Part shown: piece after piece, positions 1-32,000 of the stretch
How the letters are laid out: every line of letters begins with the position of its first letter
How positions within the stretch are numbered: position 1 is the stretch's first letter
Assembly (NCBI RefSeq): GCF_002310835.1
Contig: NZ_CP011041.1
Location: forward strand, 540,001 to 572,000
Direction of reading: 5' to 3'
Source: Pseudoalteromonas tetraodonis
GTDB taxonomy: Bacteria; Pseudomonadota; Gammaproteobacteria; Enterobacterales; Alteromonadaceae
DNA: 32,000 nucleotides
The notes under the pieces: generated by a model
What the model was told of the DNA's origin: nothing
What the model saw: the letters and a program-made list of their open reading frames with translations, nothing else
The model's database searches: none
Translations under genes and position numbers: made by a program

Positions 1-467
1 AATATCTCTTTTGCAGGTTTAGCAATGCCGACTTGCTCAGAAATAACCAACCAGTCAAACATATCTTGCAGCCCTGTATGCGCTAGGCGACGTGCTTGTA
101 ACTGAGAAAAACCATTGGTAATAATGCCCAGCTTGGCATGGGGTTTAAGGGCATTTAATAATTCAACGGCGCCGGGTAAAGGCATACAAATTTCGGCCAT
201 AGCTGATAAAAAATCATCATTGAGCTGTTGAGCTGGCACATCTAGTTTATTTGCCAGTTCGCTAAAACGAGTTACTTGTAAGTGACTTGAGGTGATCTCG
301 TTGTTTTGATAAGCAATCCATAATGACTTATTGGTGTTTTGATAATGGGCATAATCTGCCTCGGTAAAATCCATGTCATAGGTTGCTAGCATGTTTTTAA
401 GGCCAGCAAAGGCATTAAAGCTAAATAAGGTTTCGTCGGCATCAAATAATACGTAGTTATACTTCAT
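1..467 (-). CDS. yjjG: HAD-superfamily pyrimidine 5'-nucleotidase, YjjG-like (3' end runs off the window)
   Basis: Absent from the ORF track because no stop lies in the window. Reverse translation from ATG at 467-465 gives MKYNYVLFDADETLFSF...LPGAVELLNAL...IITNGFSQLQ...VISEQVGIAKPAKEI. It has HAD motif I (DxDxT) and resembles E. coli YjjG as I recall it along the whole length. It lies 11 nt downstream of yjjX on the same strand. Confidence 0.8.
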   Translation of the reverse strand, partial: MKYNYVLFDADETLFSFNAFAGLKNMLATYDMDFTEADYAHYQNTNKSLWIAYQNNEITSSHLQVTRFSELANKLDVPAQQLNDDFLSAMAEICMPLPGAVELLNALKPHAKLGIITNGFSQLQARRLAHTGLQDMFDWLVISEQVGIAKPAKEI

Positions 468-478
468 TAAAACATCCG

Positions 479-1018
479 TTATTGATTATATAGAGTGGGA
501 TTAAGAAAAGGCGCCATGGCGAGTGTCAGCGCTTGAGTATAGGTACTTTCTCGTGTTGCATGATGATCAGTTAACAAGCCAATAGCACCCCCTTGCTGTT
601 TAATATTGGTGGTATTAAAGGCTTTATCCATCACGTCACCAAGCTCTTCACCTTGAAGCAATGCTTTATAAAACACAGTGGGCAGGGGTAAGTTACTGCT
701 TCGGCCTGTAACTTGCTGTGCGCCATTATCAATAACTACATAGGCAAAGGTTGCCGCACCATAGCTAAATTGCGCTGCACCACCTTCCATCGCCACATAG
801 TAGTCTGCCTGATAGTGGTTTTTACAGCAATTAACGCGATTTTGTGCCCCTAAGCAGGTTTGCTCTTCACCTAAGGGTTGATCGGGTACCTCTGAGGGCG
901 CGTGAACACCACTACATTCGATTACACGCTCAGGAAAATACATCGCAAAAATATGTTTAGCGGCATTGATTTTTACTGGGTTTTTAGACCCAACAATAAT
1001 TTTAATTGATTGCGACAT
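479..1018 (-). CDS. yjjX: inosine/xanthosine triphosphatase (non-canonical NTPase, DUF84/YjjX family)
   Basis: 179-aa ORF. IIVGSKNPVKINAA at the N-terminus, PDQPLGEEQTCLGAQNRV, GAIGLLT and a C-terminal APF match the YjjX family pattern. Confidence 0.8.
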   Translation of the reverse strand: MSQSIKIIVGSKNPVKINAAKHIFAMYFPERVIECSGVHAPSEVPDQPLGEEQTCLGAQNRVNCCKNHYQADYYVAMEGGAAQFSYGAATFAYVVIDNGAQQVTGRSSNLPLPTVFYKALLQGEELGDVMDKAFNTTNIKQQGGAIGLLTDHHATRESTYTQALTLAMAPFLNPTLYNQ

Positions 1019-1078
1019 ATTAAACTCGTCATACTTAAAATCAGCAGTGTACGTGAGTTAGGGTTCACAAAAAAGAGT

Positions 1079-1978
1079 CTAAATAGGAATTTCAGGCGGG
1101 GCTAACTTTGCTAAGGCGCGTTTTTTCAAAATAATATCTTTTATTAGAGGCGTGAGCACCAGTTCCATCGCGAGACCCATTTTACCACCAGGCACCACTA
1201 AGGTGTTTATACGCGACATAAAACTGCCTTCAATCATCCGCAAATAATACGGAAAATCAACATCATCAATCCCCCTAAAGCGAATCACAACAAAGCTTTC
1301 ATCAAGGGAGGGGATATCTTTAGCGCTAAATGGGTTGGAAGTATCAACGGTGGGGACTCGCTGAAAGTTAATATGGGTACGAGAAAATTGCGGCGTTATA
1401 TGATTAATGTAGTCATCCATACTGCGCACAATAGAGTCCATGACTTTTTCACGAGAGTGGCCGCGTTCTGAGGTGTCGCGAATGAGCTTTTGGATCCATT
1501 CAAGGTTAATAATAGGCACCATGCCTATGAGTAAATCAACATGTTTAGCAACATCATGATCTTCATCAACTACACCGCCATGTAGACCCTCGTAAAACAT
1601 CAGATCTGTATTTTGCTCAAGTTCTTGCCATGGGGTAAATGTCCCAGGTAACTGGTTATAAGGCACGGCTTCATCAAAGGTGTGTAAATAACGACGAAGT
1701 TTTCCTTCGCCTGTTTCACCGTATTTAGTAAATAAGTCTTCTAAGGCGCCAAAGTCGTTAGCTTCTCGGCCAAAATAGCTAATGTGTTTACTTTCTTGCT
1801 GTGCTTCACGAATTTTTTTGTCCATTTCAGGACGTGTATAACGATGAAAGCTATCACCTTCGATAAATGCCGCATTGATATCAAGGCTACGGAAAATATG
1901 CTTCACGGCGTTAGTGGTGGTCGTTGTGCCCGCTCCAGATGAACCGGTGATTGCAATAATAGGGTGTTTAGCTGACAT
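1079..1978 (-). CDS. prkB: phosphoribulokinase / uridine-kinase-family P-loop kinase (PrkB-like)
   Basis: 299-aa ORF with the P-loop IAITGSSGAGTTTT at the N-terminus and length and overall pattern typical of bacterial PrkB homologs. Confidence 0.75.
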   Translation of the reverse strand: MSAKHPIIAITGSSGAGTTTTTNAVKHIFRSLDINAAFIEGDSFHRYTRPEMDKKIREAQQESKHISYFGREANDFGALEDLFTKYGETGEGKLRRYLHTFDEAVPYNQLPGTFTPWQELEQNTDLMFYEGLHGGVVDEDHDVAKHVDLLIGMVPIINLEWIQKLIRDTSERGHSREKVMDSIVRSMDDYINHITPQFSRTHINFQRVPTVDTSNPFSAKDIPSLDESFVVIRFRGIDDVDFPYYLRMIEGSFMSRINTLVVPGGKMGLAMELVLTPLIKDIILKKRALAKLAPPEIPI

Positions 1979-2093
1979 GTTTGTTCTCTTTTTTATGACC
2001 CGTTAGTTATAAAGAGTTGACTGACTTAGGTCAAGTGACGTCATTAGTAAATAACGTTATCATGAGGTGCTTAAAATTAAAACGAGAGAAAGC

Positions 2094-2963
2094 ATGAAAC
2101 TGATTAAACCATTGTTAGGGCTTATAGCTATAAATGCTTTAACGCTAGATATTGCTCAGGCAAGTATGCCTAAAAGCCAAATTTTGCTCGCCGATTTAAA
2201 TACTCCGCATGGTATACGTGTAAGCATTGTTAGTGATAAAACGAGCTATAACAATCAACCCCATTTAACCGACACCGGCCTATACTATACCCGAGAAATA
2301 ATCAGTAATGACCAGAGTCAAACAGATATTGCGCTTTACAGCTTATCATCAAAACAAACGTCTATGGTCACTAATACGCCACAAAGTGAATACTCGCCCA
2401 CTTTAACACCGGATGGGCAGCACTTATCGGCGATTGTCGTTGAAGACGATGGTAAACAAAAGCTATGGCAATATCCGTTGGCACCCGAGTTGGCTGCAAG
2501 TCGTATTTTTGATTGGATTGAACCTGTAGGCTATCACGCTTGGGGAAGTAACAACGATTTAGTGATGTTTATTTTAGGCGAACCACACACTTTGCAATAT
2601 ACCTCGGTTGCTGCGGCAAAAGGTGAGGTGGTAGCAAGCGATATTGGTCGCACGCTTATTTATAATAAAGCGCAGGCTGAGTTTTTATTTAGCCATAGTA
2701 AACACGGGCAGCATCACTTAGCGCGTTTTGATCCACAAACTAAGCAAGTTACCGATATACTTAGACTGCCAAACCAAGTACAAGACTTCATCTTAAAAGA
2801 TGAAAATACCATTGCTTACGCAATTAAAAACCGTGTTTACCAGCGTAAATTAACACGCGGCTCTGCTATATCGCAGTGGCTTGATTTAAGCCAATATTGC
2901 GATACTGAAATAAGCCGGTTGAGTTATAAAAATCAGCAATTAGCGTTTGTGTGTAGTGAATAA
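2094..2963 (+). CDS. periplasmic protein with TolB-like (PD40 beta-propeller) repeat signature, function unknown
   Basis: The ORF track starts at GTG 2067. The in-frame ATG at 2094 gives a clean Sec signal peptide, MKLIKPLLGLIAINALTLDIAQA/S. The motif SEYSPTLTPDGQHLSAIVV resembles PD40/TolB propeller repeats. Confidence 0.55.
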   Translation: MKLIKPLLGLIAINALTLDIAQASMPKSQILLADLNTPHGIRVSIVSDKTSYNNQPHLTDTGLYYTREIISNDQSQTDIALYSLSSKQTSMVTNTPQSEYSPTLTPDGQHLSAIVVEDDGKQKLWQYPLAPELAASRIFDWIEPVGYHAWGSNNDLVMFILGEPHTLQYTSVAAAKGEVVASDIGRTLIYNKAQAEFLFSHSKHGQHHLARFDPQTKQVTDILRLPNQVQDFILKDENTIAYAIKNRVYQRKLTRGSAISQWLDLSQYCDTEISRLSYKNQQLAFVCSE

Positions 2964-3001
2964 ATAAATTTCGGACTTTCACTCATGCATGAGTTAGTCT
3001 A

Positions 3002-3312
3002 GGGTCTGTTGACCTTTGCGGATTACAATTTGTTCAAACTAGGGGCGGTTTAATCGCGGCGCGAGGTTTGTAACCTAGTGGGCTAAGTCAAAACTGAGCA
3101 AAGCTTCCGCGTCCTGCTCACGCCCCTTACCTACATCCATGTAGGCAACAAAGAGTAAATCGCCCCTAGGCAGAACCCGAAGGGCAGTGCCTGTTTGGCA
3201 TTGATGCTGCGTTATCGCCTATTTATGGGGAATAACCACATCACATATGCTTTACCTTGGCTAAATACCAAACAGACTGCTGCAAATTTAACTTTGAAAG
3301 GTCAACAGATCC
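3002..3312. mobile_element. 311-bp MITE-like element, copy A (terminal inverted repeats, TA target-site duplication)
   Basis: Begins GGGTCTGTTGACCTTT and ends AAAGGTCAACAGATCC. The inverted repeats continue imperfectly for about 30 bp. TA flanks both ends (3000-3001 and 3313-3314). It has no ORF. A near-identical copy lies at 8122-8432 at constant offset 5120, with about 24 substitutions and no indels by manual alignment. Confidence 0.75.
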
Positions 3313-3343
3313 TAACCCCCTATTAAATAAAAAGGAAAGTCAC

Positions 3344-3709
3344 GTGGCATTTAGTGCAGACGAGTTAACCGAGCAGCTGATCAAACTAGAGTGTAGAAGT
3401 AACTTTAAAATAAAAAACATAGCTGAGTATATGCTAGTAAACTCTAAAGAGGCGTTTTATACCCATGCTGAAGCAGGTAAAGGTAAAATTGTGATCCGCC
3501 CGGCATTTGAAGTGTTTAGCGATGACTTTACTGATATTGATGGGGTTGTGCGTACTCAAGGCTATTTTCATAGCAGTGAAATGACCCGTTTTCCTACCCG
3601 TATTTATAAAAGTACGCAGCCTATTCATTATGGTGTCGCTTTTAAAATTAACTCTGAACAAGCGGCAAAAGAGTTTATAGCTAAGCTAACGATGATTATT
3701 GGCGGTTAA
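3344..3709 (+). CDS. hypothetical protein (about 121 aa from GTG 3344)
   Basis: The ORF track lists 3257..3709, but its TTG start and first 19 codons lie inside MITE copy A. An in-frame GTG at 3344 is preceded by AAAGGAAAG (3331-3339) at good spacing. I recognise no family motif. Confidence 0.45.
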   Translation: MAFSADELTEQLIKLECRSNFKIKNIAEYMLVNSKEAFYTHAEAGKGKIVIRPAFEVFSDDFTDIDGVVRTQGYFHSSEMTRFPTRIYKSTQPIHYGVAFKINSEQAAKEFIAKLTMIIGG

Positions 3710-3753
3710 TAGAGTGGTGCAGGGCTAAAGGCAAAAGGTGCAAGATAAAATCT

Positions 3754-3795
3754 TTAACCCTTAACCCTTAACCCTTAACCCTTAACCCTTAACCT
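3754..3795. repeat. tandem heptamer array (TTAACCC)x5 plus one variant unit TTAACCT
   Basis: Read directly: five perfect TTAACCC units at 3754-3788, then TTAACCT at 3789-3795. The array lies in the convergent intergenic region between ORF 3344..3709 and the aminopeptidase gene. Confidence 0.95.
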
Positions 3796-3982
3796 ATGTC
3801 TTTAATTACTACCTCTAAAAGCGCAGCGCCTCTTAACCTCTTTGTGAATAAATTTTTTAAGATCTTATTACACAAAGAGAAGACAATGAGAAGTAAATGA
3901 GAAAACATCAGCCATTAGCCCGAGTTTGAGGTTTTCGGCCCGTTACTCGTCGCCCGCAGCCCGCCATCCTTTAAACTTTAAC

Positions 3983-6556
3983 TTATTTGCTATTTAAAAA
4001 GCTATTGACTGATTTCAGTTCACGGTTTTTAAGTGCAATACAGTCATTGGTACTCTCTGCAAGTTTACTTAATGTACGCGCATAACCGGGTACAGCTTCC
4101 AGTTTAGCGTCAAAGAAACTTTGCGTTGTAGCTAAACTGTCAGCGTCACAGCTGGCGGTAGTAAAGTAAGGTAAGTTTGGCACAAAAAATGGTGGCAAGC
4201 TTGCTGTTACTTTATCGTAGTTGTTATAAATCCAATCAATAAACAGTGCTTGGCGTTCATCGGTGTAACTTTGACCCGATAAAATAGTACGCATATCAGA
4301 AGCCGTTACTTCGTCTGTTAAGCTATACGCCAGTACCGCTTTTTGTAGTTCAGGTTTACCAAAGTAACCCATTGCTGCCAGCATATTGGTACGCACTTGT
4401 GGATCTTTGGTGGTTTTAAAGGTTGTCATAAACTGATCTAGCAACGCCTTATCCCCATGAAAAGCCGCAAGACGTAAATAAGTACCTGCTAAATAAGGAT
4501 CTACCTTTTGTGGATCGTTTAAGTAAGCTTGTGTTTGCTGTTTGGCTTTATTGATCACATTTTTATCTTCACCATCAAACCCTAAGCGTGATACCACCGC
4601 GGCACGAAGTTGAGCTACTGCGCCATCTTCGCCCATTTTTGCTTCTAGGCCATATTTTTTAGCGGCAGGCATCACCGCATTTTGAATAAACGTAGGCCAT
4701 AAATCTTTATTGCTATCGTCTTTAAAAGTACGCTGCTGTGACGCTAAATAACCTAAAGCAGTATTAGCAACACGCGGATGACTATCGCTGGCAAATACTT
4801 CAAGCGTTTGCATTAATTTAGCCGCTGAAATGACACCGGCATCAAGTAGGGCATCTGTTGCCGATAATAGGGCTAAGCGTTCACGGTCGTTTAATACCCT
4901 AGCTGCATTATCTATTAACGCATTAAATTGCGCATCATCCATTACCCAACGGTAATAACCTAGCGCGCCTTGATCTGGATAAATCCACTCTGGTTCAAAG
5001 TCTAATGCTAGCGTTTGGCTTTGTTTATTTAATAATACATTGGCTGTTTGTACTTTATCGCCAGCACCATATTTAATCGCAACCGGTACATTCCACAGTT
5101 GAGCAGGGGCTTCAACACCGGCATTGGCAAAACGACTTTGCGAAATCGTAATGCTTTTACCTTGCTGCTTAACGTTAATTAGCGGGAATGACGACTGTTC
5201 AATAAACGATTTTAAAACGCTCGCTACATCTTTATTTGAAGCCTTACCAAGTGCTTCCCATAAATCGGCAGCTTCTGCATTTTTATAGGAGAATTCTTTT
5301 AAGTAGTTCTGAATACCAGCTTGAAATGCCTCTTCGCCAATCCAGTTTTCAACCATCGCCAGTACTGAGCTGCCTTTGCTGTAGGCAAGGCCTAAACCGT
5401 CCATAATATCGGCTTCGGTTTTAATTGGTTTACGAATTGGCTTAGTGCTTAAACGTGCATCTAACGCCATTACGTTGTTTTGTGGTAAATCTAGGTGTGA
5501 TTCAAACTCAGGATTAAGCTGCTTAGTAATTTTTGCCGCCATCCAGCTTGCAAACGCCTCGTTTAACCATAAGTCGTTCCACCACTTCATAGTCACTAAG
5601 TTACCGTACCATTGGTGAGCTAATTCATGGGCAATAATAGAGACATTACGTTGTTTTTTACTACGCGTTGCAGCTTCTAAATCAACCAGAAGAATATCTT
5701 CGCGGTAAGTCACTAAGCCTGAGTTTTCCATAGCGCCAAACGGAAACTCTGGAACAGCCACTGAATCTAGCTTTTTATATACATAAGGAATACCAAAGTA
5801 CTCTTCAAGTGCGCCCAGTACTTTAGGCATGTTCTCTTTTGCATATTGCGCTAAATGAATTTTACCTTGTGGGGTGATCACACGCCCAGGAATAGGCATG
5901 CCTTTAATTTCTAGCTCTTCAAATGGACCTACAGCCATAGCCACTAAGTAAGATGGAATTGGTGGCGTTTTATCAAAGTAATGGGTGGTCATATCGCCAT
6001 TCACCGTCGTTTTTAGCTCAGGTGTATTTGAATACACTTTTTGTGAGGTGGGGGCGGTAATGGTTAACTGAAACGGAATTTTATAGCTTGGTTCGTCAAA
6101 CACCGGAAATGCACGGCGCGCATCACTCATTTCAAATTGCGTGAACAAGTACGGAACGCCTTGATCTAGGGTTTTATATAACCCCACACTCTGGCGGTTA
6201 TAAGGCGCTGAAAAATCTATTTTTAAGGTGTATTTACCTGGCTGAATTTGCTCTTCACAGCTAAATTTAACTTTACCTGTTTTAAGCATTTCGCTGTTTA
6301 AATCACAGTTTTGCTCACCTAGGAGTTGCACCATTTTAGTTGCATAATCAACACCATTGAGCTCAATGTAGTGTGTTGGTTTGAGCACTTCTAAGCTGAT
6401 CTCGGTCATTCCTGCAAAGGTATCCTGACTTGGGTCGAGCGTTAAAGCGACTTTTTGTGAACTTGGCTTTGCGAGTTTTTCAATGACGAATTCGTTAGCG
6501 TGAGCAGCATTCATCGCAAGCGCAACGCTCACGGTTAAGAGGCTTTTTAAAAACAT
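3983..6556 (-). CDS. secreted M1-family zinc aminopeptidase (aminopeptidase N-like)
   Basis: 857 aa. N-terminal signal peptide MFLKSLLTVSVALAMNAAHA. GAMEN exopeptidase motif and HELAHQW...WLNEAF, which is the HEXXH-18-E zinc site. Confidence 0.9.
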   Translation of the reverse strand: MFLKSLLTVSVALAMNAAHANEFVIEKLAKPSSQKVALTLDPSQDTFAGMTEISLEVLKPTHYIELNGVDYATKMVQLLGEQNCDLNSEMLKTGKVKFSCEEQIQPGKYTLKIDFSAPYNRQSVGLYKTLDQGVPYLFTQFEMSDARRAFPVFDEPSYKIPFQLTITAPTSQKVYSNTPELKTTVNGDMTTHYFDKTPPIPSYLVAMAVGPFEELEIKGMPIPGRVITPQGKIHLAQYAKENMPKVLGALEEYFGIPYVYKKLDSVAVPEFPFGAMENSGLVTYREDILLVDLEAATRSKKQRNVSIIAHELAHQWYGNLVTMKWWNDLWLNEAFASWMAAKITKQLNPEFESHLDLPQNNVMALDARLSTKPIRKPIKTEADIMDGLGLAYSKGSSVLAMVENWIGEEAFQAGIQNYLKEFSYKNAEAADLWEALGKASNKDVASVLKSFIEQSSFPLINVKQQGKSITISQSRFANAGVEAPAQLWNVPVAIKYGAGDKVQTANVLLNKQSQTLALDFEPEWIYPDQGALGYYRWVMDDAQFNALIDNAARVLNDRERLALLSATDALLDAGVISAAKLMQTLEVFASDSHPRVANTALGYLASQQRTFKDDSNKDLWPTFIQNAVMPAAKKYGLEAKMGEDGAVAQLRAAVVSRLGFDGEDKNVINKAKQQTQAYLNDPQKVDPYLAGTYLRLAAFHGDKALLDQFMTTFKTTKDPQVRTNMLAAMGYFGKPELQKAVLAYSLTDEVTASDMRTILSGQSYTDERQALFIDWIYNNYDKVTASLPPFFVPNLPYFTTASCDADSLATTQSFFDAKLEAVPGYARTLSKLAESTNDCIALKNRELKSVNSFLNSK

Positions 6557-6670
6557 AGTTATCCCTAGATTTTTTGTTGTTAGAAACAGTCATATAGACG
6601 GCACTTCATCCTAACAGCTTTTTTTACTAGAGTAAGCGCAGATCGCTAAGGAAAAGAGTAACAAAGTTTG

Positions 6671-7390
6671 TCAGTGGCTATCTCGGGCTAAAAACCGCTG
6701 CCAATGAATATGGGAATTGATAACCCGGATCTGTTGTAGTACCTTATTTAACAAGGCTATATCGTTAAAGTTATCATGAGGGTAATCATTAAAGCCCATT
6801 AAATAATTAAAGCAGTCTTTGTTGCCTGCTTGCAGGGCATAAATACGAATTTGCTGTTCAAAGTTAAGCCGTAAGCTACTAATGGCGGTTTTCATACCGA
6901 GTTGATCCACCGAAGGAATTGCACATTTTTGCAAATACCCCGCGCGTTCACCTTCTCCCGAAAACCATATGCGCACTTTTTCGCTATAGCGCCCTGTTTT
7001 AGCAGGAAGATCGAACATTAAACGGGAGTGATTTTGTGCTTTTACATAAGCTAAATAGTCATTAAACCCAGCGCTAATAAGGGCGTGATGAACAGGCACT
7101 AAACGTGGCTTAATTTTACCGTGGGTATGAAAACTAAAACAGAGAATATTATTTTTAAGTATTAGGTCATCAAGGGTTAAGCAGCCAATTTCATCACTGT
7201 AAGCGCCACTGTAATAAGCAATTAAGGGCAGCCAAAAATGCCAGTGTTTAGCTTGTTCGCGGGCAAGCCGTGTATCACTATAAATATATCCGTTATAGAG
7301 CGTATGCAGCTCCATAGCTGAAAATGGACGACGACCAAGATGGGTTTTCAACGTATTACCTTGACAGTTTTTATTATTTTTATACCCCAA
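6671..7390 (-). CDS. tyrosine-recombinase (phage integrase) catalytic-domain-like protein, N-terminally truncated with substituted active-site residues; possible remnant
   Basis: WLPLIAYYSGAYSDEIGCLTLDDL, PRLVPVHHALISAGFNDYL, RLMFDL, ISSLRLNFEQQI and LMGFNDY parallel the conserved blocks of the integrase C-terminal domain (GARxxE, R.VPIH, HSxRHT, GH). The first Arg, both His positions and the GH His are replaced. The tracked start is a TTG buried in a 10-bp hairpin (7386-7412). No N-terminal DNA-binding domain is present. Confidence 0.45.
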   Translation of the reverse strand: MGYKNNKNCQGNTLKTHLGRRPFSAMELHTLYNGYIYSDTRLAREQAKHWHFWLPLIAYYSGAYSDEIGCLTLDDLILKNNILCFSFHTHGKIKPRLVPVHHALISAGFNDYLAYVKAQNHSRLMFDLPAKTGRYSEKVRIWFSGEGERAGYLQKCAIPSVDQLGMKTAISSLRLNFEQQIRIYALQAGNKDCFNYLMGFNDYPHDNFNDIALLNKVLQQIRVINSHIHWQRFLARDSH

Positions 7391-7440
7391 CTAACCGTTG
7401 CTGTTAGTTGGGATAATGTCAGCGAACTAACGCCTAAAAC

Positions 7441-7791
7441 TTATTCGCTTAGCGCGCGAGCTAAACCAACTGGTTCAATTTCTACACACACCTGATCGTC
7501 ATTCCAATTTAAACCCACTAATGCATCATCAGATTTTAGGTCTTCAACCCAATCATCTAAAAACTCATCAAGGTTTATTTCTACAGGGCTGTAGTCTTGC
7601 CACTCTTCTTTACATTGTGCTTGTGCTGCGTCTTGTGATTCCCACAGTAAAAGTACATCGGTGTCGTCAAACTGATTTGACTCACATACAACAAAGCCAC
7701 CATCATCGGCACCCAGTGCCCAGATCTGCTCACTAACACGTACTTTTTCTACAAAGCTAACTAGTTGTGATTCAATTTCGATATCGCTCAT
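7441..7791 (-). CDS. small acidic cytoplasmic protein of unknown function (possibly DUF2750-like)
   Basis: 116-aa ORF, very Asp/Glu-rich. It starts 11 nt downstream of the GST stop on the same strand. The DUF2750 assignment is a weak recollection only. Confidence 0.5.
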   Translation of the reverse strand: MSDIEIESQLVSFVEKVRVSEQIWALGADDGGFVVCESNQFDDTDVLLLWESQDAAQAQCKEEWQDYSPVEINLDEFLDDWVEDLKSDDALVGLNWNDDQVCVEIEPVGLARALSE

Positions 7792-7802
7792 GTATCCACC
7801 TT

Positions 7803-8700
7803 TTAAAATTTAAGTCGAGGGTTGGTATTTTTAGCCGCTTGACGCTGACTAAACGCTTCATAAAACTTAACTAATTGCGGCTGCGCGCTAAAATCAGTGA
7901 GTTCACGAAAGCATATCCAATCAAGTAAGCAGTATAAACTGATGTTGAGGCATTCACAGCTTTTAAATTCATCATCGCATAAATGATCATTTAAATAGTG
8001 TAATGTTTGCGCAACTCGCTCATTTTGCAGATTAAAAAACAGCTTATCGGCTTGCGTATCAAATCCAGAACGTTGGCATAACAGTAATTCAACGAATGAA
8101 TCATTGCAGACATTGATGCTAGGGCCTGTTGACCTTTACGGATTAAAATTTCTTCAAACTAGGGGCGATTTAATCGCGGCGCGAGGTTTGTAACCTAGTG
8201 GGCTAAGTAAAAACCGAGCAAAGCTTCCGCGTCCTGCTCACGCCCCTTACCTACATCCATGTAGGCAACAAAGAGTTAATCGCCCCTAGGCAGAACCCTT
8301 CGGGCAGCGCCTGTTTGGCATTAATGCTACGTTATCGCCTATTTATGGGGAATAACCACACCACATAGGCTCTGCCTTGCCTAAATACCAAACAGACTGC
8401 TGTAAATTTAACCTTGAAAGATCAACAGGCCCTAATTAAAAAGTGCTCTTGAGGCCATGTAAGTGGGGGTTGCTGGGTTTTTTCAAGTAAATAACGCAGT
8501 ATGGTATTTGAATCACTTAGGGTAAGCGTGTCATCGACCAATATAGGAATTTTGGCTGCTGGATTTTTTGTGACCACCAACGGCCGATCGTCTTTAGAAA
8601 AAATATCGAGATTAATAAATTCAAGCGCACAATTGTTTTGTTGTGCCCAGATTCTAATACGGCGAACATAAGGGGAAGGAATAGAGCCAAATAGTTGCAT
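7803..8700 (-). pseudogene. YibF-like glutathione S-transferase gene interrupted by MITE copy B
   Basis: The N-terminal fragment (ORF 8422..8700) reads MQLFGSIPSPYVRRIRIW...KIPILVDD...SNTILRYL, a thioredoxin-like GST N-domain. It runs into the element and stops after 3 element-derived codons. A C-terminal fragment with no Met (8119 down to stop 7805-7803) reads SINVCNDSFVELLL...LLDWICFRELTDFSAQPQLVKFYEAFSQRQAAKNT. Deleting 8122-8432 plus one TA joins the two in frame (585 nt, 194 aa plus stop). Confidence 0.85.
8122..8432. mobile_element. 311-bp MITE-like element, copy B (inserted in the GST gene)
   Basis: Begins GGGCCTGTTGACCTTT and ends AAAGATCAACAGGCCC. TA lies at 8120-8121 and 8433-8434. 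It has the same orientation as copy A and about 92% identity to it. Confidence 0.8.
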
Positions 8701-8723
8701 AATGGGGCTTTTGCCAACTCCAC

Positions 8724-8752
8724 ATAAATAAAAAGCCGCTGATGCGGCTTTA
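8724..8752 (-). terminator. rho-independent terminator downstream of ppiC
   Basis: The minus strand reads AAAGCCGC-ATCA-GCGGCTTT followed by TTATTTAT. It lies 18 nt after the ppiC stop. Confidence 0.7.
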
Positions 8753-8769
8753 TTAATAAATCGATTTAC

Positions 8770-9051
8770 TTACTCTGAGCGGCTGGTTATTTCTAATAAA
8801 TGGTAACCAAACTGTGTTTGTACAGGGCCTTGTACTTGATTTAGCGGCGCTGAAAATACCACCTTGTCAAATTCAGGCACCATCATACCTGGGCCAAACT
8901 CACCTAATGCACCACCATCTTGACCTGATGGACAATTAGAGTGCAGTTTAGCGAGTTCTGCAAAGTCTTCACCTTGCTCAATTTTATCTTTAAGGTCTAA
9001 ACATTGTGCTTCACTGTCTACGAGTATGTGCCTTGCACTTGCAACTGCCAT
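8770..9051 (-). CDS. ppiC: peptidyl-prolyl cis-trans isomerase C (parvulin)
   Basis: 93 aa. ARHILV, GGALGEFGPGMMVPEFD and FGYHLLEI are typical PpiC/parvulin blocks, and the size matches. Confidence 0.9.
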   Translation of the reverse strand: MAVASARHILVDSEAQCLDLKDKIEQGEDFAELAKLHSNCPSGQDGGALGEFGPGMMVPEFDKVVFSAPLNQVQGPVQTQFGYHLLEITSRSE

Positions 9052-9127
9052 AAGTTCTCCTACCTGTAAGTTTAGTTTTTTAAATTTGATAGCAACATCT
9101 TAGTAAGGTTAAACTGAAAACACAAAG

Positions 9128-9697
9128 TTAAAATGCACTTTTGATTGCGCTTTCTAGTTTTGCTGAATCCGGTGCTACGCGGCTGTTAAAGCGCGTAATC
9201 GTTTTGCGATCGGCCGATACCACGTATTTATAAAAGTTCCAGTTTGGTGAACTGGTTTGGGCGTTTAAATGCTTAAAAATAGGGTTTGCGTCACTACCAC
9301 GTACTGCGCTGGTGGCCAGCATAGGGAAGGTAACACCATAATTTACATAACACACTTTTGCGGTATCTTTTTCATCGTTCTCTTCTTGAAAAAAATCATC
9401 TGATGGAAAGCCTAATACCACCAAGCCTTCGTCTTTGTATTTATTATAAAGTGCTTCTAAACCTTCAAATTGCGGCGTAAAACCGCAGTTACTCGCAGTG
9501 TTAACAATTAAAAGAGGCTGGTTCTTAAAATCACATAAGTTAATGGTTTCAGTTGAGCGCAACTTTCTAAGTGAAACATTCGTGAAGTCATTGCAGGTGT
9601 TTGCATCTAATGAAGGGGGGGGCGAGTCTGCGGCATATGTATTTAGCGAAACACAACTTAACGCGAGGGTTAAACCAAGTATTATTTTTTTTATCAT
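9128..9697 (-). CDS. glutathione peroxidase family protein with signal peptide (BtuE-like, Cys type)
   Basis: 189 aa. N-terminal signal MIKKIILGLTLALSCVSLNTYA. GPx motifs NTASNCGFT, LGFPSDDFFQEE and WNFYKYVV. The active site is Cys, with no in-frame TGA. Confidence 0.85.
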   Translation of the reverse strand: MIKKIILGLTLALSCVSLNTYAADSPPPSLDANTCNDFTNVSLRKLRSTETINLCDFKNQPLLIVNTASNCGFTPQFEGLEALYNKYKDEGLVVLGFPSDDFFQEENDEKDTAKVCYVNYGVTFPMLATSAVRGSDANPIFKHLNAQTSSPNWNFYKYVVSADRKTITRFNSRVAPDSAKLESAIKSAF

Positions 9698-9785
9698 GCT
9701 ATTACCTTAAGTGCGTTTTTAGAGTATTTATGTAACTTATCATACGCTACTATAGGCTAAATTGATCAATTTTACTTTATTTTCT

Positions 9786-10274
9786 ATGACTATACGTTTA
9801 GCAAAACCTGATGATTTAACTGCCATTGTTGCTATTTACAATGAAACTATCCCTAGTCGAATGGTCACCGCCGATACCGAAGAGGTGACCGTCGCTGATA
9901 AACAACCTTGGTTTGATAGCCATACTGCTCAACGCCCTATTTTTGTTTACTGTGAGAACAACCAAGTATTAGCGTGGCTTAGTTATAAATCGTTTTATGG
10001 TCGCCCAGCTTACGATGGCACCGTTGAGTTAAGCATTTACATTACGGCAGCAGCCCAAGGAAAAGGGTTGGGTAAAAAGCTGATGCAATTTGCACAACAA
10101 CAAGCCAAGCAGCTTAATATCGAAGTATTACTTGGGTTTATTTTTAGTCACAACGAACCGAGCATTAAATTATTTAAGCATTTTGATTTTGCAGTATGGG
10201 GAGAGCTGCCTAACGTAGCAAGAATGGACAATCAGCTGTACAGCCTGACTATTTTTGGTAAGCATTTAACCTAG
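9786..10274 (+). CDS. GNAT-family N-acetyltransferase (phosphinothricin acetyltransferase-like)
   Basis: The ORF track starts at TTG 9762, but ATG 9786 (MTIRLAKPDDL) is the more likely start. AIYNETIP, the acetyl-CoA motif QGKGLGKKLM, and the size are typical of PAT-like GNATs. Confidence 0.8.
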   Translation: MTIRLAKPDDLTAIVAIYNETIPSRMVTADTEEVTVADKQPWFDSHTAQRPIFVYCENNQVLAWLSYKSFYGRPAYDGTVELSIYITAAAQGKGLGKKLMQFAQQQAKQLNIEVLLGFIFSHNEPSIKLFKHFDFAVWGELPNVARMDNQLYSLTIFGKHLT

Positions 10275-10384
10275 TACCATAACAAAAGGCAGCAAAATTC
10301 ACTTTTACGTAGGTGATTATGCTAAACCAAAAATTCTAGACTATGCTGAAAAGGTGTTTAATTAACTCTTTAAAGTGTGTCTAA

Positions 10385-12376
10385 ATGGCGAGAAAAATAC
10401 TTATTATTGATAGCAGTAGCATGATTGCTATGCGCTTAAAAGTGTTGTTAGAACTAATTGGCTGCCAAGTTGAATTAGTCCACTTTGCTATGTTTGATGA
10501 AAATACAGACATAGACATTTATGACTTACTGGTATTTTCTCAAGGCGTGCCAACCGATGTTGTATCGATAGTTGTTGAGAAAGCGACTTATCAATCATTT
10601 TTGTTATTAGCGCCAAAAGCAGAATCAGGGGAGTTGCTTAGCGCATTTTCCAAATTAAATGACTTGATACCCAATGCCACCATTATCTACCCCTTCTTTT
10701 CTAATAAAGAAATAACGTCTTTAATTGAGGCCTTATTAGAGATAGGTCCAGATCACATTTTTAAACTACCGACAATTTTACTCGTTGACCATGTTAATGA
10801 GCGATTAGAGTCACTCAAAAGTAGCCTTTATGGCGCTCATATTGAGGTATACACCGCAACAAACCATGATGAAGCAATTAATATTGCCAAGCTCAGGAGT
10901 ATTGATATTTTAATCAGTGACTTTAGCTTACAACCGGGTTCTGGTTTAGAGATATTTTCGAGTTTAAAAAAAATACAACCGCATAGTCGTTGCTTGTTAG
11001 TAACCTCACGCCCTGAACAATCTATGTTAGAAGCCATTCGCCAAGGTGTTGAAGATGTTTTAATCAAGCCTTTAAATGACAATGTGTTACTACAAGCTGT
11101 ACATAAATTATGGCAAACCGAGCTGCTAAAACGTCACAATGCTGAGCTAGTAGAAAGATTACAAGAAACAGTTGATGTGCTGATTGAAAAAGACAGCCTA
11201 CTGCAGGTCATTTTTAAAAATACCCCCGATCCTATTTTATTATTTGAACGCAAAGGCAAGATAGTCGAGGCCAATGATGCTTGCTTAAAATTATTTAATT
11301 TAAAGTTTAAAAAGCTCATTGCTCACTCGTTATTTCATTTTTTAGATGATGACTCGGTGCAGGCAATAAAAGATAAAATCTCTACATTAAACAGTAATCG
11401 TCAGTTTAGTTGTGACTTACACATTGTAAATAAAGACGGAAGTAAAATTCCGCTAGTTGGATCATTTAATGAAATAGACCACCATGGCGAAATAGCGTTA
11501 GCGGTTATTTTTAAAAATGTTAGCCATTTAAAACAAAAAGAAGATCTACTGTTGGAAGCCAAAGATCTTTTAGAAGAGCAAGTAAGGGCACGTACTTCAC
11601 AGCTTGAGCATGCGAAAAATATTGCCGAAGCGGCTAATCTAAGTAAATCAGAGTTTTTGGCAAATATGTCGCATGAGCTAAGAACCCCTATGCACTCTAT
11701 ATTGAGCTTTTCACGTTTTGGTATTAGCAAGTTACAAGAGGGTGATTTTAGCAAAGATAAACTTTTGAAGTATTTAACTCGTATTGAATCAAGTGGGCAA
11801 AGACTACTATCGTTACTTAATAATTTACTCGACCTTTCTAAATTAGATGTTGGTAAATTTCCATTCAACCCACGGGCTTATGATTTAGCGACTATTGTTA
11901 AAACCAGTATTGATGATGTTGCCGGTATTGCTATTGAAAAAGATATAAATATTGTTTTTAGCTCTGATAACGCGCCGATTGTTGCACAGTGCGATGAAGA
12001 GCAAATAAATCAGGTTTTGAGAAATGTATTGAGTAATGCACTCAAATTTAGTGAAGAGCACAGTACTGTTGAAGTTGTAATGCAAAGAGACGATGACAAT
12101 GCAAACATTGCAGTGATAGATAGCGGTATTGGAATACCTGAAGAGGAACTTGAAACGGTTTTCAATAAATTTGAGCAAAGCAGTAAAACGAATAGTGGTG
12201 CAGGTGGAACCGGGTTGGGTCTTACCTTGTGTCGTGAGTTTGTTTCATTGCATCAAGGCAGTATTAAAGCATGCAATAACAGCCTTGGTGGAACAACAAT
12301 TTCGATTCAAGTTCCTTTAGAAATAAACTTAGATGAATACCTAGCTGATGAGCAATTAGTGAAAAATAGCGGCTAA
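10385..12376 (+). CDS. hybrid sensor histidine kinase: pseudo-receiver + receiver + PAS + HisKA + HATPase_c
   Basis: 663 aa. The first REC-like domain lacks the acceptor Asp (DLLVFSQ). The second has DILISD, LLVTS and KPL. There is a PAS-like block after a coiled region. The H-box is SHELRTPMHSI, and the G-boxes are DSGIGI and GGTGLGL. No transmembrane segment is obvious. Confidence 0.85.
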   Translation: MARKILIIDSSSMIAMRLKVLLELIGCQVELVHFAMFDENTDIDIYDLLVFSQGVPTDVVSIVVEKATYQSFLLLAPKAESGELLSAFSKLNDLIPNATIIYPFFSNKEITSLIEALLEIGPDHIFKLPTILLVDHVNERLESLKSSLYGAHIEVYTATNHDEAINIAKLRSIDILISDFSLQPGSGLEIFSSLKKIQPHSRCLLVTSRPEQSMLEAIRQGVEDVLIKPLNDNVLLQAVHKLWQTELLKRHNAELVERLQETVDVLIEKDSLLQVIFKNTPDPILLFERKGKIVEANDACLKLFNLKFKKLIAHSLFHFLDDDSVQAIKDKISTLNSNRQFSCDLHIVNKDGSKIPLVGSFNEIDHHGEIALAVIFKNVSHLKQKEDLLLEAKDLLEEQVRARTSQLEHAKNIAEAANLSKSEFLANMSHELRTPMHSILSFSRFGISKLQEGDFSKDKLLKYLTRIESSGQRLLSLLNNLLDLSKLDVGKFPFNPRAYDLATIVKTSIDDVAGIAIEKDINIVFSSDNAPIVAQCDEEQINQVLRNVLSNALKFSEEHSTVEVVMQRDDDNANIAVIDSGIGIPEEELETVFNKFEQSSKTNSGAGGTGLGLTLCREFVSLHQGSIKACNNSLGGTTISIQVPLEINLDEYLADEQLVKNSG

Positions 12377-12412
12377 CAATCGAATTTTTTTAATTTATAT
12401 GGATGAAAAATT

Positions 12413-13540
12413 ATGGCTTTAACTAAAATTCTTGCAGTCGACGATGAACCATTTAACCTCGAAATAATTGAAGAAATATTAGAGGATCTTGATTTTGAAC
12501 TTAAGCTAGCTTCAAGCGGCCCTGAATGCTTAAGTATGGTTGAAGAGTATATGCCTCAAGTTATATTACTTGATGTAAGTATGCCAAAAATGAATGGTTA
12601 TGAAGTATGTAAAGAGCTTAAAGCTAACCCCAATACCCATGACATCATCGTGATGTTTGTATCTGCAAGAGGTACGGTTGAGGAGCGCATGGAAGGTTAT
12701 TCAGTAGGCGCGGAAGACTATATTGTAAAACCGTTTGGGCACGACGAATTAAAGCAAAAACTGAATAAACTAAATCAAGTCTTAATAGAAAAACAACAGC
12801 TTGAAAAGCAAGTAAAAGAAGCGACCTCTACCGCCTTTAATGCCATGGCAAATAGCAGCGAAATGGGTCAGATAGTAAATTACATTGAAAATATTGGTTT
12901 TATTAACGATATACAAGAGCTTGGCAAAGCATTAGTAGAATGCTTACAGGCATTTGGCCTACAAAGTAATATTGAATTTAGATGTAACGATACTAAGTCG
13001 CACTTTGCGCTCAATGGGGTGTGTTCGCCAATTGTAATTGAGTTATTTGAAATGCTTAAAAGCAAAGGACGACTGCATGAGTTTTCTCATCGCATTTTGG
13101 TTAACTACGAGCTTGTGAGTTTACTGATTTTAAATATGCCAGAGCATGACGAGCAAAAGCACGGACGCATACGTGATCATATTTGCTTTATTGTAAGTGT
13201 AACCGAGCAACAATTACGAGCCATTACCACTAAGCAGATGCTGGTATCGCAGCAGGAGCGGTTAAATAAAGTTGCCGGTACTGTGCATAGTAAGTTTCAT
13301 CGTTTAATTGGGATGTTGAACGACAGTCGTATTAATAATGAAAAAGTATTTAAGCATTTACAAGAAGAACTCGAAGAGCGGATCCCAACTATGGGATTGG
13401 ATGAAGACCAAGAAATTTTTATTTATAAAAAAGTAGACGAAACCATACAAAACTCGGTTGCACGTCAGGAGTCAGTAGATCAAGTTAAAAAAGCCTTTGC
13501 AGAAATAGAGCAAGATCTTGCTTTATTGTTGAAAGGTTAA
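12413..13540 (+). CDS. response regulator: CheY-like receiver plus about 250-aa C-terminal domain of unrecognised type
   Basis: 375 aa. ILAVDDEPFN, ILLDVSMPKMNG, MFVSA and IVKPF define the receiver. I cannot assign the remainder (about residues 125-375) to any output family. It starts 36 nt after the kinase gene. Confidence 0.8.
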   Translation: MALTKILAVDDEPFNLEIIEEILEDLDFELKLASSGPECLSMVEEYMPQVILLDVSMPKMNGYEVCKELKANPNTHDIIVMFVSARGTVEERMEGYSVGAEDYIVKPFGHDELKQKLNKLNQVLIEKQQLEKQVKEATSTAFNAMANSSEMGQIVNYIENIGFINDIQELGKALVECLQAFGLQSNIEFRCNDTKSHFALNGVCSPIVIELFEMLKSKGRLHEFSHRILVNYELVSLLILNMPEHDEQKHGRIRDHICFIVSVTEQQLRAITTKQMLVSQQERLNKVAGTVHSKFHRLIGMLNDSRINNEKVFKHLQEELEERIPTMGLDEDQEIFIYKKVDETIQNSVARQESVDQVKKAFAEIEQDLALLLKG

Positions 13541-13609
13541 AGGTGCGGGTTACGGGCTGCGAGGCGCGGGGTAAATTCCTTGCTACGATTAGGCAGATAG
13601 CTTGTATCA

Positions 13610-13631
13610 GCGACATTATGTCGCGTTTTTT
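13610..13631 (+). terminator. rho-independent terminator after the response-regulator gene
   Basis: GCGACA-TTA-TGTCGC followed by GTTTTTT, about 70 nt after the stop at 13540. Confidence 0.6.
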
Positions 13632-13642
13632 AGGCAATAGGC

Positions 13643-14800
13643 TTATGCGTCTCTGGGTAGGCCTTTTTCAACAATCCGTATTAGCCGTGCTGTTTTGCGC
13701 AGCTTTTGTCTTTGTTTATCATGTTGCTGGGTAAGTGCCCATTCTATGTGCTCATTCACCATGTCACTGACCGTTTTGCGTTTATCTTCAAGTGCATGAA
13801 TAATCGCTGGGCTAAAATCTGCGTTGCCTAAGCCAACCGCTATATTTCGTAACCAACGCTCATGGCCAATACGCCGAATAGGGCTGCCCTCGGTATTTGT
13901 TAAAAAGGTAGTTTCATCCCAGGCAAATAATGCGAGTAAGTCTTTATTTTTTAATTGTGTACGGGGGTGGAAGTCTTGCTCGTCGGTAATTTGTCCATAG
14001 CGATTCCATGGGCACACTAACTGGCAATCATCGCAACCATAAATGCGGTTACCCATTAAGGTTCGGTATTGCTCTGGAATAGCCCCTTGATGCTCTATGG
14101 TTAAATACGATATGCATTTACGTGCATCTACCACATAAGGTTCTACAATAGCGCCGGTAGGGCAAAGGGTTATACAGGCAACACATTTACCACAACCTTC
14201 GAACGTGTTTTCATCATCAATAGGCAGTGGTAAATCTACAAATAACTCGCCTAAAAAAAACCAAGAACCAGCCTCTTTATTGATTAATAAAGAATGTTTA
14301 CCTCGCCAGCCAAGCCCTGCTTTTTCAGCTAATTGACGCTCAAGCACTGGCGCTGAATCAACAAAAGGCCTAAAGCCATAGTCACCTACCTGCTGTTCAA
14401 TTTTTTTACCTAATTGCTTGAGCCGATTACGCATTAATTTGTGATAGTCACGGCCAAGCGCATAGCGGCTGATATAGGCTTTCTCGGTATTTTTAAGGTT
14501 TTTGGCAAAGCCTGAATCTGGCGGCAGGTAATTCATTTTTACTGAAATAACTCGTTGCGTGCCAGGGACTAGCTCGCTAGGGCGGGCGCGTTTCATTCCA
14601 TGTGCAGCCATGTAATCCATTGAACCATGATACCCTGCATCAAGCCAACGCTGAAGCTGTGCTTCATGCTTAGTTAAATCAATGTCAGTAATGCCCACTT
14701 CACTAAAGCCAAGTTGTTGGCCCCATAATTTTATTTGCTGGGCTAGCTGCTCATAGTTTGGTTTTACGTCGCTCACATACTTCACACAGTTAAATGACAA
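13643..14800 (-). CDS. queG: tRNA epoxyqueuosine(34) reductase
   Basis: Two ferredoxin-type clusters, CGKCVACITLCPTGAI and CDDCQLVCPWN, plus YHGSMDYM and the overall YjeS/QueG pattern. The tracked start is TTG 14800. An in-frame GTG at 14776 (VSDVKPNYEQLAQ) would fit the E. coli N-terminus better, so the start is uncertain. Confidence 0.85.
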   Translation of the reverse strand: MSFNCVKYVSDVKPNYEQLAQQIKLWGQQLGFSEVGITDIDLTKHEAQLQRWLDAGYHGSMDYMAAHGMKRARPSELVPGTQRVISVKMNYLPPDSGFAKNLKNTEKAYISRYALGRDYHKLMRNRLKQLGKKIEQQVGDYGFRPFVDSAPVLERQLAEKAGLGWRGKHSLLINKEAGSWFFLGELFVDLPLPIDDENTFEGCGKCVACITLCPTGAIVEPYVVDARKCISYLTIEHQGAIPEQYRTLMGNRIYGCDDCQLVCPWNRYGQITDEQDFHPRTQLKNKDLLALFAWDETTFLTNTEGSPIRRIGHERWLRNIAVGLGNADFSPAIIHALEDKRKTVSDMVNEHIEWALTQQHDKQRQKLRKTARLIRIVEKGLPRDA

Positions 14801-14846
14801 GCCGCTTAATTTAGCATAATCGCGGCTTGGGTGAAATTATTATTGC

Positions 14847-16067
14847 CTAATCTACAAAGCGTTTTAACTGTTGTTGGGTTTGTTGGCTTAGCTTTTGTGA
14901 TTGTTCAGAATCATGCAGTGCTGTATCTATTTGTTGCTTGGCTTGTTCGCCTAGCGCCACAATTTGCTCAACCGATTCATGCGTTTGGTTTTGGGTATCT
15001 TCGAGCAAGTGTACGGCATTGGCTATTTGCTGCAATTGTTGTTGATTAAGTTCAAACTCATTGAGCATTTTACCAAACCCATCAGAGGTGGTGTTAATTG
15101 ATGTTTGCGCATTATTTGAGTGGTTTATTAATTGCTCTGACTCTTTATTCGTTTCATTAACGAGCTCATTCATTTGGGTAATAAAATCACTAATTTGGCG
15201 TGTTGCGTCGCTTACTTTAACCGATAGGGTACGAACTTCATCGGCAACCACGGCAAAACCTCGCCCCGCTTCACCAGCGCGTGCCGCTTCTATGGCTGCA
15301 TTTAGTGCTAATAAGTTAGTTTGATCCGAAAACTCTTCAACCATTTTTAAAATACTGCGAATGTTTTCGCTGTTCTCTTTCAAGCCCGCAATCGTTTTAG
15401 AAAAACTACCCAGCATTTCATTAATAAGCCTTACCTGCTCAACTAGTTTTGATAGCTCACCAGCAGAGAGCTTTACAAAATTAAGGTGTTCATTATTGAC
15501 CTGATGTACGCTATCAGTGTTGCTTACTATAGCCTGCAGGCTTTGGGTAATTTGGTTACTGGCATTAATAATGGTGTGGCTTAAATTAATTTGCTGTTCG
15601 CTTAGCTGCTCTGTGTGCTGCATTGATTGCGTTACTTGGCTATTACTTTGCACGCTTTCCTGAGCGCTGCTGTAGGTCGTACTTAATAAGCTGTTTAAAT
15701 GCGTAGTAAACTGATTATATTGTTCACTTAAATCTCTAAATTCATCAAAAGTAAAATGAGGAAGTTTGGCAGCTAAGTTGGCATCTTGTTGATTAATATT
15801 AATGAGCGTATCGCGCATTGCTTTTACCGGGCGCACAATTAAAAAGCGCATATAAAAAATAGTAAAAATAAAGCCTGCAATAATAAGTAGCGCAAGTGCC
15901 CAAAATAAGCCAGTGCTTTGCTGGTTTTCGGTTAAGCTACTGTGCAACCAAAACAAAGTAATGGCTTGAAATAAAAAAACAAAACTTAAATTCCCAACTA
16001 TTTTTCGGGTTAAAGTATAAAACAGTGTTTGTTCTAAAAAATTATAAATACGCATGTAGCTACTCAT
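14847..16067 (-). CDS. methyl-accepting chemotaxis protein (short, two TM segments, no sizeable periplasmic domain)
   Basis: 406 aa. It has the highly conserved signalling hairpin [31 protein letters not shown] and two N-terminal hydrophobic segments separated by about 10 residues. Confidence 0.9.
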
Positions 16068-16125
16068 TAAATAGTGACCTACTAAATTATTGTTTTTATA
16101 GCATAAATGGCAATTAAATAATTAG

Positions 16126-16830
16126 TTATAGTTCATTTAATTGCGCTAAATAATGCTTAGTTCGTTCAGGGTCGTTAGTAAAAATACCATCAACACCACA
16201 GGCAAGCATCAGTTTAATATCTTCGACTTCATCTACGGTGTAAGCAAATACTTGTAAACCGCGCATTTTGGCATCGTCTACAAACGGTTTGTTCATAAAG
16301 TTTTTGTCAATATGAATGCTGTAGGCCTGTAAGTCTTGTGCAAACTTTGCATACTGCAATGGAATTGATGCAGTAAGTGCGCCAATTTTAAGCCACGATA
16401 AACGGCTCTTTAGCCAGTGTAGTTGATGATGATTAAATGATGAAACTAAAATATTGTCTGCGGTTATTTTTTTGTTCGCAATGTTGCTTTCAAGCACGGT
16501 TGCAAACTTTTCAAGTTCAAAGGTATGCTTTAGCTCTAAATTGAGTAAGGTTTGGTTATTATTCCAGTCTATTAATTGCTGCAAAGTAGGGACTTGTTCG
16601 CCATTTCCTGCATCAAACTGTTTAATTTGCTGGGCACTAAAGTCGCACACTTTGCCTTTGCCATTAGTGGTTCTATCGAGGTAGGTATCATGAATAATAA
16701 CGTAATCATCAAGCGCGCTTTGTACATCAACCTCAATGCCATCTACATTCGCTTTTAACGCCGCTATAATGGCGCTTTGCGTATTTTCAGGAAAGTGTGT
16801 GCTTGCGCCTCTATGTGCAAATATTTTCAT
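16126..16830 (-). CDS. glycerophosphodiester phosphodiesterase (UgpQ-like)
   Basis: GDPD motifs FAHRGAS..PENT and IEVDV. The preferred start is ATG 16830 (MKIFAHRG), which forms an ATGA overlap with the stop of the upstream EamA gene. The track start 16857 would overlap that gene by 31 nt. Confidence 0.8.
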   Translation of the reverse strand: MKIFAHRGASTHFPENTQSAIIAALKANVDGIEVDVQSALDDYVIIHDTYLDRTTNGKGKVCDFSAQQIKQFDAGNGEQVPTLQQLIDWNNNQTLLNLELKHTFELEKFATVLESNIANKKITADNILVSSFNHHQLHWLKSRLSWLKIGALTASIPLQYAKFAQDLQAYSIHIDKNFMNKPFVDDAKMRGLQVFAYTVDEVEDIKLMLACGVDGIFTNDPERTKHYLAQLNEL

Positions 16831-17693
16831 GGCTGCTTTTTCCGTGAAATTGACCAAGTTTCAAAGCACGCAGCACTAACAATCAGTGCGCCACCAATCA
16901 GGGTCATCACTGAGGGGCGTTCGTGCAGAATAATTATAGCCAGTATTGTGCCATAAAGGGGCTGTAAGCAAGAAATCAATCCAGCGGTTGCTGCTGATAA
17001 ATGTTTTAAACTCGCTGCAAATAACGAATGCGGCATCGCAGTAAACACCACACCGGCAATAAGCAGCAATATTAAATCAGTATCATTAATTTCTGTTATG
17101 GGCACTTCAATAAAAGCACACAGCATCAGGCTTGCGACTAAGGTTTGGTAAAACATGGTTTGCGGTCCACCATACTCGCTAAAGTAGCGTTTATGAGTAA
17201 TATTACGAAGAGCAAAAAATAATGCTGATACCACGCCCGTCACAACACCTAAAGTGATGTCATCGCCTAAATTAACGTTAGGGATCAATAAATAAATGCC
17301 AAAAATCACCACTACAGCACTTATTATATCTTTTGTTTTGGGCTTACTTTTATTAAATAGGGGCTCTAAAAATACCGTGATCACGGGATAGGTAAAAAAG
17401 GCTAACATGCCCACGGTAATTCCCGCCAATTGCATGCCTACAAAATAGGTTACCCAGTGAATACCTACGGCAACGCCTAATAAAATGGCAATCACATAAT
17501 CTTTAGCGCGATGCAGCTTAATTGGTTTTTTTTGCAAAGTTAGTAGCACACAAATTGCCAGCCCAGCGATAGCCGCGCGATAAGCGGTAATATCTAATGC
17601 ATTCAAACCAATTAGCTTTGCGAATAAGGCGGTACCGCCAAATAAAAGGACGGCAATGTGTAAGTAAATTAAGCTTTGTTGTTGGGACTGCAT
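16827..17693 (-). CDS. EamA/DMT-family inner-membrane transporter
   Basis: 288 aa with about 10 hydrophobic segments and the duplicated EamA-like architecture. Confidence 0.75.
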   Translation of the reverse strand: MQSQQQSLIYLHIAVLLFGGTALFAKLIGLNALDITAYRAAIAGLAICVLLTLQKKPIKLHRAKDYVIAILLGVAVGIHWVTYFVGMQLAGITVGMLAFFTYPVITVFLEPLFNKSKPKTKDIISAVVVIFGIYLLIPNVNLGDDITLGVVTGVVSALFFALRNITHKRYFSEYGGPQTMFYQTLVASLMLCAFIEVPITEINDTDLILLLIAGVVFTAMPHSLFAASLKHLSAATAGLISCLQPLYGTILAIIILHERPSVMTLIGGALIVSAACFETWSISRKKQP

Positions 17694-17855
17694 TAAATTT
17701 TCCAGGTCACTTTTTTTGGCTATATTAGCATTGCTTTTACACTCAGAAGATGAATTTTTCTATTTCATGACAAATGTCAGCCAAGTTAATGACACTTCAC
17801 ACTCTTATCTATTTTACCCACTGGCATAGTTACCTTACTTATATTGGAGGGTGTT

Positions 17856-18026
17856 ATGAATTCTTTAATTTTAACAAGCTTAAGCATTAGCGATTTTTTA
17901 GAAACACTAAGTTTTACTATCACTTATGTAGATTGTTTTATGTTCGTATGCATTTTTATGTTATTTGTATTTATTAATAAAAAGAGTGCTATAAATAAAA
18001 ATAATAGGCCAGAGGTATTGGTATGA
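17856..18026 (+). CDS. 56-aa single-pass membrane peptide, translationally coupled to the downstream sensor kinase
   Basis: ATG 17856 lies 5 nt after GGAGGG (17846-17851), while the track starts at TTG 17844. There is one hydrophobic helix, VDCFMFVCIFMLFVFI, followed by a basic tail. Its stop overlaps the kinase start (ATGA at 18023-18026). Confidence 0.5.
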   Translation: MNSLILTSLSISDFLETLSFTITYVDCFMFVCIFMLFVFINKKSAINKNNRPEVLV

Positions 18027-19126
18027 GCTCGGTTAACAGGTTTTCTCAGCAAAGCGATAAAGATTTTTGGAAATATGGTCATTTAGTTTTTACCGGTTTT
18101 TATTTACTCCCGATGATCATTGATTTTGCCAACTTTACGGCTAACCAAATCACTCTGTCTTTAGCCTTTTATATTGCGTTTATATTGTTATATGTAAAAG
18201 CAATAAATTGCAAAAATAGGGGAGTAACTAAGTTATTTATCGCTATGTTACTGGTGTGTTTTAGTGCCACTTTTTATAGCGCTGGTACACCAACCTTATT
18301 TGGCTTTATAGCTTATGTAGCGGGCTATACATATAGCAATTATCAAAGAGTTTATGCCGCATTAGCGATAATTTTAACTGTTTTGCTAAGTTCATATGTG
18401 GGTGACATAGCCAAGCTTGAGTACTTTTTAGCGGTGGCTTTAATTTTATGTGCGGCCCTATTTAGCTATGGTATAGCGGCAAAAAGAGAGCATTTACATA
18501 AAATTCGTGAGCAAGAAAGCGCAAAGCAATTAGAGCAACTAGCAGCCATTGCTGAGCGTGAGCGCATAGCCCGAGATTTACACGATATTTTAGGTCACTC
18601 ACTGTCATCAATAGCTTTAAAAGCTGAGCTTGCGAATAAACTAAATCAAGGCGAGCGATACGATCAGGCCAATAACGAAATTGCCCAAGTAGCAAACCTT
18701 GCAAGGCAATTGCTTAGTGATGTAAGAAGCGCGGTAAGCGATTTAAAGCAACTCGATCTAGTGAGCCAAATCGCACAGCTAAAACAAACGCTTATAGCGC
18801 AAGGTTTTAACATAAAATTTAACGTTAATTTAGCGACCTTACCCGTTAAAGTAGAGGGCATTGCGAGCCTTATTATTAAAGAGTCGGTTACTAATTTATT
18901 ACGCCATAGCAGTACAAAAAACGGCTCTATCAATATAGAGCAAACAAAGCAGCAATTAATTATCAACGTTATTGATAATGCGCCATGCACTACATTAAAA
19001 GCAGGTAATGGTTTAAATGGCATTAAAGAGCGGGCTGAGCAATTAAATGGCAATGCAACATTTACCTGTGGCGACACATTTACTTTAACTGTTGTGCTGC
19101 CACTGAGTGCTGAGGATTTAAAATGA
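18023..19126 (+). CDS. membrane sensor histidine kinase, HisKA_3 (DesK/NarX-type)
   Basis: 367 aa. There are about five N-terminal TM segments. The H-box ERERIARDLHDILGHSLS is typical of HisKA_3. C-terminal ATPase blocks include ESVTNLLRHS and GNGLNGIKERA. Confidence 0.85.
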   Translation: MSSVNRFSQQSDKDFWKYGHLVFTGFYLLPMIIDFANFTANQITLSLAFYIAFILLYVKAINCKNRGVTKLFIAMLLVCFSATFYSAGTPTLFGFIAYVAGYTYSNYQRVYAALAIILTVLLSSYVGDIAKLEYFLAVALILCAALFSYGIAAKREHLHKIREQESAKQLEQLAAIAERERIARDLHDILGHSLSSIALKAELANKLNQGERYDQANNEIAQVANLARQLLSDVRSAVSDLKQLDLVSQIAQLKQTLIAQGFNIKFNVNLATLPVKVEGIASLIIKESVTNLLRHSSTKNGSINIEQTKQQLIINVIDNAPCTTLKAGNGLNGIKERAEQLNGNATFTCGDTFTLTVVLPLSAEDLK

Positions 19127-19737
19127 TCAAAGTATATTTAGTTGAAGACCAAGCGCTGGTTCGCGACGCAGTTGCAGCCTTATTAAGCCTTGATTTCAAT
19201 ATTGAGGTGATTGGTCAAGCAAGTAATGGCCAAGATGCGTTAAATGAAATCAACGCGCTTAGTGAAGACTTACACCCAGATATTGTTTTAACCGACATAG
19301 AGATGCCAAGCATGAATGGTATTGAGCTTAGTGAACAAATAGCCGCTAAGCACCCTGCAATTAACATGGTAATTATGACCACCTTTTCGCGAGCCGGTTA
19401 TATTAGGCGTTCTTTAAGTGCGGGTGTTAAAGGTTTTATTTTAAAAGAAGCGCCAAGCGAAGAGCTAATCAATGCGCTTAAAAAAGTAATGCAAGGGCAA
19501 AAGGTGATTGACCCAGAGCTGGCAATTAACGCATTAGACGATACCGATCCACTCACAGATAAAGAACGCAAAGCGTTAAAACTTGCAAGTGATGGATTAA
19601 AAACCAGCGAAATAGCAAAACAGCTTTATATAAGTGAAGGCACAACGCGTAATTATTTATCCGATGCAATTGCTAAACTCAATGCCACAAACCGAATTGA
19701 TGCAGCACGTATAGCCCGACAAAAAGGGTGGTTGTAA
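19123..19737 (+). CDS. NarL/LuxR-family response regulator
   Basis: 204 aa. The receiver has YLVEDQ, VLTDIEMPSMNG and ILKE. The C-terminal LuxR HTH reads LTDKERKALKLASDGLKTSEIAKQLYISEGTTRNYLSDAIAKL. It overlaps the kinase gene by 4 nt. Confidence 0.9.
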   Translation: MIKVYLVEDQALVRDAVAALLSLDFNIEVIGQASNGQDALNEINALSEDLHPDIVLTDIEMPSMNGIELSEQIAAKHPAINMVIMTTFSRAGYIRRSLSAGVKGFILKEAPSEELINALKKVMQGQKVIDPELAINALDDTDPLTDKERKALKLASDGLKTSEIAKQLYISEGTTRNYLSDAIAKLNATNRIDAARIARQKGWL

Positions 19738-19899
19738 TTGCGCGAATATTTAAACGCTATGGCTTAAGCTCTCGCTCCTTTAATGGTTACAAAAATAGAC
19801 GCTTTATAAATTTCATACAACGTATTACTATTCTATTTATAATTATAAAAGTAATGAAAAGTGCTAAAAGCGCAGCTAAAAGCACTAAATGAGGGTCTA

Positions 19900-20634
19900 A
19901 TGACAGCATTAATAGAAATTACCACGCAAGGAAGCACGGCTATCCTTACTATGAATACAGCAGAAAACCGCCATAATCCAACCTTTATAAACGAGTTTAA
20001 TCAACACCTAGATACGATTGAGGCTAACGAGCATATTAAAGCGGTGGTGCTAACCTCAAGTAGCGATAAAAGTTGGTCGTTAGGCATTGATCTACAGTGG
20101 ATGGCAAACCCTGACAACACACCACAAATAATTGCCGATTTCATGAACTCGATAGGTGCCTTGTTTAAACGTATTGTTACTTTTCCTATGCCTATTATTG
20201 CCGCGCTAAACGGCCACAGTTATGGTAATGGTTCGGTGTTGGCATGTGCCTGTGATTTTAGATTTATGAAATCAGACAAAGGCTTCTTTTGTTTCCCCGA
20301 AGTCGATGTATTAGTGCCGTTTGTACCGTCTATGTTTCCTATTATTAATAAAGCCATAGATCAGCAATTTTTTAATCGTTTAGCCATGACCGGTGAGCGT
20401 GTTGATGCGCAAAAATTATTACAACATAACGTAGTAGAGGCCACCTTTGCTGATGAGCAAGCCTTGCAAACGGGTGTGTTAGAGTTTGCGCAAAGCTTTA
20501 ATAAAAATCGCTGGATATACTCTCAAAACAAAAGCCAAATGAACAAACCAATACTCGATGTTATGGCTGCACAAGATGCGGCTTTTATTGAACACATCAG
20601 CACGCTATTGTGGAAGAAACTACAGCAAAAGTAA
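19900..20634 (+). CDS. enoyl-CoA hydratase/isomerase (crotonase) family protein
   Basis: The track starts at GTG 19861, but ATG 19900 is preceded by GAGGG at 19891-19895. The crotonase fold signature is ALNGHSYGNGSVLACACDFRFM. Confidence 0.75.
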   Translation: MTALIEITTQGSTAILTMNTAENRHNPTFINEFNQHLDTIEANEHIKAVVLTSSSDKSWSLGIDLQWMANPDNTPQIIADFMNSIGALFKRIVTFPMPIIAALNGHSYGNGSVLACACDFRFMKSDKGFFCFPEVDVLVPFVPSMFPIINKAIDQQFFNRLAMTGERVDAQKLLQHNVVEATFADEQALQTGVLEFAQSFNKNRWIYSQNKSQMNKPILDVMAAQDAAFIEHISTLLWKKLQQK

Positions 20635-20645
20635 GCTGTTTATAT

Positions 20646-20690
20646 AAAAGTGAGTAAACATCAGCATTGCTATTTTACTCACTTTTAAGC
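20646..20690 (+). terminator. probable rho-independent terminator after the crotonase gene
   Basis: AAAGTGAGTAAA - 15-nt loop - TTTACTCACTTT, followed by a short T run. Confidence 0.5.
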
Positions 20691-20842
20691 TCTTAAATTA
20701 AGTACATGTTAAGCGTTATTTAGTTATATTTTCACAAAATGCAAAAGGTAATAACGCTTTATTAAAAGTTTAATGGCTTTTACCTGTCTCATTGCGAGTA
20801 TATGAGTTAAAATACTTACATAACCAACTAACAAGATAGTGA

Positions 20843-23302
20843 ATGTCAAACCAAGATCCAAATCTCAGTCGAGAACAAGAAAAGTACGAAAACCCAGTCC
20901 CTAGTCGTGAGTTTATACTTACTCACCTGCAAGAGCGTTCCAAACCTGCTAACTACGCACAACTATGTGAAGAACTCGCAGTCAACGATGAAGAACGACA
21001 AATAGCATTTAAGCGCCGACTTCGCGCCATGGAGCGTGATGGGCAGCTTTATTTTAATAAATTTAAATGTTATGCCCTGATTGACGAAGCCGGTTTAACC
21101 AAAGGCAAAGTAGTCGGTCACAGAGACGGTTTTGGCTTTTTAGAAGTTGAAGGCGAGAGCAAAGATTGGTTTATTGCCAAGCATCAAATGAATATGGTGC
21201 TACACGGTGACATCGTTCTTGCCAAAGGCACTAAACGCGGCTCAGGCTCAAAATGCGACGCACGCATCATCAAAGTACTCACTAACGAGCGCGCACCCAT
21301 TGTAGGGCGTTATTTTGTTGAGCATGGTATTGCCGTTGTTGTGGCTGAAGATCCGCGCATTACCCAAGACATTATTATTCTACCGGGTAACGAAAAAGGC
21401 GCGCGTCATAACCAAATGGTGCAAGTGCAAATAACCCAAAATCCAAGTCGTAATATGAATGCGGTAGGTAAAGTTATCGACGTACTGGGCGAGCATTTAG
21501 CGCCGGGTATGGAAATTGAAGTTGCGCTGCGTAATCACGATATTCCACACGTATGGCCTGAAGAGGTTGAACAACAAGTTGCCCACTTAGGTGAATTTGT
21601 TGAAGAAGCCGATAAACAAGGTCGAGTTGATTTACGCGGCTTACCGCTTGTGACCATAGATGGCGAAGACGCTCGTGATTTTGATGATGCCGTATACTGT
21701 GAGCCTAAAAAGTCGGGTGGCTGGCGCTTATGGGTAGCCATTGCCGATGTATCACATTATGTAGGTATGAACACGCCGCTTAACAAAGAAGCGATAGAGC
21801 GCGGTAACTCAGTGTATTTCCCTGAGCAAGTTATTCCAATGCTACCAAAAGTATTATCTAACGGTTTGTGCTCGCTTAACCCTGAGGTTGATCGCTTGTG
21901 TATGGTTGCAGAAATGACCGTATCGCAAGAGGGTAAGCTCTCAGGTTATAAGTTTTACGAAGCGGTGATGAACTCACATGCACGTTTAACTTACACCAAA
22001 GTAAATGCCATTTTACAAAACGATGAAAAGTTACGTAAAGAATACGCAGCTGTAGTGCCGCATTTAACTGATTTGCAGCAAATGTACATGGCATTAAAAG
22101 CAGCGCGCCAAGAGCGTGGCGCCATTGAGTTTGAAACACTCGAAACTCGCTTTGTATTTAACGCACAGCGTAAAATAGAATCAATTGTGCCGGTTATTCG
22201 TAACGATGCGCACAAGCTCATTGAAGAATGTATGATTTTAGCCAATGTTTCGGCGGCTAAGTTACTTGAAAAACACGAAGCCAGCGCACTGTATCGAGTA
22301 CATGATGAGCCCGATAGCGAAAAGCTGGGTAACTTTACTCAGTTTTTAACTGAGCTGGGGATTGAAAGCACGCTAAGTGATGAACCAACCCCGAAAGAAA
22401 TTACTCATGTATTGGCTCGTTTAGGTGACCGTCCAGAGGCTGAGCTTATTCAAACTATGCTGCTGCGCTCAATGAAACAAGCGGTTTATCAGCCAGATAA
22501 CATAGGTCACTTTGGTTTAGCATTATCGGCTTACGCGCACTTTACCTCGCCAATTCGCCGTTACCCCGATTTAGTGGTGCATCGTGCAATTAAAGCAGTA
22601 TTAAAAGCACAAGGGCAGCAAACCTCTGGTGAATACGCTTATAGCGATGATGAAGTCGATCAACTTGGTGAGCAATGTTCTACCACTGAGCGCCGCGCAG
22701 ATGATGCCACCCGTGAAGTAGCCGATTGGTTAAAATGTGAATACATGCAAGATCATGTAGGCATGGAGTTTAACGGGGTTATTTCATCGGTTACTAACTT
22801 TGGTTTATTTATTCGTTTAGATGACTTACAAATTGATGGATTAATTCATGTTACCAATTTAGGTGATGAATATTTCCAGCATGATGCAGCTAAACATTGC
22901 TTGGTGGGTGAACACACACATACGGTTTATCGTTTAGGCGACAAAGTCACTGTGCAGGTTGCCTCGGTAAGCTTAGATGATCGTCGTATAAACTTAACGC
23001 TTAAAGGCGATGTTGCCCAAGATCGTTATGCGCGTCGTCGTGCACCTAAAAAAAATGCTCCAACCAGTGTTCGCTCGCAACTTAAAGCCGGTAAAATCCC
23101 GGGTAAAAAGTCAGCAAGTGATGACAAAAAGCCAAAGGCGAGTAAAAAGCCTGCTGCAAAAGGCAAATCAGCGAGCAAATCAAAAGTAAAAGCGGATGAC
23201 ACCACCGCTAAGAAAAAAACCAAAAAGAAAGCGGTCAAAAAGCCTAAAAGACCAGGTAAAAATGCCCGTAAACGTAGTAGCCCAGGAGCAAACAATTCGT
23301 GA
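20843..23302 (+). CDS. rnr: ribonuclease R
   Basis: 819 aa. The RNB catalytic region has [12 protein letters not shown] and [18 protein letters not shown]. There is an S1 domain near the C-terminus and a long Lys-rich tail. It is followed by rlmB, as in enterobacteria. Confidence 0.95.
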
Positions 23303-24042
23303 GTAATGAATTAATTTTTGGCTTTCACTCTGTTGAAGCAATTTTGGCAAAAGAGCCAGAGCGTTTTATAGAAATATACGCCCTTAAAGGACGTGATGAT
23401 AAGCGCTTATCGCCGGTGATTGAGCAAGCGCGTCAGTTTGGTATTTCAGTACAGTTTATGCAACGAAAAGCGCTTGATAACAAAGCGAAAGATGAGCAAC
23501 ATCAAGGCATTATCGCCAACGTGAAAGCGGCACGTGTGTTTAACGAAAAAGATCTTGATGAGATCATTGAACGCGAAGACACCCCGTTTTTACTGGTACT
23601 TGATGGCATCACCGATCCGCATAATTTAGGTGCCTGCTTACGTAGCGCCGATGCTGCCGGTGTTCATGCGGTGATAGTTCCTAAAGACAAGTCAGCAAAG
23701 CTTAATGGCACGGCACGTAAAGTGGCCTGTGGCGCAGCTGAAACAGTACCGCTTATTCAGGTTACTAACCTTGCACGTACATTACGTGAAATAAAAGACG
23801 CAGGTGTATGGGTTGTAGGCACAGCCGGTGAAACCGACACACATGTATTTGATGCCAGCTTAACAGGCCCAATGGCGATTGTGATGGGAGCTGAAGGCGA
23901 GGGTATGCGCCGTTTAACCCGTGAGCACTGTGATGTACTCGTTAAAATTCCAATGGCGGGTACGGTTTCAAGTTTAAATGTATCGGTTGCAACCGGTATT
24001 TGTTTATTTGAAGTATTACGCCAGCGCGCAGAAACAAATTAA
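23299..24042 (+). CDS. rlmB: 23S rRNA (guanosine2251-2'-O)-methyltransferase
   Basis: 247 aa with near-collinear resemblance to E. coli RlmB ([64 protein letters not shown]). Its GTG start overlaps the rnr stop. Confidence 0.95.
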
Positions 24043-24065
24043 GCCTATTAATTACATAGGCATTA

Positions 24066-24102
24066 AAAAGCCGAGATTGATTTAATCAACCTCGGCTTTT
24101 TT
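24066..24102. terminator. bidirectional rho-independent terminator between rlmB (+) and the TonB-dependent receptor gene (-)
   Basis: AAAAA-GCCGAGATTGAT-TTA-ATCAACCTCGGC-TTTTTT. The stem is 12 bp with one mismatch, and an A-run and a T-run flank it. Confidence 0.8.
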
Positions 24103-24124
24103 GTACTTTTAAGTTAGCACTTTA

Positions 24125-26281
24125 TTAAAAACTGTAAGAGTAGCCCATTTGTACTGAACGTGGCTTACCAGGTTGAATACCGCCATTTGCACGGTTAGCA
24201 ATGTAGGTTTTATCAAACAAGTTATCTACGCTTAGGTATACTTTTTGGTTTTCGTCGATTAAGTACTTAGCAGCTAAATCCCATACAACACGGCTATCAA
24301 TCGCATTTAAGCCTGAGTTAGTTAAATCAGCATGTGCATCAGACACGTAACGTATTTGGCTATTTACCACAAAGTTATTCACTTCTGCGCCAAACGATAA
24401 AGCAACCTGGTTCTCAGGTACGTAAGGCATTGCATCGCCTTTTTCTACTGAGCCCCAAATTTCTGAATCAAACGTGTTTTTAAATTCTGAATCTGTGTAG
24501 GTGTAAGTTAATTTTACTGGGAACGCAACCGATGCAGTATTAAACGTTCGACCTGCGCTAAATTCAAAGCCCGATACTTCTACTTCACCGTAGTTGTATT
24601 GGTCACCAATGTTATCGTCATTACAACCTACTGATGCAGTACAGTTACCATGCATATTGTCGTAATCAGAGTAAAACGCAATTACTTCACCGTTAAAACC
24701 GCCCGCATTAAAACGAGAGCCAAACTCGATGTTGACGCTCTCTTCTTCGTCTTGGTCGGCATTACCCGGTGCTGCAGGGGCGTAACCTTTTTGAATACCA
24801 GCAAGTAACGTAACATTGTCGTTAAGTGTGTAAGTAGCACCTAAAGACGGTACTAAAATTTCAGTATCGTTAGAGATATCTTTCGTTAAGCCTAGGCTAC
24901 GGGTTGGATCTGACTTAGCCCACTCTTCACGGGTAATAGTTATGTCTTCATAACGAAGACCAGCACTCACTATTAATGCATCCATTGTCCATTCGTCTTG
25001 AATAAATAGCGTGCTTGCTTTTGCACTGTCTAAACGGTTGCTGTTAGAGCCTGGAGCGCCTTGTGAGGTAAGAGTCATGCTTAAATCTTGATTAAGCGTG
25101 TATTTGTCTTCCCACTGGAAACGATCCATTTCATCTTCGTGGTAACGTACGCCAACCGTAATGTAGTGAGCGCCCGCTGGGATGTGTAATTCAGACTGCA
25201 CACCTTTTGCTTGGTAGTCACGGTTATTGGCTTTAACACCGATGTTTTCAATACCCGCAGCTGTTGGGTTTGCTTCAAACTCGCTGTATTGCTCAAGTGT
25301 GCTTGAACCAACACTGCTTGCTTTGTACCAGTTACGGTGGAAGTCGTTTAGATAAGCGGTTGCTAAAACTTCATAACCTTCACCAAAACGGTATGCATAG
25401 TTTACTTGGTATGCATTATGGCGAGTGTTCATTTCATCATTTTGTGATGCTGCGTAACGACGGTACGGGTTTTGTTGGTAATCGGCATCGGTTAAACCCA
25501 TGTAAGTTTCGTCTGATGTTTCTTCAGAGTACTTTAATTTGAACTCAATGTTATGCGCATCGTTTTCACCAAAGGTATGGCCAAACTTTACCAATACATC
25601 GTTTTTTTCAAAACCTGTGTTGTCATCACCTACTGGCAATTCTTTAAAGCCATCAGCGCCGTAAGAAAACACTTCAATTAAGCCTGCAGTGTTGTTTTTT
25701 TCTTTTGCGAAGTAAGCGTGACCTTTGTAGTAACCATCGCTACCAAGGGCAGCATCTAGCATGCCTGTTGAGCTATTTGCTTCAGTTGGTAGGCTGCGAG
25801 AAAGTAAATTTAATACACCACCGGTAGTGCGCGGGCCATATTTAACTGAGGCAGCACCTTTTAATACTTCAATAGATTCCATACGGCCCATAGTTGGGAA
25901 GTAGTAAGCCGATGGCGCAGAGTAAGGAGCCGGAGCAACAAGTACACCGTCTTCCATCACAGAAATTTTGTCGTTACGACCAGTACCTGTACCGCGCATA
26001 CCAATATTAGGGCGCAGGCCGTAGCCATCTTCTTCTTGCACGTATACACCTGGTACAGATGCTAATACGCGAGAAATATCGGTAAATTCGAATTTTTGCA
26101 ATTCTGCATCTGAAATAAACGTAGCAGATCCTGGAATATCGTTAATAGCGGCTTGTGAGCCAATAACGGTAATTTGTTCAAAGTTACGCTCAACTTTGTC
26201 GGCATCTTTTGCCATTGCTGTTGTGTTCAAAGACAGCGCAACAGCTGCAGTTAACGAAGAAACTAAAAATTTATGTGACAT
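24125..26281 (-). CDS. TonB-dependent outer-membrane receptor (probably iron/siderophore)
   Basis: 718 aa. It has a signal peptide, plug-domain motifs (ITVIGS, RGTGTGRNDKISVMEDGV) and a C-terminal aromatic residue (YSYSF). A Fur-box-like site lies upstream. Confidence 0.9.
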   Translation of the reverse strand: MSHKFLVSSLTAAVALSLNTTAMAKDADKVERNFEQITVIGSQAAINDIPGSATFISDAELQKFEFTDISRVLASVPGVYVQEEDGYGLRPNIGMRGTGTGRNDKISVMEDGVLVAPAPYSAPSAYYFPTMGRMESIEVLKGAASVKYGPRTTGGVLNLLSRSLPTEANSSTGMLDAALGSDGYYKGHAYFAKEKNNTAGLIEVFSYGADGFKELPVGDDNTGFEKNDVLVKFGHTFGENDAHNIEFKLKYSEETSDETYMGLTDADYQQNPYRRYAASQNDEMNTRHNAYQVNYAYRFGEGYEVLATAYLNDFHRNWYKASSVGSSTLEQYSEFEANPTAAGIENIGVKANNRDYQAKGVQSELHIPAGAHYITVGVRYHEDEMDRFQWEDKYTLNQDLSMTLTSQGAPGSNSNRLDSAKASTLFIQDEWTMDALIVSAGLRYEDITITREEWAKSDPTRSLGLTKDISNDTEILVPSLGATYTLNDNVTLLAGIQKGYAPAAPGNADQDEEESVNIEFGSRFNAGGFNGEVIAFYSDYDNMHGNCTASVGCNDDNIGDQYNYGEVEVSGFEFSAGRTFNTASVAFPVKLTYTYTDSEFKNTFDSEIWGSVEKGDAMPYVPENQVALSFGAEVNNFVVNSQIRYVSDAHADLTNSGLNAIDSRVVWDLAAKYLIDENQKVYLSVDNLFDKTYIANRANGGIQPGKPRSVQMGYSYSF

Positions 26282-26335
26282 TGATTACCCTAAAAATAGT
26301 TCAACTACTGAAATTGGCGTAATTTAAACATGTTA

Positions 26336-26357
26336 ACGAATGAGAATCAATATTATT
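26336..26357. promoter_or_regulatory. Fur-box-like operator upstream of the TonB-dependent receptor gene
   Basis: ACGAATGAGAATCAATATT matches the 19-bp Fur consensus GATAATGATAATCATTATC at 13 of 19 positions by hand. It lies 55-75 bp upstream of the start codon at 26281. Confidence 0.5.
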
Positions 26358-26525
26358 AAGTTTTACTATAATTTACATCTGTCGTAAAAACAGGCTGTTT
26401 TTATAACATTTTTAACTAGGTGTTTATTTTTGTTTTATAAAAACAGGGATAATGTATTGGCTGGTGGCGGTTAATTTAACCTGAACGCTGCTTGAGATAG
26501 ATTTATTATTCAGAGTTCAGGTTAT

Positions 26526-27383
26526 TTAAGCCGTGGGGTAACCTAAGCGCAGCTTAATAAACTCAGCGAGTTTAAACACGGCGTTTTCAGGTTCGCGGGC
26601 AGTTTTAACTAAACTAATGCCAATGCTACCGAGCGCAGGTAAATTTTTAGTGTGTAATTGATAGGTTAAATCGTTCGGCACCGTACTTCTTGCCAATACA
26701 GTAATACCTAAACCTTCTTTTAATGCCGCAATTAAACCGGTTAAATCGGCGTTGCTGTAAACAATACGGTATTTAATACCTGCTTTTTCAAGCGCTTGGG
26801 TTGCTCTGCGTCGGTAAATACAGCCCTCAGGCGCTGTTACTAAGGTAACGGTTTCATTTTGCGCCAGTGAAAGATCGCCAACCCACACTAATTGGTCTTG
26901 AATAAAAATAGGGAATTTTTCTGAATCAAGCTGCTCATTTAGCGCCAATACTAAATCAAATTGATCTTGGCGCTCATCCGAAAGTAAGTGTTTACTCAAA
27001 CGTGACTTCACTTCTAACGATACATCAGGGTAGAGCGCCACAAAGTCGCCAATAATAGAAGGTAAAATACGTGCTGCAAATTCGCTAGGGATCCCTAAGC
27101 GCACTTTACCAGTGACACTTTCGGAGGTGAACAACTGTAAAATGGCATCGTTATGTTGCACCATTTGTTTTGCCATAGGCAGTAACAGTTCACCATATTG
27201 ATTAAGTACTTGGCGTTGTCCCTGCTTTTTAAATAATTTATAGCCTAATAAGTCTTCTAAACGTTTTACTTGTAAGCTTACCGCCGGTTGCGAAAGGCCA
27301 AGTAAATCGCCTGCTTTGGCAAATCCACCTACCTCAACCACCATAACAAATGTGCGTAAACTGTCGGTTGAAATGTTTTTCAT
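26526..27383 (-). CDS. LysR-family transcriptional regulator
   Basis: 285 aa. The N-terminal HTH reads FAKAGDLLGLSQPAVSLQVKRLEDLLG, and the C-terminal substrate-binding domain has typical length. It is divergent from the GcvT-paralog gene. Confidence 0.9.
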   Translation of the reverse strand: MKNISTDSLRTFVMVVEVGGFAKAGDLLGLSQPAVSLQVKRLEDLLGYKLFKKQGQRQVLNQYGELLLPMAKQMVQHNDAILQLFTSESVTGKVRLGIPSEFAARILPSIIGDFVALYPDVSLEVKSRLSKHLLSDERQDQFDLVLALNEQLDSEKFPIFIQDQLVWVGDLSLAQNETVTLVTAPEGCIYRRRATQALEKAGIKYRIVYSNADLTGLIAALKEGLGITVLARSTVPNDLTYQLHTKNLPALGSIGISLVKTAREPENAVFKLAEFIKLRLGYPTA

Positions 27384-27425
27384 ATTTAAAATTACTATTT
27401 ATATGGCTATATATATAAGTATTAT

Positions 27426-27439
27426 TTATCAATTGATAA
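27426..27439. promoter_or_regulatory. perfect 14-bp palindrome, candidate LysR-type (T-N11-A) operator
   Basis: TTATCAATTGATAA lies in the 126-bp divergent intergenic region between the LysR gene and ORF 27510..28100. Confidence 0.35.
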
Positions 27440-27509
27440 GTAATTACAATTTGTTGTTGTAAGCCTTGCGCAATATACTTTTGCTATTAAAGATAGATAG
27501 GTATTTGTT

Positions 27510-28100
27510 ATGACTTTTAACCCGATAATGTTTGCCCGCCATAGCAACGCTAACAGCGCGGTTATTAATGCCTTACAAGCTAATAACAGCCACGTTGTTA
27601 TTGATTTTAGCGGCAGTGAAGCATCGGTATTTTTAAGTGCTATTTTAGGTCATGACCTCACCAAACTAACCGCCAGTGGCTTTGGTTTTAAAGGCACATT
27701 GGATGGCGATTTAAATTCTGATTTTAGCTACGCCGTTTACTACTTTAGCGAAACCGCCTTTAGATTTGTACTCTCAGTAAATGCCAGCTTGCAATTACAA
27801 GCACTCATTAACGAGCAACAGCTTAGGTACGATATCGACTTTGTGGTACGCACCGATTTAGCAACCTTTACCTTAACCGGTAGCAACGCCTTTGATACCT
27901 TAGTTGATGCGTTTAAATTAACCCCTGGCTTACGCCTTGCTGATGCGCAGCTTTGTTATGGCGCGCAAAGTGGCGAAGTGTTTGTTACCGCGGTAGATAA
28001 AAACAACGAGCAGCAGTTTATAGTGATTGCTAAAACGCCTACGCTTGATAAGTGGCAGCAGTATATGCAGCAACAAGGCTTTAGTGTTACTAACACCTAA
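27510..28100 (+). CDS. stand-alone paralog of the GcvT N-terminal region (truncated aminomethyltransferase-like, SoxG-like size)
   Basis: 196 aa. By hand it aligns with residues about 45-225 of the GcvT encoded 130 bp downstream. Matching pairs are SHVVIDFSGSEASVFLSAILGHDLTKLT vs [48 protein letters not shown] vs [18 protein letters not shown], and IVIAKTPTLDKWQQ vs [14 protein letters not shown]. It lacks the GcvT C-terminal domain. Confidence 0.6.
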   Translation: MTFNPIMFARHSNANSAVINALQANNSHVVIDFSGSEASVFLSAILGHDLTKLTASGFGFKGTLDGDLNSDFSYAVYYFSETAFRFVLSVNASLQLQALINEQQLRYDIDFVVRTDLATFTLTGSNAFDTLVDAFKLTPGLRLADAQLCYGAQSGEVFVTAVDKNNEQQFIVIAKTPTLDKWQQYMQQQGFSVTNT

Positions 28101-28236
28101 GCTGTTTAATTCGTTAAACATATTTTTGTTAAAGATTACAATTTGGTAGGCGTATTAATGGCTACCATGTTATTCCCCCTCATTCAATTGAGGCCACGCC
28201 CACACACATGGGTTAATTTAAAAGTGAAGGAATATT

Positions 28237-29319
28237 ATGACTTCTAAAACAGTATTACATGCAAAGCACCTTGAAGCCGGCGCAAAAATGGTTGATTTTC
28301 ATGGCTGGGAAATGCCAATTAACTACGGTTCACAAATAGAAGAACACAACGCCGTACGTAACGATGCGGGCATGTTCGACGTATCGCACATGACCATTGT
28401 TGATATACAAGGCGAGCAAGCACAAGCATTTTTACGCAAGCTTGTGGCTAACGACGTTGCTAAATTAACAGTACCTGGTAAAGCACTCTACACCGGCATG
28501 CTTAACGAGCAAGGTGGTGTAATTGACGACTTAATTATTTACTACTTTAGCGAAACATTTTATCGCTTAGTGGTTAACTCAGCGACCCGTGAAAAAGACC
28601 TAGCACATTTAGCTAAGGTATCGAGTGACTTTGCAGTAACGGTTACTGAGCGCCCAGAATTCGCCATGATTGCGGTTCAAGGCCCTAATGCACGCGCTAA
28701 AACTGCCCAGGTTTTAAACGCAGACCAGCAAGCTGCAGTTGAAGGCATGAAGCCATTTTTTGGTGTTCAAGCCGGTGATTTATTTATTGCTACAACAGGT
28801 TATACTGGCGAAGACGGTTACGAAATTGTAGTACCAAACGAGCAAGCAGCCGATTTATGGCAGCAATTGCTTGATGCCGGTGTAGCGCCTGCGGGCTTAG
28901 GCGCGCGCGACACACTACGTTTAGAAGCAGGTATGAACCTTTACGGCCTAGATATGGACGAAAGCGTATCACCACTGGCAGCTAACATGGCATGGACTAT
29001 TGCATGGGAACCAGAAGATCGTGACTTTATTGGTCGTGATGTTTTGGTAAAACAACGTGCAGAAAAAAGTACTCACAAGCAAGTAGGTCTTATTCTTGAA
29101 GAAAAAGGCGTACTACGCAGTGGTTCTAAAGTAATTGTTGATGGTGGCGAAGGTGTTATTACATCTGGCACATTCTCACCAACATTGGGCTATAGTGTTG
29201 CATTAGCACGTGTGCCACGTTCAACCGGCGACACAGCTCAAGTAGAAATGCGTAAAAAATTAGTTAACGTAAAAGTAGTTAAATCGGGCTTTGTACGTAA
29301 CGGTAAATCAATAATCTAA
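28237..29319 (+). CDS. gcvT: glycine cleavage system aminomethyltransferase (T protein)
   Basis: 360 aa. The N-terminus is [29 protein letters not shown], with [10 protein letters not shown] and [11 protein letters not shown]. It is followed by gcvH and gcvP. Confidence 0.95.
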
Positions 29320-29396
29320 ATAATTTGGTTATACCAGTAAATAGGTCACCCTCATTTATTGGTATTCTCCCAATCTAAACCAAAGGATGAAACAAA

Positions 29397-29786
29397 ATGA
29401 GCAATATCCCTAGCGAGTTAAAATACGCACCTTCACACGAGTGGGTTCGTAATGAAGGCGACGGCACTTACACTGTTGGTATTTCTGAGCACGCCCAAGA
29501 GCTGCTTGGCGACATGGTATTTGTTGAATTACCAGAAGTTGGCGACGTAGTCGATGCAGGCGAAGACTGTGCAGTAGCTGAGTCAGTAAAAGCGGCGTCA
29601 GACATTTACGCACCAATTAGCGGTGAAGTTGTTGCTATTAACGAAGAGCTAGAAGATTCTCCAGAAACAGTAAACAACGACGCTTACGGCGACGGTTGGT
29701 TATTCCGCATTAAAGCATCTGACGAATCTGAAGTTGATAACTTGCTCGACGCAGAAGGCTACGCACACACTATTGACGAAGAGTAA
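29397..29786 (+). CDS. gcvH: glycine cleavage system H protein (lipoyl carrier)
   Basis: 129 aa. YAPSHEWV, the lipoyl-lysine motif ESVKAASD and GDGWLFRIK. Confidence 0.95.
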
Positions 29787-29800
29787 TCGTTAATTAGTTA

Positions 29801-29832
29801 AAAGCCCCTCTATTTAAAACATTGGGGCTTTT
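29801..29832 (+). terminator. hairpin plus T-run between gcvH and gcvP (partial terminator or attenuator)
   Basis: AAAGCCCC - 15-nt loop - GGGGCTTT followed by TATGATTTT. Confidence 0.45.
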
Positions 29833-29937
29833 ATGATTTTACAGCTTATTACCATACCCAGTAAGTTGCCAAATCATCACATATTTTAATCAATACTAGT
29901 TACCCATTAGTATTTAGGATCATAGGAATCTGGACAC

Positions 29938-32000
29938 ATGTCAAACGCCAAATCTCTTGAACAATTAGAGCAAAAGCAAGATTTTATTCGCCGCCATATT
30001 GGGCCAAGCCCAGCGCAAGTAAACGACATGCTTAGCGCTCTTGAAGTATCGAGCGTTGAAGAGCTGATCGGTCAAACTGTACCTGCTGGTATTCGTCTTG
30101 AGCAAGGTCTTAATATCGGCGAAAGCCGTACCGAAGTTGAAACACTAAGCTACTTAAAATCAGTAGCAAGCAAAAATAAAGTTTTCAAATCGTATATTGG
30201 CCAAGGCTACCACCCAACTCACGTACCGCACGTAATTTTACGTAACGTACTTGAAAACCCGGGTTGGTACACAGCGTACACACCGTATCAGCCAGAGATT
30301 GCACAAGGGCGTTTAGAGTCACTATTAAATTTCCAGACTATGACCTTAGACATTACCGGCCTAGATTTAGCAAGTGCTTCACTGCTTGACGAATCAACTG
30401 CTGCAGCCGAGGCAATGGGCCTTGCAAAACGTGTATCTAAAGCTAAAAAAGCCAATGCGTTCTTTATTGCCGACGACGTACACACGCAAACCATTGACGT
30501 AGTGAGCACCCGTGCAGAGCAATTTGGTTTTGAAATTATTGTAGGTAAAGCCGCTGATGCCGTGAACCACGACATTTTTGGTGCGTTATTTCAATACCCG
30601 TCAACATCAGGCGAAATTGTTGATATAACTGACCTAATTGCTGGCGTACAAAGCAAAAAAGCGATTGCCTGTGTGGCAGCCGATATCATGAGCTTATTAC
30701 TGTTAAAAGCACCAGGTAAATTAGGTGCAGATGTAGTACTTGGCTCTGCTCAGCGTTTTGGTGTGCCAATGGGTTACGGTGGTCCACATGCTGCATTTTT
30801 TGCAACACGTGATGCATACAAACGTTCATTACCAGGGCGTATTATTGGTGTATCAAAAGACCGTTTAGGTAACGATGCACTGCGTATGGCAATGCAAACC
30901 CGTGAGCAACACATTCGTCGCGACAAAGCCAACTCAAACATTTGTACTGCGCAAGTATTACTAGCGAACATGGCGGCGTTTTACGCGGTATACCATGGCC
31001 CGCAAGGCTTAAAAACCATTGCACAACGCATTCACCGTTTTGCTGATATTTTAGCAACTGGCTTAAAAGCAAAAGGCGTGGCACTTAAGCACACTACCTG
31101 GTTTGATACATTAACTGTTGTTGATGAAAACAAAGCTGACGTGATTGCCCGTGCTGTGGCTAAAGGTGTTAACTTTGCTGCTAACCATGCAGTCGAGTAC
31201 TCAATTTCAGTATCAGAAACCACAATACGTGCAGACATTGCCGAGTTATTTGATATTATTTTAGGCGAAGGCCATGGCCTAAGCGTAGATGCGATTGCCG
31301 CTGATATTGAAGCAAATGGCAGCGACTCTATTCCTGCAAGCCTAGTGCGTGATGATGAAATTCTAACGCATCCAAACTTTAACAGCTACCACAGCGAAAC
31401 AGACATGCTTCGCTATATTAAGCGACTTGAAAACAAAGATTTAGCGCTTAATCACTCTATGATCTCGTTAGGTTCATGTACCATGAAACTAAACGCGACC
31501 GCTGAAATGATTCCAATTACCTGGCCTGAATTTGCAAACCTTCACCCATTCTGCCCGCTAGACCAAGCAGAGGGTTATCAAGTAATGATTAACGAGCTAC
31601 ACGATTGGCTAGTTAACATTACCGGTTACGATGCGGTTTCACTGCAACCAAATTCAGGTGCACAAGGTGAATACGCAGGCCTAATCGCCATTCGTAAATA
31701 CCACGAGTCACGAGGGGACGCGCACCGTAACGTATGTTTAATTCCAAGCTCTGCGCACGGTACTAATCCAGCGTCGGCACAAATGGCGAGCATGAAAATT
31801 GTGGTTGTTAACTGTGATAAACACGGCAACATCGACATGGAAGACTTAAAAACCAAAGCTGCTGAGGTGTCTGAAAACCTATCATGTGCCATGGTAACGT
31901 ACCCATCTACACACGGTGTATACGAAGAAACAATTCGTGAGCTATGTGAAATTGTTCACCAGCACGGTGGCCAAGTTTACATGGATGGCGCAAATATGAA
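29938..32000 (+). CDS. gcvP: glycine dehydrogenase (decarboxylating), P protein (3' end runs off the window)
   Basis: Absent from the ORF track because there is no stop in the window. Translation from ATG 29938 gives [24 protein letters not shown]...[36 protein letters not shown], closely paralleling E. coli GcvP. The frame stays open to 32000. Confidence 0.95.

Follow-up and report, generated by a model that had tools for sequence, protein, structure and literature searches.

A pair of 311-nt repeats in Pseudoalteromonas tetraodonis as members of a TA-duplicating MITE family that probably shares its transposase with ISSod6-like IS5-family insertion sequences

The stretch of Pseudoalteromonas tetraodonis DNA analysed here, 32,000 nucleotides in all and referred to below as the window, carries the same 311-nt sequence twice and in the same orientation (Table 1). 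The two copies stand at a constant offset of 5120 and align without a gap over all 311 nt, with 24 substitutions (92.3% identity), and their similarity ends at the borders given in the table, identity in the 20-100 nt outside being 21-32%, which is the level of chance. Both copies read C-TA-GGG(T/C)CTGTTGACCTTT ... AAAG(G/A)TCAACAG(AT/GC)CC-TA-A, and in copy 2 the terminal inverted repeat has arms of 31 nt that are 81% complementary. The element is more GC-rich (47.6-48.2%) than the window as a whole (40.8%). It contains no complete ORF of 50 aa or more, neither a third copy nor a solo end occurs in the window, and no transposase was found there by Pfam scans of the 28 ORFs or by tblastn with the partner transposase described below. 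The first-pass annotation had described a pair with about 24 substitutions and no indels, unrelated surroundings, TA on both sides of each copy, imperfect inverted repeats of about 30 bp, elevated GC content, no internal ORF and no transposase in the window, and all of this has been borne out; homology extending past the TA boundaries is absent.

Copy 1 is intergenic, between the ORFs at 2067-2963 and 3344-3709, of which the upstream one, of 298 aa, is not on record. Its locus is occupied in all six strains examined (L141-L146), by either a 311-nt or a 264-nt form, and no empty allele was found, the strains with an identical downstream protein all being filled. Copy 2 interrupts a GST gene in a locus with the order rotamase-GST-DUF2750-hyp-pepN. 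Removal of 311 nt and one TA regains a GST ORF of 194 aa, the product of which is identical over its full length at 88% of positions to the intact protein P0001 and at 96% to P0004. Three syntenic intact alleles (L124, L125, L153) have one TA at the point of insertion (...TTTTTTAAC TA GCATCAA...), and the comparison of these empty sites, ...AAC-TA-GCA..., with the filled site in the window, ...AAT-TA-[311]-TA-GCA..., demonstrates the target-site duplication for copy 2; at these orthologous sites the element and its duplication reduce to one TA, as had been anticipated from the two copies. The GST gene is inactivated by this insertion. Its remaining ORF at 8422-8700 (92 aa, GST_N) now extends 11 nt into the element and ends at a TGA stop, and the truncated product is present in 254 index blocks of the genome collection, SM9913 (CP001796.1) among them. 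The recurrent annotated 92-aa 'GST N-terminal domain' product of this Pseudoalteromonas clade is thereby explained as a gene split by a MITE.

Table 1. Coordinates of the two repeats, their internal features and the interrupted gene, in window positions.
Feature	Position	Strand	Remarks
TA, left target-site duplication, copy 1	3000..3001	.	read from the sequence
MITE copy 1	3002..3312	+	311-nt form: 264-nt core plus module A
Left terminal inverted repeat, copy 1 (GGGTCTGTTGACCTTTGCGGATTACAATTTGTTCA)	3002..3036	+	sole left-end stretch homologous to the autonomous IS
Core domain A	3039..3169	+	arms CTAGGGGCGGTTTAATCGC (3039-3057) and GTAAATCGCCCCTAG (3155-3169)
Module A, 47-nt two-hairpin insert	3098..3144	+	loop GTCCTGCTCA, hairpin CCTACATCCATGTAGG
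Invariant small hairpin, GAACCC-GAA-GGGCAG	3173..3187	+	loop GAA in copy 1, TTC in copy 2
Core domain B	3185..3282	+	arms CAGTGCCTGTTTGGCATT (3185-3202) and AAATACCAAACAGACTGCTG (3263-3282)
Right terminal inverted repeat (...CTGCTGCAAATTTAACTTTGAAAGGTCAACAGATCC)	3273..3312	+	IS-homologous right end
TA, right target-site duplication, copy 1	3313..3314	.	
3' part of interrupted GST gene	7803..8119	-	joined to 8433-8700 gives the 194-aa ORF
TA, left target-site duplication, copy 2	8120..8121	.	
MITE copy 2	8122..8432	+	311 nt, within the minus-strand GST gene
Module A in copy 2	8218..8264	+	same offset of 5120
TA, right target-site duplication, copy 2	8433..8434	.	single TA in intact alleles
5' part of interrupted GST gene	8433..8700	-	Pfam GST_N_3; reconstruction

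It is clear that the two repeats are part of a large and dispersed family. In the blastn search 19 replicons of Pseudoalteromonas, Vibrio, Catenovulum and Saccharobesus gave matches, at 76 places in all, and the genome scan gave at least 119 loci with the element. About 100 further copies belong to Pseudoalteromonas and the rest of the Alteromonadales, and relatives are present in Vibrio. Members range from 264 to 359 nt and fall by their ends into GGGTCTG, GGGCGTG and GGGCCTG subfamilies. Family statistics were drawn from 104 near-complete copies. TA is found on both sides in 77 of these and one-base variants in the remainder. The base preceding the left TA is C in 66, T in 31, A in 7 and G in none of the 104, and that following the right TA is G in 53, A in 43, C in 7 and T in 1; the insertion target is YTAR, and its TA is duplicated. 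A duplication of 4 bp (YTAR) or of 3 bp, such as other IS5 subgroups make, was rejected because the base on the left does not predict that on the right (C..A in 27 copies, T..G in 11) and TAGGG/CCCTA is constant. Tn3-type ends (GGGGTCTG...) were also considered, and no 5-bp duplication fits them. Only about 4 of 98 copies lie within ORFs, in both orientations, and the idea of a self-splicing element, or of one otherwise harmless inside genes, was set aside on this count. Some matches of half length (H14, H15 and loci in which positions 146-315 alone are present) were considered as possible termini of an autonomous element and proved to be truncated copies or to be cut by the ends of their loci; H15 is flanked by IS66 and IS110. 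A phage origin found no blastn match among phages. The precise insertion of copy 2, taken with the dispersed copies, means that both repeats are a mobile element and not a chance likeness.

Candidate autonomous partners were found by one route only, a scan of viral contigs with the terminal 18-mer; none was found within the 119 MITE loci listed. In the matches the two ends stand 879-883 bp apart and enclose one ORF of 252-253 aa, which scores 266 bits against NCBIfam NF033580 (transpos_IS5_3; cut-off 110) and carries the Pfam domains DUF4096 (82 bits) and DDE_Tnp_1 (74 bits). This transposase is 73% identical to that of ISSod6, and one relative bears the RefSeq name 'IS5-like element ISSod6 family transposase'; other relatives occur in Vibrio, Alteromonas, Shewanella and Pseudoalteromonas. 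All six insertion sequences examined measure 878-884 bp and are flanked by TA...TA at Y/R positions. They have the same terminal ~17-20 bp as the MITEs, 16-18 of 20 positions being identical to the window copies. ISSod6 itself has its terminal 16-20 nt in common with the MITE (GGGTCTGTTGATCTTT... / ...AAAGATCAACAGACCC): copy 1 matches its left end at 18 of 20 and 26 of 35 positions and its right end at 16 of the 20 terminal ones, and by eye the right-end similarity reaches the ...CATGCTGTC... region, where the transposase start codon lies in the IS. The end variants of the insertion sequences, GGGTCTG, GGGCGTG and AGGCCTG, parallel the three MITE subfamilies, and in Pseudoalteromonas sp. HL-AS2 five MITE places and five IS places share a single replicon. 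ISSod6 and its relatives thus resemble the MITE in their TA flanks, Y-TA-R target, parallel end variants and co-occurrence on a Pseudoalteromonas replicon. They differ from it in encoding a transposase, for which the window element has no gene, and in their perfect inverted repeat of ~17 bp, as against ~25-30 bp with covariation in the MITE; homology is limited to ~35-40 nt per end, and the ~190-nt MITE core is unrelated to the IS. Insertion sequences of the IS427 group are 832-865 bp long with 2-bp direct repeats (PMC3281130 Table 2), and the size and 2-bp duplication of the partner elements, the only two features on which the placement is made, fit this group. The group mostly has two overlapping ORFs with a frameshift, whereas the partner ORF is uninterrupted; ISPha1 is an IS427 member with a single ORF (PMC3281130).

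The reading we favour, with a probability of about 0.85, is that the repeats are MITEs with the ends of ISSod6-like IS5-family insertion sequences, elements of about 880 bp that make a 2-bp duplication. Judged from the shared ends and the shared target, a DDE transposase of 252-253 aa, supplied by such an IS from elsewhere in the genome, would bind the terminal repeats through their ~17-20-bp ends, GGG(T/C)(C/G)TGTTGA(C/T)CTTT, and would insert the element at YTAR sites, where a 2-bp stagger would lead to duplication of the TA; transposition may be replicative, by analogy with other IS427-group members. The earlier proposal of a non-autonomous, TA-duplicating MITE is supported in this respect, and mobilisation in trans remains the probable route on sequence grounds. 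Two observations are not accounted for by the ISSod6-like MITE explanation: the retention across genera of a core fold of ~190 nt that has no counterpart in the IS, and the fact that in three orthologous pairs the identity between the copies (96-99%) exceeds that of the flanks (93-97%).

The consensus fold consists of a terminal helix, in which 3002-3036 pairs with 3277-3312, two branched domains and the small hairpin, and it can be formed by either strand (folding strength z = -6.1 and -5.1, one per strand). Double changes make 41 of its 80 pairs covarying; 93.8% of cells are paired, compared with 32-43% when the partners are slid, and none of 500 shuffles was as good. The closing helix of domain A (consensus helix 3), which encloses module A and the invariant CAACAAAGAG (3146-3155), has both-side changes in 14 of 16 pairs across genera, and that of domain B (helix 8) in 8 of 20 pairs, with 94% of cells paired. 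The loop of the small hairpin is TTT in 29, TTC in 27, AAA in 21 and GAA in 18 copies, which form reverse-complement pairs. In Pseudoalteromonas the arms of domains A and B begin TAGGGG..., like the ends of the element, and the domains were considered as nested older MITEs; this is unlikely because in other genera the arms differ completely yet remain paired. With this conserved multi-helix core and a further 47-nt module nested in it, the earlier remark that the element exceeds classic MITEs in size and complexity is a fair one. Nor has it acquired a name, as had also been noted: none was found in the literature, and no Rfam 15 family reaches its gathering score in the window, the 311-nt form giving only two sub-threshold matches at chance level at E<=10 and the 264-nt forms none.

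Module A accounts for the 264-nt and 311-nt size classes. Because a direct repeat, GCAA, bounds it, its limits may shift by as much as 4 nt. Among orthologues of copy 1 it is precisely missing in L142, L143, L144 and L146, whereas the window, L141 and L145 have it; those of copy 2 carry it in L147, L148 and L150-L152 and lack it in L149 (264 nt), and L110 and L106 also differ in its presence. Near-identical strains have gained or lost the module at the same loci. In its 47-48-nt form, with a conserved loop GCTCCTGC/GTCCTGCTCA and a hairpin ...ACATCCATGT..., it takes up three alternative positions within this MITE, where both orientations are seen, and it recurs in another MITE-like repeat family and, as a tandem pair, in an intergenic region of Saccharobesus. 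It is tempting to see in this a separate tiny mobile or excisable element, and in the ~190-nt core a selected fold, of single-stranded DNA or RNA, that a short IS5-type element needs; we offer this combined proposal tentatively and consider it on balance improbable. The fold most likely matters for the propagation of active master copies, and it could do so by drawing the termini of so short an element together, either as a cruciform or as a folded single strand.

An explanation of about the same modest standing is that the covariation is a mutational by-product, produced by template switching (quasi-palindrome correction) and gene conversion among copies, with no part for selection. Loop inversions between TTC and GAA and between TTT and AAA are common, as this would predict, and the presence or absence of the module at orthologous copies is what gene conversion between 264-nt and 311-nt paralogues should leave behind; the close likeness of orthologous copies agrees with it, and individual copies evolve without structure-aware constraint, private variants per column being 0.61 in paired and 0.63 in unpaired positions. 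On the other hand the helices, including those of only 2-5 bp, differ at many positions between genera and are still paired, only 3 G-C pairs close the loop that flips, a very short stem for template switching, and conversion within a genome is unable to create compensatory differences between genera. We regard this account as doubtful.

Less probable still is that the repeat is chiefly a structured non-coding or cis-acting RNA module riding on IS5-type ends, with the core as its functional part and a benefit to host or element at the RNA level. The very strong folding, the covariation and pairing statistics, the invariant junction motifs CAACAAAGAG and GAACCC...GGGCAG, the conservation of orthologous copies beyond that of their flanks and the excess of G-U over A-C (225 against 106 overall) all speak for it, and there is a precedent in the bcr1 repeats of Bacillus, which show compensatory changes (PMC3184786). 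Against it, no promoter-like or terminator-like site was found in the element, its orientation relative to neighbouring genes is random (++ 21, -- 22), and Rfam gave no match; a search with ARAGORN for tRNA and tmRNA was likewise negative. The loop of the small hairpin is seen in both reverse-complementary forms with comparable frequency, which speaks against an RNA specific to one strand; no strand is favoured by the G-U excess either, since most of it is due to a single pair and the trend is reversed in domain B, and the equality of private variants in paired and unpaired columns also counts against constraint on an RNA. We do not think that the element is an RNA gene serving the host.

The part of the first-pass annotation that did not survive is the family. 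It had assigned the element to IS630/Tc1-mariner, in which case an IS630-family DDE_3 transposase would recognise the ends and duplicate the TA, and two features are compatible with this, the terminal inverted repeats and a duplicated TA in a target that is roughly palindromic (NTAN/CTAG-like). The TA duplication is common to IS630 and to IS427-type IS5 elements, which also make 2-bp duplications (PMC3281130), and is therefore not discriminating; no IS630 feature other than the TA was found. The autonomous elements that came to light with these termini all have a transposase of the IS5 family (DUF4096 with DDE_Tnp_1) and not DDE_3, and a phmmer search with Mos1, a weak probe, gave no mariner-like ORF among 913 ORFs in 0.93 Mb of MITE-bearing loci. 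An IS630 origin is accordingly very improbable. That the two copies arose by segmental duplication inside the window, as their common orientation and 92% identity might suggest, can practically be discounted given flanks unrelated right up to the TA, the proven empty site of copy 2 and about 100 unlinked copies elsewhere.

The correction carries a more general caution: in a bacterial repeat, TA duplication and inverted repeats alone do not equal IS630, as IS427-type IS5 elements yield the same signature. The analysis defines an abundant repeat family, apparently unnamed, in marine Alteromonadales and Vibrio and pairs it with a probable cognate IS, knowledge that should be useful for annotation, strain typing and assembly. 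The covariation of its core, the inversions of its loop and a module that comes and goes also make it a tractable case for deciding whether the fold of a MITE is selected.

Parallels with better known repeats are instructive. Classic MITEs are, like the window element, small, non-coding, multicopy and mostly intergenic, with terminal inverted repeats and strongly folding transcripts (PMC3184786). Correia/NEMIS of Neisseria, ERIC of enterobacteria and Vibrio, and the RUP element of pneumococcus, which is linked to IS630-Spn1, are TA-duplicating MITEs as the window element is, but they have no sequence similarity to it in the literature or Rfam; the window element exceeds them in size (264-359 nt), folds into a branched core of several helices in place of one long hairpin, and differs from classic MITEs in that a probable cognate IS, of the IS5 family, can be named. 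Size variants of ERIC that result from internal inserts are said to have been described by De Gregorio et al. in 2005. The bcr1 repeat of the Bacillus cereus group is a dispersed MITE-like repeat that keeps a cruciform-like fold through compensatory changes and is reported to be transcribed (PMC3184786). It makes 5-bp duplications, belongs to another phylum and has another fold than the window element. Among eukaryotes the Tourist / PIF-Harbinger MITEs depend on transposases related to those of IS5, and have ends beginning GGG(C/T)CTGT... and short, T/A-rich palindromic targets, as in the window element; they differ in making a 3-bp (TWA) duplication and in needing a second, Myb-like protein.

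The two copies of the 311-nt element in the window (copies 1 and 2) are 92.3% identical, with 24 substitutions, no indels and a constant offset of 5120, and their flanks, 20-100 nt past each border, are only 21-32% identical. Both have C-TA on the left and TA-A on the right, start with GGG(T/C)CTGTTGACCTTT and finish with the inverted complement of that start; a repeat finder assigned copy 2 an inverted repeat with 31-nt arms and 81% complementarity. The first-pass annotation had described such a TA-bracketed repeat in a window devoid of transposases, and its description was confirmed: there is no transposase among 28 scanned window ORFs, and the window contains no additional copy or solo end, no tRNA and no Rfam match. 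The copies have a G+C content of 47.6-48.2%, against 40.8% for the window, and the window's gene content is housekeeping (prk, pepN, RNase R, gcvT/H and others).

It is clear from the locus of copy 2 that the element is mobile and duplicates TA on insertion. Excision of 311 nt plus one TA joins the truncated GST_N ORF in frame to the segment beyond the element, restoring a 194-aa protein whose end-to-end alignments show 88% and 82% identity to intact 194-aa GSTs; identity to a 153-aa record is 96%. The contigs encoding intact GSTs share the window's gene order (rotamase, GST, DUF2750, hypothetical, pepN), and the closest intact allele (L153) matches at 117 of 122 nt around the junction. Intact alleles read ...TTTTTTAAC-TA-GCATCAA... 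where the window reads ...TTTTTAAT-TA-[311 nt]-TA-GCATCAA..., and the empty site is therefore a single TA within CTAG, as had been anticipated for orthologous empty sites. The interrupted allele is common: 254 index blocks of the collection, SM9913 among them, contain the truncated 92-aa product.

Coordinates of the element, its modules and associated features (L-numbers denote loci or contigs of other genomes)
Feature	Sequence	Position	Strand	Remarks
Copy 1	window	3002-3312		
Module in copy 1	window	3098-3144		
Small-hairpin loop, copy 1	window	3179-3181		
Copy 2	window	8122-8432		
Module in copy 2	window	8218-8264		
Small-hairpin loop, copy 2	window	8299-8301		
GST_N ORF	window	8422-8700	minus	92 aa; its last 11 nt, with the stop, lie in copy 2
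GST segment beyond copy 2	window	7803-8119		
Heptamer array	window	3754-3794		perfect (TTAACCC)x5.9
Conserved ORFs, no Pfam match	window	2067-2963, 3344-3709, 6671-7390, 27510-28100		3344-3709 encodes 121 aa
Second repeat family	L114	6600-6900		abuts first MITE
Second repeat family	L108	3050-3350		
Second repeat family	L048	810-1110		
Second repeat family	L092	560-860		
Tandem module pair	L140	545-660		Saccharobesus litoralis plasmid; outside any MITE
IS110-family insertion in MITE	L072	~3900-5040		
IS110-family insertion in MITE	L118	~6220-7410		
IS110-family insertion in MITE	L128	2953-4270		Pseudoalteromonas sp. KG3 plasmid
Head-to-head MITE pair	L068	~6700-6760		
TnpB-family RNA-guided endonuclease gene	L136	1402-1556		HL-AS2; adjoins one ISSod6-like IS copy
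IS3-family element (rve domain ORF)	L145	2601-3625		SM9913, CP001796.1

The surroundings of copy 1 are identical to chromosome I of Pseudoalteromonas sp. SM9913 and to relatives. Between the 121-aa ORF, whose product is identical in many strains, and pepN, SM9913 has an IS3-family element that is missing from the window, which must therefore stem from a near relation and not from SM9913 itself; the window has a heptamer array there. Strains with the identical 121-aa protein place pepN at 260, 267, 274 or 281 nt from this ORF (one strain has 85 nt), and because these distances differ by multiples of 7 the array is a variable-number tandem repeat.

Beyond the window, blastn hits to the element fall at 76 places, spread over 19 large replicons from Pseudoalteromonas, Vibrio, Catenovulum and Saccharobesus; none of these places is annotated, and phages gave no match. 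A pattern search through a single genome for each species found at least 119 loci, mostly in Pseudoalteromonas with many per genome; the remaining listed loci lie in Aestuariibacter, Thalassotalea, Paraglaciecola, Neptunicella, Catenovulum and Alteromonadaceae MAGs. TA stands on both sides of 77 of 104 near-complete copies, the others having one-base variants. In these 104 the left TA is preceded by C (66), T (31) or A (7), never G, and the right TA is followed by G (53), A (43), C (7) or T (1). Left and right flank bases are uncorrelated, which excludes a 3- or 4-bp duplication; the target is thus Y-TA-R with TA duplicated. Insertions within an ORF are few, about 4 of 98 copies. In one head-to-head pair a single TA separates ...CAACACGCCC from GGGCGCGTTGAC.... 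At three loci an IS110-family element has entered the MITE's right terminal repeat at one and the same position (junctions ...GGTCAACAGAT|GTATGGACTCCC...GGGAGTCCATATAAG|ACCCTA), which suggests that it specifically targets this MITE end.

The 119 MITE loci listed contain no candidate for an autonomous partner, which came to light when viral contigs were scanned for the MITE's terminal 18-mer. Two elements (L129, L132) have inverted ends 879-883 bp apart with TA outside each end, and each element has one ORF of 252-253 aa. The protein scores 266 bits against NCBIfam NF033580 'IS5 family transposase' (cut-off 110) and contains the Pfam domains DUF4096 and DDE_Tnp_1. By tblastn, close relatives lie on plasmids or secondary replicons of Vibrio alginolyticus / V. 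parahaemolyticus (90% identity), Alteromonas mediterranea (86%), Shewanella oneidensis MR-1 (73%, annotated 'IS5-like element ISSod6 family transposase') and Pseudoalteromonas sp. HL-AS2 and HL-AS1 (65% each, at 5 places and 1); the MITE itself occupies 5 places in HL-AS2 and 12 in HL-AS1. All six ISs inspected measure 878-884 bp and have TA on both sides, with Y preceding the left TA and R following the right one, and one of them splits traC. ISSod6 starts with GGGTCTGTTGATCTTTGCTGTACAAATGTT and finishes with TCTCGAAAGATCAACAGACCC; of the 20 terminal positions at each end, it shares 18 (left) and 16 (right) with copy 1, and 16 and 18 with copy 2. The IS end variants GGGTCTG, GGGCGTG and AGGCCTG parallel the MITE end subfamilies GGGTCTG, GGGCGTG and GGGCCTG, in which both ends always change together, and IS homology in the MITE is confined to ~35 nt at the left end and ~40 nt at the right. 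In size and 2-bp duplication these ISs fit the IS427 group of the IS5 family (832-865 bp, 2-bp direct repeats; PMC3281130 Table 2). Judged by these sequences, the cognate IS would be an ISSod6-like member of the IS5 family with IS427-type properties. The initial assignment to IS630 is abandoned: ISs with these ends encode an IS5-family transposase, and the sole IS630-like feature, the TA duplication, is non-specific.

The basic element is 264 nt long (72 of 104 copies); the 311-nt form (15, both window copies included) and the 359-nt form (6) carry one or two additional 47-48-nt modules at fixed positions. Each module consists of two hairpins; their stems vary, and a loop (GCTCCTGC/GTCCTGCTCA) and an apex (ACATCCATGT) are conserved. 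When the window was compared with six strains encoding the identical 121-aa protein downstream of copy 1, the 311-nt form was found in the window, L141 and L145 (= SM9913) and the 264-nt form in L142, L143, L144 and L146, the alleles being set apart by an exact 47-nt indel with GCAA...GCAA at its borders and otherwise by no more than 3 substitutions. The copy 2 locus is polymorphic too (L149 is without the module), and so is the orthologous pair L110/L106. The module occupies a second site in Pseudoalteromonas copies and, reversed, a third in Catenovulum copies. It is also present in another MITE-like repeat, with ends ATACCAAT/ATTGGTAT; a second repeat family of ~190 nt, with inverted ends ATACCAATTC.../...GATTGGTAT, carries a variant. 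The tandem pair in L140 follows the 3' end of a group II intron (domains V-VI; Rfam Intron_gpII, 57 bits) at a distance of ~100 nt. The module may move by itself, disappear through slippage at the GCAA repeats, or be exchanged by gene conversion.

A consensus fold built from twelve 264-nt copies of different genera comprises a terminal helix of ~22 pairs formed by the inverted repeat, domain A closed by a 4-bp helix (GTTC/GAAC), an invariant hairpin (GAACCC-NNN-GGGCAG) and a second branched part, domain B. The fold is real and maintained between lineages, since changes on both sides occur in 41 of 80 predicted pairs, 93.8% of cells are paired against 32-43% once partners are shifted by 1-3 columns, the observed scores are reached in none of 500 shuffles, and single copies fold far better than shuffles on the two strands (z = -6.1 and -5.1). 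Such a fold could belong to an RNA gene, and several results argue against this. The element has no promoter- or terminator-like site and no Rfam match, 264-nt forms at E<=10 included; it takes no preferred direction with respect to the genes next to it (++ 21, -- 22, convergent 22, divergent 11). The strand signal is inconsistent: G-U exceeds A-C overall (225 vs 106), but a single pair supplies 88 of the G-U, and in domain B the trend is reversed. Loops of the small hairpin, whose CCC-NNN-GGG stem has just 3 G-C pairs, occur as reverse-complement pairs at like frequencies (TTT 29 / AAA 21, TTC 27 / GAA 18) and so have been inverted repeatedly; the two window copies differ by exactly such an inversion. 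Rare copy-private variants are as frequent per paired as per unpaired column (0.61 vs 0.63), so that inserted copies decay regardless of structure. Together these results point to selection for propagation, acting on the active source copies and not on every insertion. Orthologous pairs (L031/L089, L110/L106, L061/L094) are 96.2-99.3% identical and their 250-bp flanks 93-97%, an excess tentatively ascribed to gene conversion among many paralogues, with constraint as another possible cause.

No paper or database entry naming the element was found; Alteromonadales are MITE-rich in a large automated census (PMC11602168), which may well include it anonymously. In every respect that sequence can test, the element works like a classic bacterial MITE, and only its preserved branched core and nested module go beyond an ordinary one. 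For compensatory changes in a MITE-like repeat there is a precedent in bcr1 of Bacillus (PMC3184786), which this element resembles in that respect.

Follow-up and report, generated by a model that had tools for sequence, protein, structure and literature searches.

RUP in Streptococcus pneumoniae and Correia in Neisseria are MITEs that duplicate TA and are attributed to transposases of the IS630/Tc1-mariner type. For the loss of mobile elements, Foster et al. reportedly described in 1981 the 'nearly precise excision' of Tn10 and Tn5. Nearly precise excision is a transposase-independent deletion between short direct repeats, aided by the inverted repeats of the element. Tc1/mariner/IS630 elements insert solely at TA, which they duplicate, and move by cut-and-paste, leaving a double-strand break (PMC2170065, whose reference list includes Tenzen and Ohtsubo 1991 on CTAG). 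MITEPsy1 of Pseudomonas syringae is 100 nt long and duplicates 4 nt, either CTAG or YTAA; its ends resemble those of the IS5-family ISPsy2, and its assignment to IS5 carries a question mark (PMC3189936).

The family described here resembles RUP and Correia in being short and non-coding, with terminal inverted repeats (TIRs) and a strict TA duplication, and in having many copies per genome that are mainly intergenic and only occasionally disrupt genes. Its CTAG-centered target is that of IS630 itself. It differs from RUP and Correia in that its members are longer and keep their interior from one genus to another, where it adopts a branched fold with covariation support; they are also built with modular hairpins of 47-48 nt, and have no matching autonomous IS in the loci we searched. 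It is, like MITEPsy1, a bacterial MITE with a CTAG/YTAA target, but MITEPsy1 duplicates 4 nt and this family duplicates 2 nt.

One member, copy B, splits a glutathione S-transferase (GST) gene in the stretch of DNA that we analyzed, 32,000 nt of Pseudoalteromonas tetraodonis contig NZ_CP011041.1 (positions 540,001 to 572,000; hereafter the window). Taking the evidence as a whole, we are highly confident that a TA-duplicating, non-autonomous MITE knocked out a YibF-like GST gene, that the insertion is polymorphic, and that the element has been lost again by a 319-bp deletion. The insertion occurred at a CTAG in the GST gene of a Pseudoalteromonas of the SM9913/P. tetraodonis type. The features of the locus are collected in Table 1.

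Table 1. Features of the split GST locus and its MITE copies, in window positions.
Feature	Position	Strand	Description
MITE copy A	3002..3312	-	same family and orientation as copy B; intergenic; TA at 3000-3001 and 3313-3314
Downstream DUF2750 gene	7441..7791	-	Pfam PF11042, E 7.9e-32; own ribosome-binding site
GST C-terminal part	7803..8119	-	last two bases of codon 90 to codon 194 plus TAA; aligns with C-domains of intact homologs
Second deletion endpoint	8107..8111	-	GTCTG in window; GCCTG in other filled alleles
TA target-site duplication, downstream copy	8120..8121	.	single TA in empty site
MITE copy B	8122..8432	-	311 bp; insertion that splits the GST gene
Downstream TIR (gene orientation)	8122..8150	.	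repeat search
Upstream TIR (gene orientation)	8404..8432	.	GGGCCTGTTGATCTTTCAAGGTTAAATTT; repeat search and family alignment
Truncated ORF, 92 aa plus stop	8422..8700	-	N-domain stub
GCCTG in upstream inverted repeat (element positions 3-7)	8426..8430	-	endpoint of 319-bp deletion in scar alleles
TA target-site duplication, upstream copy	8433..8434	.	single TA in empty site
Flank substitution adjoining duplication	8435..8435	-	T in the window versus C in empty alleles, which turns Thr89 into Ile

We set the boundaries of copy B from a comparison of filled and empty sites and from 93 copies of the family. The limits given by an initial annotation, made from the window sequence, with a TA on both sides, proved exact to the base, and the filled/empty comparison and the family flanks agree with its view of a TA duplication by a genuine MITE. 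The ends of copy B read GGGCCTGTTGA(T/C)C. In a repeat search its inverted-repeat arms spanned 31 nt, counting the TA, and were 81% complementary; the TIRs are about 30 nt long. Within the element no ORF reaches 30 aa, and none encodes a transposase. The insertion occupies a CTAG site, past the first base of codon 90 and within helix alpha4, with the T of the upstream TA serving as the third base of codon 89 and the A as the first base of codon 90.

Together, the element and one TA make an insert of 313 nt, which is not a multiple of three, and a stop follows after three codons. The stub retains the entire thioredoxin-like N-domain, the linker, and the first two turns of alpha4, followed by R-A-C from the MITE; it ends ...QEHFLI-RAC-stop, with AGG GCC TGT and the TGA stop all being element sequence. 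The C-terminal frame is open and contains no ATG, GTG, or TTG start, which is why it is missing from the ORF list. When 8700..8433 was joined to 8119..7803, the result was 585 nt, or 194 codons plus TAA, with zero internal stops. The initial annotation had already recognized an ORF confined to the N-domain and ending three codons into the element, an open C-terminal half with no Met, and a frame of 194 aa plus stop upon removal of the element and one TA, and we reproduced each of these. It had also called the restored ORF perfect, which is correct as to the open frame, but the junction differs from the functional allele at two codons. Codon 89 is ATT (Ile) in the window versus ACT (Thr) in intact relatives, and codon 93 is GTC (Val) versus GCC (Ala), with Ala93 kept in at least 90% of the family; the C-to-T change responsible for the latter, at 8110, is private to SM9913-type sequences. 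The GST stop codon lies at 7803-7805, separated by 11 nt (AAGGTGGATAC) from the ATG of the next minus-strand gene at 7791, again as first described. Because translation halts three codons into the element, the GST gene of the window genome is a pseudogene, consisting of the N-domain stub and an untranslatable C-domain remnant. Public annotation presents the stub as a 92-aa 'glutathione S-transferase family protein'. Taken alone, the locus is nothing out of the ordinary: a MITE has inactivated a dispensable GST and left a pseudogene.

The identity of the disrupted gene was supported by several methods. The N-domain matched Pfam GST_N_3 (E 3.5e-12), GST_N (1.3e-8), and GST_N_2 (2e-8), all passing cut-offs; no Pfam GST_C or other C-domain match was found in the restored protein. 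A family profile aligned over positions 1-191 with 3tot and 1-190 with E. coli YibF (3r2q). An AlphaFold model of the restored protein (pLDDT 94.1) has helices at 82-187, with the helix at 82-106 spanning the insertion site, and its best PDB fold match by Foldseek was again YibF 3r2q (TM 0.84). Pfam, the profile alignment, AlphaFold, and Foldseek concur on a GST. The initial annotation had named a failure to align full length with GST family members as grounds against its reconstruction; the restored 194-aa protein aligned along its full length with intact 194-aa Pseudoalteromonas GSTs. Its label 'YibF-type' is apt for fold and profile, and the restored protein shares with E. coli YibF the full-length fold and an N-terminal SP[YF] motif, but the two are only 24% identical and the NCBIfam YibF equivalog (PRK10357) scored 54.7 bits against a cut-off of 181. 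The restored protein is thus a YibF-like GST and not a YibF equivalog.

Related strains carry the site both with and without the element. In P. tetraodonis JBNNGM010000006.1 (L143), whose flanks are 99% identical to those of the window (49 differences in 5300 nt), an uninterrupted 194-aa GST (WP_427683894.1) is encoded across a single TA, in the junction AAC-TA-GCAT. Further empty sites with a single TA are found in contig L004 and in the more distant L002 and L003. Filled alleles read ...TTA, element, TAGCAT, and the four empty ones read ...CTAGCAT. An intact GST of about 194 aa with a single TA, as had been predicted for related strains, is therefore present in L143, L002, and L003; the L004 gene has a 1-nt deletion in a T6 run that probably reflects either misassembly or a mutation private to that contig, and its corrected 194-aa sequence occurs exactly in P. 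tetraodonis. The filled allele is found in CP001796.1 (SM9913 chromosome 1), CP076084.1, CP152390.1, and several metagenome contigs, and altogether on more than 100 contigs, three complete genomes among them. The exact 92-aa stub product is encoded on 102 contigs, and other 92-aa variants of the stub occur in strains APC 3250, ND6B, S4741, 2CM36K, and SCSIO_11900. At the GST site the element occurs in three length forms, including a 359-nt form at the same position in L140, the one contig matched by a metagenome scan with the junction flanks, a match that gives no basis for allele frequencies. The T at 8435 is present in all filled and both scar alleles examined at the DNA level, and in no empty allele.

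Within a clade that diverges by no more than 1%, the insertion is thus present in some strains and absent from others; the filled allele is common there, and the ancestral intact allele persists. Eight filled alleles had at one point suggested that the insertion predates the clade, an idea we dropped since an empty-site genome has equally close flanks. The insertion had initially been called recent. This fits a site still polymorphic at such shallow divergence, but the filled allele is already common and has already given rise to derived alleles that differ in length, encode a frameshifted stub, have Phe in place of Ser9, or bear a scar.

Copy B belongs to a large family. Copies A and B are 93-94% identical, and with up to 2 mismatches allowed the window contains six occurrences of the terminal 13-mer, where chance predicts 0.55. 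We found at least 119 stretches of the family in genome contigs, from many species of Pseudoalteromonas as well as from Thalassotalea and Catenovulum, and in PLSDB it occurs at 88 places in 20 records. The genome of P. neustonica PAMC 28425 is rich in copies. Members are 264, 311, or 359 bp long, and individual copies have or lack hairpin modules of 47-48 nt. Across 93 complete copies the TIRs are conserved, with positions 4-5 changing jointly at both ends; every copy starts with G and ends with C, and 68 of the 93 are flanked by TA on both sides. The targets of these 68 were CTAG (30), CTAA (17), TTAA (10), and TTAG (9), for a consensus of YTAR, with C (49) or T (19) at -1 and mostly G (39) or A (27) at +1. 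Small size, TIRs, a TA duplication with a matching empty site, and dispersed copies mark the family as MITEs, and TA-only insertion with a 2-bp duplication and a preference for CTAG are traits of IS630/Tc1-mariner elements. Given that TA is duplicated and that the target is YTAR/CTAG, the MITE was most probably mobilized in trans by a transposase of the IS630/Tc1-mariner type, the target site being our one guide to the transposase family. No autonomous IS with matching ends was present in about 1.1 Mb of loci or beside partial matches. A scan of 129 loci of 8 kb for repeat ends that were unpaired or paired at long range gave none; a search for inverted repeats with TA flanks, at a spacing of 0.7-2.5 kb, returned inverted MITE pairs only; multi-copy ORFs yielded no candidate partner; and no transposase lay near the partial PLSDB matches in Vibrio and strain CF6-2. 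A search of the accessible literature for a described Pseudoalteromonas MITE returned nothing relevant, and this abundant, structurally conserved family of Alteromonadales appears to be undescribed so far; it deserves masking or annotation.

The RNA fold predicted for the family is branched, supported by covariation, and retained from Pseudoalteromonas through Catenovulum. For copy B the minus strand folds at -134 kcal/mol (z -8.8) and the plus strand at -106 (z -5.0). The minus strand, listed for copy B in Table 1, is thus the more stably folding one and is also the GST sense strand. Rfam gave no family anywhere in the window at gathering scores and none in 8050-8500 at E up to 1, and a known ribozyme, intron, or sRNA in the element is accordingly unsupported. 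We entertain, as a doubtful suggestion, that the family is more than inert DNA: selection might act on the strand-specific fold itself, whether formed by RNA or as a hairpin of single-stranded DNA, in a mobile structured module, and the hairpin would make insertions reversible by favoring near-precise deletion. If so, one species could see a gene like this GST cycle through an intact, a knocked-out, and a scarred but in-frame state.

A different kind of derived allele is carried by strain MQS005 (L137, WP_064662412.1), which has a 192-aa open frame with a 7-nt remnant of the element, TTTTTAATTA-GGGCCTG-CAATGATTC. The sequence GCCTG makes up element positions 3-7 and recurs 10 nt past the downstream end. 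Between the start codons of the GST and DUF2750 genes, filled alleles measure 909 nt and the scar allele 590 nt, exactly the predicted difference of 319 nt. The scar allele has kept 7 nt of the element, and 10 nt of the flank are gone; the net change is -6 nt. In its protein, ...FL-IRA-CNDS... replaces ...FL-TSINA-CNDS..., and Ile91 and Asn92, each at least 90% conserved and inside the helix, are missing; judged from the sequence, the reopened frame need not mean regained function. Two more alleles have the same scar, one on L001 (product P0056) with a 1-nt deletion 18 nt downstream, and one with the same frameshift, seen at the protein level (product P0135). Scar alleles belong to the same clade of at most 1% divergence as the filled alleles, and a comparison of flanks does not place the two contigs with the scar nearest to one another, such that either the deletion recurred or recombination moved the scar. 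The element has been lost again in at least one strain, via a 319-bp deletion between the 5-bp GCCTG repeats, and the MQS005 allele and this account of it are new in this work.

Replication slippage across a hairpin of the paired inverted repeats probably produced the deletion, much as in nearly precise excision of Tn10. As with Tn10 and Tn5, the endpoints are short direct repeats, one of them within an inverted repeat, a long hairpin juxtaposes the repeats, and a small remnant is left. Here, unlike with Tn10 and Tn5, it is the flanking gene and not the other inverted repeat that contains the second repeat, so 10 host nt are lost as well; the scar is also a natural allele of wild strains, whereas the Tn10/Tn5 case concerns laboratory revertants. 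The same sequence would result if a transposase excised the element and the break were then resected and joined through microhomology. Documented footprints of MITE loss in bacteria seem to be uncommon. The value of the locus is a clean natural series in one shallow clade, comprising the empty site, three length forms, decaying stubs, and a frame-reopening footprint, and with strains SM9913 (filled), MQS005 (scar), and P. tetraodonis GCA_050268285.1 (empty) it could be used to measure excision, polarity, and the cost of the two-residue scar.

The scar AATTA-GGGCCTG-CAATG could instead have arisen when a transposase cut the element out and the resected ends were joined at the 5-bp microhomology. 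The family bears signs of mobility (its presence/absence polymorphism and TA duplications), cut-and-paste transposition leaves a double-strand break (PMC2170065), and the scar junction does fall on microhomology. We nonetheless regard this route as unlikely. Canonical Tc1/mariner footprints retain both TA copies and a few terminal bases of each end, whereas the scar keeps 7 nt of one end and 0 of the other and has lost one TA and 8 more flank bases; its endpoints coincide with perfect 5-bp direct repeats at the foot of a long hairpin, the textbook arrangement for slippage, and no transposase gene was found in the loci searched. That the 192-aa allele never held the MITE, and acquired by an independent small in-frame indel a sequence mimicking the element end, seems to us most improbable. 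Although GCCTG was already in the flank, leaving just GG of the 7 shared nucleotides to explain, the empty sequence AACTAGCATCAATGCCTG would need three changes (a C-to-T substitution, deletion of CATCAAT, and an added G) and the filled allele needs one deletion. Moreover, a T at -1 is otherwise found in filled alleles only, and the filled allele exceeds the scar allele by exactly 319 nt. Slippage within a filled allele thus remains our preferred origin for the scar.

The type of element was also considered. YTAR is a target of IS5 elements as well, MITEPsy1 duplicates CTAG or YTAA (PMC3189936), and the flanks in the window can be read as TTAG...CTAG, so an IS5-type MITE with a 4-bp (YTAR) duplication might be proposed in place of an IS630-type one with a TA duplication. 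We rejected a 4-bp duplication on flank statistics and hold this identification to be highly improbable: it requires C...G outside the TA, matching the invariant terminal C and G, and 30 of 68 copies comply, while the other 38 have T and/or A there (C/T in two) even though the terminal bases of the element never vary. We give almost no credence to the idea that the GST is not a pseudogene at all, either because the element is removed from the RNA or because the two halves still function. A very stable, covariation-supported fold on the sense strand and two open halves in the window would suit such a view. Against it, Rfam matches are absent even at E up to 1, the 313-nt insert is out of frame and brings a stop after three codons, and the C-terminal half has no start codon; the remnants have a raised nonsynonymous/synonymous ratio and a replaced invariant Ser9, and the element itself behaves as a DNA-level presence/absence polymorphism with a target duplication.

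We compared the GST remnants with the neighboring genes. The remnants had 5 nonsynonymous and 6 synonymous polymorphic codons, versus 4 and 33 in the neighbors (Fisher p = 0.02, a test that rests on 11 variable codons in the remnants). The family-invariant Ser9 is Phe in three stub variants, and some stubs are frameshifted, at 87-88 aa. In these small numbers, the polymorphisms indicate that the GST remnants drift under relaxed constraint. A scan of 7400-9100 for outward promoter-like and terminator-like sites found none on the gene strand in the element or the C-terminal remnant, a result that is indecisive on polarity. Within the clade, the DUF2750 gene has 0 nonsynonymous and 8 synonymous polymorphisms; it evidently remains in use, and purifying selection on it makes severe polarity of the insertion unlikely.

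The initial annotation held that a glutathione S-transferase (GST) gene is split by a MITE, copy B, and that excising the element with one TA restores a perfect ORF. This observation and its main interpretation hold, and all of the coordinates proved correct when checked on the window sequence. Joining 8700..8433 to 8119..7803 yields a 585-nt frame: 194 codons, uninterrupted by stops, and a closing TAA. At the junction the minus strand reads ...CAC TTT TTA ATT A|GG GCC TGT TGA.... The C-terminal frame contains no ATG, GTG or TTG and is therefore absent from the ORF list. The ends of copy B pair as 31-nt arms that are 81% complementary, and a second, TA-flanked copy in the same orientation, copy A, is 93-94% identical.

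Features of the split GST gene and its surroundings, in window positions
Feature	Position	Strand	Remark
Gene near copy A	3344 to 3709	+	likely GTG start at 3344, preceded by AGGAAAG
MITE copy A	3002-3312		loop triplet GAA at 3179-3181
SNP cluster	5513-5819		aminopeptidase N gene
239-aa ORF	6671-7390		no Pfam match
DUF2750 gene	7441..7791	-	ATG at 7791, 11 nt after GST stop (AAGGTGGATAC); own Shine-Dalgarno sequence; Pfam E 7.9e-32
C-terminal GST remnant	7803..8119	-
TA after copy B	8121-8120
MITE copy B	8122-8432		minus-strand start GGGCCTGTTGATC at 8432, end GGTCAACAGGCCC at 8122; loop triplet TTC at 8299-8301
TA before copy B	8434-8433
GST stub	8700..8422	-	92 aa; terminates three codons inside copy B
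Terminator-like hairpin and T-run	8732-8751		after ppiC-type gene

The reconstructed protein scored above the cut-offs of Pfam GST_N_3, GST_N and GST_N_2, with no match to the Pfam C-domain model. A homologue search matched 278 proteins, many of the top ones being Pseudoalteromonas 'glutathione S-transferase family proteins' of 190-194 aa (96-100% query coverage); the closest shares 88% identity across 100% of the query. With a GST profile built from 28 full-length homologues, positions 1-191 aligned with GSTs of known structure, among them E. coli YibF (3r2q) over 1-190. The AlphaFold model (pLDDT 94.1, pTM 0.90) has a canonical N-domain at 1-74, a linker, and helices starting at residue 82, and its top PDB fold match is YibF (TM 0.84). 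The label 'YibF-type GST' is thus borne out for the GST fold and the likeness to YibF, but not for equivalence: because the NCBIfam YibF equivalog model gave 54.7 bits where its cut-off demands 181, the protein is YibF-like without being a YibF equivalog. The insertion point falls within helix alpha4 (residues 82-106). Only ~30 nt separate the upstream terminator-like hairpin from the GST start codon, so the gene's promoter would be very compact or the gene dependent on read-through.

The filled allele is the common one. The exact stub is on 102 contigs, and the assembly collection records it in 254 blocks; five further named strains carry other 92-aa variants. Filled-allele contigs include CP076084.1, CP152390.1 and CP001796.1, chromosome 1 of Pseudoalteromonas sp. 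SM9913 (PMC6275029), which is identical to the window over 5169 nt around the GST gene; a JGI metagenome contig is identical throughout. The uninterrupted GST of about 194 aa with a single TA, as predicted for related strains, was found in P. tetraodonis JBNNGM010000006.1 (194 aa, WP_427683894.1; site TTTTTTAAC-TA-GCATCAATGCCTGC), whose flanks match the window at 99% identity, with 49 differences across 5300 nt. Two more distant contigs (L002 and L003, ~88%) have the same empty site. Since the P. tetraodonis empty allele differs from the filled alleles no more than these differ among themselves, the insertion is a presence/absence polymorphism inside one shallow clade and not an old fixed event. 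Separately, 10 SNPs against CP001796.1 cluster within ~300 nt of the gene for aminopeptidase N after 5.2 kb of identity, which looks like a recombination tract and sets the window apart from SM9913 itself.

Strain MQS005 (WP_064662412.1), with flanks 98.8-99.6% identical to the window, carries a scar: the junction is TTTTTAATTA-GGGCCTG-CAATGATTC, and the GST frame is open at 192 aa (...FLIRACNDSF...). The same scar occurs in metagenome contig L001 (product P0056), with a 1-nt deletion 18 nt downstream, and, at the protein level, in product P0135 with the same frameshift. A deletion between two GCCTG repeats in an ancestral filled allele, one at element positions 3-7 and the other 10 nt past the far end of the MITE, would yield exactly the MQS005 scar. 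The predicted loss is 319 nt, and the GST and DUF2750 starts lie 909 nt apart in filled alleles and 590 nt apart in MQS005. The proposed event would share its geometry, a long hairpin with short direct repeats at its base, with 'nearly precise excision', which is independent of transposase. Excision followed by microhomology joining is a less likely route to the same scar. Far less probable still is descent from an empty allele that never carried the MITE, which requires three changes where the filled allele requires one; moreover, scar alleles lie within the same clade and retain a T at -1 otherwise exclusive to filled alleles. Deletion between the GCCTG repeats is our preferred reading. The scar lacks Ile91 and Asn92, each at least 90% conserved and inside helix alpha4. 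The reopened frame may therefore be non-functional, and the later frameshift in L001 fits this.

Within the clade, the GST remnants have 5 nonsynonymous and 6 synonymous variable codons, versus 4 and 33 in neighbouring genes (Fisher p = 0.02; DUF2750 0/8, 239-aa ORF 2/22, PpiC 2/3). Ser9, invariant in the GST family and, we infer, the catalytic serine within the SP[YF] motif, is replaced in three stub variants, and further stubs are frameshifted to 87-88 aa. Near the junction the window has Thr89Ile, common to all filled and scar alleles, and Ala93Val, private to SM9913-type sequences. In P. haloplanktis GCA_945859885.1 (CAMAPB010000022.1; L138:3390-3600) an unrelated element of ~190 bp interrupts the orthologous gene at codon 133; its 12-nt ends are perfect (CCTGAACTCTGG...CCAGAGTTCAGG), its duplication measures 7-8 bp (TATTTAA), and the truncated 133-aa product is found on 33 contigs. 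This independent hit, together with the relaxed constraint, suggests that the GST gene is dispensable in Pseudoalteromonas.

The DUF2750 gene shows no nonsynonymous change either within the clade or against an empty-site genome (7 synonymous), so purifying selection evidently still acts on it, and the insertion is unlikely to have a severe polar effect. A consensus scan of the gene strand over 7400-9100 found no promoter-like or terminator-like sites in the MITE or the C-terminal remnant. In every related locus the 239-aa ORF sits beside the DUF2750 gene, and its excess of synonymous polymorphisms marks it as a real gene.

The knockout of a non-essential gene by a MITE is ordinary. Above the routine are the natural allelic series from empty to filled to in-frame footprint, the three length forms of the MITE at one site, and the family itself, which is abundant, structurally conserved and apparently undescribed, no description being found in the searchable literature. 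Searched with a 21-nt pattern invariant among eight aligned copies, species-representative genomes gave at least 119 matching stretches. Those listed come mostly from Pseudoalteromonas species such as P. neustonica, P. distincta, P. aliena, P. arctica and P. haloplanktis, and some from Thalassotalea and Catenovulum. In PLSDB, 20 records together contain 88 places. Among 93 complete copies, 63 are 264 nt, 17 are 311 nt and six are 359 nt long, and 68 have TA on both sides. C (49) or T (19) precedes the TA and G (39) or A (27) follows it, giving CTAG 30, CTAA 17, TTAA 10 and TTAG 9 times. The first G and last C of complete copies are invariant, ruling out a 4-bp IS5-type duplication. The Tc1/mariner/IS630 family is defined by inserting exclusively at TA, which it duplicates, and CTAG is preferred by IS630 itself (PMC2170065 and its reference list). 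The mobilising transposase probably belongs to this family, an assignment made indirectly because no autonomous partner was found in 129 8-kb loci, areas beside partial matches, or multi-copy ORFs. In only four of 74 evaluable copies is the excised junction spanned by a frame of 150 codons or more, making intragenic survivors like copy B the exception. Inverted-orientation pairs 1-2 kb apart (L098:1300-2700, L103:5050-7090) are potential composite structures. In the 3002-3346 region, copy A ends 30 nt before a likely GTG start and so occupies the promoter region of that gene.

Copy B folds at -134 kcal/mol (z -8.8) on the GST sense strand, compared with -106 on the opposite strand. Of 89 copies, which are related and not independent, 86 are likewise more stable on that strand, and G-U pairs account for this consistent difference. 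The consensus branched fold of 30 diverse copies has 65 pairs, 22 with compensatory changes (shuffles 10.3 ± 1.8; slid controls 2-10). Rfam families had no match in the whole window, or in 8050-8500 at E up to 1. Inverted-repeat positions 4-5 covary at both ends (TC/GA, CG/CG, CC/GG), defining subfamilies. At the same GST site, the window has a 311-nt form, contig L132 a 264-nt form from which a 47-nt module between GCAA repeats is missing, and contig L140 (2031-2391) a 359-nt form containing one more hairpin module, of 48 nt. Because these forms share one insertion site, the length classes arise in place, at least in part, by module loss or gene conversion. Copy A is likewise 311 nt in the window and ~264 nt in L001, with ~47 nt missing at the same module. 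The internal hairpin loop CCC-NNN-GGG carries CTT, TTT or AAA in other copies; the GAA of copy A and TTC of copy B represent an exact loop inversion, the signature of template switching at a quasi-palindrome.
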